A stretch of 63,563 bases of DNA, the filler included, from Pelomyxa schiedti (taxonomy: Eukaryota; Protista; Evosea), in the NCBI GenBank assembly GCA_020536535.1. It is 4 parts of 4 records of this genome, joined end to end, with 100 filler letters (N's around TTAATTAATTAA, not from the genome) between each part and the next. Parts side by side here need not be neighbours in the genome. Positions count along the whole stretch, not along the records: positions 1 to 27,457 come from JAHLWZ010001031.1; 3 more parts are not named here. The stretch is one strand, 5' to 3'. Shown here in pieces: positions 1 through 63,563 of this stretch. Each line of letters opens with the position of its first letter. The first letter of the stretch is position 1. Made by a program: the position numbers and the translations under genes. Under the pieces are notes generated by a model, which had not been told where the DNA came from, searched no databases, and worked only from the letters and a program-made list of their open reading frames with translations.

Positions 1-2973
1 GAGTGATTAAACAGTGGCATGGCCAGGATTTCTGCAGCTGTTGGCCTGTCGAAGTGAGAGACTGAGAGGCATCGATGGATAAGTTCAGCCTTGTGGATAT
101 GAGGAGAATTTCATGGGGAGGGATTGATATACTTCATGTGGGAATGAAGTCTCCAAATTTGCGGGTAGCTTTCCTTTCCGCGCATCACTTAATACGTCCG
201 CTCTCTCCATAGCAGTGGAGAAAAAGAAGTACAATTCTAGAAGTATCAGGCCTAGTGAGAAAATGTCTGTTTTCTCGTTATAAATTCCATGGGTGCACTG
301 CTCAGGTGAAGCATAAGTTGATGTGCCAATCCCAGTAGTATGTTTGCTAGGTTCTACAAATTTGTAAACGAAACCCTTATGTGGGGAAAGTAAAGTAATT
401 AATTACCCCAGGAGCAACCCAAGTAATCTGCTGACAATCTGGGGGTTGGTGTTGGTGACACTGTTGGGGAAGGTGAAGAAGGAGCAATTGAAAATTCAGA
501 TGACGAGGAAAGGCCATTTCTCCCACTCGCACAAGGGGTTCGATTTAATATAATTTTCCCATTGTTGCTATTGCGGGGAGACAAAAACGCACTAGGAGGA
601 GCTGGAAGGGAAGCTGATAGGGAAGCACATAGGTGATCCTCATGTGGTGAAAACATGGGTTGTGCTGCAAATGTTGCCAAGCTGTTCGTACAATTAGCAC
701 GTCTTTAGAATATTGCAAAGATACCCAAAATCGCCAACAGAGACTGAATAGGTGGAGGTGGAGGAGGACTCAGTCCTCTTGGAAAGGAAAATATCTGCTG
801 AAACTAAGAAAGAATAATAGAAGAGGAAACAATTACTGGCAGGTTTTATATCTCTATGAATGATGCAAAGAGAATGCAGATACTTAATCGCCTCAACTAT
901 TTGCCGAAAAATATCCAAGTTTTCTATCCTATTGATCTTCCTGCCTTCCCTTCTTAACCAAGTATCCAGAGTGGCTTCATACAGATGCATTTGTATATAC
1001 AAGACACAGGTGTCCCAACCATGTCGGTGTTGGCAGTGGTGTTCACAACTGTGATGGTGTCTGTTTGAATGTCTTGGTATAGGAATTGAAGGAGACCGAT
1101 CGGTAGTGGGTTTTGGAGGATGACCACTGCTGGAACTTTCAAATACAACCCGCTCTAAGGCGCAGGGAGGGGGTGCAAGCCGCAGCTGATCAGAGTTATC
1201 GTCAAACAAGGGTAGAGAGTCATGTAGGAAGTTACCAGCATCACTATCTACACCACTTTTGTCATATCCTGATTCGGAGCTCTGAGGATAGGAAACACGG
1301 CTCCCCTCCCCGCTGCTGGTCAATGGAGCACTCGTCTTAAGGGTTGTTATCTGGTCACATTTTCCAGCTGTTGGTTTTACAAGGTGGCCAGAATTTCCAT
1401 TCAATGGTGGTGTGGCTGAGTAAGATGTGACTGTATCGGCAGTAGAGGACACAGTAAATTCCGATTCGTTAGAGTCACTAGAGAAAGGATAAGCATGGTA
1501 TTCAGTAAGTGCATGATACCTGTTTTGTTTTACATCTAACTCCTCCTCATCTAGAGACTTCTCAAACCAGGCGTTATGATACCTAACAATATTTGGATGA
1601 TCCAAATGGGCCAAAGTTTGCACTTCCCGATAAACCTGGATGTGTGACTACTGACAAATATTTTGTGGATTACCTTGTCTCGCACCGAGCTGTGAGATCG
1701 GAATCTAATTTTCTTTACTGCATACTCACATGTGTCAACTTTGTTCATAACTTTGTATACACTTCCAAACCCCCCACGGCCCAGTTTCTGGAGTTGAACA
1801 AAATCTTGCTTGTAGCGTGATGTGCGACAGTAGCTTTCAATAGACTGTTTAGCACTGTTCGCTTGAGAGTTGTAACTGTCAGTGGACGTGCTCAAGACAA
1901 GTGGTGTATTTTCTCTATCTTGCTGTGTGTGAAGTGCATCGGCACTATTTTCGGTTGTGTTGATATGCGGAGAGGCTTCGGCATTTTCTTCGATCTCCTC
2001 ATCTATAACAGAAGAGTGTTTTACTTGTGGAGAAGAGGGTTTTTTCTACCTCCACTAAAATCTTCCCTTTCCTCAGGTGCCTCTTCCCCTCCTTCTTGAT
2101 TTATGCAACCAGTGTCAATTTTTGGCGTGTCACTGAAATGGCATTCACTTTCCTCTATTTGGGTCACACTTTTCCCCTCTAGATCACTGTCTGCCTCTTT
2201 CTCCACCTCTTGGTGAATAATGTAAATTTTGCTCGTCTTGCATGACACAGTGGAATTGCCCTCAATACTTTTGTCAATCTCAATCTCACTGCTCTCTCTT
2301 GATAATGTTGAAGCATCTGAGTGGCAATGAATCCTCGAATTCCTTGATCCATGGTGAGTGTTCTTTTGTCCTCTAGTTTTCTTGCTGTGAAATTTGTAAG
2401 AATGGAGACTGTTATGTTTAAGTACCTAGAGTAGTGGTGCTTGTGAGTGTGTTTTTTGTGCCAGTTAGTTTCACGCACAAGTCCAGCACCAGAATCATCC
2501 TCGTTGGCTTGCTCCAAGTGATGATGACCATGATGCCTGCTCCTTCTATTTACATTTACAGTATTCACAGAAGAAGAAGAAGTAGTAGTAGTAGTAGTAC
2601 AGGCCACAGAACCATAGTTCCTGCTTTTTCCCTTCTCTTTCTCTTTCTCCTCCTCCTTGTCATTTTCCTCATTCCCATTCTCACCATTATTCTCCTCCTC
2701 AATGTAATCACTTCCCCCTGGGGCCTTGTCATCGTCGGTATTGGGCACATGGCCGGCGCCGAGTGGCAGCAAGGGCAGGTGCAGTGACACACATATGGTA
2801 TGTGGCCTTCTTTTAGACGAAGTGGTGGTAGTGCTTGTGACTGTTGTGGATTTGCTGCCGGTCATTGCCAAGTTGATATTACTGCTACACTTATCCTGTG
2901 AAGGTGGTGGAATCACAACAGTGTGGCCACCTTGCACAAGACTCTCGAATGCCGACGAATTGGGGTGCTCCAA
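1..2973 (-). CDS. eIF2-alpha kinase (HRI/PERK/GCN2/PKR family), multi-exon, runs off the window start
   Basis: Motifs across exons: LGRGGFGSVYKV..YAVKKIRF (1551-1895); LAHLDHPNIVRYHNAWFE, a long kinase insert, LYIQMHLYEATLDTWL and HRDIKPANIF after splicing (694-1623); GIGTSTYASPEQ..YNEKTDIFSLGLILLELY..TAMERADVL (about 190-335); RPTAAEIL (about 20-50). The 5' end is approximate. Confidence 0.92.
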
Positions 2974-3695
2974 ACTTTCCTATTCAACACAAAAACAACG
3001 TGCATTCAATCAAAGCCCAAATGAAAAGGAAAAAGGAAAAGAAAAAAAATGGATGGAGTGCTGGAGTGCCATCGCGGAGAAATGGTATTTTAATGGCGAA
3101 AAGGCCAAAACAATTTGTTAAAAATGTGATAGAAAAAGGGGTGTGATTGGGTACGGACCTCCCTCTTTTGACGAGGTGGGGTTTTGCTTAACAGCATCCC
3201 ATAAACAATGTTACTAGTATCGTACAGGTGGTTGGGTTTTTCTGTTTTTTTTTTTTTTATTACTTCTATGTAAAATGGTTTGATGTGCTTGTCTCTTGCT
3301 GTATTCAATGGGTAACAGAAAACAACCGGAACCGTAACAAAAAATTTAATAAACAACTCTTCTACTTTTTCGTCGCTGGAGGAGTGACTGTACGAAAAGG
3401 GGTTATCGGAAAAACCACCTGAACGACAACTGCACCCTCTCCGTAAAAAGGCCAGACATAGTAGGAGAAAAAAGCTACGAAAGAATCATTCCCAACAAAG
3501 GAAGGGAAGAAACGTGGAAGGAAATGGGGAAGTGTCTGTTGGTTGGTCTGTTAGTTTTATTGTGGTTGTTGCTGTGGCTGTGGCTGTGGCTGTGGTTTGT
3601 TTGTATAGAGAGGGAAGGGTAATTTGAGGAACATACACTTTGTTTTTTTTTCTATTTGTTAGGGTTGTTGCGTTACTGTTGTGGTTGTGGTGGGA

Positions 3696-4448
3696 TTATT
3701 GTTTGCGGACAGCGGAAACTAGGTCTGTAAGGTTGGATATGAGGGTGTTCTCGGTCTTTTCGAGTGCTCTTGCGGCCCTCACTGCCTCCACGATGGCGTT
3801 GATTTGGGTCTCCAACACTAGGCCACCTTGCACTATCTCGTCTAGAATGTTCAAGACGATGTCTGGGTGGAAGATGAGATCAAGCTCACAAACGTTCTCA
3901 AAGCAACGATCCAGAGTTTCCACAAAGACCTACGATGGTACTTACACAAGGGCGTTGAAAATTTGACAAACGTGGTGATTTGGCTTTATGGTGGTCTGTG
4001 ATGATTACCTGAATGAGGTCTAGCATCCCCAACTCGCTCTCAGCAGAGTCCACAATGGCAATGAAATACAGTGTAGCATAGTGGCTGTTAAATATGAGCA
4101 CCAGAAGTTAATGGACGGTTTGTAGGCAAAGTGACAAACCGGTAAATGAGCTTCGTGTCTTTTCCCCATATTTCCTCCCCAACCTCCAGGAAATTACATG
4201 CCCGATCACTGCGTTTACTGACAAGCGAATATAGTTCTCTTACAATTTGTTGTTGCCTGTCTTCGCTCTAAAGATACATGGACATTATTACACGCAGCAA
4301 GAAAAAAACAGAAAAAAAAAACCGTCTTCAACGAGAAAGAGAGTAACAAAAGTTTTGTTTTGCATTGCATTGCACATACGAAGTAAGTATAGAACTTCAG
4401 CAAACGGGGCTTGCCGTGGTTGTTGATTACAATGATGGCACGTATCAT
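3696..4448 (-). CDS. AP3S: AP-3 adaptor complex sigma subunit
   Basis: MIRAIIVINNHGKPRLLKFY, HYATLYFIAIVDSAESELGMLDLIQV and FVETLDRCFENVCELDLIFH..ILDEIVQGGLVLET match AP3S consensus segments separated by short introns. Confidence 0.93.
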
Positions 4449-4799
4449 GATGGGGGCTTGTTGTTTCTTTTTCTTGTTGACTGTTTTTGATTTGGCTTTT
4501 CGGATCTCGAACTGCCAGTTGAGGTAATTTCTTTGGGCGAATGTTGTTTTCGAGGTGACTGCACCCCACCTTCGACATTGGAATCTGGTGCTCAGAGTCT
4601 GTCATTTTGGTGGTAGGCACAGCTGATGAACAATTGCTCAAAATCGGACCCAGATTCGACAAATCTAAACCGCCAAATCCCCCATCGTTCAGCGATTGAA
4701 CCGCGAAAAAACAGAAGAAAAAAACAAAAAAAAAAAAAACCCACACGTCGTCGCGTACCGTTGACGCAGCAGCGTAACATCTCGTTTGTGTAAAGAAAA

Positions 4800-6693
4800 A
4801 TGTGGCGCAAGAGGAAAGCCGACATGCCGCCCGAGGTGTATCCGTCTGTGTTGGACGGAATAAAGCGGATCTACGCCGACAAGATCCGACCGATCGAGGC
4901 ACTATACAAGTTTGAGGACTTCCACTCGCCACTGCTCAAGGATTCTGATTTTGATGCAAAACCGTCTGTTGTGTTCCTTGGCCAGTATTCGACAGGGAAA
5001 ACCTCTTTCATTAGGTTTGTTGTCGTTGTAGGTGGCTTTTATCTTTAGTCTAAGAAGTTGAAGGTATCTGCTCGAGGCAGACTACCCAGGGCAAAATATA
5101 GGCCCCGAACCCACAACAGACAGATTCGTAGCAGTAATGCACTCGCGTACAGAGACCATTATTCCAGGAAATGCTCTGGTTGTACAGGCTGATATGCCTT
5201 TCCGTGCATTGTCCCGTTTTGGTTTGCACTTCTCCCAACTTGTTCAATTTTTGTAACCTCCTCAGGAAACGACTTCTTGACAAAATTCCAAGCTTCCATG
5301 GTCAATGTGCCCATTCTTGAGGATTTGACCATTATTGATACTCCTGGAGTTCTGTCTGGAGAAAAACAACGTATAGGACGGCAATATGGTACGACATTAC
5401 ATCAACTTGCTGTCTTTGTTCACTTCCTTCAGATTTTATTGCTGTCGTGGAGTGGTTTGCCCAGCGAGCTGATATGATCATTCTGACTTTCGACGCACAC
5501 AAACTTGATATTTCAGATGAATTCAAGCGTGTTATTGAGGCATTGAAAGGTTTAGTATGCAGGCACTGTATTTTGTTCTCATTGTCCCTAGGTAATGATG
5601 ATAAGGTGAGAGTGGTGCTCAACAAAGCTGATAGTGTAACCAGCCAGCAGCTTATGCGCGTGTACGTTCCTCTCTTGGAAAACGTTCGGTATTTTTAACT
5701 CCTAAAAAAAAGGTATGGTGCTATGATGTGGTCACTTGGTAAAGTCCTTAAAACACCTGAAGTCATGCGTGTATACATTTCTTCGTTTTGGGATAGACCT
5801 TATGTCAACACTGAAAATGCAAATCTTTTCAATGTGGAACGAGAAGATCTTCTTAGGGTTTGTCTTGTTAATAGTTTTCTTGTCTTATAATTATAATTTC
5901 AGGATCTCCATCAATTACCAAGACAAAGTACAGTGAGAAAGGTAAATGAACTCGTGAAACGGTCCAGGCTTGCCAAAGTACATGCAATTATCATAGCTCA
6001 TCTCAAATCCGAAATGCCTTCAGTCTTTGGAAAAAGAAGTCGCCAAGAGGAGCTGATTGCGGTATTTCGCACAACTAAATCACATTCCAAATCATAACCT
6101 TTGCCAGAACTTGAACCATGAATTCAATAAAGTGATGCAAAAATACCAGCTTTCCCCAGGCGACTTTCCTGAAATCAATAAGTTCAAGGAACGACTGGCA
6201 CTTAGTGATTTTGATCGATTCCCCAAACTCAACCCCAAGTTAATTGAATCTATGGACGAGGTTTTAGCCGCTGATATTCCAAAACTTGTCAAGATGTTCC
6301 CGCTTGAGCAAATGCCTCCCACCCAAACAAACCCATTCGAATTTCAAAGCAACTTTGAGAAGAATGCCTCCATACTGGAACTGTCTGATGCCGATAAGGC
6401 TCAGTACATTAGCGTATTCCATTCCCTTACGCTCGTTAACGGAAGGTTTTTCCCCGCTCCCATTCCACGGTAGAATCTAAACATATTAACTCATTTCCAG
6501 GGCCCCTGGTCTAGAAGTGAAGAGGGTCTTATCTGAGTCCCACCTGTCCAAAGAGATTCTATCCAAGATATGGATGCTTTGTGACCGCGGGAAGCATGGA
6601 GCTCTATCCGAGGAGGAATTCGTCATTGCAATGGCACTAGTCAATGCTGCTATTGCTGGCAAACCCCTTCCCGACTCGCTTTCCTCTGTCTAG
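4800..6693 (+). CDS. EHD: EH-domain-containing dynamin-like ATPase (EHD/RME-1/Past1 family)
   Basis: EDFHSPLLKDSDFDAKPSVVFLGQYSTGKTSFIR, GPEPTTDRF, IIDTPGVLSGEKQRIGRQY, FDAHKLDISDEF, VVLNKAD, LMRVYGAMMWSLGKV; C-terminal EH domain ILSKIWMLCDRGKHGALSEEEFVIAM; TAG at 6691-6693. Confidence 0.96.
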
Positions 6694-6873
6694 GGGAAGC
6701 ACAAGAATTTTTTTGTAAGTTGCCCTAGCGTAGAAAAAACTATTGTATTTACCTTTACCTTTTTGTGTTTGGGGTTTTTCCTTTTCCATAATATTATCCT
6801 CTACTCCTACAATTCTTTGTTGGGTCAACCAACAACATCACAGGGGAAGCTGCTCGGTTGGGTGATTCAAGTT

Positions 6874-8349
6874 CTATTGTACAGAAGTGTCCAGGTCATC
6901 ACCATCAACCAGGATTGAAGGTGGTGGTAACTTGGACTTCTTTTTCCACTGCGCCGCAAGGCTTGGTACACTGGCGCCTTCGGTAGCAAGAATCACAGAT
7001 ATATCTTGTTGTGAAACCTCTGGGGCTTCAGAGGGTTGGTTGCGGCGTGCCCGCCATTCCGCGAGGTCCGGACCCAAGTTCGCAGTAAATAAGAATATTA
7101 GGGCGTCAAAAAATCCCCATAGGGGAACGATGGCAGCTTCCCAATATGCTGCCCATGCGTGTGTTTCTGTGGGTGTGGGTTTTTTTTTTTCAGAAAGGAA
7201 GAAAGAGTGCGGGGTATGTGCATACTGCCAGTAACATCTTCAAGTATTCGATTTACTGAGCATGGAATCCAAATGATGTACATCATAACTGGGTACATAT
7301 AAGTCTGCCGTAGGGCTTTGACCACTATAGCTCGTTGTTTGATGTTCCTGTAGCCACCCTTCAGTACAAAACGCCGCCTGAACCTAATGGCGGCAATGGT
7401 ATAGATAATGACAAGGGCAAGTAAAAGTACCCATTCCAACCAGTAGAACATGATCTTTTTTGAGTGTCGGTTGTTAATTCATACTAAGGAAAAAGCAAGC
7501 ATCACATACATATCTGGCATACCATGGTTCACCATCTACCCAACACCATCCAACAGGAGAAAGCGAGTAACTCATTCCAAGGGCGTGCATAGCAGGGAAC
7601 AATGCCGCAATGAAGGAGGCGAGCCACAGCGCAGTGTGCAAGAATACTTCCAAGAAAAGGGGGAGAGAAAAGTCCCGACCAGCTAAAACACATAGGTATA
7701 TTGCTATCATTAGAATGTACTCATTTCCTACCAGGTCACACATTTCTGTGAAAGCACCTGCAGGTCCTTGTGTCACAAAAAAGGGGAGTACCAAAAAAAA
7801 AAAAAAAAAGGAGAGGAGGTGCAACTGGCCTTGGGCTGTGCAGATTAAATCATCACTACTATGGACAAAAATTGATGACACTATCTTAGTGGAGAGGAAA
7901 AACGAAGGCTATTAGACAATGGCAAGGAAATTCAAAATTGTAATAAAACAACATACAAATGAAGTAGCATGAATGAGATCCGATATTGCCAAGCCAAAAA
8001 CAAATCGCCAATACATCCACGCCACTTTCTTGAAGAAAATCGACGTGAATATTATGAACAGGCATCCCATAACCGACAGCACAGCGCACAAAAAAGTGAT
8101 CAGCTTCACGTATTCCAGAACCTCATCGTCACTGGACGATCCCCAACTCGATCTCCAGGTTCCTGAGGAAGAGGAAGAGAACGGGGGATTTGAACTTGAA
8201 ATTGGTGGAGATGCCTCCAGATACGAAATTGGGGCGGGGCGAGACTCCCCTATGCGATGATTCCCCAACGAGGAAGCACCAACTTGGTTGCTGAAGTAGA
8301 CAACTAGGACGCACAATAGCCACGAACAAAGCCGACGCGTCGTGGTCAT
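6874..8349 (-). CDS. 7TM GPCR of the Dictyostelium cAMP-receptor-like / GCR1 family with signal peptide
   Basis: N-terminal hydrophobic leader; TM1 LCAVLSVMGCLFIIFT, LAISDLIHA, loop PVGWCWVDG, TM5 MFYWLEWVLLLALVIIY, TM6 YPVMMYIIWIPCSVNRI. Confidence 0.85.
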
Positions 8350-8691
8350 CGGCTTTTCGCTTAAAGTAACTTTTCTCGAGATGAAAACTGTCCGAAGCTG
8401 CGCAGACTTCTCTCCACTGGAGGGAGGTACTAATACAATTTCCTGATTCAATGCCTGGTTGCTTCCTGCAACTCTTGGAACCTGGATCCTGAATGTGATT
8501 GATGGTTGGCTTTTCGAGGAAGGTCTGATCACTCAAGCGAATATACCCTCTTCACTACGGCTCCCTCAACCACTGTTCATTGGAAGATAATAAGGTACTC
8601 TGAGGCGCTCCTGCACGAATCAAGAAGAACTCTGGACATCAAATTGGAAGTAAATTTTCCTTTTTTTTTTTTTTTAATTTGTCCGGGTCTG

Positions 8692-11674
8692 ATGGCGGGG
8701 CGGCAGGCGCAGTACAACTTTACCGCAGCGCCTCAGCAAACCAACTTTATGGGATCTACGCCTCCGAGGCCGACTGCTGGCCACTTGGACCTCTTTCACC
8801 AGCAACCACCGCAACAGCAACCACAACAGCAACGCGGAGCCGCCATTATGGGAGGCCGGTCCTGGCAGCCCACCACCCCCACGTCGCCATCGCCCCCGGT
8901 CGTTGCCTCGTCCTCCCGCCCCCCTGCTCCCATAATTTACTCCTCTTCCTCTTCCACATCTTCTTCCTCGTCGTCCTACGGCTCTTCGTCTTCTTCGTTA
9001 AAATACCAACAAAATCAAAATCAGCCCCAACAATCTCGGCAACAAAGAATTGACCCCTCCAGCAGATCAAATTCTCAACATCTACAACAACAAACCTACA
9101 TTTACGCTGAGAACGGAATTTCCTCGTCATCGGCAGCGACTTCTACTCCGAGAAATAATAACGCTTCAATGCTGTACGACGACGAAGGAATTGTGGGAGG
9201 AGTAGCAGGAGACGCAAGAAACGGAGGACTGGGCCAGTACCAGGAGGACGATCAAGGGCAGTATGAGTACGCAACCGATTCTGTGACTTGCGAGAATTAT
9301 GGGTCTGATGGTGGTCAGCAGGTGTTGCCTAATAATGGTGGTGTGGAGGGTGAGATTCAAATTCAGGATCAGGATCCAGCTTCTGGATCCTCTGACTATG
9401 TCTCTAGCTTTTGTGATATTGGATCCATTGCTGCCACTGCCATAGGTTTGGTTTGCTTCTTCCTTGCATAAGAAACCTTGATTAATAACTGCGGATTCCA
9501 CTCGTACTCACCGCGCTTCCCGTTTCCCAATGCAGTGGAAATGCAGTCTTTGTGGCAACAAACTGGAAAGACGGCCTGGGCCTGTGCTGAAGTCGTGCGT
9601 GCGTTGCACAGCGAGGTGGCCAGAATATTCACTTCTGCAGTGGATGCGGAGCGTGCAGCTGTTATTGCTCTGGATGCACGCTGGGTGTCAGCAGTCCGGG
9701 ACTTCAGTTTGTTGCATGCGTCTTTGGGCTCTGATGCCGGAGGGAAGTTGGTACTATTGACCCAATCTCCTCTGCGCTCCTTACGAAACACTTGTTAGGC
9801 TGACATTCAGGACTTGCCTCTCTACCAGCGAGTTGAAATATCAGAGTCACGTAATGCTGTTCTTCTAGCTGTGTGTGTTTTTGTTTACACCTTCAGTACT
9901 TTTAATATATCTGTATTTTCCAGGAGTATGAGAAAAGAAAAGCACAACGCGATGAGGCCAAACAAAGCTTACTGGCACTGTGGGCCGAAATGTCTATTTC
10001 TGCTGGTGATTCACTCCCTGATGAGTCAGACCTATCTCCAGAGGCCCTGGACTGGTTTTTGGACGCCTTGAAACAAGCACAGACAGAAAAAGTTGTCAAC
10101 TCATTCTAAGTCGCTCAATGTGATTGTAACGCAATTGCCAGGAAGATAGAGAGCTCAACTGTAGAACTTTACTTTCTGAGGCTATTTCTCTCAGTGAAGA
10201 ACTGGGGATTCCAACAGATCTTAGTGACTCAACAGACAGTTGCCAAGGGGGGCCACACCAAAAACCCATGCGCTTATCCATGTCTGACATGAAGCTAACA
10301 CCAGAATATGGGGATACACTGCAGGAAGTGGTTATGTCTCTGAACACCCTGAAGAAAGAGAGGTATGTCAGCGATGTGCAATATAATAACTCTCACAAAA
10401 GACTTCACTCACAGAGAAGGCATGGTGAATAAATGCCAGGCGGCCATAATAAATTTGAATACATTTCTTGGTGAAGATCCCTCAGTATCCAAAAATCTAT
10501 TTTCTTCCATCAAAGGCCTTGGGGCAGACTCCATTTCCCTGGTGTGTTAGCGTTTTTCTTGTTGTGTCACTTTGTGGTGTGTTAATTTCCATTTTATCTT
10601 ACCAAGGCTATACATACAACTGCAGTATGAAGCAGAAGTTACCCGCCTTGAGGAAGCAAAGAGATGCTATGTTGACAACCAGTTAACTCTTATTGTGGAG
10701 CAAATTGTGAGTGTATGGCAAAATATAGGGCTAGAACCACCTTGTATTTTTGCAGGTTCGACAGAACTTAAACACACCATAGCCATAAACATGTAGTCAA
10801 TAAAGAGTAATAAAATCAACGAAACAGCCAAGCAAACAACCAAAAAAAGAACATAGGGATGATCCAGTTGATCGCCTGGCTGCTCTTAGAGCAGAGCTTA
10901 CATGGCTCAAGAAGATTGAAACGGTTTTATTATTACTTTTCCCTGACTCTTTTCACCATTTTAAAAAGGAAAAACAGAAAATTCTATCATTGATTCACAA
11001 GTATGAGGTATACTCCAGTTCCTGAACTGACTTAAGTTGATATTCGAATTGGTTTTTAACTTTGCAACAGGAGGTAACTCGCGAAAAAGTTGCATTTGAC
11101 AAGGAAACATCAGACAGCAGCAGACTCAATGGCCGAGCTGCAGGTTTCCATCTTAATTTGTAGGGTACTTAATAGTCTAAAAGTTTCTATGCCAAGGTAA
11201 AGGACTAAGATTACTGGCAGAAGAGAAAGAGAGAAAGCGCCTTTCCAGACTGCTCGTCCAGATTGCACAGGATCTTTATGGTGCCCTCCGAGAGTGGTCC
11301 AGTTTTACTCCATCTGTATCCACTACGACTACATCCACTTCCAGTGCTGCTTTGCCAGCGTACATGCAGATCAACCTTCCGAAATTCGAAACGCAAGACA
11401 GACAAGATTACTTGGCACTATTGCAATCCCAACTCAGAAGAGTTTTGCCCAGTACCCCTGGCCTTAGGGCTCAAGGTATGAAACAATAACTGGGAACTCT
11501 CTATTCACAGTTATACAGCAACGATGACCACACTCACCACTCTTGGGGCAACCAGCATTAAGCGGCAAGGAGGCCCCAACAACCCAGGTCTGGTAGTTTT
11601 TTCTATGAACAGGAAGTCTGACACCGGCATTAGGCACCCCCTCAAAAAGATCAAGAACTGAACAGAAACACTAA
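8692..11674 (+). CDS. MAP65/Ase1/PRC1-family microtubule-bundling protein with Q/S-rich N-terminus
   Basis: Low-complexity first exon, helical exons, LQYEAEVTRLEEAK, ILSLIHKYE..DSSRLNGR..LLAEEKERKR resembling the MAP65 core. The 3' end is approximate. Confidence 0.75.
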
Positions 11675-11785
11675 CAAAGACAACGAAATGTGCCAGTTAC
11701 AGTGTTGTATGATTTACACCCGAAATATAAAAACTCCAACTCAACCCAAAATAAAAGGGAATTCTTTTTCCCCACCACTCTTCAG

Positions 11786-12169
11786 TCATTTACCATCCTT
11801 TCCCCAACACAGCAACCACAAAACTAGCCAAATTGGCATAAGTATCAAAACCACTCCAAAACTAGCCCACTCCAAACTCATCACCACACCCCCATTTCCA
11901 CTCCAGTGCACCCCTCCCATTCCGCTCCATTTTTCAGTTGCAATTACATCACCGCGGTGCGTCATCGCCAGCATCCACCCTGATTTGGGCCCAACCCACA
12001 GCACACAACTGCCAAGTGCGAATGTGCCAAACGCCAAAATCACGGTTTTGAGCACGAGGATGCACCACACACGCCAGCCGGCACTCGTCCGCATCGCATT
12101 TTCATTTGGTGATGTTTGTTGTGTTGTCGGGTGTGGCGCTGGGGCTTGCTTACTGGAGTCCATCGTCAC
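11786..12169 (-). CDS. small hypothetical protein with two predicted TM segments
   Basis: 127-aa ORF with two hydrophobic stretches, divergent from the NACHT gene. No recognised family. Confidence 0.4.
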   Translation of the reverse strand: MTMDSSKQAPAPHPTTQQTSPNENAMRTSAGWRVWCILVLKTVILAFGTFALGSCVLWVGPKSGWMLAMTHRGDVIATEKWSGMGGVHWSGNGGVVMSLEWASFGVVLILMPIWLVLWLLCWGKDGK

Positions 12170-12290
12170 TGGATTTGGGTTTCTAAAAAAAGGGGCGCAT
12201 CCGTCATTCCAGATGGTTTCTGCAGGCGAAAGTGGGGTCAGATCTTAGTGGAAACGTGAAAACCCCTCGAAGCAAAAATTTGGTTGTTGG

Positions 12291-15200
12291 ATGCAGGCCT
12301 CTACGTCGTCGTCACCAACCGACACGACCGCGCGCCCCAAGGGAGGCTCGCCCTCCATCGCGAAACAGATCGAGGCGGTGGCGTCGGTCTCGCAGCTGGC
12401 CGACCTGCTGTCGCCCAACCGGGACGCCATCGCTCGCGAGCGCTTCTCCGTCATCTCGAGCTACGCCGCGGCCACCAGCTCGTCCTCGGCGCCTCTGCCT
12501 CCCCCCGCCGCCGCGCCCCCCTCGGGCACTCCTGCCAAGGGCGGGGTGCTCAGCAGCATCATCGCCAAGACCAAGGAGGCCGCGGCGGCGGTGGGCGCGG
12601 CGGTCACGGGCGCCGTCGTGGGGCCTGCGGACGCGGCCGCGTGCGCCGCGGCGGCGGCGGAGGCGGCGTCGGGGGACGACGCGAGGAGGGCGAGGGAGCA
12701 GCGCTCCGCCGAGGCCGTGGGGGCCTCGCGGCTGATGACGGGGCTGAGGCGCCTCGCAATCGAGATTGTGGGACAGTTTGGGAATGCGCCTGTCAAGACC
12801 AAGGCAATGGTTGACGACGTGGTTTCTTTGTCACGTGTGGAAGACCGTGAGGTAGTCTTTGTTGTTTGTCTATCCAAAAAAAAATTTTTTTTTTTTTGTA
12901 AAATTTGTGGCTAAGGGTTGGTAGAGGGCAATATATTTCATTCCCCTGAAAAATAACCCAAAAGGTTGTTCAAGTATTGCTGGATGTATTTGTTTCTCAG
13001 ATTGACCATGACCCCTTGTTACAAGTTTATATGCTGGAGGGGCTTGCTTGTATTCTAAGTGAAGCCCTGACAGAGTTCATTCCTGCTGACCAGATAGTCA
13101 AAACCCTCAATGTAATTACAAGCAAGCTTAAGGATCTCCATGCACAGCAACAGAATGCTGAACGTATATATGACACCCTTAGGGCAGTCAACAGAGTTCT
13201 CCGTGCCATGTGGGCAACTGGGGTTTGTGCCATCTCAAAGGAGGACAAAAATTCTACACTGGGGGTGTTCCAGGCCTTGAAAGATGCATATTCTGACTAC
13301 GGCACCCTGGAGTGCTGGGTTGCAAGTGAGGCAGAACTTGCAAAACAAAACCTTTTGAGAGTTGCAGATGATGAGCTTATGTTACTTGGTGTTGCCAAAC
13401 GAATAGGGCACGGTCTGATGGCGGTGCAATCAGTTGCCACCATGGTTCTTCAGTATGATGTTGGTGCACTTGTGGGTGGATTTGAGGAGCTGCAAACGGC
13501 TTTCAGTGATATCTACATCAAGAAGAGCTGGATGGACCGATTGCTCTTCATTGAATTGTCTTTCACTCAGATTGAATCCGGCTTTGTGGAAGATGACCAA
13601 ATTCCGGCAATGTTGGATCGAATTGGGCAGATCTTTTTCTCATCAAAGGAAAAGGGTGCTGCCTGTGCAGAATCAATACCAGTGGAAACTCCAGCAACCT
13701 CTCCCACTCCAGCTCTGGAAGCTAAGAGAGGCCTAGGTGTGTTCCAAAAGCACATCTCTTCTGTCAAAGCTAAAGTAGAGAAAGTTGCCGAGGCAACTAA
13801 AGAAGTTGTTTTAAATGGAGTGGACTTAGCTACCTCTGTAGTGGAAGGAGAACTTGATTTCACCCTTGGTTATATAAACATACTTGACCGAATAATAAAG
13901 TCTGACACACCTTCTTCCACTTCAATACATACTATGATCCAAATGTGGGGCCTTGAGCAACTTAAGAAAGTACTCCTAAGTGACCATGACAGAGAGGCTT
14001 CCTTTATTCGTAGAAGGCTCACTTCAGAGACCGGCATTAGAATCTATATTTTGAGTAGATTAAAGGAATATGTAGCACTTCCCGAGCCGCTCAATAACCT
14101 TGCCAAAAATTGCCTTCATGCAATCTCCGAGTTTATAGAAATTGAAGAACGAAAGAGACAAGAATACACGGAGAAACTACTTGGAATCAATTTCCCACTA
14201 CGTCGGTATAATAACCGTGATAGTTTCGAAGAAGAACTCAATGATTGTGAGTTCGGGACTAATCCTTCCACTTCCTTTCTTGCTTTTGTAAGATCTCATA
14301 GAATGTGGGTATTTGTTGATACCCCACATTCTAGGCTTATCCACTTTGCCCCTTCTCCGTATCCTGTAAAGGAAAAATCACCTAAACTGGCTTCCATACA
14401 GTATGAAAGTGAAGCTCTCTTCACAGCACCTCCTCCCCGCTCCGCTCCGAAGTTGGATGAAAATAGAAACAAACAGACTCTGGATTGCCTAACTGCCAAA
14501 CTGAAGTCAAATTTGAAATTCAGTGAAGATGCTATCAGCTCTATGATCAGTTCACTTCCGGCGTTTTCTACGTTCCTGTCTTCCATCTAATTACCACCAA
14601 TGCAGAAGTATTTCGTCCATCCCATTGTGCACTTTAAGTTGCTTTTACCTGATGTCTCAACCATCCAGCCTGTAAAGAAAGAACTCTCACTTGCCAGCGG
14701 AGAGATGCTACAAAAGGCAAAAAAGGAATTATTCAAAGTATTTAAGGCTTCATTGGATGACCAGATTGTGGATCTTTGCAAAAAAGCCCAGGATTTATAT
14801 GTCAATGAGATATCCTTACAGTATTATGTTGAACCTAATGTTAAGCTAACCGAATCTCAACCGCAGTCTGTCCCCATAACATTTCCCTTTTTCCAAGTCT
14901 TCATCCAAAAGCCTCGACCTTCAGATGTGACACCAAGGGAAACAATGGACCTCAGTGAATTACGTCCCCGAACCTTGGTTCTAGTTGGAGAGGGCGGCAT
15001 GGGTAAAACTGCATTTGGCAAATATTTGGAAAAGCAGCTCTGGGACCACTATGAAGAGATGCAGATCGTTCCCATATTAATTTCCTTACCAACAATACAT
15101 GATCCAAAGAAACGGTTTCGTCCCAACAATAAATCTTCAAGACTAATTTGGCATTAAAACTCTATGTTTATACAACAGATTGATAGAAAAGTATCTTGTT

Positions 15201-18200
15201 GAGCAAGGGTTCTCATCTGAGAACATCCAAGAACTTAAGGTTTCTGGGAGGCGCTTATTGTTTATTCTTGATGGTTATGATGAAATAAACCTGGAGTTTG
15301 GAATCAACATATGCTCAACAAACTCTCTGGAAGAATGGAATGCACAAGTCTTAATACTGAGCCGATCAGAAAACATTAAAGACCACTATGAGCAATTTGG
15401 TATCACTCGAGGACCACAAGAAGTCTTGAAATGGTATCTTGACTATTTTGATGACAGGCAGACACAAGAATTAGTAGAAAAATACAAAAAATTTGGTGGG
15501 GCTCAAGGTGTGACTTCAGCTTCACTCTTTGCTCAAAATAGCGAATTCCTTCAGGACCTCAAGGAGTTGCTCAAAGTTCCTTTCATTCTATCCATGTTAT
15601 TGGAAATATTTCCATCTCTTAATCATAGTGATGACAATTCTAGGACCAAATATTGCCATGAAGCAGAAGAGTTTCTGTATACCACAAAACTCACAAAACT
15701 CAACCTTTTTGATAAATTTACTGATTTGTGGTTTCAAAGGCAGAAAGCCAAAATTACCCCTGAAAAGCTGGCTGCCTGCCATGCAGAGACAGCCACTTCA
15801 GAATTGCGTTTCAATTTTCTCATTGGGGGAGACATTGTGGAAGACTACAAAACCTTCTGTGAAGATGTTGCAATTTATATGTTTAAATGCGGGGCAACTG
15901 CCTTGCACTACACACCGGTATGGAAAGAAGTAGATGAGGAATCTGCAATTGAGGAGGGCAGGAACGTGGAAGCATTTGACTTTAGATATAAATCTGGTGT
16001 TGCCATAGTAGATACAAAGAACCCCCTCGAGAAATTCTTCAGTTGTGTCAATAAAAGTGTGCAGCTTGTTCGCTCGGGTTGTCCTATTATACTCGAAGGT
16101 AGATCAACCTACATGTTTTTACATAAATCTTTATTGGACTACTTTGTGGCACGTAAAATCCAAAAGGAAACAAGAAGCTGTGCTGAAAAGCCATACACTA
16201 ACTTCTGGAATGTTAGAATTCATGAAACATTACTTGAGACTATTCAACTCAGAACCAACCAGCTAATACAGCAGGTTGTACAAGAAGTTGCTGAAGAATC
16301 ACCAACTCTTGACGATGAAATACGTAGTTTGTTCACCAAGGCTTGTGGTTCAACTCCCGATAAAACTTCAATGGAAAAATCCATTCTTAATTCTATTGCT
16401 GAAGGAAAAAATCCGATGGAGGCTTGTGCAGAGGCAGTGTCAAAGGAACTGCCCCACATCAATTCTAGTCGGCTTGTGGAAAATATCAGGAATAGATCAA
16501 GCCTGAGTCTTGGTGTTACCATTCTTCTCAGATCCCGCATCAGGAAATTCCTAAGAACCAGGGAACAATCTCGCAATACCAAGTATTTCCCACCACTTCC
16601 GCAGCAGGCACTCAATCTGAAATGCTTGGAACGTGAAATCGATGTCACAAAGTTTCTTGTGGAAGCACTGTTACTGGATGACCTTAGTTCCAAGCCAAGC
16701 TTCCGTGATATTCTTCTGATGATTGTAGAGAAATCCAAGTGGCTTTCTGGATGCAATTGCATCGCGGACAATAATGCCACGAAAATTTCAATGGCTGCAG
16801 CTAATTCAATGACAATTCTTGTCAGGGCAAATCACAACTTCTCTGGTGCCGATTTAAGAAATGTGCATCTAAAAGGTGCAGATCTTAGTGGTGGTGTTTT
16901 TCAAAGTACAAACTTTGCAAGCTCTGATATTTCGGAATGTAATATGCAACTCACTTGGTTGTGCAACTCCTGCTTCTCAAGATCTAGAATGAATGGTATC
17001 TACTTTGCTGAAAGACCACATGTTCGAATGGAGAATATTGATATATTTGCTATTTCACCAGATGGTAAATACATTGGTGCAGCTACAGCCGGTGGAATGT
17101 TTGGTCCGGCAACCGTGAGTCTAATTCTCAGGGAAGACGGTTCACAACAGGAACTTTGTACTGGACCGGAGATAGCATTGTGCTTCTTTACACGGAACAG
17201 TACATTCTTCATTACTCGCAACAAGTGGTCTTCAGTACAAGTGTTTGATGTTAAAACTCGAAAAACTATGTGGACTAGAGACAAGGCCTCTAGTGTGAGT
17301 GCGTCCCCAAATAGCCGACTTTGTGCTGTGACTGAGGGAAAAACTATTTCTCTTCTCACCCTTTCTCAGGGAGAGGTAGTTAGTACACTGGTCGATACTA
17401 GTGATGTCACTTGTTCATTCTTCTTCCCATACGAAAATTACCTTGCATCCTGTTCTGCCAGCCACATAGCAAAGATATGGGACCTTACATCGTACTCTGA
17501 ACTATGTAACTTCGAGTGTCCAGAGTCTGCTGTTCTCTGTACTGTATCTTCAGATAGCAAATTGCTTGCAATCTTGCATCCAAATTCTTTGAGTCTCTTT
17601 GATGTTTCTCAAATTAAGCGTTGCCACAAAATCTACCATAAGACCTCAGAAGTATTCACTAAAGCTCGACAGATACAATTTTCACCCGATAATTCATATG
17701 TTTGTACAAGCCAGGTGCAAAAAGCTGAAATGTTCTTTGGATCTGCGGCTCCCGCATGCACAGTTCACATTACCAGTTCGAACTCTGGCGAAACTGTTCG
17801 ATCAATCCCTGGTTCTTACTTCTGCTTTACCCCTGAAGGGACCCTATCTATATTAAAAGACTTTCAGCTCAACTTTTACGACTTATCCACCAGTCGATTG
17901 ATGTTTACACCCAGTAATGGGCCTGCATCACCCCTGGCAAACATAGAGATAACTCCAAGTGCAAAATACCTTTTCGGAAGGGCGAATAATACAATATATC
18001 TTTGGTCACTCCATGATGGAAGGCTGATTCATCGCTTCATTTCGCAACAAGACATTAGTAGCTTCTCCATTTTTTCATCACTCCTTGCAACTATCTCAGA
18101 GAGCAAAATTTTCATCTGGGATATAAAAACTGGTAAAGTCGCAGTAACTTACACTGCTTCTTGCCCTCTTTCTGTGTGTGCATTTTCCCCTGCAGGAGGG

Positions 18201-19978
18201 GTATTCGCAACTCTAGGAAAAAACCAAATAACTTTCTGGGAATTTCATGGAATGTCCTTCACTCCACACATTACTGTACATGGCGACCTTCCCCTACCTC
18301 TTCCAGCTATGCAGTTTTCTCCCAATGGTCGCATCTTGGCAGTGTACACACTTCTTGGAGTTGGTGCGCTTCAAATTTTTGAAGTTGCCACTGGGGAGTG
18401 CCTCTTTTCCCAGACTGCCTCCTCTACAGAATGTTTGTGTCTCTGGAAGAGTAGCCAAGTTCCAGCCCCGTTAAAAGAGGAGCTACACTTTGGACCTTCA
18501 TTATTGGGTGGCAAAATTACTGCCGAGCTTCCACTTTTGTCTAATCAGGTGTTTTTGAGAGAAAGTGCCTCTGGAAAAGAATTAAAAGCACTTGGCCCGT
18601 TCCCCTTAAATTGCTCCTGTGTTGCTGCACAGAACGATACCCTAGTTGTATTTGTAGAGAAAAATGCCTGGGTGTACAAGGTACAACTTGAAAATTCCCA
18701 GGTAGTAGTCAAATTATACAGTCGCGTTAATGGCTCCTACTGGCCACTGGAGGCATCCAATTCAGTATTTGATGAAGTAAAAGGCCTCAATAGCTCAAAC
18801 AATAAGCTTCTCATGCAGAGAGGTGCTATTATGTGTTCAGATAAACCCCCCTTTGCCGTGGTTGCTGATTCAGACATAACCTGGAAGAAAGTAAATATTA
18901 CTACCTGGAATTTTGATGTATTTCAAGTAGCGGTATTATTCCTTCAAAACATAGAGAGAAGTCTAATTTGAAACTAAAAAGAAAACTCTTGCTGGCACAA
19001 AAAGCGTTGGTGCCCTTGCAGCTGTTACCTTTGGAGTAGTTCGTGAATGGGGCCTACAAGCTTTACCAATTGACATACCAAAACTACAGGCATTTGCTTC
19101 CAAACTTGAATCCTCATATTGCTACCCGAGTGCCGAGGACCATAAAAACCCTTACCATAACGAGCTTCATGCTGCAGATGTTACTCAGTCCCTTTTCTAC
19201 ATTGTAACATCAATCATGAAGTCATCAAAAGTATTTGGAGACATTTTCACTCCTCTGGAGTTGCTTTCCTGTCTAATAGCCGGAATTATCCATGACTATA
19301 ATCATCCAGGCCGAAATGGAGCTTTCCTAAAGGCAACCATGCATCCGATTCATTGTATGTACGGCGATTCATGCTTGGAGCGGTTTTCTCTTAAATCCAG
19401 CTTCGAGCTCCTTATGACAAATCCGGCATATTATGTTCTTCAAAGTTTGCCTATTGGGCAGCAACAATATGTCCACAACCTTGTAACACAAATTGTTCTT
19501 GCAACGGATATGTCCAGGTAAATAGAGCCGTTGCTACTTGAAGGTCAACTAACTCTCTTCTAGGCACAAGGAATTCCTTGCCGCATTTAAGGCAAGCGGA
19601 ATTTCCCAAGGCAGCAAGGAAGTAACACCAGCAGAGAAAATACTAATTATGCAAATGTTCATGAAGCTTGCCGATATATCCAATGTAATAAGAGAGTACA
19701 ATACCTGTATCCAGTGGAACGGGCTCGTGATGCAAGAATTTGGGCAACAAGCAGCCGATGAAACTCAGCTTCACTTGCCTGTCACTGTTTTTGTGAACCC
19801 TCCTAACAATTTCCATGTAATTCCAAACCCTCATCACCCCTATTCGTACTAACCCCTACCAAAAAAGGGATTTGCCACAGCCATAGTACAACCACTACTG
19901 GAAGCCCTTCTCGCAGTATTCCCTTCTCTGGAAGAACTCAAACAGCAGATTCAGTCTAACCTAGCTCACAGTATCTAG
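12291..19978 (+). CDS. NLR-like STAND protein: Arm-like, NACHT, pentapeptide repeats, WD40 repeats, fused to a class I cyclic-nucleotide phosphodiesterase (about 2439 aa)
   Basis: Proposed exons 12291-12851, 12965-14560, 14606-15114, 15179-18932, 18982-19517, 19564-19816, 19868-19978 total 7320 nt (divisible by 3). Walker A LVGEGGMGKT, Walker B LFILDGYDEI, FLHKSLLDYFVA, AAANSMTILVRANHNFSGADLRNV, about 10 WD40-like repeats, then WNFDVFQ..PYHNELHAAD..HDYNHPG..LATDMSRH..KLADISN. The NACHT-WD40 and PDE identities are firm; the junction is inferred from splice signals. Confidence 0.82.
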
Positions 19979-20066
19979 TTTCAGATAAAAAACCTTTTCC
20001 AAAAAAAAAAATTTGCAACACAGAAGAAAAAAATTTCGTTTTGTTGAAACAAACATGGAATCTTTT

Positions 20067-22140
20067 TTACAGCTTCTCTGAAGAGGCACTGCTAGAGCCC
20101 CAGTCAGAGGAAAAGAAAAGAGGGGCAATGTACAAGCTGTGCACCACCAGCACAGCCACAATCCCCAAACACATCACCAAAAGCACCCAGAGCGGAACAT
20201 ACAGTGACATCAAGTAGGTCCCCACAACATAGATGAGCTGCTGCCCTAGGCTGTACACCATGGTGGTAACTCCATAGTTCTCACTGCTCACTGCAGTGTT
20301 GAATGTCACGTAGGAATAGCTGCTTAGGTACCATGGAATCACCTGCGCTGTGCTCATGACAACCAGGGCAGGGGTGCTGCCTACAACCCGATTTAGCAAT
20401 GAAACTGATATTAGGCAGCCGGCAGTGATTGCAAGTAGAACTGGGTTGATTCTCTTGAAGAAGACACGGGGGGCGATGTCTGATAGGGTCTGGGAGTAGA
20501 CGATCGACGCGACGAAGAACACTATATTCAGAACGAAGCCTTGCTTCATCAGGTCAAGAACAAGCCCACCACAGAAGTTTTCCCGTGTGGGAATCAGCAC
20601 AGCTTCCACAGTTACGATGGCGTCACTTTTTGCAGCTGGGATAGTGGCAGTTTGATTCAGAAGTGAGTTCATTTTGCCTCCACTGGACTTTTGTACTGCT
20701 TCCAAAGCAAATGGATAGCATATGAGCACATAAAGCATCATAAAGCCTAAGGTGTGCACAAGTGTGTGCAAAACCACTCCAGTGGTGGTAATATAGTGTG
20801 CACAGTCAACCACAATTGTTCTCACTTTCCTCACTTGCTCATAACAGAAAGAAAGCCCACATGAAGTCGTCTTTTGGTTGTCTTGTTCTTCATTGTCTGT
20901 CTGCTTGGAAATCAAACCATAGTAGAAAACTCGTATGTAGAAGAACACTATGATAACCAGAATAATATTTGCTATCATAGAAGCAGAGCATGCGAGGAAA
21001 AGAACAGTGCTTACACTCATAGGAAATAAGAACATTGGTAGAATGAAAGCAAACTCAAACAACTCGGTGAAGAGATCACCACTATTGGAAATGGAGTTTG
21101 AGAGTGCATTCTTTTCATCAGATGACATTTCTGCACAGGAAACAAAAAAAAGTTAGTTAAGTTGAGCCAGGGAGGGATATGGACCAATAAAGTTGAGCCG
21201 CATTTTCAGTAATTTCCAAATGCTGGCCATAGATTGAGAAAACATTGCCTGCCTCATCTGATAAAACCAGCCAGCTAAAACTGAGGCCCAAGAAGTGTGC
21301 ATGAAAATTAACCAGATTGAAAAGGTTTGACATATCAATTGGCACAGAGATGTGACCTGTACTTCCGTGAAACTCCGAGGCTCTTAGCTCTCAAATACCT
21401 TCATCACAATGTGTTGTTTGGTTGGAATGGTATCACTTATGTAACCACTGACAAAACTTGTAGGTATGGCTAAGACCGTTCCAACGAACATCCACTGTAC
21501 CGTTGTTAACAAAAGAAATCAGGGTAAGTATACTTGTGTGTATGTGTCCACAAAAGAGCATCCTGAGATTCCGTATGATAGTAGCACATACATTACATAT
21601 CTTGTGTATGATTCGTTTGTGGGGGAGAAAAAAAAAAACCTCAGTACCTCTCAAAATTCAGTTGAATAAGGTCGAAGCCCCACTGTGCACACACTTATTT
21701 TGTTATAAAAGATACATAGTACCAAAACCAGCAAAAAATAAACTAAATAGTGCACAGGTAGGAGGGGAAGCACAAACCATAATCAAGAAACACCACTTCT
21801 CCAACTTTGGCAACTCCCTTTCCACCACCCCCGAGCGCTTTTTTTTGTTCGCCCCAGCAGTGGAGCTTCCATTTTCAATGGTATTCCCAGTCTCCTTAAC
21901 CAAAGGTGGCGTTCCCATTATTCCGTTGTGCCTGCCGTCGCCGCCCGCTTCGAGGTCGCGGGCAACCGCGTTAACACCCGCTACGTAGTCGCGTTCCTCG
22001 TCGCCCCTCTCCCTGAGGCGTCCCCCTCCAAGCCTGTTTACAACCCCACCAGTACTTTGGGCTTTTTGTAATTGTGGGACTTGTCTGGCACCAGGAAGAG
22101 CGACCCCGACCTGATCCACAGCAACACGAGCAACATCCAT
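20067..22140 (-). CDS. multi-pass membrane transporter, MFS-like
   Basis: About 10-12 hydrophobic segments across exons in two bundles separated by a polar loop; hydrophilic N-terminus. The exact family is not recognised. Confidence 0.65.
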
Positions 22141-22357
22141 GAGAGATTCTCAGATGGAACACTTTTAGGAGAATGACCGCTGGCCGGAGTCGGTCAACGA
22201 ACCTAACAATAACAATGCCCTCAGCTCAAAGATCCCTCAGCATTGGAAAGCGACGCACAAAAGAAAAAGTTGCAGTTTTTTGAATATCAGCCATTAGGGT
22301 TTGTTAACGTTCCAGTAATAACTTATTTCTTAGAATTTTACAACGTCTTTCTTTTTT

Positions 22358-24409
22358 TCAAGTCAAGAAATTGGCGGCACTGGCGCACTTCTCCCAGGCC
22401 TCATTTGTTACGGTGATCATTGTGCAAATGCGGGGTATCTGGTCGGGGTCGTACAGTGCACTTCGTCTGGCATCCCATTCCTTGTGGTAATGTGAGTGAG
22501 TACATACATCAAGCTTTTTGAATGGAAATGGAAGGAAAAAAAGGGGGTATGAAAACCTGGAACATTGTGTTGTTCGTGGCCAGGTTATTAAACAACATCC
22601 TAGCGGAATTCAGGCTTAAATCCGGAACCTGTGTTTGTGTTTTGTGGATGTTAGTAGACTTGCAGCTATTGTTATTTGAGACAAGGAGTGTTAATACTTG
22701 ATAGGCATCACAAAAAGAGTACTCAAGCTTCCACTTGTCCTCTTTCTTGTGATGTTATTATTTCGTTTGAAAAAAAAACAAATTAATGTTATCAAATACA
22801 TGAATATTTGCCCAGGCCAAGTCCAGATAGAAGGAGTCGTAGTCCAATAGAGTAAAAGAGGATGTATCAAAAATGAACCGGTGGAAGGCAGGATTGTTCT
22901 CAAAGCAAGGAGAAATCGAGGGGGCAACTAAACAAAATGCTGCAAATATTTCCTCTTAGGGAGCCGTGAGATAAGGAGTACAAGTACAGTGGAGTGGATA
23001 CCAACCAGGAGAACTGTAGTTTGCAGTTGTGAACCGCATTTCGTCACTGTGAATATGACCCCAAAAGGTTCCAAGAATAATATCCCGATACTTGTGGGTA
23101 TTATTGGATGTACCCCAAGGTAATAAAAAAAAAAAAAGAAGGGTGACATACATCATACACAATGTTCACGTACTGATTAAGCCATGTCATTTCCCACATT
23201 GGCTGGTATTTCTTGTAGGCATCAATTCTGAGTGTGATTATTGTTATAGTTTTTTCCCCGAGATGCTCGGTACCCTGGAGGGATGTGTCCTATGATATAC
23301 ACCCTAAACTTTGATTAGTTCATCACATAGATACAATGTAGTGCTTACTTTTTGTTTGCTAGCTGGGCAGAGTCAAGTGTTTCTTGCAACCATTCCAGTT
23401 GCCCACAGTCATTAGTTTTATTGAGAGCCATACGACTTGCAGAAAAAATGTTGGTGTTGAGGGATATCACTAACAGGCCTGGGATTGGGGAGACAGAGAA
23501 AGTTCCCATGTGCTTGAAAAGTAACTCTTGATCCTCTGGCATTTTGTTTGATTTAATCGCGAAGAATGTTCAGTGTACCTGGTATCCATGCCATCCAGGT
23601 ATCATACAGAAACTCGTAATAGTTCATGTCACATACCCCCTCGTAATCGATGTAACAGTCGTTATTTCCTCAACAACACCCACATTGGTTGAGAAGGAAG
23701 AAAATAATTTACCTATAGTTGGGATCACTAAGGTATCGGGCCAGACCTCCTGAAATCTTTGTGTTACATATTGTGTGGCCGCCTCGTTTTCCGCAATTTC
23801 CAGGGCGTGAGCGGCAAAATCCCCAGTCCTACATATATAGTCAAGTTACAGGGAAAGCATACCATGAAATAACATTATGATATAGGCTGGAGAAGGTTCC
23901 ACAGCCACCATTGCTGACATTCTAATATTGTCGTTAGAATAAAGCCAAGTACGAGTGTGTAGTATACGTAGATTCAAGCAACACCAAGTCAGAGTCACAC
24001 CCAAACCTCCCATACTCCCCACCCGCACTCATATACTCAGTTCCAATTGAATGGATGTAGTTTGGAACATCCCTCACAGGGTCCACTCTGTAACACTTCT
24101 CAGTCCCCGCACAAGGGATGCCAAGGAGGGGAAAAAAAAAAAAAAAAAGCGGGAGCCAAGCTTGCTCGCGTGAACCAACCCTTCGACGGAAGCCCTGCAG
24201 TAGGACGACGAGTTGTACCTCGTCGGATCAGCCAGCGGGTCGTAATGTATATCGCTCACCCTCAGGAACGTGTTGACCGCGGCGCGGCTCTCGATGCGGT
24301 ACCTCCTGAGCCCCCCTTGATCGCCGTCGCCAAAGCGTTCCGCGAACCCACAGCAACAACAGCCGCACCACACGGCAAACAGCACGACCGTTCCCCAACC
24401 CACGTGCAT
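22358..24409 (-). CDS. secreted acid-sphingomyelinase-like metallophosphoesterase (SMPDL3 family)
   Basis: Signal peptide; metal motifs VSDIHYD, GDFAAH, IGNND, IIGHIPPG, FWGHIHSDE; APSISPCFENNPAFHRF; C-terminal ICTM..C; TGA at 22358-22360. Confidence 0.9.
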
Positions 24410-24499
24410 CTTTGTGTTTATTTACTGAAATGATGGACAAAAGGCAAGATCAAGACAAAACGAGGCAAACACCTGAACTGCATTGATGTCTGGGGTTCC

Positions 24500-26082
24500 A
24501 CTTCTTACTTGGTTCTCCAAAAAAGATGTTTGTGAGATCTGTTACACCGGTGAAGTTGTTGGCATAGAGTTGCTTACTGCATGGCAGGCACTGGCAAAGG
24601 ACATTGTGATGGCATAACATCCACACCAGTATTGGAAGCTGTGTACAACCATGTTTGGCACATGAGGGGAGTGCTAAGCATGGTGGATGGGGACCACTTT
24701 TTTATCCCTGATATGGCCACCTGCATTGATATCATCAGAAAGGTGAGCTTCTCTCAATTGTGAAACAGTTCATTGGAACCTTGTAACTTATACATTATGT
24801 GCCAAGTCCAGCCCCTTTCATGTTGTCATGCCTTACATAGACAGTAACACCACATCACTTCATCTTCCCTTTTTTTTCTTTTTTTTTAAAAAAAATGCGT
24901 CGTAGTGGTGCCAGAATGCTTGGTTCAGCAGCAGGGAGATTGAAATGCTTGTCACTGTTCTTGCAAGGTATTTTTATACCATTTCCCTTCACAGCAAAAA
25001 CAACCAAACTACTGGATGGGGAGTTTCATCACAACACTCAATTTGCTTTGTTCATCATACATAGGAAAGGTGTGTGCTGTCCCAGAGGAGTTGGGAAAAC
25101 TGCTGTCATCCAGGTTTGGTGCAAAGGCTTTCACACCATCAAATCCCTGATAACCTCATACACAATTTGGTCACCCTCCAAAAGGTTCCTGCACTCAGAG
25201 CATCCTCAATAAAGAAATTGAGAATTGAACTATCACAGGAAGGTGATCAAATTGTCAGGTGATATGAGGTTATCAGGGATTTGATGGTGTGCAAACCCTG
25301 GATGACAGCAGTTTTCCCAACTCCTCTCTCCCCAACCAAAATGGGAATCACTCTTCTGAATGGAAGGCTTGCATCCCTCATCCATCTGCTCTTGGGGTCT
25401 GGTAAAATGGGTGCTTCCAAGAGTAGAAAGGTTAAGGGTTTTACTTTTCTCCTTTGTTATGTTGGTGGTTTGTGTAGTTTTTGGCTGAGTCACACTCTGA
25501 ATATGTTTCCCAGAGATCCAAATCGGAAGACCTTCTGTGAACTAATCAACAGTGGCAATGAGGGCAGGTCTTGTGAGAATGGACTGTTGATATTGTGTTG
25601 AAAAGCATTCCACCAGACGACACTGGAACTGCTGCTCTGACACCGGAAGTTTCAACCTCAGTCATTGAATTAGTAGGCACAAAGTTCCGCCCAGGTAAAA
25701 AAAAGATGTCCCATATCGTGCCCGATCATATCTAATCTAAGAAAAATATAATGACTGTATGTGCCGTGGCACTGATTGACTTTTATTTTTAGAGTTCCTC
25801 AATAGGCTTACACAACTGGTTATTTTCCAGCCCCTGACATGCCAGAACTTCGTTGGCATAGTTGAACTGATGCCTGTCAGGCTGGCCAAGAGAGTCAAAG
25901 GCACAAATGGAGTCACTCTTATCATAGGTGATGATGCCAAGCTGTTTGTTGCCAACCTGGCCTACGGGTCAGCTCAACTTGGAGCACACCAAGTTGAGAC
26001 TTTGCTAGATGAACACATTGGGATGCCAATAGGAAACATGTTGCTTTCCAGGATCTCAAGGCTGGTTCCACGATCAGGGTGA
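24500..26082 (+). pseudogene. probably degenerate Clp/Hsp100 (ClpB-like) AAA+ ATPase fragments
   Basis: Plus strand after splicing: KFRPEFLNRLTQLVIFQPL..RLAKRVKGTNGVTLIIGDDAKLFVANLAYGSAQLGA (ClpB D2-small domain). An NBD1-like PILVGERGVGKTAVIQGL lies on the minus strand near 25290-25350, with a second GVGKTAVIQ copy on plus. No continuous model was found. Confidence 0.6.
25084..25327. repeat. imperfect inverted repeat (arms 25084-25179 and 25238-25327, 58-nt loop)
   Basis: AGAGGAGTTGGGAAAACTGCTGTCATCCAGG..ACACCATCAAATCCCTGATAACCTCATA occurs on both strands; the arms differ by 12-nt and 6-nt indels. Confidence 0.92.
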
Positions 26083-26839
26083 CAATGATGAACAACACAA
26101 CCAAATAATTACAGTTTGCTGCCTCTGCTTCTGTAACTACAAGCTCAACCCCCACTACTACTACAGCAGTCACCAACAACAATGGGCCAGCAGAATTCCA
26201 TGAATCCACTCACCACCAGTCACCACCACACCATGAATGAATGTCGTTTCTCTAAGAGGGCACTAGTGGTGTTTAATTAAAAACATCCTAATCTTGTCAT
26301 GTCATAAGAAACAACAGAAAATCACAAGGAAAGAAGGAAGCAATAGATACCTCAAACTCAGTTTGGCTGAGAGGGAGGGAGGAGCTTGGGAATTACACAC
26401 CCTGTTGCTCCCGTAATGGGAAATTCCAATCCTAGAAGAATCATGCTCCCAGATACAAAGCATAGATCAGCCGGCAGTCGGGACAGAGATGAACGCAACA
26501 GCCTGGCAACAGTCAAACTAGTTCCTTAAATTCGCAACACAAATACAAACGCCGAGTGCCAAACGAATATGCTGTGCCGGCCCGTTTCCACAATGTGTGG
26601 GGAAAAAAAAAAAAAAACGCTATGAAGTAAAAATAAAAATACCGTTGGGTACACCGTGAAGCAGCCAGCTACAATACCCCCCAGAATGGATCTGAGTCAG
26701 TTGTATTGATTGGGATCTTCGCCCGCACAACACGCGAGCGACACGACACCGTTCCTTCCCACCGCAAGTGACGTAGCCGTCCACACCCCTCTCCGTGAGT
26801 TTTGCTTTTTTGTTGCTTCAAACTCACATTACATAGACA

Positions 26840-27457
26840 TTAACACCGCATCACTTCGATGTCCCCCTTTTTTTTTTTTTTTTTAAAAAGTGCCAGTGTG
26901 CATAGTTCTACAGCGCCGGCACAGACACCATAAAGGTGCAAAAGACTGGGACCACGAGGATCCAAAAGACTAAGACCACGAAGGTCCAAAAGACTGGGAC
27001 CACTAGGATCCAAAAGACTGGGACTACGAGAGTCCAAAAGACTGGGACCATGAAGGTCCAAAAGACTGAAGAAAGAAATGGCCATTTTTTTCTTGGTGAT
27101 TTGTTTTCTTCTCGGCACCCTCGCACGACACCCCACAACACAGAGCGGAATTGTGGGATTTTGTTTCCCTTTTGGTGTGCACCTTTGTTCCACTTCCGTT
27201 CCGGCTCTACGAAAATTGGTAGGGACCAAATTGGTGATGTAACTTTTAAAGGGTGTTCCACATCGGTGGAAACTGCTCCCTCGGCGGGCCATGGTGGGTC
27301 TCCTAAGACTGTGGGTGCTACCTCCCCAGCTGTGGCTTGTTTCACCACAAGCCATGCTACAATCCATATCACACAGGCCAGGAAGAACATAATCGGTACA
27401 ACTAAAAGGGCCATGTCGAGTTTCCCGGTAGAATCGGAGATTGCTCCCTGTTGCAGG
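26840..27457 (-). CDS. 3' part of a TM protein, possibly the C-terminus of the BPL-N gene across the gap
   Basis: GKLDMALLVVPIMFFLACVIWIVAWLVVKQ hydrophobic helix begins just beyond the gap; the downstream frame is uncertain. Confidence 0.4.
   Translation of the reverse strand, partial: PATGSNLRFYRETRHGPFSCTDYVLPGLCDMDCSMACGETSHSWGGSTHSLRRPTMARRGSSFHRCGTPFKSYITNLVPTNFRRAGTEVEQRCTPKGKQNPTIPLCVVGCRARVPRRKQITKKKMAISFFSLLDLHGPSLLDSRSPSLLDPSGPSLLDLRGLSLLDPRGPSLLHLYGVCAGAVELCTLALFKKKKKKGDIEVMRC
26927..27068. repeat. 24-bp tandem repeat, 5 full copies plus partial copies
   Basis: Unit AAAGACTGGGACCACGAGGATCCA starting at 26941, 26965, 26989, 27013 and 27037 with a few substitutions and no spacers. 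Confidence 0.95.
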
Positions 27458-27557
27458 NNNNNNNNNNNNNNNNNNNNNNNNNNNNNNNNNNNNNNNNNNN
27501 NTTAATTAATTAANNNNNNNNNNNNNNNNNNNNNNNNNNNNNNNNNNNNNNNNNNNN
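27458..27557. other. scaffold gap: 44 N + TTAATTAATTAA + 44 N
   Basis: All-frame stop linker in a 100-nt gap; the same structure occurs at 56135-56234 and 61085-61184. Confidence 0.98.
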
Positions 27558-28507
27558 AGGGGCCCATTGGCGTACAAAAGGTCAACAACGCTGAGGTCAA
27601 ATGCTGGAGGCGGGGGAGGAGGCGGTGGAGGTGGAATCCCAATTGTGGGAGGTTCATCAGGCTGCGTGGTTTGTTGTTCTTGTTGTGGAATTACTGTACG
27701 GGCTGCTGCAGTGAGTGACGGGAAGGTTTTTATTCCAGCCGGAGTTAGTTTAACCTGTGCGGTGATGAGATATTAGGGGAATGAATGAATATATTATGTG
27801 TGGAACCTTGGCGGTTCCGAAACCGCGATTCCAATTGAACATATCAAAAACACTTGCATCGACAAGTCCCCAAGTCCACCACTCTGATGAAGGTTTATAG
27901 TTCAGGCCCACATACGCACCTATTAAATAAATAAAAAATTAACAATTGTTTGGCAATTGAACGAATCTGAGAGGGGAGAATCAAAACCTGCACACAGGCC
28001 CAGATATGAACCCCCTGATTCCACATAGCTGATGACTTTATTCTTTCCAATAAGCTTCTGCATCTCAGTTGCATGCTGAGGACCTAGGCCCCCGCCAACT
28101 ATGAAGCACGCGTACTTATGGGTTGTGAGCACCCCAGCCGCCACGTCCTTTCCCCTCACGAATTCGAATTCAAAGTGTCCTGCTTGTGTGCTTGTGTTGA
28201 GCTCATTGTTTTATTTAGGAGTGTGAGCGATCCGAGAAAATAATGGGACTAAAATCACACATAGGAGGTGGGTCCATTGCGCCGGGGGCACTTTGTCACC
28301 CCCAGTGTCCTTGGACTTTGGGAGGAACACTGCCACCATTGGCAGGGCGCGTGGCTCACTTATGGGTCCTCCGTCGGTAGTAGTTACCGAATTCGTGCAC
28401 GACGTGCTTGGTTGGTTGCAACTCGCCATTCCCGTAAGAACAAAAATATGATGAGAGAGGGCAAATGTGAGTGGGATGAGAATCCTCTGCACCAGGGACA
28501 CTTCCAC
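27558..28507 (-). CDS. BPL-N / class I glutamine-amidotransferase-like protein, partial
   Basis: FIVGGG..VISYVESGGSYLGLCAGAY..WTWGLVDASVFDMFNWNRGFGTAKVKLTPAG..LLYANGP after splicing. The start is uncertain and the gene runs into the gap. Confidence 0.75.
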
Positions 28508-28979
28508 TCATCACTTCATTGCACTCCCTTTGGATTCTTTGGGGAGATTCTGGAACCAAGTTGGGAGTTCCAGCTGATTGATTTTTTGTGATCTGCTTGT
28601 GTGGTTGAATATTGGCATTGTGGGATGGGGTGTTGCGATAGCCTGGGGGTGTCGTTGTTGTCCGTGGCACTGACTGTGCCGGTGATCGTGATGTCGGGAA
28701 TAGGGCTGTCCAGATACGGCGCCCCGTGCTCCGAGCGCGTACGCGTCGTTTTGCGAACCGCCGGGTTTTTGTTTTTTTGTTTTACAACACTGGGTGTTTA
28801 TTTTTTTGGTTGGCGAGCTTTTTGTTTTTAACTTCATGGGCATAGGTGGAGCTATACTTGGCAAGTGAGTTTATTGTGTCAGTGATGGGGGTTGTGTGCG
28901 TGAATATTGCCAGCATTTTGTGCGTGAGACAGGTGCATCTTGGTTTTTTTTTCCTCCCATCAATTGATTTGTATTAAGG

Positions 28980-29393
28980 CGGACAGTATTCATCACGGTG
29001 TAGAAAAAATGAAGAAATCCCACTTCCGACTTATACAAGTCGTGCTTGGTTTAGGTGCGCAATGACTCACTGATTCTTTATGTACTGACATCCATTCCCA
29101 AAGTCGAATTTTGCAACATGATTTTTGGCTCTGTGTATGTGATTCAATGCCTTTTTAAAATTACTTACTCCAATAGTTTTGTGTTCAGCACTTCTACAGC
29201 CAAGTGTGACCCTCTCTTGTGGAAAATGGCTTTGGGTTGTCTCATTCTCCAATACCTATCGTTCTTTTTGATGTTCTGCTGCCTTGGATGTGTCTGCTGT
29301 TGTGCCTCCATCCTCATTGCCCTTGGGATTGCCAATTCGCCTCCAGTACCACCAGACACCGCAACACCCACCGCAGAGTCAACAGCAGCAGCA
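28980..29393 (+). CDS. small multi-TM protein, copy 1 (truncated by gap)
   Basis: VEFCNMIFGSVY..CDPLLWKMALGCLILQYLSFF; paralogous to 29494-29988. Confidence 0.55.
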
Positions 29394-29493
29394 NNNNNNN
29401 NNNNNNNNNNNNNNNNNNNNNNNNNNNNNNNNNNNNNNNNNNNNNNNNNNNNNNNNNNNNNNNNNNNNNNNNNNNNNNNNNNNNNNNNNNNNN
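29394..29493. other. scaffold gap (100 N)
   Basis: Run of N. Confidence 0.99.
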
Positions 29494-29988
29494 ATGTTTT
29501 ATTGCTTACTTCGTTCAGGCTGGCACTACACCTGGAAGTGACATGGATCTGCTAGAGCCAAGGGTACTTCGAGGCATACAAATCTTTCTTGGTTTATGTG
29601 TGTCATAATTAACTGTGCTTTCTGTTAGTCTAACATTATTTCCAAGTCGAATTCTGCAATGTGGTTTTTGGCTCTGTGTATGCCCTTTCATCCACTTTCT
29701 TTTTTTTGTTAAATGGTTGCCGCTAGTTTTGTATTCAGTACTTCCGAATGTGATCCTCTCTTGTGGAAAATGGCTTTGGGCTGTCTCATCCTGAGATATC
29801 TCGCTTTCTTTTTGCTACTTGGCTGTATCTTCTTTTTTCCCTCCATCCTCGTCACACTCGGAATTGCCAACCCCAAGGCTGACACCACAACATCCACGGC
29901 AGAGACAGCATCAGCAACTCCAGAATCAGAGCCACTTCTGCACAAGGACATCACAATGAAAAAAAAAATAGATAATAAATTCAACTGA
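29494..29988 (+). CDS. small multi-TM protein, copy 2
   Basis: VEFCNVVFGSVY..SECDPLLWKMALGCLILRYLAFF..EPLL, a diverged tandem paralog of copy 1. Confidence 0.55.
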
Positions 29989-30008
29989 ATACAATAAATT
30001 TAAGGTGT

Positions 30009-31519
30009 TCATTCATGTGTGGATGGAGGGGGCCATGCTGATACATATCCAGGGCGGTGAGTTCTTGTACCAGGGTATTTATCCCTGAAGGCTTGGATTA
30101 TGTCTTGAATGCTCCCAAATTCATTTCCAACTTCATATGTGCGGTCACACTCACTCTCATTTAGGGTAAACCACTGCGAGAGGTTCCGTGTGAATGCCCT
30201 CCCAATTCTGTGGTGCCTCATACTCCCCTATTTATTGTTATTTGTAAATAATTGTAAGTATCCTACATCTGATGTTTGAATGTCAACAGAATACATTCGG
30301 GGCAAATTCTCAGAGCACCTTAATAGGAGCAGGCTTTGTGAAGGAAACTGCCCCAGTTCAACCTCACTTTCTTCCATGCTCATAAACCCACAGAACCCTC
30401 TTACTTGAGGTAAGAACACTATTAAAAGTTTGGCGTGCATTCACATAACTCGGTCTCTGTCCACATTGAAATAGACTCCTGAGTTTTCCAATGCATTAGA
30501 GGGAAAAAGGTTTTTTTTAAAAAAAACCTTGTCCAGTATGGTGCCATTCAAGTCACTCCAGTACCTTGCCAATTTTTCCCATTGTGAGATTGACACTTTC
30601 TGATTCACGTTTCCACATACTAATCACAGTGAGTAAAACCAAAAGGAATATAGGCACACACTCTTTGCGGCCAGTGTGAGAACGGATGCACCAAAGAAGG
30701 AATGGAATCTATCAGCAAAAGCGTCCCAGTGTACTTCCTCGTGATCTGGGAATACACACTTCCAGAACTCAATTACAGGCAGTCCATCATGATGCCGAGT
30801 GATGGGCGGGGCAAACAATGACGGAGTACAATCCACTGCTATCCTGAATCACATTAGCATGATGGCTTATTCTATTTGTTCACATTCCAATCCTATTGAA
30901 TTACTTCAATAAATTTAAGACAGACATATTACCGCCCTGAATTCTCAATAGGGGGAAGAGAACTTTTCTCAGAGTTTGTTGTTGACAGTGATACAGTACA
31001 TGGACAGGTACTACTAATAGCACTTACAGAATGACACGGTGTGCCCATAATGTGTATCTCTAGTGCTCCCCCCATCCAGTGCCGGCAAAATGACGAAGCC
31101 GGCGCATCGTCGTGAGGGTACGAAACTACATTATGGGAGCCAAACCACGTGCTGTCATCCTCGCCCCTGGGCAGCACCACCTTGACCGGGCCGCCGTGGT
31201 TGTCGTCGAGTTGGTTCTGACAAATGTGATTATGGGATTGGTGGGCGTTGCTGCCTTCGGTCAGTCGCATTGCGGTCGTGGCAATTTTCTTGATGTCGCC
31301 CAGTGTTGTGGTGGAACCACACGTCACGTCATGATGACGTCCACTCTCCCGTGCATTGGAACCCCGGTCGTGCACAATCACCCGAATGGTTGCTTCGTCT
31401 TGCATCTCGGGTTTCTGGGATTTCAAAGAAGCCGAACATCTTCTTTGAGCACTGCCAACCTGGTTGCCTCCATTGCACTGAAACCTTCTGAAGGCTGAGG
31501 AGCTCCTAGGTACTCTCAT
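30009..31519 (-). CDS. SH2-domain protein with an upstream helical (Cbl/SHK-like) segment and a possible ubiquitin-like N-terminal segment
   Basis: GFCGFMSMEESEVELGQFPSQSLLLLRCSENLPRMYSVD and RHHRI..FGSIQDII resemble SH2; EFWKCVFPDHEEVHWDAFADRF precedes it. The start is uncertain. Confidence 0.6.
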
Positions 31520-31764
31520 TCCGAATAAAACATAACTCTTGATCGAGTCTTTTATTACAATAATACAAGTCCTGCTGCAGCATCGAAACTTCGGAATCGC
31601 GGTGTGATGATGTGAGACCAGGACAACGCAGGGCACTAGTGTCATTCCGAGTTTCCAAGGATTATCATTGTTGTTATTGGCACTCACATACTCCCCCGCT
31701 CGTGCAAAGTATAATCTCCCAAGTCTGTGTGTTTGTTATGTTATGTTGTGTTGTAACTTTATGT

Positions 31765-33095
31765 ATTAATTGTAATAGGGGATTGTACAGTGAGCCAGGT
31801 GTTGTAGTGGGGTGGGGCTGAGCCTTGGCAACCCCAGGCTTCCACAACCCACAGCAGAAGTAATTCTTTGGCACTATCTGTAATATTTTTGCCGGTAAGT
31901 ATTTGGCTTATTTATTTAGGATCAAGTAATAATACTATCTATTGTCATATGATTATTAGCTCAAAACTATTGTACTTGGGGATATTTGGTAGGAAACTAA
32001 GGCGTTGTCTTGTGCAGGAACGGCTCCTGATATGTCGAATAGTACATCCTGGGATTCCCGCGAATATTCCCAGGTGCCATATGTTGGTGTGACTACATAC
32101 TGTGTTGTGAGGTATCCTATATCCAGTGCCAGAGTGTTGCTGTAGAAACACACCTGTAATAGTGGTTATTTGGTACGGAGGCCGCAATGATCTTTCCAAT
32201 TTACCTGAGGTTGACTGCTGGTTGTCATTTTTAAAAGGGGATTGGGGCACAGCGAGAGTATAACTGGATCGCTCTGTATGAAATGAGCCATTTAAAAGAA
32301 GATCTAATACGCACAAAGGTCTTGTACTCTGTTGATCCTTGCTGTTTTGAGAATCCCACCGTGAAGGTCATTGCCATTGGTGATGCCTGAACACCATGTG
32401 GGTACAGCATATCTGTTGCTTCCATTTCCGATGAAACGGGGCAGGAAGCGGTTGTATTTGGCGGCCAAGTTTCCGCGAATCCTGACAGAGTAGCAACGAG
32501 CTGAAATTGACAAGGCGGATTGCTGCAGACTACAGTGAGGTAAATGTCACAGCCCTGCAGTTATCATAAATAATACAATCGAGTAAGTGAGGAACTCACC
32601 TGAACAGGTGAAAGACGGAAACTGGGCTTGGGGGACACCCTATTTGGCCAGAATGTAGTATTTTCGTAGTTTTTGTCGTCTGGATAGGGCCCATAGGTAC
32701 TCGACTTTTGGGGTTTTCTATTACAGTATCATTTGAATTGAAGTGCATTACGAAAAACACTCAAAACCTTACCTTGAGCCATAGGCCACAGCCTGTCCAA
32801 CTGGAATGGATTCTTGTTGTATTATCTGCACATCCAATTGACTTTGCCCCGCACCCCAGTTTCCACATCCATCCAACCCAATATATCCAGTGGCATTTGC
32901 CGCCCCAGTCAATAGTATGTCCCCAGTGAAGAAAGTTACCGGCACTACATGTACAGGCAGTGTAACTCCAAGCCCTACTTTCTGATTTTCTCCCTCGCCA
33001 AACAGCGGCCTGTGTGACAAAGGTACCACTGCCCCACCACAACTGATACTACTACTTACAACAACAATAGTTATTATGCCTAGAACAGCAAGCAT
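31765..33095 (-). CDS. secreted beta-rich hypothetical protein
   Basis: Signal peptide MLAVLGIITIVVVSSS and several intron-separated exons rich in T/S/Y/G. Confidence 0.6.
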
Positions 33096-33368
33096 GCTAT
33101 TTTTGTTTTGATAAAACTTGCTGTTGCCGAGGACGTGGTTCTAAATAGGCCACCTTTATACTGTTATTGTGGGCCTCTTCGTTAAAGGTTGTTTGTTTTT
33201 TTAATTTTTTTTTTCGTTATATGGCCAATTTGTTTGCATCCACCTATTTTGCAAAAAAAAAATTGGTGGGTTGACGATCTTGGTTTGTTCACTGAACACT
33301 TTAAAAAAAAAAAACCAGGATAGGTGATGAGGCACAAAGAGCACAACCAGCCAGCACAAGTCCAGTAC

Positions 33369-34824
33369 ATGAAACAAGGGATTTGTGGAGTCTTGGGGTT
33401 GTTGCTGATGCTATGTCTGGGACTGAGAGGCACAGCAGGGGACGTACTGCCCCTGCAGTTGTACTCGTCATGGCATTCTATGGAGATGAATGTGAACTAC
33501 CATGTCTATCAGGTTTCGAGTGTTTGTTGAGCTTTCAGGGACTAATCTGCCCGCAGATAGACCTGAGGTGCCCTGCATTGACAGGTGGGGATCTTTATAT
33601 ATCCATAAACAGGCCAGAGTCTCATACTCTGTTCGGCTATGCATCCTTGGGGGCATCCATGGGTGCCTGTGGTGATTATCCTAACCCTAATGATATGTAT
33701 GTGTTTGAGGGGTCTCTCCCAAACTTATATTCTGTGTAGAACTACCTATCAATATACTACTTATCAGGGACTATCCTTACCACCGGCATCCGGGATGTAC
33801 ATCCCAAAGGCAGCTCAGAAGGTTTTTTTTCCATTCTCCACACTACAATCTTATTTTCCATTTTCCAGGTAGTCTACATCACAGTGGCCACAGCCTTCGA
33901 TAGCACATACTTTGACTACAATCTGGCAGCAAAGTTCGTCCCTTCTTCAAGCTCTGGCAGTGTGGAATATGTTTCCACTATTCCCAAGGAAACTGTTGCT
34001 TCCACAAATACCTGCCTTCCCCTTGCGCCACAAAACCTGTTTATGGGTTTCAGCATGCAACTGGATCTCTCAATTGCCTATGGTCAGTGGGTATGAATTT
34101 CTCATGCCAGTACATTACTTTCTGACAAGTAGTCAGTCAGACCCAACAGTTCTCTCAATTTGTCCCAGCATGCTATCAACCACTTTTGGCACATCCAACA
34201 TATGTTTGGAAATAAAAGTGATCGGGCTAGACGCAGGAAGTTCCTTCTTCCAGAAGGTTTTTGTCCTGCTCCCTTCTGTTTTCTTTCACCCTTACCATTC
34301 TCACAGCTCTCGGAGCAAGCAGTCCCAAGTGAATTCAATATCTGGGCCGGCATGAGGCTAGCCACTGATACAGACAGCGGACTGGCCAGACTAAATGAAA
34401 GCATACTTGTAACCAGACCAAGAGCCCCTGCCAATTGGCCNNNNNNNNNNNNNNNNNNNNNNNNNNNNNNNNNNNNNNNNNNNNNNNNNNNNNNNNNNNN
34501 NNNNNNNNNNNNNNNNNNNNNNNNNNNNNNNNNNNNNNNNCAGTCCCAAGTGAATTCAATATCTGGGCCGGCATGAGGCTAGCCACTGATACAGACAGCG
34601 GACTGGCCAGACTAAATGAAAGCATACTTGTAACCAGACCAAGAGCCCCTGCCAATTGGCCACCAACACTGTGTGTTCTATTCTTATTATTTTCCTCACT
34701 TTTTTTTTCTTCTTACAACAACCAGATATCACTACATCGTGGGAGCCGGGGGACTGGAAACAAATTCACCATACCTTAATAACTACACCTGTACAATGCA
34801 ATGGACAACATGTACTGTAATCTG
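33369..34824 (+). CDS. secreted protein with PPC-like beta domain(s), spans a gap
   Basis: Signal peptide MKQGICGVLGLLLMLCLG; GDLYISINRP..YASLG resembles the PPC DxDLYV motif. Confidence 0.6.
34320..34661. repeat. identical 121-bp flanks on both sides of a 100-N gap (34441-34540), an assembly overlap
   Basis: 34320-34440 is identical to 34541-34661. Confidence 0.93.
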
Positions 34825-34860
34825 AACCACACCAACAAAAAAAAAACTGAAACAAAAACA

Positions 34861-34932
34861 TTCCGATGCCGGGAATCGAACCCGGGGCCACTGAGTGAAA
34901 GTCAGAGATGTTGCCAACTACACCACATCGGA
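34861..34932 (-). tRNA. tRNA-Glu (anticodon TTC)
   Basis: TCCGATG/CATCGGA acceptor stem, anticodon arm CTGA-CT TTC AC-TCAG, T arm CCGGG TTCGATT CCCGG; downstream T-runs on the minus strand (Pol III terminator). Confidence 0.95.
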
Positions 34933-34981
34933 TTTTGCAAGACACAAGGCAAAAATAATAAATAAAAAAAAAGCGCTCTTG

Positions 34982-34993
34982 TTAATTAATTAA
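34982..34993. other. residual TTAATTAATTAA scaffolding linker without flanking Ns
   Basis: Exact 12-mer identical to the linker inside three gaps. Confidence 0.7.
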
Positions 34994-35021
34994 CTGCTGT
35001 TCCTCACTGAGGTTTCTCTTT

Positions 35022-38000
35022 TCACTCACTGCTTTCAGCACCTGACTGGTCTTCAATTTCCGAGGGAAACCCATCAGGAAGCTGCATGCTGATAGACGGC
35101 ACCCTTGTGGGAAGCTCTGCAAAGTACGCTTCGAGATGGTCATCTTCGTCATCTGCCTCAGCAGTTGCAGTAGTTGCCTCAGTGGCACCAACTTTGGAAG
35201 CCGCTGAAAAAGCTGGGCCACAGCCGCGGCTGGCGAGGAAGCTGACCATTTCAGGTGCAAGCGTCTTGGGATCAATGGGAAGCACCCCTACGTACTGCTG
35301 GAATTTCGAAGGTCCGCTGGCGTCTGTTAATTGGGTAAGTGGAGCTTGTTTTGGGAGTGGGTATGTGTATACCGGCAACCGCGGTGACAAACGTGATATT
35401 GTTGTTCTTGACAGCTTCAAGCACTGCGGGCACGACATATCCGAACATAATGGGGCCAGGTACCTTTGGGAATAACACCTTGGATAGTTCTTCACTCTGT
35501 GCCACCTTGAGAAGCGTTTCTCCACAAAGGTGCCCACAGCAGTTGAACGGGTCGATGTTGGGAATTTGAACGAGCAGCTGGGAGAGTGTCCAGTTTCCCT
35601 TCCTGCGCATATCTCTCTTCATTGCCAGAGCCAGTGCGGTTTGTTCTTCTTTTTTCTCCCAACACATACGCTGTAGAAGAGTGAGGTTGTTGGAAACCAA
35701 AATCGCAGGTGGAACTTACAAATGAATTCAGGCAGTTCGCCACAGAATAATGCAAGTTTGGAATCGAAGCAGCAGCCTTTAAAACTTCGATAGTGACAGA
35801 CCTGTTCTTGCACAGCAGAGCACTGTAAATTGGGTTGGCCCACACTTGGCCCGGAAGCCAGATGGATTTCTGGTGGGCAAGTACTTTCACCAACTCTAAA
35901 TTGTGGTGTTTAATTGCATTGTGCAGGTCTGATGCCTTATTTAAGAAGGTAAATATAAGGGAGGTAAGGTAAAGGAAGTATATACCAGTGGTTGGTATCC
36001 GGCGTCAAGTAGAATTTTGCAGAATTCAACCTGTTTGGTACTTTTCCTGACACACCGCAATGGGGTGTTGATGCAGCGTTCATATCCTCCGGAATCCCTG
36101 AGGATATTTGGGGTAACCCCTGCAGCAAGCAACATCCTTGTGAGCTCGAGGTCTTCCAAGTCAAGTGCGAAATAGAGAGGATGCAAGGGTTTTCTGTGGC
36201 CGTAAAGGAAGCCTCCAATGGTGCCGGCCCCAGAAGACACTGCTGACACGAACCACTTTCTGAACATCTCAGACATAAACGCCGGGGGGCGGTCATATTC
36301 CATCTTTGAGACACACGTCTTCATGAGTTTTCTCACCTCAGCCCTGTCAGTAGGGAGTATTCCAGCTTCCAACAAAATTACGTTGGCAGTTTCTGGATCT
36401 GGTGCTTGAAAGAACAGATCGAACCAATCAATCTTTCCTCTCTCATCCGCAGTCAGGAAGTTCAGCACAGCCTTGAAGAAGGCCTGATCGTGACTGGCTG
36501 CAGCAGTACTTACAGCAGTGCCAGGATCTCCTTCTCGCTCAAATCCATGCTTGGAAATGTGCGCATTGACAACTTCAAACTAGCAAAGTAAGAATCCCAG
36601 TGTGACAAAATCTACTCACCGCTTTCAGGCTGCTACAAGCACCAAGAAAACTCCAGTTTGCTTTGACAGGAAACATCTCAGCCAAGTACTGGAAGAGATC
36701 CACTTGATTTATGAACCTACACAGAATTCCTGGGGCAATTGCCTCAGCAGTGGATTTCTCAGGGAGCCTTCCTTCACCCGCAAGATCGAAAATAGCTTTT
36801 TCGATATACTTCACACCCTTGGAGAGGTAAAACTCACTGGGCACCGTTCCATCATAGGCCAGGAGCCAATGCAATGGGACTCTTTTGTTTAAGTTAAGCA
36901 CAAAGATGAGACTTGATTTCACATACTTATCAAGGTTTTCAATTTCAAGAGCTTTGGATATTACCTCTGGGGATCCCCACTTAGCGACACAAGAGTATAC
37001 TGACTTCCCGTTACGTTCCTTGATTCCTCCATGTGACTGGGCATAATTCAGAATCGTGAGTATCAATCCTCGATCTTGGGATGGGCAGCCAACAATGGTG
37101 TCCCAGAAGCCAATTTGCACCTCATCCAAAATAGCATTGGAGAGGGCCGTCCACTGGTCGCTCCCGTAAGATATTTTATTGTCCTTCTTAATCTGGTCGA
37201 GAATACTGAAAGCAAGACTCTCAGTAGAAGGTAAACGAATCTTTTTGCGAGGGTCCTGGGGGTCAGCAAGGTCACTTTCTGCCTTCGGGCTGACCTGCAC
37301 TCCCATCGAGATTGCGCTGTCAATTAGCCTCGCATTCTTCGCCAACCAGTGCATTGGCACTCTATTTTGTAAAATTAGTTAATGAATTTTCGTAAATTTT
37401 TAATTTAATTTCTTAGTTCTCCGTAAATTCCTTCGGGGGTTTTGCATATCAAAAACAAACAAAGAAACAAACGTACTTTGTGTGGCCAGCCATGTTCAGT
37501 ATCTTCTTCAATAGTACTTCATCAGGGCACTTTTCCATACACTGATAAAGCGTGTGTTCGTAGCCAGGGATTCCACCTTTCTTGGCCGACCCGCTCTCCA
37601 GCAGCCCTCCCACAATTTGCATCGTCACCTTGGCCTCGCCGTCGCCGTTTGCCTCGCCCGGGGGCCTCGCCTTCCGCGCCTGCTCCTCCGCGTTCAGGAA
37701 GCACCACACGCAGTCCCACGTGACCATGGACTCCAGCCTGCCGGCGGCCCGCGCCGCGGCCTCGGGCGTGACCCCGGGCGGCCGCTCGGCCCCGCCTCCG
37801 AGGGACGGCGCGTTCGTGGCGATCCACGCGACGTCCGAGTTGTCGAGGTAGCAGCCCCCGGCGATTACGCGCCGGGCAACCGCCGTCGTGTCCTTGTCTC
37901 CGCAATCGACTGTGAAGGAAGGAGCGATTAGGTTGTTTGTTTGTTTGCGGTTTTTTGTGGAACTTAACACACTTTACAGAACAACAAAAACAAGCTAGGA

Positions 38001-38058
38001 AAACAAAAGAACTACCTTGTTGGGTCCTTCCCCTGGAACTGAAAGCAGAGAATGACAT
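35022..38058 (-). CDS. ankyrin-repeat-like protein
   Basis: RVPMHWLAK/RVPLHWLLA, PLYFALDLEDLELTRMLLAAGVTPN, FCKILLDAG, QTALALAM..LSQLLVQIP; a GC-rich exon at 37470-37911 joins by GT-AG introns. Confidence 0.72.
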
Positions 38059-38269
38059 GCTGGGTTGTGGGATTGGGTTGCCTGGGTTTTTTTCGTTTGC
38101 TTGCTTGTTTTCCAGCAAGCGGCTTTTTGAAAGTCAAAAAATGGGAAGAATCCTGGAACCAGGTTGGATCTTATCACTTTTTTTGGCTAAAAAATCCCGA
38201 ATGCATTGTGACCTTCGCGAAAATCACGTTTCAGCGTGTTTCACTTCCTTCCTGTCCGTCCAATCGTCA

Positions 38270-40146
38270 TCATTCTCTATCTTTATTTTTCACAAAATCA
38301 CATCTTAGGAACATTGACCCCAGTTGTATTGGATGCCGTAAGATAAGGAGCCAATTGTGTGGCTTGTAACTTGGTGGATCAATTGGGCTGGAAGCTTGCT
38401 TGTGACAATTGGGTAACTCATATACCTGCATTAGATATATATGAGGAAAGAAATTACAACAAAGGAGGGGTACTTGGAAACTGGTGATGGAACCTGCCCT
38501 GACCAGTCCTGTGGTGGTGAGTCCCATGTGGGTTCCCTTGTTTGCCATTGGGTGTCACATGCAGTGGATTCGCACACTTGTTGGCTCAGTGCACCTCCCT
38601 CTGTCATACTCGTAACTTTGGCCACGAGGCAAAACTGTTGTTTTCTTTCATTCAGGGAAATGACAAGTGCGAGGACTTACTGTGTTTGTTCCAAAAATGG
38701 TTTCTAGTGTTGCCGGAATTATGTCTAGCTGGAACAGTGCCTGCACAATTGTGATCTTTCCATTATGCTTGAAGAGGACGGAACGACATACAGAAGAGTT
38801 TGCCTGAAGTACCCCAGAATAACTTTTGAATGTGTAATACAGCTTGAGCTCTTCCTCTGTGGTTGTACTGACAGCACCTTGAACAGTGAGATACATTTGG
38901 TGATTTGAATTAATGATACCTTGATCCAAGTGTTTTGCACTAGAATCGGCTTTGATTTGCGGATTTAGTTGCAGATCAGATACTTCAAATGTGTACTGGA
39001 AAACCAGTGAATAGGCACAGTAATTGGTTGAACATGATGCAGACACGTAAAAATCTTGAGACTAGAGTATGTTAGAGTTGGAATCATAAGACAAAGCATA
39101 CTGTATCTGTAGGAATTTCCAGGTACCGTTTTATAGAAGCAGGATTGACATAGTTAGTGTAATTGTATGTAGTGGCGTTGGCCGGTTGTGGATATGGTGC
39201 CGAATTACTGTTTGAAGAAGGTCCCCTGAGCGTTTGTTAGAAGTAGTCTGTAGACTACTCAAGTACTAACTTGGAAATCCACAGCATTGTTTGCGGTGAT
39301 GTATTTTGGTCAATGAATATCCTTAAAGTACCGCTTCTGAGAGGGGTGAGAGTCAAAGGTATCCTCACAACTTGTACAACTACAAGAACAAGGAAAGCGC
39401 ACAACCAGAGTTAGAATTCAACAAATCAAATTGTTTTCAAATTACAAGCAAGCTGCATGGGAGGGAAAAAAAACAAAACATGCATGTCATACATACAAAA
39501 AAACATGATTTTTATGTATTGTATCATACATACATACCAGAGACACCGAGCTGCAACTGAGCCGTGTTCCACAACTGAGAACCAACCGCGGTCAATGTGA
39601 CCACAGGGGGCTCGTAGCACGTCCCCTGATCGACACACTGTTCCTGGCCCCCTTGCTCAACAGCACACCACTCGCACCCATAATAGTCCCCACATCCCTA
39701 CAATGGTGTGTTGAGCCGCTGGTTTTAATAGTAGACACAGAACGATTCGTTTTGCCAGCGGAAACGAAACGAAAAAAAAAAAAGGAAAGGGAAAGACACA
39801 CGACTGAGGAGAGCTCAGAGCACAGAGGGCAGGGGTCTGAGGACGTGATGCAGACGGCGGCGCTCGTGCACCACGAGCACGACGACGCGAGGGGGCACAG
39901 GGCCGCGTCGTGGATCGCGTTGCAGTCGTCGGCTCTCGGGGCTCTGGGCCCTGGATCCGCCGCAGCTGGGGGCCCGCGTTGGAGGTGAGTTATGGGTTGC
40001 GGTTGGGACGGCGGCCGCCGGGCAGCAGGGGCGGCGCCAAAAGGCGTAGAGGACACCGGGAGAACGACTAGGAGGAGGGTGAGGATTATGGGCACCGTGG
40101 TGCTGGTGGCAGGTGCCGGGCGCGGCTGTGGTTGCATTATGGGCAT
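38270..40146 (-). CDS. type I membrane protein with a PSI-like Cys-rich domain
   Basis: Signal IILTLLLVVLPVSS, CNAIHDAALCPLASSCSWCTSAAVC, beta-rich middle, and a hydrophobic segment near 38570-38620. Confidence 0.62.
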
Positions 40147-40291
40147 ACACACTTGGTTTGCTCGGTTGTAAGGTTTGTTTCGTTTGTTTGTTTGGTTTTT
40201 TTTGGTTTTGTTATTTATTTTTGTGAAATAAACCAAGTTTTCGTACACTTCTGTAAAATTGCTTGTATTATTTTGTCTCATTATTCTTTTT

Positions 40292-41857
40292 CTAGTTTAC
40301 TATCTTGTAGGCACTTGACTTCTTCCAGTAGAGGCAAAGGAGAATTCCAATGATGACATAAGATAGCACTGGAACGGTGATCCCAACTACCAGAACAACT
40401 GTCCAGTATTCCTGGTGAAGTGCGTGCACATAGACAAAGTACGATGAATACGCTGCTGTGGAGGACTGTAGCTGACTGATGACCCAGTAGTCCCCCTTTT
40501 TTATGTTATTTTTCTCACTAATAGTCCACGTTGTTGTACGTTAGGCAGTGATGGCGTGCAACCCCCAGAGCAATTAAATACGGCACTAGAAGTATCATAA
40601 ACCTTCAATGTGAAGGTTGCATCCAGTAACCCTTGCAAGCTTTTGTCAAGGGCTTGCCAACAGAAATAGTAATTTCCAGATTCTTGCATCTTTTGGTCAC
40701 TTCAAAACAAATACAGATAAAAAAAAATACCTCCGCAGTGAAGGAAATGTCATCAGTTGAGAGAAAAAATGAAACGGAATCCAAGGACTGACAGGAAGCT
40801 CCGCTCATCAAGTCGTTGTATTTCCTGGCAATGAAGAACTAAGATACGGGGAAGGACTTCAAAGAACCTTACTCTTCCCCATAAAGAAGGCAGAAATCTC
40901 CGGCTGAAGTTCCCCATGTGGCAACAGATGCCGTTGTCCCCGCCACTAATGTATAACCTTGGCACTGGGACTCACCTGCTGATACACTAACAGGTTCACT
41001 TACAGTGAGGGTTTCCTTTCTCATGTAAGAATAGTATGAGAGTATTGGAGACTTGCAGTTAAATTCGACGGTATGGGCGCTCTGTCAAGTACTACAAATT
41101 GGGTTTCTGCATTGGAAGCACGTACCTCCAGATCAGTAACTGATCTCTCAGTAAACTCTGTTCTATCCTTTTATTTGTATTAGTCTAATAATTCCTAAGG
41201 AGTTTGTACCTGGCCACCCGGAAGTAAGGTTCTGTATGCAACTGAGTCATAAGGAGCTTCTGCCACACCAACGGTGAAGAAAATGAGAGCAAGTGAGGAT
41301 ATCAACAAAGTGGCACTAAAAGCATAGCATCGAGCCTTATACCACTTAATATCCGCCTTTCTACGACCCACACCAAAAGAAATGCATGACCCCAGTAACC
41401 CAGCAGCCGCAAATAGTCCAGTCAGAACCTCTACAACAACCGGCCAACTGAATGATATTAGAGGGGGAGAAAAGGAACCCCCTGAGCCAAAGTACTACCT
41501 TGACACTTCCGGCTCATCCTCTGAGCACGATTGGCATCCAGCAGGTATACAAGCATCCGCTATCATGTCTTGTATATCATCGTCATCACTGCACCCCGCC
41601 TCATCCATGCACGACGCGAGTGGGTCCACACACCCGCACACTCTATCTCTGGACGCGGCTGACTCCAAACAATATGCAGATGTTGTCTGGCAGTTACTGG
41701 CGTCGTTTATGTTGCACTGGCTTTGTGCGGTTGTAATTATGGCTAGTGATAACAGGTGAAAGGAGGCCAACACCAGAAATATGAAGTTCGGTTGGTGGTT
41801 CCTTTTTGATGTGCAGAATGCTGCCAGACTGTTGTTACAACTCAAAAAACACCTCAT
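40292..41857 (-). CDS. type I membrane protein with a Cys-rich N-terminal domain and short tail
   Basis: Leader FIFLVLASFHLLSLAII, Cys-rich exon, C-terminal WTVVLVVGITVPVLSYVIIGILLCLYWKKSSAYKIVN-stop. Confidence 0.65.
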
Positions 41858-42164
41858 TTTTGCCTTTTGGTACGTTGGTGTGTGTTATTTACTTTTTTTT
41901 TTTTTTTTATGGGATTATACTGTAGTATGTTATTAACTAAAATGCTGGTTTTTTTGAATTTGTAATGGAGCCAGCTATTTTTTAACAACGAAAAAAAGAA
42001 ATAGATCGCGCACCCAAGTTGGGTGCAATAAGAAAGAAATTGTTCCGAACAATTTTGAGAGAGTTGAGAGTTCTATTCCATCACCCTCATAACATCTTGC
42101 ACCGAGAAGAATACAAAAGATACCACTTTGTAAAAAAAACAGGTGATAATTATTTTTCTCATTA

Positions 42165-43348
42165 TTCTTATGCGTTACAGCGAACCCACATGTAGGTCAT
42201 GTAGTAGTTTGAAGAAGCTGTGCCACCCCAAAACTGCACGCTGCTGTAGAGTACCTTTGGTGCATCCTGTTTGCTCCATTAGAATAGGCTATTCGATGAG
42301 TGGAAAACGTACAGCAGGAAGAACAGGCTTTGATAGAAGCACAGAGTACGCCAGCTTAGAGACTCCTGACAAATCACCTGAGGGATTATCATAGTTCACA
42401 GGTCTTTGGTTCCAGTGAGGAACTGTTGAAGACTGCGTGGAACTCTCAGATACCTTTTATCCAGAATTAGGGAATTGAACTGCATAAGGACAAGATACAT
42501 ATTGGTTGTACAGGTCTGTAAGAGCTGTGGCAGTAATTTGTATCTGTAGGCACATTGTCTGACCATCTCCCCAGAGAGCCGACAACAAGCTGGGACAAGT
42601 TTCCAGCTTATACTCAGGACCCTAGGGAATACTGAGGAGATCGTCGTAAGGAGGTACTGAATACATATTTGCTATAGGAGGCGGAGGAGTAAGTTTGTTC
42701 CCAACCCGCATAGAGTTGAAGTGAGGTTTGTTTAATATCTCCTTTTGGCAACAGCAAGGCTGGGCCTTTTCCAACTTGGTAGGATCCTGGGTATGAATTA
42801 CTTTCTAGAATTTTGATTTGTTACTTACGGGTTTGTTTGCTGGAAGCAGAACCCGTTGTGGCCCTCAGTGCGAAGTCACAGTAATCAGTTCCATTGCACA
42901 TGATCGTGATATAGATGTCTGAGGCCGTAGCCGAAGGTACAGTGATGGACTCAAAGCACTCATAATCCTTGCAATTGACGTAGTCATAGTGTAATGGATC
43001 AGGGTTCGGCGCGAACTTGGACTCGTTTTTCATTCCCAGACCCACGTACATTACAGTGCCAGAGTCTTCAAAGTAGGACCTCGTCAACAGGCTCAATACA
43101 ACATCTTGAACAAATGTAAGCCAAAGCAAGCAATATACACCCCCCAAAGGGAATTCGTTCAACTTACCTCCGTTTGGATAGCCACATTGCGATAGGGGCA
43201 GGAAAGTGGTGGCAACCTCCACTTCACTCATCTGAATAGTAATATAATTCGATGAAAATATGTCATCGACCGTCACTATGGCCGCGGCTGTGATGTGGGC
43301 TAGGGCCAGAACAACAAACAGGTACTTCAGCACGCCCCCCCTTTCCAT
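42165..43348 (-). CDS. secreted protein with PPC-like domain
   Basis: Signal peptide; VMYVG..PDPLHYDY..ESITVPSATASDIYITIMCNGTDYCDFALRAT. The 3' end is approximate. Confidence 0.65.
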
Positions 43349-43550
43349 TGTGTTGTTTACTCGTAGTTGATGAAGTGATTTACTTAAACTAATAATTTTT
43401 GTTTTCGCCTTAAAAGTGCCAGCTCTTTTGAAAAAAAAGTTACTGGCTTAAAAATTGCTGGCCTTTTTAATGCCGAAGTTGTTTTGATAATCAATTTCAC
43501 AACAAAATAACTCGCTGATTTCACACAGCAACGTATTGTTGCACCATAAT

Positions 43551-44788
43551 ATGAGGCGCCTTACTGTACTTATTACTTTCACGGTGCTTGCCAGTTGTGC
43601 AGAGCTGCTGCTGCCGTTTATGCAGACCGGCGACCTGGCCATTACACAAGGATATATGCACGAGCTGAGAATCAGCACCGGTTGCAGTCAACTGCCATTA
43701 TTAGGGTACAGCAACTTCCTGGTGAAACTTTCTCAAGCCGTTTCTCCTTGGGCTGTAGCTTACTTCTCTGTGTATGTCTTTTTAATTGACTGTGGTACTG
43801 TCTAATAATTTTCTCAGGGGGCCTGAGACAAGCTCCGCTTATGCGCCTTATCCTGACCAAACGCACTATCTAGTGACCACATACAATAGTGGGAGTCAGC
43901 CGAAGCCATCTGTCATTGTGCCCAATGCACAAGTGAGTCCTCCCGACAAAGTAACCTAAATGGATTCCTTACCAATATTAGGATGATGACATATATATGT
44001 CCGTTTTCTGTACCACTCCGACATGCCACTACACCGTGCTAGCAATGCCTGACAACAGTGTTGTGGAGGTAGAGACAATTCCGGTGCAAGAAATTCCACA
44101 AGGTTTCAGCCTGAAATACTTTTTATGAGTAACATTCAACACAGGCGTACAGTATACTATACAAGAAGAGTACTTCAGTGATTTCCTGATGCCTGTATCC
44201 GGGTCAGGGACAACACTTGAAAACTCAGACGAAACTGATCCGTCTGTTCCGGTATAATTCCAACTCCAGTCTCCCTCCCGCTCACAGCTTTCAGGCTGCA
44301 TCCTACCAAGTTGTTGTCTGTACCAATGACATGCGGCACAACTATCCCGATGTCAGCAAGGTAAAACCATACAGAAATACTATAATATAATACTTCCACG
44401 CATCTATAGAAACACCCACGTACAACTTACCAATGCGCAGTTCTGCCTGAGTTCAGTAGTCACAGCCACCAGCATTGGAATGGTGACTCAGTCCTGGGCC
44501 AATAATGACTTAGGCCAGAATGACCCAATTGCATGCTACCGCTATGAACCCAGCACATGCTGGGAAGCCCGAGACCATCCAACAGACCCCAGCATGGACC
44601 TCACAGGCGAGGTAGCTGCACAGCGGAGTGTGTATGTGAGCAAGGCTGTGGACTTGGATTCCATGCCATCGAACCTGCTCTTCAATGTATACACAGTGGC
44701 CTCATTGGACGAGAGCAAGGAGGTCTCATTCACAGCATCCTTCACTTATCTGCCTTACTTGGGCGATGGCTCCTCCTTATGTACCTGA
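43551..44788 (+). CDS. secreted beta-rich (PPC-like) protein
   Basis: Signal MRRLTVLITFTVLASCA; multi-exon; ends LLFNVYTVASLDESKEVSFTASFTY. Confidence 0.6.
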
Positions 44789-45082
44789 ATAGAACTAATG
44801 TGTTGTGTGGGTGGAAGAAAATTAAAAAAAAAGTAAAATTTAGCCATTTTTATTCCTACTTCGTTGTTCTCACTTTAAGAGGAAACGACAACGTTAGTAC
44901 GACGTCCCAGCACCAAAACCCAGAACAACAGGAAACAACAATTTCTTTTCTTCAACAATGAAATTGAAATTCCAAAACCTGTAACTTGATACGAGACCAC
45001 CAATTTTTTGGTGAAAATGGTGCTAGCCATTGCGGCCACCAAAATTCTTAAACAACAAACAAACACAGAGTGGAAGGGTGAC

Positions 45083-45900
45083 TATGACGGTCTTTGGTAT
45101 GGAAATTACTGTGTGTGTTTTGGTGATGGTGATGGTGATGGTGGTTGTGGTGACTGAGGGGGCCAGTGTTGTGGTCGTGGCCAGCCCAACATGGTTCACT
45201 GGGGTATCATCAACCGTGGAGGGAATGAGTTTCTTGTCAGTACCAATGACAAGGCAGTTTGAAATGGGTGGTATGTTGTTTTTTTTTTTTGTTGTTTATT
45301 ATTGGGTACGATGCAGTGGCTGTGTTGTTGTGTACTAACAGCCTAAACCAGGTAATGTCTCGGTGACTCTGAGGCAAGTATTTGGGAGTTATCCAACAGA
45401 AGCCTATGTGAATGTTGGCCCCGCTAAGGATTCAGTAAACTGGCCATACCCAGATGGACAAATATACAACTTCACTCTCGATTCAGAGACTGAATCAATC
45501 ATTGCTCCGGCAAGCGGGAAAATATATATAACCGTGGTTTCCAAGGAGCCGGAACCGGCAGAGAGCTTATTTAGCTTGGAAGCTAGGCTCATATCCGACG
45601 AATCGGCGTTATACTACAAGGAGAAACCAGTCAGAGAAGAAAAAGAAGCCGAGGTGGAGACACCTATGTATTCTAGATTTGCCCCGGTGTCCCTTGCAGT
45701 ACCTCTCAATCAATGGGTATCCCTCAACTATCGTCCATTCTTGTTCTAATTTTCTAGCACAGTCAGTGCAGTCCATTATATACCCGGATCAGGCGGGGCT
45801 CCTCCAGCAGTGGGGAAATACCACAGTCTGCTTAGAATCAGTTATAGAAGGACCTTTCCAAAATACTACCTTCAAGCAAATGGTTTGGAGCAAGGAGTAA
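45083..45900 (+). CDS. secreted PPC-like protein
   Basis: Hydrophobic leader; VTLRQVFGSYPTEAYVNVGP..GKIYITVVS..SLFSLEARL. Confidence 0.6.
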
Positions 45901-46136
45901 CTTGCCAATTGGTGCACTGAACTCCGCAATAGGTTTCGACTGTTCAGGGTACGACGAATATCCCTCTGTGGCAGACTAGGGAGGTTGAGTACGATCCAAT
46001 AGACCTCTCTGGAAAGTCCCTCCTTTCTGTTTCTCATTTCCTCAGTCTCCCGACAGAAATTGAGGTTAATCTATACTCGGATTAAGGAATAAAACTAAAT
46101 CACACAGAAATTACCCAATGTGCTTTACCACTCTCT

Positions 46137-47560
46137 CTATGCTGGTGGGAAATCGGGACTCTCCGCCTCGTTTGTGATGGTTGTATCTTGGATCCCTTGC
46201 ACACAGTAGGAAATAAGTCCTAAGCGAGAAATAAATAAAAGAACTGCAAGTTATTCTATTCATTCAACTTAGGAATTGCATTGACCAAATGTAGTTTGTG
46301 TCCAGTGTTACAGTGGTGTATTGTTGTGTGTCAATATTAATGTTGAAGAGCAGACTTCCAAATACCTATGTTGAAAGAATGAATACATCACGAGCAAGGC
46401 TTATTGCATACCCCGTATGCTGGCACAGAAAGAATTCTGGTTTCCGGATCAAGAACACTTGCCCAAACAGTATTGTAGCTTTCTTGTGCTTGATATAGAT
46501 TAGAATAGAAAGATAGGTGATTGTGAGTGGTACCAAAGAGTTGCGTGAGAAGCGTTGGAGTTGGACTCTTGGGATCAAATGTTACAAGGTAGTAGTAACC
46601 TCTGAGCGGATGTTGGGGGGAAAAATTACTCATAGAGCACCTACTTGTAAAGACCAAGGCCCCACACAGAGCCACCAACAGGGTCATATTCCATAGTAGC
46701 CCAGTCATAGCTATCCGTTATCTTCTTTACAGTAGAACCAGTTGTAGTGCTTAAACATGTCAGATAGTATGTATAGGCAGAGTGTGATTGATAAGCAGTT
46801 CTTGTCTATGAAGAAGACATGAAAGAAAAAAAAAGCCGGACTGGAGTTACCCAAAACTCTTCAAGGTCTGGGATGTAGGCTCCTTCAGGTTCCGGCCAAT
46901 AGTTATCCCAACTTGATAGTAACCTGAAGGGAGAACAAGCTCAGAATTTTGAAATAAAAAGGGGTCAAAGAGTAAGAGGTAGTAACTGCCAAGTTCCAGA
47001 AACTGGTTCAACACGAGCGAAAGAGGGTGCACCAGAATCTGACAAGTCACCACAGATAAGAAGCTGGTTGGTTGTGGAGTCCCACCCCATTGACATGCTA
47101 TCATCCATCCGCGAAGCCGATTCTGAGGTGACATTTCCATAGTCCAGAGAAATACCAAGTATCGAGCATACACCCTCAGCCGACGAGGCAGACCAATCAA
47201 TTCCAGCCACAAAGTAGGTTCTGGATGCAGGATCAATTACAGAAGCAGGATACTCAGGAACAGCATTCGACTGTATGGTCCAGTCACCCACCTGTGCCAC
47301 TTTGCCAGTGCTGACATTCAGGGTCCCTTGTGTTGGAGTATTTACATAAGTGTTATATTATTGATACATCATATAATGAATGTTTGATTTAAAATTTGAG
47401 TAGCCAACGCTTATGAAAAAAAAAGTACTACAGTAAAAATACCGAGAAAGTAAACGTCGCCAATGGAAGCAACTGTATAAATTGTCCCACAATTAACAAC
47501 CACGGCAACAGCCGACAACAACACCAACATCACCGCCGCGGCTACGCGCACTCCCGGCAT
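46137..47560 (-). CDS. secreted beta-propeller-like protein
   Basis: Signal MPGVRVAAAVMLVLLSAVAVVVNC; repeated units such as SVIDPASRTYFV, GWDSTTNQLLI, LDPETRILS, FDPKSPT. Confidence 0.65.
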
Positions 47561-47673
47561 CTTGTTTAAATCGGTGAGGATGTTTCGTTCTCCTGATGAA
47601 TCGCACAAACTGACCTTCCGCTAATCTGCACAAGAAAACGCAAAGAAACGTTTGAGAATCAACGGCAGCATCG

Positions 47674-48741
47674 ATGGTGGAGATGACGAGCGCCGGTCCG
47701 GCACCTGTTGTCATGATGACAGCAGTCCCCGCCGTGGTAACCGCTGATCCCATGATTGATTCTTTGTCTCTGTTCCCTACGTTGTTGGTAAAGCAACGAA
47801 GGAAAGGTGCTATTTCTATTCTACAGGGTTTTAAGACCCTACCTTTGTTTTCTTTTTTTTTTTTTGAGCATGAAATCTCAACAACTTCGATTAGGGTGGT
47901 TGACTGAACTTTGTCTTGGATGTGAGGTAGAAAATGAATACAAGATATACAATCCAACTGGTGCAAACCCCAAAGACCGTATGTCTCTATTTTTATTCCG
48001 GATACCCAATAACAGTAATACAAGATATGTTACTGGCCAAGGAGGAGTCATCATTCTGCTGGCGTCAGTGTTGTGGAAATGCAAGGCGTTTCACTATGTC
48101 AATTTGGACCAATGACACAAAGGAGGTATTTCTTAACCCTCCACCAAAACAAGATTTACAATAATGTCAAATTTGGTCCTAAATCATTGACAAAAAAAAG
48201 GTTTGCCGTTTTGAGAGACCCTTTAGATGTGGCTATCCTTGCTGCAAGAGCTGCAGGAATACAATAAACTGCTTTGCGGGTGCCGATTCTGCTAGTCCTG
48301 GAACATATCTTGGGTGCACGGCCCATGTTTGCAGTTGTTGTGGTGTGTTAGTCATTTTTCCGATATATCTTTCTAACCAAAAAACCAAAATAGTTCCTAC
48401 GTTTGTTGTTTTGGATGAAAATGATAACGAAGTGTACCGTATTATTGGTAATTGTTGCGGGTGTGCCACATATACTCTGAATATATACGCACCATCTGGG
48501 CCCCATGAGAGGGATGATTCTCTGGGAACTATACAAAAGAGATGGAGTGGCTTATCCAGAGAACTGTTCACTGATGCCGGTTTGTTCTTGCTTAATTTTC
48601 TTTTTACCAACGCTATTTCCAGACACATTCTTTGTGACATTCCCAACAGCTGCAAACGGCAAACAGCGTGTATTACTTTTGGGAGCACTTCTACTCATAG
48701 ACTTCATGTTTTTTGAAAGAAGGAACAATGGTGGCGCCTAA
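47674..48741 (+). CDS. phospholipid scramblase (PLSCR/tubby-like family)
   Basis: ELCLGCEVENEYKIY, AKEESSFCWRQCCGNARRFTM, RPFRC, GTIQKRWSGLSRELFTDADTFFVTFP..RVLLLGALLLIDFMFFE. Confidence 0.93.
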
Positions 48742-48809
48742 TAAATCCATGTTTTTAATAAGGCCTTACAAATAAAAACTTGAATCATATTGCTTTGTTC
48801 TGTTCTTTA

Positions 48810-50639
48810 TCAGGGTTGTTGTGGATAGGGACATATCTACATTCGCTCCATGTGAGAAAGAATTCAAACAAGGAGACCTACCCTTATTGTTTTATCATAG
48901 GAGCCGCTTATGAAACCAGTGCCATGGGGTATTATAACTCGAACCCGGTCTTCATGTAGGCTCAATAGCCGTTTTCTGTTCAGGGCAACAGCTATTCCAC
49001 CTATAACAGCAGAAACTTCAAGGCTCCACCACTGTGGGTGTGGTTAGGATTCTGCGTAATTATTATACTTAGTGAATATTGGCTAGATTTTATGAATAGT
49101 ACCCGGATTGTGCCATCTCCATGGCCAGATACAAGGTCAACAACAATCTTTGCGCCTGGTGTCACAGCTTGTGACAAGACGGCAACGGCTGAAATGCCAC
49201 TGAAACAACACGTTTGCTTCAGGCAGACAAGGGATCCACCAAAAGTGGATGGTCCACTGAGGAAGTTTGTAATGTCCCAGACTTTAAGAACTAAAGTGGA
49301 GTGGGAAAGAAGGTAACTCAAGCGGGATTCCTTACATGTATCATCAGACCCCGTCAAAAGGAGATCGATTTTATCGAGGTGGATTATGTTCATTGTTCTG
49401 ATAGGTCCTACATGCGCTCTGGTGGTTTTGACCGGGTTGAAAAGTAGGAAAGATTTCACACCTGAAAGCTTTGAAACATTCAAATCTGGAATTCCATACG
49501 CGGACATATCCATCATCACCTTGGGGATTAATAAATATATTAAAATTCAAATACAAAAAGAACCTGTAGTCCACAAAAGAGGAGTCCGGAGTGTGGAGTT
49601 GAACTCTGCAATAATTTCTCTTATTTCACCCTAATTTGTGAGTCAAATAACCACTTGCGTTTTCCATACTTTATGAGCTCCAGATATTGTATGGACAGGT
49701 GTCATGTTTGTTAGATTCCACACTTTAACCTCCCCTAAAATGTATTAATATAAACGCAACACCTTTGTCAGAGAGACCTGTTCCTGTTCCAGCGAAAAGC
49801 AAATCGTCCATAATAAAGAGGGCTTTGACACCAACTAGTAAAAATAAGACACTGAAGTAAATCAGGAGACCAACCATCGTGGCTTATGGTTGCTGCAAGA
49901 GGGTTGGGAGCTGTGAGATTCCATACCTTGACCCTGAAAACTTAGAGAAAAGGATACTTAAAATTGAATAGTACGAGTCAGCGTGAGCAGAGTAGAGTCT
50001 ATTTGCATTGAGTTTGAGCTGGAATGTTGGCCCTAGGGACAGTTCCTTTACAACTGTAAAGGGGCTTGTATTCCACACCTTCAGAAACAATGAAAAAAAA
50101 AAAAATCCTGCCCTCTATCATAACTACCTTGACAGTGCCGTCCATTGAACCACTGAACAATAGATTATTGAAAACAGCCAATGAAACGACACATGCAGTA
50201 TGACTGCTAAGACAGTGAGATGGCATGAGGTCTTTGCCAGTAAGTTGGATACTTGGACAAAAAAGAATAACCCACTTTCAGGTTTGTTGATTGCCATCAT
50301 GGCTTGAAGTCTTCCCACTTCCTCCCTCAAAAGAGCAAGTTCAACATCCCTCTCTGCAATATATCCCCTATGCCATTTTTTTTTTTTTTTAAAAAAGCGA
50401 TTTTCCAAAGCACAACTAAACACCGGGAATTTCGCAAGTATGTCGCCCATTGGCAATACCACACAATAGCAACCCATAATAGATAACAAGGCGGTTGCCG
50501 GGACGTACTTGAGAGCTTCGTAGGGGCACCTCTCCAAGTGGGCGGCCAGCTCCCCAATCCCCCCGTCCGCCGCCATCGTGCTGCCCCCCACGCTCCCTCG
50601 CCACGTGCACCCCCGGTGTCCATGCACGCATTCCATCAC
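48810..50639 (-). CDS. TRAF/SINA-type zinc finger, coiled coil and WD40 protein (TRAF7-like, no RING seen)
   Basis: MECVHGHRGCTWRG..LAAHLERCPYE, coiled-coil exon, WD repeats SHTACVVSLAVFNNLLFSGSMDGTVKVW, LLTGSDDTCKVWD, FISGSYDKTIR. Confidence 0.78.
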
Positions 50640-50840
50640 AAGGCCCTCCTTGACTAATCAGGAGACAATCAACCGATCTACTGGGTCGGCCTCCTTGAGT
50701 CCCCTCAGGAGGTTTATCGGAATTATGGAGCGTGGGGGTCAACTTCCACTCCTGCGGGAACAGGCGAGGCAGGGCAGAGGCCCACACAAGAGCCAGCAAA
50801 GTAAACGAAGTGGCGAAAAACCAGCACCAACGAAAAACCA

Positions 50841-52790
<1,950 letters not shown>

Positions 52791-52819
52791 TAACCAAGTA
52801 ACTAAGGTTTTTAAAATCA

Positions 52820-52914
52820 CTGCCACGAATATCTTGTTGGTACCCCCTCCTTCGGACTGCTTGGCGCTGAACCCAAGGCAGAACAGGGATTCACTCACCT
52901 GTGACATGTCGCTG
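52820..52914 (-). pseudogene. remnant of the tandem gene family at 53397-56134, interrupted by an insertion
   Basis: ACGAATATCTTGTTG and ACCCAAGGCAGAACAGGGATTCACTCACCTGTGACATGTCGCTGCA match 54940-55135 with an internal deletion. Confidence 0.8.
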
Positions 52915-53324
52915 CAAAGGTGCGGACGAATATTCGTACTTCGAATAAATTCGATTTTTTTTGACTATTCGTCGAATGTCGAATCCTGGTACTATTTGGT
53001 ATTCGGTTCTTTTGTTGTTGTATGTGGGAAAGTGTGCTGCCCACACTATTGGTGGGGGTAGATGCAATTAATAGGTGCCGACAGAAAGTGTTTGTACCTT
53101 GCGTGCCCCGTTAACGTAAGATGCACGTGTTCCTTTTTGCGACAAATCCGGATTTGCGACAGTCAAAAAAATTCCCTTTCGCATAACAAACAATAATTGG
53201 CCAGACGAGTGAGGTATGCACAAGTTGGGAACACCTCGAATATCGAACGTCGAATACCGTTTTTTTGTCCGAATATTCGTTTTTCGGATGCCATCCTGGC
53301 CTATTCGGTATTCGCGCAGCTTTG
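52915..53324. mobile_element. non-autonomous DNA transposon (MITE-like), 410 bp, 9-bp TSD
   Basis: Direct repeat ATGTCGCTG at 52906-52914 and 53325-53333; ends CAAAG...CTTTG with imperfect TIRs CAAAGGTGCGGACGAATA / CAAAGCTGCGCGAATA; many subterminal CGAATA/TATTCG motifs. Confidence 0.82.
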
Positions 53325-53396
53325 ATGTCGCTGCAGTAAAACGGTACCAACTTAGTTTGCCGACTTTGATTCGAAAAGAAAGGTGGTGAGATTTGA

Positions 53397-54737
53397 TTAC
53401 AAGAAGGAGAGTTGTGTGTTGATTGTGTCAAGGGTGAATGACACATCGATCACGAGAACAACGAAGCCAGACAATGCCTCCAACACGAATATCTTGTTGT
53501 TCTCCATGACTGCAAACAAGAACCCCCTTGTGCCACCAACGACCTGCCGGAAGTGGTCATCATGGTTGATACACCTCACTGGATGTGCTGTGTTGTTGAC
53601 ATCCCACAGTTCGTAGGACTGGCTGTATCTGAAACCAGTGCAAAACAGGGATTCACTCACCTGTGACATGTCAGTGCAGTGTGTTGCAAGCTGAGTACTT
53701 GTACCAGTTATCGATTCCACCGTGTAGACAGTATCTTGGATGTTGTGGCAAATGAACACCACCTGGCCAGTTCTCTTCCTCACGATGAGTGCTCGAATGT
53801 AAGCGTCCACCATTGGAGTGGGGCACTTTGTTGTGCTCAACACTGCCAGCTTCCCGGTTCTGTGTGTCTGATCCAGGTCAACAAGGGTGAACACTGCCAG
53901 CCCAAATAGATTCTCGTAACTCAACAGCAAAGCCTCGTCACGATCCAAATTGTTGAGCTCCACAAAAATTCCATGGACACTCAGAGAAATATAATAATCA
54001 ACGGGGACAACAACTGTAGGAACAATTTCCACAGCAGGGTCACTTTCATGTGTCGAGGCACTTTTGTGGGTGCTTCCACACTGAGCGTGTTGTGGAAGCT
54101 TAGATAGGAGCAAGTCATAGAACGTGGGTGAGTCACGACCACTCGGGGTGCAGTCAACAGCCCACCTGCTGTTTATTCCCCGGAAGTCACTATCACATTC
54201 AAAACTGTACTCCACAAGTGGGGCAGAAGAGGAAGACTGAGACCCCAGAGTACCAACACCCACACCAGCACAATCACGTATGTTGTTGTTGTTGCTGTGC
54301 GCTGTGATCACCGATGATGACTCGTCACGGCTCAGATAGACACTGGGCCCAATCCACTTTTCGTCTCCAGACACACCACGGACCTGATGCACGCCCCTGC
54401 ACCCACTCCCATAATGGCGGTTGTCACACACTCCCAGGGTCGAGGCGGACACGGACAGCGACGCCACGAGGCTCCCGGCGCGCACGGACCCGCGGCGGCC
54501 GTGGCGCCGCGGAACCGCCACCACGACCAAGGGCACGGCGGCGGCGGGCCCCACCACGAAGTCGCGCCACAACAGGAGCAAGAGCGGCGGGGTGGCGGCG
54601 ATGAGGCGCGGGGGGCTGGCGGCGCCGCAGCGGGGGTGGGTGCACAGCACGAACGACGCGAACTGGTCCCGGCAGTTGCCTGCTGTGGCCCGCGCGCTCT
54701 TGATCCCAATTTCGGTGGCTGGGCGTGGCCGAGACAT
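53397..54737 (-). CDS. intronless lineage-specific family protein (HPRCGAASP motif), copy A
   Basis: Uninterrupted 446-aa ORF that aligns along its length with 54852-56126. Confidence 0.85.
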   Translation of the reverse strand: MSRPRPATEIGIKSARATAGNCRDQFASFVLCTHPRCGAASPPRLIAATPPLLLLLWRDFVVGPAAAVPLVVVAVPRRHGRRGSVRAGSLVASLSVSASTLGVCDNRHYGSGCRGVHQVRGVSGDEKWIGPSVYLSRDESSSVITAHSNNNNIRDCAGVGVGTLGSQSSSSAPLVEYSFECDSDFRGINSRWAVDCTPSGRDSPTFYDLLLSKLPQHAQCGSTHKSASTHESDPAVEIVPTVVVPVDYYISLSVHGIFVELNNLDRDEALLLSYENLFGLAVFTLVDLDQTHRTGKLAVLSTTKCPTPMVDAYIRALIVRKRTGQVVFICHNIQDTVYTVESITGTSTQLATHCTDMSQVSESLFCTGFRYSQSYELWDVNNTAHPVRCINHDDHFRQVVGGTRGFLFAVMENNKIFVLEALSGFVVLVIDVSFTLDTINTQLSFL

Positions 54738-54851
54738 CTATCAACAGTTCAATTTTGTATGCTTCTGTATGTAGAAAGGGCGGAATTCCTTTGGGTTTTT
54801 TTGGGAAAGAAATGCAGAGCAAAAAACAATGTATCACTTTTTAAGAATGAA

Positions 54852-56134
54852 TTACAAGAAGGAGCTTTGTGTGTTGATTGCGTCGATGGTGAATGACACA
54901 TGAATCACCATGACAACGAAGCCAGACAATGCCTCCAACACGAATATCTTGTTGTTCCCCCTCACTGCAAACAAGAACCCCCTTGTGCCACCAACAACCT
55001 GCCAGAAGTTGTCACCAGGATCTATACACCTCACAGGCAGTGCTGTGCTGTTGACATCCCACAGTTCGTATGAGTGCTTGTGTATGGACCCAAGGCAGAA
55101 CAGGGATTCACTCACCTGTGACATGTCGCTGCACCCTACGGAAAGCAGACCACTTGCGCCAGTGATTGATTCCACCACGTGGACAACACCTAGGCTGTTG
55201 TGGCAAATGAACACCACTTGGCCAGTTGTCTTCCTCATGATGAGTGCTCGAAGGTATTCCCCCTCTCCAAGATCTGGGCACTTTGTTGTGCTCAGAACTG
55301 CCAGCTTCCCGGTTCTGTGTGTCTGTTCCAGGTCAACAAGTGTGAACACATGAACAGCCTCATAACTCACCAGCAAAGCCTCGCCAGGATCCAACTTGTT
55401 GAGTTGTACAATAACACCAATCATGCTCAGAGGAACACCGTTAACTGGTACAACAACTGTAGGAACAATTTCCACAGCAGTGTCATTCTCCTGTGTAGAG
55501 GCACTTTGGTGTGGGCTTCCATTCTGATCGTGTTGTGGAAGCTTAGATAGGAGCAAGTCATAGAACGTGAAGGAGCCAGGACCACTCAGGATCCAGTCAA
55601 CAGCCCACTTGTCATTTGTTTCCCAAAAGGGTTTTTTGAAGTTCCTATGATTGTGATTGACACTGTACTCTGAATCTGAAGGGGAAGGTTGAGATCCCAG
55701 AGTACCAACATCCACACCAATGCAACCACGTGTGTTGCATTTGCTATACATCCTTATCCTCCGAGATGAGTTGTCACTCGTCAAATAGACACTGGGCCCA
55801 ATCCACCTTTCTTCACCAGACATACCCCGGACCTGCCAAATGTCCCTGCCACAACGATCGCCGCTGTAGCACCCGCCGCTCCCATAATGGTGGTTGGCGG
55901 TGCACACTCCCAGCGTTGAGGCAGACACAGCAAGCGACGCCACGAGGCTGATGGGAGGCTTGTCCCCACAGCGGGCGTGGCGCGGGGGCTTCGCAACCAA
56001 GACCAAGGGCACGGCGGCGGCGGGCCCCACCACGAAGTCGCGCCACAACATGAGCAAGAGCGGCGGGGTGGCGGCGATGAGGCGCGGGGGGCTGGCGGCG
56101 CCGCAGCGGGGGTGTGTGCACAGCACGAACGACG
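54852..56134 (-). CDS. intronless lineage-specific family protein, copy B (5' end in gap)
   Basis: 424+ aa ORF sharing ASFVLCTHPRCGAASPPRLIAATPPLLL..WRDFVVGP, VDLEQTHRTGKLAVLSTTKCP and DMSQVSESLFC with copy A. Confidence 0.85.
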
Positions 56135-56234
56135 NNNNNNNNNNNNNNNNNNNNNNNNNNNNNNNNNNNNNNNNNNNNTTAATTAATTAANNNNNNNNNN
56201 NNNNNNNNNNNNNNNNNNNNNNNNNNNNNNNNNN
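56135..56234. other. scaffold gap with TTAATTAATTAA linker
   Basis: 44 N + linker (56179-56190) + 44 N. Confidence 0.98.
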
Positions 56235-58163
<1,929 letters not shown>

Positions 58164-58199
58164 ATATTATCCTTCAAACATTCAAACAAAAAAAAACAA

Positions 58200-60834
<2,635 letters not shown>

Positions 60835-61084
60835 TGAAACAAGACAACTTTCTCCTTATCAGTTTCGGCGAACAGGGAATCTCAGTGTTCCTTGGGACCT
60901 GGTCGCAACATAACATAAGAGTGGTACATTCTGGCTTCTATGTATAGTGTGACAATCCCTGCAGGTGGTGAGAAAACCCATGAAATCACAAGTTTCCATC
61001 TTTTTCTTCATGTTGCACGGTGGGCTGAGGCCGACGAACCCCAACAAGTTCATACAACGTGAGTATTACCATACCTGCCACTGA

Positions 61085-61184
61085 NNNNNNNNNNNNNNNN
61101 NNNNNNNNNNNNNNNNNNNNNNNNNNNNTTAATTAATTAANNNNNNNNNNNNNNNNNNNNNNNNNNNNNNNNNNNNNNNNNNNN
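61085..61184. other. scaffold gap with TTAATTAATTAA linker
   Basis: 44 N + linker (61129-61140) + 44 N. Confidence 0.98.
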
Positions 61185-63546
61185 TGGGTTTGAATGAGCA
61201 TGATGAAAACTGGCTGTCAAATCAGGCAGGCTCCACAGAGTCGTTTCCACTGGTTCCCCGTTTTTCCCAGCGCACATTGAACATCGTGCCTCTGAATTTA
61301 ATGTTACCGGGGGCAGAATGATGAATTTTGAATTTTGGGGTTAACATTGTTTCTGTGTTTGAGTTTGCTTGTTAATTGGTTTCAAATTGAACCTGTTCTG
61401 AGCCCCCATTTTACCCATGATCCACAGAGAACGTGGTTTGACAGCTCTGTGTGCGAAATTCCCGACGATTGCCTCCACTTCGCATCCACAATCAACCTCA
61501 TCTACAATACAATGATGCATCTAAGAGACAATATTCGCTTTTGATGGCGTGTGTGCAAAATTGTTTTTTTCGCAGGGCTCGACGCAGTGCTCAATAAAAA
61601 CTGATGTGTTACAGTGTAAGAATGCCTCATGTACAACACATCAGTGTCCACACATAATTCCAGTTCCTTGGATGGTTCGGTGGTACTACTCGTGGCAGTC
61701 ATTGCTGATGATTACACAGATTAATATCCGATAGAAGAACCAACCAGGAGACTCTAAAAGATGCCTTCGCAGAAGCGAGGTACATCAGGTTCACTCAGGA
61801 ATCTGCCCGTCTGGTACCTCTTTTATGCAGAATCAACGGAGTGTTCCCCGGAAGAAACATCTTTTTCTGCTCAGACGAAGGTTCTCTGTCCACCAGTTAG
61901 GAAGTAGCTCTTCAAGGCACCTCACTCTGCTAGACCCTCCTCCGATCGATTATCTGATGCCTGGTATCGCTACCTGTTGCTGAAATTTAAATGTCAACGG
62001 AACCACCACCAACATATTATACTATACAGGTTGTTGGTTTCACATGCTCAAACCCCGCTAAGCTCCTTCCACTTCTCGTTGATCACAACAACAAGGTGCC
62101 TCAAGTCAAATCATTGTTATAATATTTTTTTTACCTCCTTTTTTTTTCACAAAGGAGGTACAGACAGACGTGACTTCAGAACTGGAGCTGGGTGTTGTTG
62201 GCCATCGCATGACTTCCGAATTAAGCTAATCACTGAAAGGATAGAATGAAGGTGATGGACCTTGTCATACTTGAGGAAAGGAAGGACACCACCTGGTGGG
62301 ATGCCAATCACACAAACAAAGACGCCAACCAAGCAACTTGATGCTACTATTATTACTTTTTTTTTTTTACAATGTGAAGGTGGGCACAGGTGTATGAGGT
62401 GGAGGAAGTTGGGAGAATGTGTTGTTGGCACACCCAAGGAATTTGATGATTGGGTTTGGTTTGGTGATGTCCATGTGGAATGGGTTGTTTCCTGTGAGAA
62501 ACTTGCACCGCATCGCAATTCCATAGCAGAAACTCTCCACGTTCTTGTGGCCACAGCCTATTACAAACAGATCATCTGAGGATAAGTTATCACAATGAAG
62601 AAGAAAGACGAGATTGCTGAACTTGAAATTTTCCCGTACTGGAGGGTAAATTCATACGGAGCCTGCAATGCTATCATGGAGTTGATAAGAGGAATGAAGT
62701 GCTCTTCCTTTACTGAAAGAATGAAAACAAAAATAACCGGCCCTTTAACGTAAATACAGGAGGAGGTTAGAAACCAGAAGTACCTGTACATATTTCAAAC
62801 GCCGTAACTACTTACTACGAAAAATTCGTTCTGGGATTCCAGCAATCATTGATTCGGGAACTGCAGACCGGAGTTAGTAAAAGAGATATGGGGGGGTGTT
62901 ATTGAGCAGCCGTGCATACACTTCGCTGGAGCGGAACGACTGTCCACAATGCACTGCCTATTTGACGTGGTTTGGAAGGAGATATACTCCATTGAGCTTT
63001 TAGTATGTACAAGGCTTCTGGAGTCGTCTTCAACACGCTGCTCTTGGGCACTGGTGTCCGTGTCTCGCTTGCTTCTAGAAGAGGGATAATAATCGCGGTC
63101 TTGAGCAGTTGTTGAAGGGATGTGGTCGCGGTTCTTCCTCCTCAGGGGTTGTGGTCCCATCATGACGGCAGGAGGTGGGATTATTACCTCAGGTGATCCC
63201 AGCGGTGATTGAATTGGGCGCAACTTGGGGCCCCTATTTCGATCTCTTGAGCACAGTGAGATGGAGTTTGATGCAAAAGGCGCCACACCAGGGATGGTTG
63301 ACACGAGGAGGATAATCTTGGACTTGATGTGCGATCTGGGCCAAATTTAAGTTCCTTGCGAAAGGTAGAACCACCCGTACCTTGTGGAAGAGCACTTGGG
63401 AGTGACGTGGAATGCAATGACCTCCTTTGGGTTTGAAGGAGTATGATGAAAACTGGCTGTCAAATCAGGCAGGCTCCACAGAGTCGTTTCCACTGGTTCC
63501 CCAGTTTTCCCACTGCATGTTGAGCATCGTGCAACTTCATTTAATG
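61185..63546 (+). repeat. diverged direct repeat of about 120 bp (61185-61305 and 63428-63546), possibly marking a 2.24-kb tandem unit
   Basis: Shared ATGATGAAAACTGGCTGTCAAATCAGGCAGGCTCCACAGAGTCGTTTCCACTGGTTCCCC with divergent flanks. The interior has protein-like fragments but many stops. Confidence 0.75.
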
Positions 63547-63563
63547 GTTTGAGTTTGGGGTTA

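Follow-up and report, generated by a model that had tools for sequence, protein, structure and literature searches.

Positions 12291-19978 (plus strand, as for all features below) of a 63,563-nucleotide stretch of DNA from the anaerobic archamoeba Pelomyxa schiedti, the window analysed here, contain what the evidence supports as one gene, in which a NACHT-pentapeptide-WD40 module is joined to a class I cyclic-nucleotide phosphodiesterase (PDE) catalytic domain. It is likely that this single nuclear gene encodes a 2408-aa chimera in which a PDE copy resembling KAH3745332.1 (P0003) is placed under a STAND switch that replaces its usual N-terminal receptor.

Gene structure and annotation

The region matches exactly the GenBank gene model KAH3742964.1 (contig JAHLWZ010001031.1), a protein of 2408 aa named "NB-ARC domain protein". 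The sequence-only reading had described the fusion as hidden and its spliced product as 2439 aa long. Both statements were wrong: the fusion is already annotated, since the public model agrees in its coordinates and in the 49-nt intron (18933-18981), and the public protein is shorter. This model was built by Augustus/PASA/EVM and is identical to the proposed splice at the fusion junction, and because it was built on the same data it does not constitute independent evidence. The fusion is not mentioned in the P. schiedti genome paper, and no description of a NACHT-WD40-PDE fusion was found in the literature searched.

The gene consists of 8 exons and 7 GT-AG introns. A single exon chain was found that yields the public protein exactly (12291-12851, 12965-14451, 14529-14607, 14669-15114, 15179-18932, 18982-19517, 19564-19816 and 19868-19978). 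It encodes, in order, ARM_5, NACHT, pentapeptide repeats, about two WD40 propellers, a linker of about 20 aa and a complete class I PDE catalytic domain. Exon 1 (12291-12851) lies in a GC island (69-83%) and encodes an Ala/Ser/Pro-rich low-complexity N-terminus; its 3' end opens the ARM_5 domain, whose score rises from 36.5 to 62-64 bits once exon 1 is added. The P. schiedti paralog P0157 has an intron at the place matching the end of this exon (VEDRE/V). Introns 14452-14528 and 14608-14668 flank a 79-nt mini-exon (14529-14607) that is read in another frame, the main frame having a stop at 14588-14590 within it. This stretch (14452-14668) is a poorly supported part of the gene model and had no RNA coverage in two RNA runs. 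The 64-nt, phase 2 intron 15115-15178 is located between Walker A and Walker B; its removal is the only splice that restores HDPKKR/LIEKYL, and the spliced sequence then runs collinearly with those of the paralog and the bacterial proteins.

Exon 5 (15179-18932, 3754 nt) encodes the rest of NACHT, a helical region, the pentapeptide repeats, the WD40 region, the C-terminal cap, the linker and the first PDE helix. It is one uninterrupted frame of 1251 codons that starts in the NACHT region, takes in the WD40 blades and reaches PDE helix 1. The genes neighbouring the fusion gene are ordinary eukaryotic ones.

The NACHT-pentapeptide-WD40 module

The ARM-like repeats of ARM_5 (PF23948) were detected by Pfam at aa 150-368 (12738-13507, spanning intron 12852-12964). 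The NACHT NTPase module (14969-16150), split by intron 15115-15178, was recognized by its motifs and by Pfam NACHT at 33-36 bits (33.0 and 35.6, gathering cut-off 26.7) over profile positions 1-99 of 167. Its Walker A, GEGGMGKT (14987-15010, aa 816), and Walker B, LLFILDGYDE (aa 884), agree with the NACHT consensus (GxxxxGK[ST] and hhhhDG[x]DE) and are both invariant among six relatives. The sensor-1 LILSR and the winged-helix FLHKSLLDYF (around 16120), the latter fitting the His motif consensus F.H.S..[ED][YF], contribute the invariant alignment columns R131 and H384, and none of the NACHT motifs varies when P0157 and the bacterial relatives are aligned with the fusion protein. The match to the NACHT of NLRP5 was weak, and Pfam NB-ARC had no match in the fusion protein. 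Judged by the Pfam score, Walker A and B, sensor-1 and winged-helix His, the protein appears to carry a STAND NTPase of the NACHT clade.

Pentapeptide repeats are found at aa 1411-1448 (16836-16949; Pfam PF00805, 28-30 bits, cut-off 20.2). The WD40-type beta-propeller region (aa ~1480-2040, 17043-18725) matched many WD40 propeller families of Pfam, with E-values down to 4e-24. Beyond it lies the C-terminal cap motif of the NACHT-WD40 family, KGLNSSNNKLLMQRGA (aa 2059-2074, 18780-18827), which aligns with ...GLSPINKLFLKQQGA of P0157. The bacterial relatives P0158 and P0159 terminate about 25-30 residues after the equivalent motif.

The fusion junction

The breakpoint lies in the fusion linker (aa 2075-2093, 18828-18884), which has an in-frame ATG at 18831-18833, and homology to P0003 begins at KKVNITTW. 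PDE helix 1, WNFDVFQVA (18906-18932), is formed by the last codons of the NACHT-WD40 exon; human PDE3A has TWNFPIFDL in the aligned place, and all relatives have W.FDVF there. Helix 1 is followed by the fusion intron (18933-18981), a 49-nt, phase 0, GT-AG intron of the form GTATTA..CTAAT..AAAAAG that is evident in the sequence and present in the GenBank model. Within this intron, a TGA at 18969-18971 ends the unspliced ORF and a TAA at 18964-18966 lies in the PDE frame. Its removal joins WNFDVFQVA in frame to KTLAGTKSVGALAAVTFGVV...PYHNELHAAD...HDYNHPG.

Several comparisons bear on this junction. The alignments to PDE3A and PDE4D, both with solved structures, cross it without a gap. In Mastigella transcripts, helix 1 is contiguous with the remainder of the PDE domain in the mRNA. 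The paralog PDE genes L002 (P0003; 55 nt) and L001 (P0002; ~37 nt) are interrupted by an intron at the identical codon and in the same phase. In the AF2 model of the PDE part, a predicted helix at residues 46-53 crosses the exon junction with pLDDT 84-96, and residues 1-31 have pLDDT below 50. The first in-frame ATG of the PDE frame, at 19216, is downstream of HNELH (19156-19170). A stand-alone PDE gene is unlikely, because it would lack both helix 1, which the upstream exon encodes, and a start codon, and because the paralogous PDE genes have their intron at the matching position.

The sequence-only reading fared well in this part of the gene. Its ORF of 1263 codons is present (15180-18971) and runs beyond KGLNSSNNKLLMQRGA into WNFDVFQVA; its designation of the former as the usual end of the family is backed by P0157 and by the ends of P0158 and P0159. 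The 49-nt intron joining the ORF in frame to the PDE, the PDE-frame stop at 18964-18966 and the lack of an ATG before the first metal motif were likewise confirmed, as was its view that a separate PDE gene is improbable. The profile search it had proposed, run on pieces and on the public model, returned the NACHT, Pentapeptide and WD40 families and PDEase_I.

The PDE catalytic domain

The class I PDE catalytic domain (aa ~2094-2408, exons 5-8, 18885-19975) was identified by Pfam, PDB matches, AF2 and Foldseek. PDEase_I (PF00233) matched with 174 bits over positions 1-237 of the 238 of the profile, and the comparison with PDB sequences gave E = 3e-33. The AF2 model of this part has a pLDDT of 88.1 and a pTM of 0.87, and its predicted fold, all-helical and with helix 1 included, matches the PDE1B, PDE3A and PDE4D structures in Foldseek (TM 0.78-0.88 over ~325 columns).

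All 20 invariant columns are retained, among them those for the catalytic His, the four residues that bind metal directly and the Phe of the hydrophobic clamp. HNELH contributes the catalytic His and the first Zn ligand (invariant columns H109 and H113), and HDYNHPG (19291-19311) is a metal-binding motif with the invariant H154, D155, H158 and G160. The catalytic His and the four ligands are H2168, H2172, H2213, D2214 and D2325 (motifs H-N-x-x-H, H-D and the Asp of A-D-I/L-S), all in invariant columns, which we take to correspond to the respective PDE4 residues. Two near-invariant residues are replaced according to the alignment. Ser2245 (LERFS, 19387-19389) stands in place of the second-shell His of LE..H, found in at least 90% of relatives, and Phe2371 (19811-19813, adjacent to an RNA-verified splice) stands at the position of the purine-binding Gln (Q-switch), also found in at least 90% of relatives. 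The loop ahead of the Gln position is about 5 residues shorter. Since the substrate-binding Gln and the second-shell His are lost, hydrolysis of cNMPs is not assured; these two losses, together with faster evolution than the sister enzyme, mean that the domain may not be an active enzyme. The pocket is altered at these residues, and its affinity or substrate range is probably not that of the parent enzyme.

The two downstream PDE introns were each found spliced in an X1 RNA contig. The 46-nt intron 19518-19563 follows ATDMSR and is matched in position and phase in P0002 and P0003, after ATDMS(R/K). After removal of the 51-nt intron 19817-19867, the frame stays open through GFATAIVQPLL and ends at the stop 19976-19978.

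Origin of the two modules

The PDE part falls inside an Archamoebae clade (support 100/99) as sister to P0003 (94/83), on a branch twice as long. This clade contains receptor-type PDE4-like enzymes, namely P0003, KAH3744580.1 (P0002) and Mastigella eilhardi transcripts, to which the fusion PDE is 46-50% identical in its first PDE exon (179 aa) and 37-42% identical across the domain as a whole. The genes of P0002 and P0003 share with the fusion gene two introns alike in position and phase, and a third PDE intron in nearly the same place. These enzymes have an N-terminal region of about 550 aa instead of the STAND module, with an MCP-like PDC sensor domain in P0002, and they keep the Gln and the LE..H His, whereas the fusion PDE lacks both. 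The tree and the introns strongly indicate that the PDE part was copied, at the DNA level, from the 3' portion of a P0003-like Pelomyxa receptor-type PDE gene, and that this copy begins a few codons upstream of helix 1 and retains the introns of its source.

The family of the NACHT-WD40 module is small and includes one paralog in Pelomyxa. The other close relatives of the module in the searches run share the four-part plan, and the named ones are bacterial (Mycoavidus and Glomeribacter). The paralog P0157 ("NB-ARC domain protein", 2672 aa) has ARM_5, NACHT, pentapeptide, WD40 and the cap motif as in the fusion protein, with 37% identity over the NACHT region, a common position of intron 1 and multi-kb exons. 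Unlike the fusion protein it has no PDE, and its cap is followed by a tail of about 590 aa, partly acidic and low-complexity, without any Pfam match. Glomeribacter sp. P0159 and Mycoavidus sp. P0158 also show the ARM_5-NACHT-pentapeptide-WD40 order, ARM_5 lying N-terminal of NACHT in P0159 as in the fusion protein. Their NACHT modules are 27-30% identical to that of the fusion protein, with no change in the Walker A/B, sensor-1 and winged-helix His motifs. Both lack a PDE, and both lack an insert of about 100 residues that follows the winged-helix motif in the fusion protein (P0001) and P0157 and is specific to Pelomyxa. Further close relatives are P0160 (1529 aa) and P0179 (ENA metagenomic). 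The NACHT module is probably of bacterial descent.

No second NACHT+PDE protein was found anywhere in the searches run, and the architecture check suggested by the sequence-only reading (NACHT+WD40+PDEase_I) likewise returned the combination nowhere else. As the fusion has no ortholog in any other sampled organism, conservation cannot vouch for its function.

Transcript and DNA evidence, and alternative explanations

The RNA evidence consists of contigs from two low-depth, single-cell RNA runs. Sense contigs lie on both modules and cover the NACHT-WD40 exon over 15431-18506. No contig from either run lies over 18602-18983, so the fusion splice (18932/18982) is without direct transcript support. 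One contig (X2, 15057-15289) retains intron 15115-15178, which shows that the libraries hold unspliced RNA or DNA. Five RNA/DNA differences were seen in exon 5, all at codon position 3, and four of them are synonymous, as would suit a coding sequence under constraint. The genome derives from multiple-displacement-amplified single cells, and in each of two DNA runs a single contig spans all 5.7 kb, at 28-31x (~30x), with zero differences.

Multiple displacement amplification of single cells produces chimeras and the linker is not bridged by RNA, so that an assembly or amplification artefact might have joined a NACHT-WD40 gene to a PDE fragment. This is extremely improbable: the two separate DNA runs agree, the two parts are joined in frame with the domain left complete, the modules on either side of the short linker that holds the breakpoint are intact, and the surrounding genes are of ordinary eukaryotic type. 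The locus could alternatively hold two overlapping units, a NACHT-WD40 mRNA that retains the fusion intron and stops at 18969-18971, and a short, normally spliced PDE-only mRNA starting within the long exon from the ATG at 18831, the fused protein being rare or absent. The position of this ATG 25 codons upstream of helix 1, the in-frame stop 13 codons past the donor, the gap in RNA coverage exactly over 18602-18983 and the retained intron or unspliced RNA elsewhere in the gene all suit such an arrangement. However, the other PDEs of the clade are all of 800-990 aa with large N-terminal regions, none being a catalytic domain only; the last 34 codons of the WD40 gene would have to double, in the same frame, as the first exon of another gene; and coverage holes are numerous and patchy in these contigs. 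Template-switch ends occur at several internal sites and for this reason do not represent start sites. We regard this arrangement as improbable.

A fusion that is real, but whose PDE is no longer a working cAMP/cGMP hydrolase, is more probable than either of these but still rather unlikely. The domain would then bind a nucleotide or a protein, for instance as a bait or integrated domain, or would be an enzyme for another substrate. The replacement of the purine-binding Gln and of the LE..H His, the shortened loop and the twofold branch length point in this direction, as does the placement after sensor repeats, which resembles that of plant NLR integrated domains. Against it stand the full set of invariant columns, with catalytic His, metal ligands and clamp Phe, the predicted fold with its high model confidence, and the behaviour of mammalian PDE5 Gln-to-Ala mutants, which are reported to lose affinity rather than turnover.

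Possible mechanism and significance

Under the preferred reading of a single chimeric gene, the STAND module would take the place of the extracellular-sensor and transmembrane region that usually lies N-terminal of this PDE. With the N-terminal sensor region replaced in this way, the layout follows the grammar of PDEs, with a regulatory N-terminus and a catalytic C-terminus. The same order, an N-terminal signal-receiving module and a C-terminal catalytic domain, is found in mammalian GAF-PDE2/5/6/10/11, UCR-PDE4 and the response-regulator PDE RegA of Dictyostelium. Binding of a ligand or partner at the WD40/pentapeptide region could induce nucleotide-dependent oligomerization of NACHT, which might cluster the PDE domains at the C-termini and alter their activity. 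The outcome would be a cytosolic, switch-gated sink for cAMP/cGMP.

Class I PDEs are controlled by GAF, UCR, PAS, REC or calmodulin-binding modules, and STAND/NLR-type switches drive death-fold, TIR, nuclease, protease and similar outputs. We know of no described PDE with a STAND/NACHT NTPase as its regulatory module, and none was found in the literature searched. The fusion would add a new output to the STAND list and a new regulator to the PDE list. It would also be a clean example of the birth of a chimera, in which the 3' exons of an intron-rich resident PDE gene were captured by a module that has few introns and probably descends from bacteria. The weight of the finding is limited by its being a single gene in one single-cell-derived genome, by the absence of direct transcript evidence for the joining splice and by the altered catalytic pocket, with which the PDE may or may not be active.

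A central STAND NTPase with C-terminal WD40 repeats is also the plan of the fungal NWD/HET-E NLRs and of WD40 STANDs of the APAF1/TEP1 type, and plant NLR-IDs carry an extra domain after the repeats. In contrast to these proteins, the fusion protein has no HET, death-fold, TIR or CARD effector and begins with ARM_5, and the nearest sequence relatives of its NACHT module are bacterial rather than fungal NWD/HET-E or animal. Pfam detected no death-fold, TIR, HET or nuclease effector or adaptor, only ARM_5 at the N-terminus and the PDE at the C-terminus. PADLOC gave one marginal match (PDC-S60, E = 8e-4, 15.6 bits), and none on P0157. The designation as an NLR-like immune or non-self sensor in the sequence-only reading is not upheld by these results, the relatives being uncharacterized bacterial proteins, and an immune role of the fusion protein would be purely conjectural. 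In a quite improbable version, the protein would be a STAND receptor of immune type or for symbiont surveillance in P. schiedti, an amoeba with several prokaryotic endosymbionts. Its integrated PDE, the base pocket remodelled by the Gln-to-Phe change, would either erase a non-canonical cyclic (oligo)nucleotide signal once activated by the switch or serve as a decoy for effectors aimed at host receptor PDEs. If either holds, an NLR-like switch would for the first time be tied to cyclic-nucleotide turnover in a eukaryote.

Gene structure and domain organization

A piece of the phosphodiesterase (PDE) part of the gene, 18982-19518, was compared with 1.84 billion representative proteins and was 100% identical to residues 2110-2288 of a 2408-aa protein. 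Exact look-up identified it as KAH3742964.1, "NB-ARC domain protein [Pelomyxa schiedti]", on the 27457-bp contig of GCA_020536535.1. The gene range, 12291-19978, is identical to that proposed from the sequence alone. A single exon chain was found that yields this protein, with 8 exons and 7 GT-AG introns of 46-113 nt. Since this chain includes the same 49-nt intron 18933-18981, the NACHT-WD40/PDE fusion, which the sequence-only reading had called hidden, was already annotated; it is known from one gene and stands in GenBank as an unremarked model. The P. schiedti genome was assembled from 7 whole-genome-amplified single cells and annotated with Augustus, PASA, EVM and Smart-seq2 data (PMC8887013); neither NACHT nor phosphodiesterase is mentioned in that paper. 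The flanking genes are ordinary eukaryotic ones (clathrin adaptor sigma, EHD/dynamin-like, MAP65 and ASMase-like phosphoesterase).

The proposed NACHT, pentapeptide, WD40 and PDE domains were all matched by Pfam on the public protein, which contains ARM_5 (residues 150-368), NACHT (810-900, 33-36 bits against a cut-off of 26.7), Pentapeptide (1411-1448), WD40 propeller families (about 1510-1950) and PDEase_I (2167-2399, 174 bits over the full profile). The GenBank name NB-ARC was ruled out, as Pfam scores NACHT alone, with no NB-ARC match. Alignment with the Pelomyxa paralog and four other relatives, of which two come from named bacteria, showed the NACHT motifs to be invariant: Walker A (GEGGMGKT), Walker B of the NACHT type (LLFILDGYDE), the Arg of sensor-1 (LILSR) and the winged-helix His motif (FLHKSLLDYF). 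Comparison of this part with PDB sequences gave marginal matches only.

Exon 1 (12300-12750) is a GC island of 69-83%, compared with about 43% for the contig; its product is a low-complexity N-terminus rich in Ala, Ser and Pro, and on either strand several reading frames stay open. Between 14452 and 14668, the public model uses two introns and a 79-nt mini-exon (14529-14607) in another frame, which bypasses the in-frame stop at 14588-14590; no simple in-frame intron shorter than 100 nt fits to remove this stop. The splicing of this region, which lies outside RNA coverage and homology support, is doubtful and has no bearing on the fusion.

The PDE and NACHT-WD40 parts very likely belong to the same gene

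All sequence statements of the sequence-only reading were correct on rechecking. The ORF 15180-18971 (1263 codons) is present and runs beyond KGLNSSNNKLLMQRGA (18780-18827) to reach WNFDVFQVA (18906-18932), and the phase-0, 49-nt GT-AG intron 18933-18981 connects it to KTLAGTK...HNELH...HDYNHPG. The PDE frame is closed by a TAA at 18964-18966 and has no ATG until 19216, downstream of HNELH, and a stand-alone PDE gene would have no start codon available except inside the WD40 exon.

Helix 1 of the PDE is encoded within the long NACHT-WD40 exon. In the phmmer alignment with human PDE3A, 'NITTWNFDVFQVAKTLAGTK' pairs with 'QLNTWNFPIFDLVENIGRK' and the alignment runs uninterrupted through the exon junction, while alignments with PDE4D start still further upstream. 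W.FDVF is present at the helix-1 place in all relatives of the alignment, and Mastigella eilhardi Trinity transcripts carry helix 1 and the remaining PDE domain contiguously in mRNA. The two closest PDE paralog genes, encoding P0003 (KAH3745332.1) and P0002 (KAH3744580.1), are both interrupted by a phase-0 intron eight codons, exactly, past the Trp codon (before KTCG in WEFDVFSLV-KTCG and before TKSK in WRFNVLEVE-TKSK, respectively), with GTAT donors and CTAAT-type branch sites similar to those of the studied gene. The intron after ATDMS(R/K) is common to the three genes in position and phase, and the third PDE intron, near the Q-switch position, is in nearly the same place. An AlphaFold2 model of residues 2060-2408 (pLDDT 88.1, pTM 0.87) has a disordered linker over its first 31 residues and a confident helix at 46-53 that crosses the exon junction; with Foldseek, it matched the catalytic domains of PDE1B, PDE3A, PDE4B/D and PDE8A at TM 0.78-0.88 over about 325 columns. 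Several independent lines, namely helix 1, the relatives, the paralog introns, the structural model and the start codon, thus place the PDE in the same gene as the NACHT-WD40 part.

RNA and DNA read evidence

RNA run X1 gave contigs over 15431-18083 and 19067-19922. Its joints at 19518-19563 and 19817-19867 (GT..AG) preserve the PDE reading frame up to the stop at 19976-19978. Since the contigs of both RNA runs, X1 and X2, leave 18602-18983 uncovered, the fusion splice was unobserved and the RNA speaks neither for nor against it; exact search of the spliced 28-mer of the junction in JGI metagenome contigs gave no match. Template-switch oligo sequence precedes three plus-side contig starts (15822, 17365 and 19067), which indicates that the RNA is sense; these starts are internal cDNA ends within the ORF and not start sites, 19067 being downstream of the fusion intron. 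The five sites in the long exon where RNA and genome differ are all third codon positions, and four of the differences are synonymous, a pattern that fits purifying selection on the ORF.

A contig of run X2 (15057-15289) keeps intron 15115-15178 unspliced. This intron must be real, because nothing but its removal gives ...HDPKKR-LIEKYL..., which keeps collinearity with both the paralog and the bacterial proteins. The contig reflects either retention of the intron or the presence of genomic DNA in the library, and cautions against treating these RNA libraries as pure mRNA.

Taken together, a single chimeric gene is the best-supported reading, and the fusion is very likely real, its joining splice falling within the RNA coverage gap. 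The rival explanation is that an isoform with the PDE alone starts at ATG 18831, alongside a NACHT-WD40 mRNA that retains the intron. An assembly chimera of the two parts is much less likely: two DNA runs, from the same sample as the assembly, each span 5.7 kb in a single contig at about 30x, which argues against an amplification chimera.

Active site and possible function of the PDE domain

In an alignment of 18 sequences, the studied PDE retained 20/20 invariant columns, including H2168 and H2172 (HNELH), H2213, D2214 and H2217 (HDYNHPG), the Thr and Asp of ATDM, D2325 (LADIS) and the hydrophobic-clamp Phe. Two near-invariant residues are replaced, the His of LE..H by Ser2245 and the purine-binding glutamine by Phe2371 (NNFH-GF), which adjoins an RNA-verified splice and is preceded by a loop about five residues shorter than in relatives. 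From PDE4 and PDE5 work, we take the LE..H His to be a ligand in the second shell of the second metal, and losing the glutamine chiefly reduces substrate affinity in these enzymes. Given these roles, catalytic activity is plausible, though not certain, and the specificity may have changed.

The layout is conventional for a PDE, with an N-terminal regulatory module and a C-terminal catalytic domain; what is new is the regulator, a STAND switch in place of a membrane receptor. Binding of a partner or ligand, with oligomerization through NACHT, could control clustering or activity of the PDE domain. The sequence-only reading had also proposed that the protein couples non-self recognition to second-messenger control. 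While the fusion itself is very likely real, this coupling is unproven, and nothing tested supported an immune or non-self role: no known effector domain was found and PADLOC gave one marginal match only. Such a role has a low probability, as does that of an "integrated decoy", which the altered pocket and fast branch might suggest.

Origin and uniqueness of the fusion

In the maximum-likelihood tree, the PDE domain is nested in an Archamoebae clade of Pelomyxa and Mastigella sequences (support 100/99), as sister to Pelomyxa P0003 (94/83) with a branch twice as long (1.13 vs 0.57). Members of the clade are 800-990 aa long with a large N-terminal region; in P0002 this contains an MCP-like PDC sensor domain, with a hydrophobic stretch ahead of the catalytic part. 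This expanded PDE4-like clade includes P0002 (locus L001, 1501-4444), P0003 (L002, 1501-4677) and the Mastigella transcripts P0004-P0009. These enzymes look like receptor-type PDEs. The last residue of the NACHT-WD40 family cap is 2074, and homology to P0003 starts at KKVNITTW, seven residues ahead of the Trp, which places the breakpoint within 18828-18884.

No other example of the architecture was found among the PDE and NACHT proteins searched, which are a part of each family. NACHT was present in only the studied protein among the best 150 PDE relatives, of which the long ones were Pfam-scanned, and in no other long protein sharing words with its PDE or NACHT region did the two domains combine. 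No fusion ortholog was found with the PDE piece among the 1.84 billion representatives, or with the PDE and NACHT regions among 5.8 billion clusters in two length windows, and full-text literature searches for the combination found nothing. A second unusual PDE model of P. schiedti, P0033 (KAH3758970.1, 1655 aa), lies on another contig; its WD40 propeller is followed by an NMT1/THI5-like (solute-binding-type) domain and then by PDEase_I of a different branch, and it may represent either a genuine fusion or merged models.

The closest non-Pelomyxa relatives of the NACHT half, and the only named ones besides a Pelomyxa paralog, are bacterial: P0158 (Mycoavidus sp.) and P0159 (Glomeribacter sp.), from Burkholderia-related endosymbionts of fungi. 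Both have the ARM_5-NACHT-pentapeptide-WD40 plan of the studied protein, P0159 also sharing its order of ARM_5 then NACHT, which hints at possible transfer of genes, in either direction, between bacteria and host eukaryotes. In the ESM Atlas, the nearest clusters all belong to bacterial NACHT/nSTAND families, and word-seeded searches found no homologs in Mastigella, Mastigamoeba or other eukaryotes. The NACHT module is intron-poor (a 3754-nt exon), whereas three introns fall within the 1-kb PDE part, the reported genome average being 7.43 introns per gene (PMC8887013). We reasonably infer, short of proof, that the module is of bacterial descent.

The Pelomyxa paralog P0157 (2672 aa; L004, 1001-9563) is 37% identical in the NACHT half and shares the position of intron 1, but has no PDE; the same C-terminal cap, here LKQQGA, is followed by a tail of about 590 aa without Pfam match. 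The first 280 or so residues of this tail seem non-repetitive, the remainder is acidic and rich in Pro and Thr, and the exons of the gene reach 2.7 kb in length.

What the first reader, a model, noticed from the sequence alone, without database searches (positions are those of the whole stretch)
18982..19978. Fused PDE keeps its metal ligands but has a remodelled substrate pocket
Seen: the metal-binding residues YHNxxH, HD and KxADISN are intact. The usual LENHH reads LERFS, EFxxQGDxE reads EFGQQAADE, and the position of the invariant purine-binding Gln (Q-x-G-F) reads F-H-G-F if intron 19817-19867 is correct. Established: this Gln recognises the nucleobase in class I PDEs. Inference: altered specificity (for example non-purine or oligonucleotide messengers) or a pseudo-enzyme sensor.
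Basis: partly seen in the sequence, partly recalled or inferred. Interest (0 to 1): 0.7.

Follow-up and report, generated by a model that had tools for sequence, protein, structure and literature searches.

The report
Glutamine-less phosphodiesterase fused to NACHT-WD40 protein
An anaerobic amoeba (Pelomyxa schiedti) expresses a giant NLR-like switch protein ending in a cyclic-nucleotide phosphodiesterase domain that keeps its catalytic metal site but has lost the glutamine that normally reads the nucleotide base; this is an unusual natural variant of a well-known enzyme, and its function has not been tested.

Summary
Window 18982-19978 encodes the last three exons of a class I PDE catalytic domain (Pfam PF00233, 174 bits). 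This domain is the C-terminus of a 2408-aa Pelomyxa schiedti protein (KAH3742964.1) built as ARM-like, NACHT, pentapeptide, two WD40 propellers, PDE. An independent RNA contig confirms both internal introns, including 19817-19867, so the F-H|G-F junction exists in mRNA.

The four direct metal ligands, the general-acid His and the hydrophobic clamp are kept. In LERFS only the Ser is unusual: His in 144 of 150 homologues, and one of the eight strictly conserved metal-pocket residues. The R and F are normal for the Archamoebae subfamily (LER[F/M]H). The invariant Gln (121 of 125 homologues) is missing: Phe2371 takes its place in the helix, and five residues just upstream are deleted. The change lies at an intron shared with two paralogues, whose exons end in the Gln codon cag; here the exon ends in cat (His).

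The domain is not decayed (6 of 39 conserved columns differ, against 3-6 in its subfamily) but evolves about twice as fast as its sister paralogue. The most likely reading is a still-catalytic PDE with weakened or relaxed base recognition, serving as the output of a STAND switch. A pseudo-enzyme cannot be excluded. No other NACHT+PDE fusion was found.

The parts
12291..19978 (+). Whole gene. It is the public model KAH3742964.1 (P0001, 2408 aa), with 8 exons: 12291-12857, 12971-14452, 14530-14607, 14669-15114, 15179-18932, 18982-19517, 19564-19816, 19868-19978.
   Evidence: The search returned P0001 at 100% identity.
12738..13507 (+). ARM-like repeat region (Pfam ARM_5, residues 150-368). The span includes the intron 12858-12970.
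   Evidence: PF23948 at 61.7 bits, against a cut-off of 27.
14969..15305 (+). NACHT NTPase core (residues 810-900). The P-loop GEGGMGKT lies at 14987-15010 and the Walker B LLFILDGYDE at 15255-15284. The core is split by intron 15115-15178.
   Evidence: PF05729 at 33 bits, against a cut-off of 26.7. The motifs were read.
16836..16949 (+). Pentapeptide repeats (residues 1411-1448).
   Evidence: PF00805 at 28 bits, against a cut-off of 20.2.
17133..18455 (+). Two WD40 beta-propeller regions (residues about 1510-1950).
   Evidence: Many WD40 and beta-propeller Pfam models match. RNA contigs cover 17000-17729 and 18021-18506.
18906..18932 (+). First helix of the PDE domain (W-N-F-D-V-F, residues 2101-2106). 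It is encoded in the same open reading frame as the WD40 repeats.
   Evidence: W, F, D and F are the majority residues in these columns across 150 homologues. There is no stop codon between the WD40 region and this motif.
18933..18981 (+). Intron 1 of the PDE domain (49 nt, GT..AG, phase 0).
   Evidence: Both paralogues have an intron at the same position. No RNA contig covers it.
18982..19517 (+). PDE exon 1. It carries YHNELH (19153-19170), HDYNH (19291-19305), the Asn-to-Gly change (19318-19320), LERFS (19375-19389; the Ser codon is 19387-19389) and ATDM (19501-19512).
   Evidence: PF00233 at 1.4e-28. PDE4D is the best solved match at 1.2e-17, and there LENHH aligns with LERFS. RNA contigs cover 19067-19487 with 0 differences.
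19518..19563 (+). Intron 2 (46 nt, GT..AG, phase 2).
   Evidence: An RNA contig skips it. Both paralogues have an intron at the same position.
19564..19816 (+). PDE exon 2. It carries KLADISN (19664-19684) and EFGQQAADE (19736-19762). It ends in F2371-H2372 (19811-19816); the last codon is cat.
   Evidence: PF00233 at 1.6e-12. PDE8A and PDE3 are the best solved matches. The RNA contig covers it.
19817..19867 (+). Intron 3 (51 nt, GT..AG, phase 0). It is in frame but contains a TAA stop and no Gln codon.
   Evidence: An RNA contig skips it. Its reading was checked. Both paralogues have a phase-0 intron at the homologous place, directly after the Gln codon cag.
19868..19978 (+). PDE exon 3. It starts with G-F (the clamp Phe2374 is 19871-19873), continues through the last helices, and ends at the stop TAG (19976-19978).
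   Evidence: Translation. It is identical to the C-terminus of P0001. The RNA contig reaches 19922.

Best explanation
The gene encodes an NLR-like STAND NTPase of Pelomyxa schiedti. Its order of domains is: ARM-like N-terminus, NACHT, pentapeptide repeats, two WD40 propellers, and a C-terminal class I cyclic-nucleotide phosphodiesterase domain.

Shown here:
- The PDE domain arose by duplication of a Pelomyxa sensor-type PDE. It is sister to KAH3745332.1 and shares all three intron positions with it.
- It is transcribed and correctly spliced, and it is predicted to fold as a normal PDE.
- After the fusion it evolved about twice as fast as its sister.
- Around the third intron it lost the nucleobase-reading Gln. 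The old Gln codon cag now reads cat (His). Three codons are missing upstream and one downstream, so Phe2371 takes the Gln's place on the helix.
- One second-shell His of the metal pocket became Ser.

Inferred:
- The four direct metal ligands, the general-acid His, Glu and Thr/Asp of the water shell, Asn321-equivalent and both clamp residues remain. The domain therefore most likely still binds two metals and hydrolyses a 3',5'-cyclic phosphate.
- It probably does so with lower affinity and less purine discrimination than its paralogues.
- Activity is probably governed by nucleotide-dependent conformational change or oligomerisation of the NACHT-WD40 part, rather than by tight substrate binding.
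For: - Domain identity: PF00233 at 174 bits over profile 1-237 of 238. The AlphaFold model has pLDDT 95.4, and Foldseek gives TM 0.86-0.90 to PDE4D, PDE4B, PDE1B and PDE3A.
- Splicing and expression: an RNA contig skips both introns exactly.
- Fusion: PDE helix 1 lies in the WD40 open reading frame, and intron 1 is shared with the paralogues.
- Origin: in the tree it is sister to P0003 with support 95/88, inside a Pelomyxa + Mastigella clade with support 100/99.
- Retained catalytic set: Y2167, H2168, H2172, H2213, D2214, H2217, E2242, T2284, D2285, D2325, N2328, E2346, F2347 and F2374 all match the consensus.
- No decay: 6 of 39 conserved columns differ, against 3-6 in the subfamily. The terminal branch is 1.30 changes per site, so neutral retention of about 11 catalytic residues would be very improbable (my estimate).
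- Gln replaced by Phe, with a five-residue deletion: profile HMM alignment and a continuous predicted helix over 2367-2389.
- Gln mutants keep turnover: PDE9 Q453E keeps half of kcat and loses 50-fold in kcat/KM for cGMP and about 5-fold for cAMP. PDE5 Q817A loses about 60-fold in cGMP affinity (PMC3069055).
Against: - No enzymatic data exist.
- The His replaced by Ser is one of eight residues called strictly conserved in the metal pocket (PMC5617230). Its loss, together with Asn to Gly in the HD...N signature, could cripple binding of the second metal.
- The doubled branch length fits relaxed constraint as well as a new function.
- Only one species and one gene are known, so purifying selection on the changed residues cannot be tested.
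- No read joins the NACHT-WD40 part to the PDE part at the RNA level: 18560-18975 is uncovered.
- The local confidence of the model is lowest around the changed helix start (block mean pLDDT 80).
Confidence: 0.5

Rival explanations
1. Pseudo-enzyme. The domain keeps the fold and perhaps the metals, but it no longer turns substrate over. It would act as a ligand-binding or protein-docking module of the STAND protein.
For: - Two hallmark residues are lost together: the Gln, and the His of E-x-x-H.
- Asn to Gly lies inside the signature motif.
- The branch is twice as long as that of the sister paralogue.
- A C-terminal position behind WD40 repeats is atypical for an effector.
Against: - All four direct metal ligands and the general-acid His, which are needed only for chemistry, are retained.
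- Ser at the His position occurs in three other homologues.
- Gln mutants of human PDEs remain active.
- Overall conservation is within the range of the subfamily.
Confidence: 0.25
2. New substrate class. The hydrophobic, Gln-less and shortened pocket has been retuned for a non-purine cyclic nucleotide or a cyclic or linear oligonucleotide messenger.
For: - Phe replaces the base-reading Gln, and the linker before the helix is five residues shorter.
- The NLR-like context recalls immune signalling proteins.
Against: - There is no positive evidence for any alternative substrate.
- The purine clamp (Val2343, Phe2374) and the Asn321 equivalent are unchanged.
- No family of similarly changed PDEs exists that would indicate a selected new specificity.
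Confidence: 0.12
3. A domain in early decay. After the fusion the PDE became dispensable and is drifting. The junction rearrangement would be a tolerated splice-site accident.
For: - The lesion sits exactly at an exon junction.
- The branch is long.
- The fusion is known in a single species only.
Against: - The frame is open and all three introns are kept and spliced.
- Catalytic residues are retained, and the count of mismatches at conserved columns is not raised.
- The fold is predicted with confidence.
Confidence: 0.1
4. An artefact of assembly or gene prediction. On this view a wrong splice or an indel in a single-cell amplified genome creates the apparent loss of the Gln.
For: The genome comes from single-cell amplification (PMC8887013).
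Against: - An independent RNA library gives the same exon sequence with no differences and the same two joints.
- The intron contains a stop and no Gln codon in any usable position.
- Two DNA runs agree, although they may be the source of the assembly.
Confidence: 0.03

Closest known systems
Class I cyclic-nucleotide phosphodiesterases (Pfam PF00233); best solved matches are human PDE4D/4B, PDE3A, PDE1B and PDE8A
   Same: - It has the same all-helical catalytic fold (TM 0.86-0.90).
- The same metal ligands are present, equivalent to PDE4D2 H164, H200, D201 and D318.
- The general-acid His, the E, T and D of the water shell, the Asn321 equivalent and the hydrophobic clamp are all kept.
   Different: - The invariant Gln (PDE4D2 Q369) is replaced by Phe, with a five-residue deletion before it.
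- The H233 equivalent is Ser, the N209 equivalent is Gly and the G344 equivalent is Ala.
- The domain is attached to a NACHT-WD40 protein, not to GAF, PAS, REC, UCR or calmodulin-binding regulators.
Pelomyxa schiedti paralogues KAH3745332.1 (P0003) and KAH3744580.1 (P0002), and the Mastigella eilhardi transcripts of the same Archamoebae PDE subfamily
   Same: - They are 39-45% identical over the domain in the alignment (46-50% over exon 1 alone).
- They share the subfamily traits LER[F/M]H and H-G-x-S in place of Y-N-D-x-S.
- All three intron positions are the same.
   Different: - The paralogues are 800-1000 aa proteins. One has a Cache/PDC-type sensor region.
- They keep the Gln as the last codon before intron 3, and they keep the His of E-x-x-H.
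- None of them carries a NACHT or WD40 region.
NACHT-pentapeptide-WD40 STAND NTPases, often with an ARM_5 N-terminus, of Mucoromycota and Glomeromycota fungi, Glomeribacter and other microbes, plus the Pelomyxa paralogue Pelo_4669
   Same: - The NACHT core, pentapeptide repeats and WD40 propellers come in the same order.
- Identity is 23-41% over residues 700-1460.
   Different: None of the 30 relatives listed carries PF00233. The C-terminal PDE is found only in this protein.
KAH3758970.1 (P0035), a second Pelomyxa protein that combines WD40 repeats with a PDE
   Same: WD40 repeats and a C-terminal class I PDE lie in one polypeptide of the same organism.
   Different: - It has no NACHT domain, and an NMT1-like domain lies between the WD40 repeats and the PDE.
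- Its PDE lies outside the subfamily clade and keeps the Gln and the His.

Membership tests
Class I cyclic-nucleotide PDE (PF00233) | Match to the Pfam PDEase_I profile above the gathering score | tested here: met
   The score is 174.4 bits against a cut-off of 24.8, over profile positions 1-237 of 238. The exons taken separately give 100.6 and 48.1 bits.
Class I cyclic-nucleotide PDE (PF00233) | All-helical HD-type catalytic fold | tested here: met
   The AlphaFold2 model has pLDDT 95.4 and pTM 0.94. Foldseek gives TM 0.86-0.90 to solved PDE4D, 4B, 1B and 3A structures. This is a prediction, not a solved structure.
Class I cyclic-nucleotide PDE (PF00233) | [quoted passage not shown] | tested here: not met
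   Seven of the eight are present: H2168, H2172, H2213, D2214, H2217, E2242 and D2325. The seventh in the list, the His three residues after the Glu, is Ser2245.
Class I cyclic-nucleotide PDE (PF00233) | Signature H-D-x-x-H-x-[AG]-x-x-[NQ]-x-[hydrophobic] (PROSITE PS00126, recalled from memory) | tested here: not met
   The sequence reads H-D-Y-N-H-P-G-R-N-G-A-F. The [NQ] position is Gly2222, where 137 of 150 homologues have Asn.
Class I cyclic-nucleotide PDE (PF00233) | Invariant nucleobase-binding Gln, three residues before the clamp Phe | tested here: not met
   121 of 125 homologues have Gln. Here the position is Phe2371 by profile alignment and by the helix register. Neither the exons nor the intron encode Q-x-G-F.
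Class I cyclic-nucleotide PDE (PF00233) | Hydrophobic clamp around the base (PDE4D2 I336 and F372 equivalents) | tested here: met
   Val2343 and Phe2374 are present, and Phe2347 (the F340 equivalent) is also kept. The numbering was mapped through the PDE4-like homologue P0008.
Class I cyclic-nucleotide PDE (PF00233) | Hydrolysis of cAMP or cGMP | not testable with these tools
   This needs an enzyme assay.
STAND / NLR-like NACHT NTPase | NACHT profile match with Walker A and Walker B motifs | tested here: met
   PF05729 scores 33 bits against a cut-off of 26.7. GEGGMGKT lies at 14987-15010 and LLFILDGYDE at 15255-15284.
STAND / NLR-like NACHT NTPase | Tripartite layout with C-terminal repeat domain | tested here: met
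   Pentapeptide repeats and two WD40 propellers follow the NACHT domain. Relatives show the same order.
STAND / NLR-like NACHT NTPase | Nucleotide-dependent oligomerisation that activates an effector domain | not testable with these tools
   This is inferred only from family membership.

The most novel reading that the evidence does not exclude
The protein would be an NLR-like immune or symbiont-surveillance switch of an amoeba that lives packed with prokaryotic endosymbionts. Its Gln-less, more hydrophobic PDE pocket would have been selected to destroy a non-canonical nucleotide messenger (a pyrimidine cNMP or a cyclic oligonucleotide) once the NACHT-WD40 part senses a ligand. That would be a eukaryotic counterpart of signal-degrading enzymes in prokaryotic defence, built from a class I PDE.
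Probability: 0.06. Interest if true: 0.85.

Novelty: new variant of a known kind. Interest (0 to 1): 0.45.

Why it matters
- Scarce natural test case. The 'invariant' glutamine underlies the glutamine-switch idea of PDE selectivity and most PDE inhibitor design. This is an expressed, otherwise well-kept PDE in which Phe replaces it, next to two close paralogues that keep it. It therefore offers a ready-made comparison for asking what the Gln contributes to affinity and to cAMP/cGMP discrimination.
- New domain combination. A NACHT-WD40 STAND protein carrying a PDE was seen nowhere else in the searches. It would link NLR-type switching to cyclic-nucleotide signalling in Archamoebae.
- Mechanism of loss. 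A hallmark residue was lost through small changes at an exon junction.

Tried and rejected
- My first reading of the last intron suggested a frame problem. That was my own miscount by one base.
- I looked for an alternative donor or acceptor, or intron retention, that would restore Q-x-G-F. There is none. The 51-nt intron is in frame but holds a TAA stop and no Gln codon, and its only AG is the acceptor.
- Literature searches for the role of the PDE4 His233 equivalent gave nothing useful. Its description as a second-shell partner of the second metal rests on my own knowledge, plus the list of eight conserved residues in PMC5617230.
- The P. schiedti genome paper does not mention PDEs or NACHT proteins.
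- MAFFT placed the gap in two different ways: the Gln column as a gap, and Gln aligned to Phe. A profile HMM built without the query settled it as Gln to Phe2371.
- The structure tools do not return coordinates. I therefore could not measure where Phe2371, His2372 or Asn2370 point, and I could not dock ligands.
The joined protein used from then on is the public model P0001 returned by the search, and it was checked to equal the exon translations.

Full report
**What is there**

The window is a contig of Pelomyxa schiedti (Archamoebae). An exhaustive protein search with the first PDE exon returned a 2408-aa public protein at 100% identity (P0001). It is named KAH3742964.1, 'NB-ARC domain protein [Pelomyxa schiedti]', and sits on a 27,457-base contig. 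Its sequence equals the translations of the three exons I had delimited by hand.

From then on the joined protein is that public model, used by reference. Mapped to the window, it has eight exons between 12291 and 19978.

Pfam finds these domains:
- an ARM-like repeat, residues 150-368
- a NACHT domain, 810-900, with P-loop GEGGMGKT and Walker B LLFILDGYDE
- pentapeptide repeats, 1411-1448
- two WD40 propeller regions, about 1510-1950
- a full-length class I PDE catalytic domain, 2167-2399 (174 bits)

**Check of the observation**

A contig from an independent single-cell RNA-seq library skips 19518-19563 and 19817-19867, both GT..AG. It matches the exons without a single difference from 19470 to 19922 (X1 record 5). 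Other RNA contigs cover 19067-19487, again without differences.

The junction F-H|G-F and the codons for LERFS therefore exist in mRNA. They are not errors of the amplified single-cell genome (PMC8887013). The intron is in frame, but it carries a TAA stop and no Gln codon, so neither retention nor an alternative site could give Q-x-G-F.

**How unusual each change is**

I aligned the domain with the 149 best homologues from the exhaustive search. I mapped PDE4D2 numbering through a PDE4-like homologue (P0008) and the PDB alignments.

Retained residues (PDE4D2 number, then residue here):

| PDE4D2 | This protein |
|---|---|
| Y159 / H160 | Y2167 / H2168 |
| H164 | H2172 |
| H200 / D201 | H2213 / D2214 |
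| H204 | H2217 |
| E230 | E2242 |
| T271 / D272 / M273 | T2284 / D2285 / M2286 |
| D318 | D2325 |
| N321 | N2328 |
| I336 | V2343 |
| E339 / F340 | E2346 / F2347 |
| F372 | F2374 |

Deviations:
- In LERFS, the R is seen in 20 of 150 homologues and the F in 49 of 150. Both are the rule in the Pelomyxa/Mastigella subfamily, which reads LER[F/M]H.
- The Ser is rare: His in 144 of 150, Ser in 4.
- In EFGQQAADE, the Gly to Ala change is unusual (Gly in 123 of 131). The Asp is already variable in the subfamily.

**The glutamine**

Gln occupies its column in 121 of the 125 homologues that reach it. In this protein the stretch between the F-M-D-[RG] equivalent (F-V-N-P) and the clamp Phe is five residues shorter than the consensus and four shorter than in its closest paralogues.

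A profile HMM built from 52 homologues without the query deletes five residues and aligns Gln with Phe2371, with high posterior probability. This agrees with the AlphaFold2 model (pLDDT 95.4, pTM 0.94). In that model one continuous helix runs from residue 2367 to 2389, which puts Phe2371 three residues before the clamp Phe2374. Local confidence is lowest there, with a block mean of 80.

**History of the change**

I fetched the genes of the two closest paralogues (L001 and L002). All three introns of the PDE domain lie at the same places in all three genes. The third intron is phase 0.

In both paralogues it directly follows the Gln codon (cag|GT). Here the exon ends in cat (His2372). The next exon starts one codon closer to the clamp Phe: G-F, against I-N-F and S-T-F in the paralogues. 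Three further codons are missing upstream.

So His2372 is probably the descendant of the Gln codon, changed by one base at the last exon position. Small deletions on both sides of the junction then shifted the helix register, so that Phe2371 rather than His2372 faces the pocket. The first half of this account follows from intron homology. The second rests on the predicted helix.

**Origin and rate**

In a maximum-likelihood tree of 23 domains, the fused domain is sister to P0003 (KAH3745332.1; support 95/88). Both lie in a Pelomyxa group with P0002, inside a clade of Pelomyxa and Mastigella PDEs (support 100/99). Its terminal branch is 1.30 changes per site, against 0.62 for the sister.

The domain is not degenerate. 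At 39 columns conserved in at least 85% of homologues it differs at 6. Its subfamily members differ at 3-6, and the median over all homologues is 2.5. With a branch of 1.3 changes per site, chance retention of about eleven residues needed only for catalysis would be very unlikely. This is my own estimate.

**The fusion**

No RNA contig crosses 18560-18975, so the junction between the WD40 and PDE parts is not shown at the RNA level. It is still well supported:
- The first helix of the PDE domain (W-N-F-D-V-F, 18906-18923) matches the majority residues in these columns across the homologues.
- That helix lies in the same uninterrupted reading frame as the WD40 repeats.
- The intron after it is at the same place as in both paralogues.

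The NACHT-pentapeptide-WD40 core has relatives in Mucoromycota and Glomeromycota fungi, in Glomeribacter and in other microbes, and a paralogue in Pelomyxa. None of these carries a PDE. Among long proteins with a similar PDE domain, none carries a NACHT domain. That search depends on shared words, so distant cases could be missed.

**Mechanism**

Shown:
- The gene is an expressed, spliced fusion.
- The fold is predicted to be a PDE (TM 0.86-0.90 to PDE4D, 4B, 1B and 3A).
- The direct catalytic machinery is retained.
- The Gln and one second-shell His are lost.

Inferred:
- The domain still binds metals and hydrolyses a cyclic phosphate, with weaker and less selective base recognition. Published mutants of the Gln keep turnover. 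PDE9 Q453E retains about half of kcat and loses about 50-fold in kcat/KM for cGMP and about 5-fold for cAMP. PDE5 Q817A loses about 60-fold in cGMP affinity without affecting cAMP kinetics (PMC3069055).
- Activity is controlled by the STAND switch.

I put about 0.5 on this reading. The rivals are:

| Rival | Probability |
|---|---|
| Pseudo-enzyme | 0.25 |
| Truly new substrate | 0.12 |
| Early decay | 0.10 |
| Artefact | 0.03 |

**Novelty and verdict**

The gene is in GenBank only with an automatic name. The genome paper does not mention it. It is a new variant of known kinds: a class I PDE that fails three of its hallmark tests (the Gln, the eighth metal-pocket residue, and the signature Asn), attached to a NACHT-WD40 protein.

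The interest is moderate. It is a clean natural experiment on the 'invariant' glutamine and a new domain combination. It rests, however, on one gene in one species, with no functional data.

Noticed in passing
KAH3758970.1 (P0035), a Pelomyxa schiedti protein outside the window: This is a second Pelomyxa protein that joins WD40 repeats to a C-terminal class I PDE, with an NMT1/THI5-like domain between them. Its PDE keeps the Gln and the His. WD40-PDE combinations may be recurrent in this amoeba.
   Followed up: partly
L002 1001-3944 (P0002, KAH3744580.1) and L001 1001-4177 (P0003): The closest paralogues are 865-904 aa PDEs. P0002 has a Cache/PDC-type sensor region upstream of the PDE. This suggests receptor-like PDEs in Archamoebae, a whole subfamily that reads LER[F/M]H and Q-x-T-F in place of LENHH and Q-x-G-F.
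   Followed up: partly
window 19067 and 17365: RNA contigs carry template-switch-oligo sequence (…AACGCAGAGTACATGGG) directly before these positions inside the gene (table 7). These could be 5' ends of broken RNA, strand invasion, or internal starts. The end at 19067 lies just inside the PDE part.
   Followed up: no
window 17252 and 17396: The RNA contig differs from the genome at two places in the WD40 region (T>G and T>C). These could be allelic or strain differences between the cells sequenced, or errors at low depth.
   Followed up: no
window 14530-14607: The public gene model contains a short 26-codon exon in a different frame from the flanking long open reading frames. An in-frame TAA at 14588-14590 separates the two long ORFs. 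This part of the model has no RNA check here and may be mis-predicted.
   Followed up: no
window 694-1895 (- strand): A protein kinase gene in at least two exons, with a long Ser/Pro-rich insert in the kinase domain (Pfam Pkinase).
   Followed up: no
window 20067-21128 (- strand): A 353-aa open reading frame that looks like a multi-pass membrane protein. It has no Pfam match and converges on the 3' end of the PDE gene, about 90 bases away.
   Followed up: no
P0011 (Mastigamoeba balamuthi, RegA-like), P0043, P0053: These are the few other homologues without Gln at the invariant position: Glu in P0011 and Lys in P0043 and P0053. P0053 is flagged as contamination in its record. The Mastigamoeba RegA-like protein with Glu may be another natural variant worth a look.
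   Followed up: no
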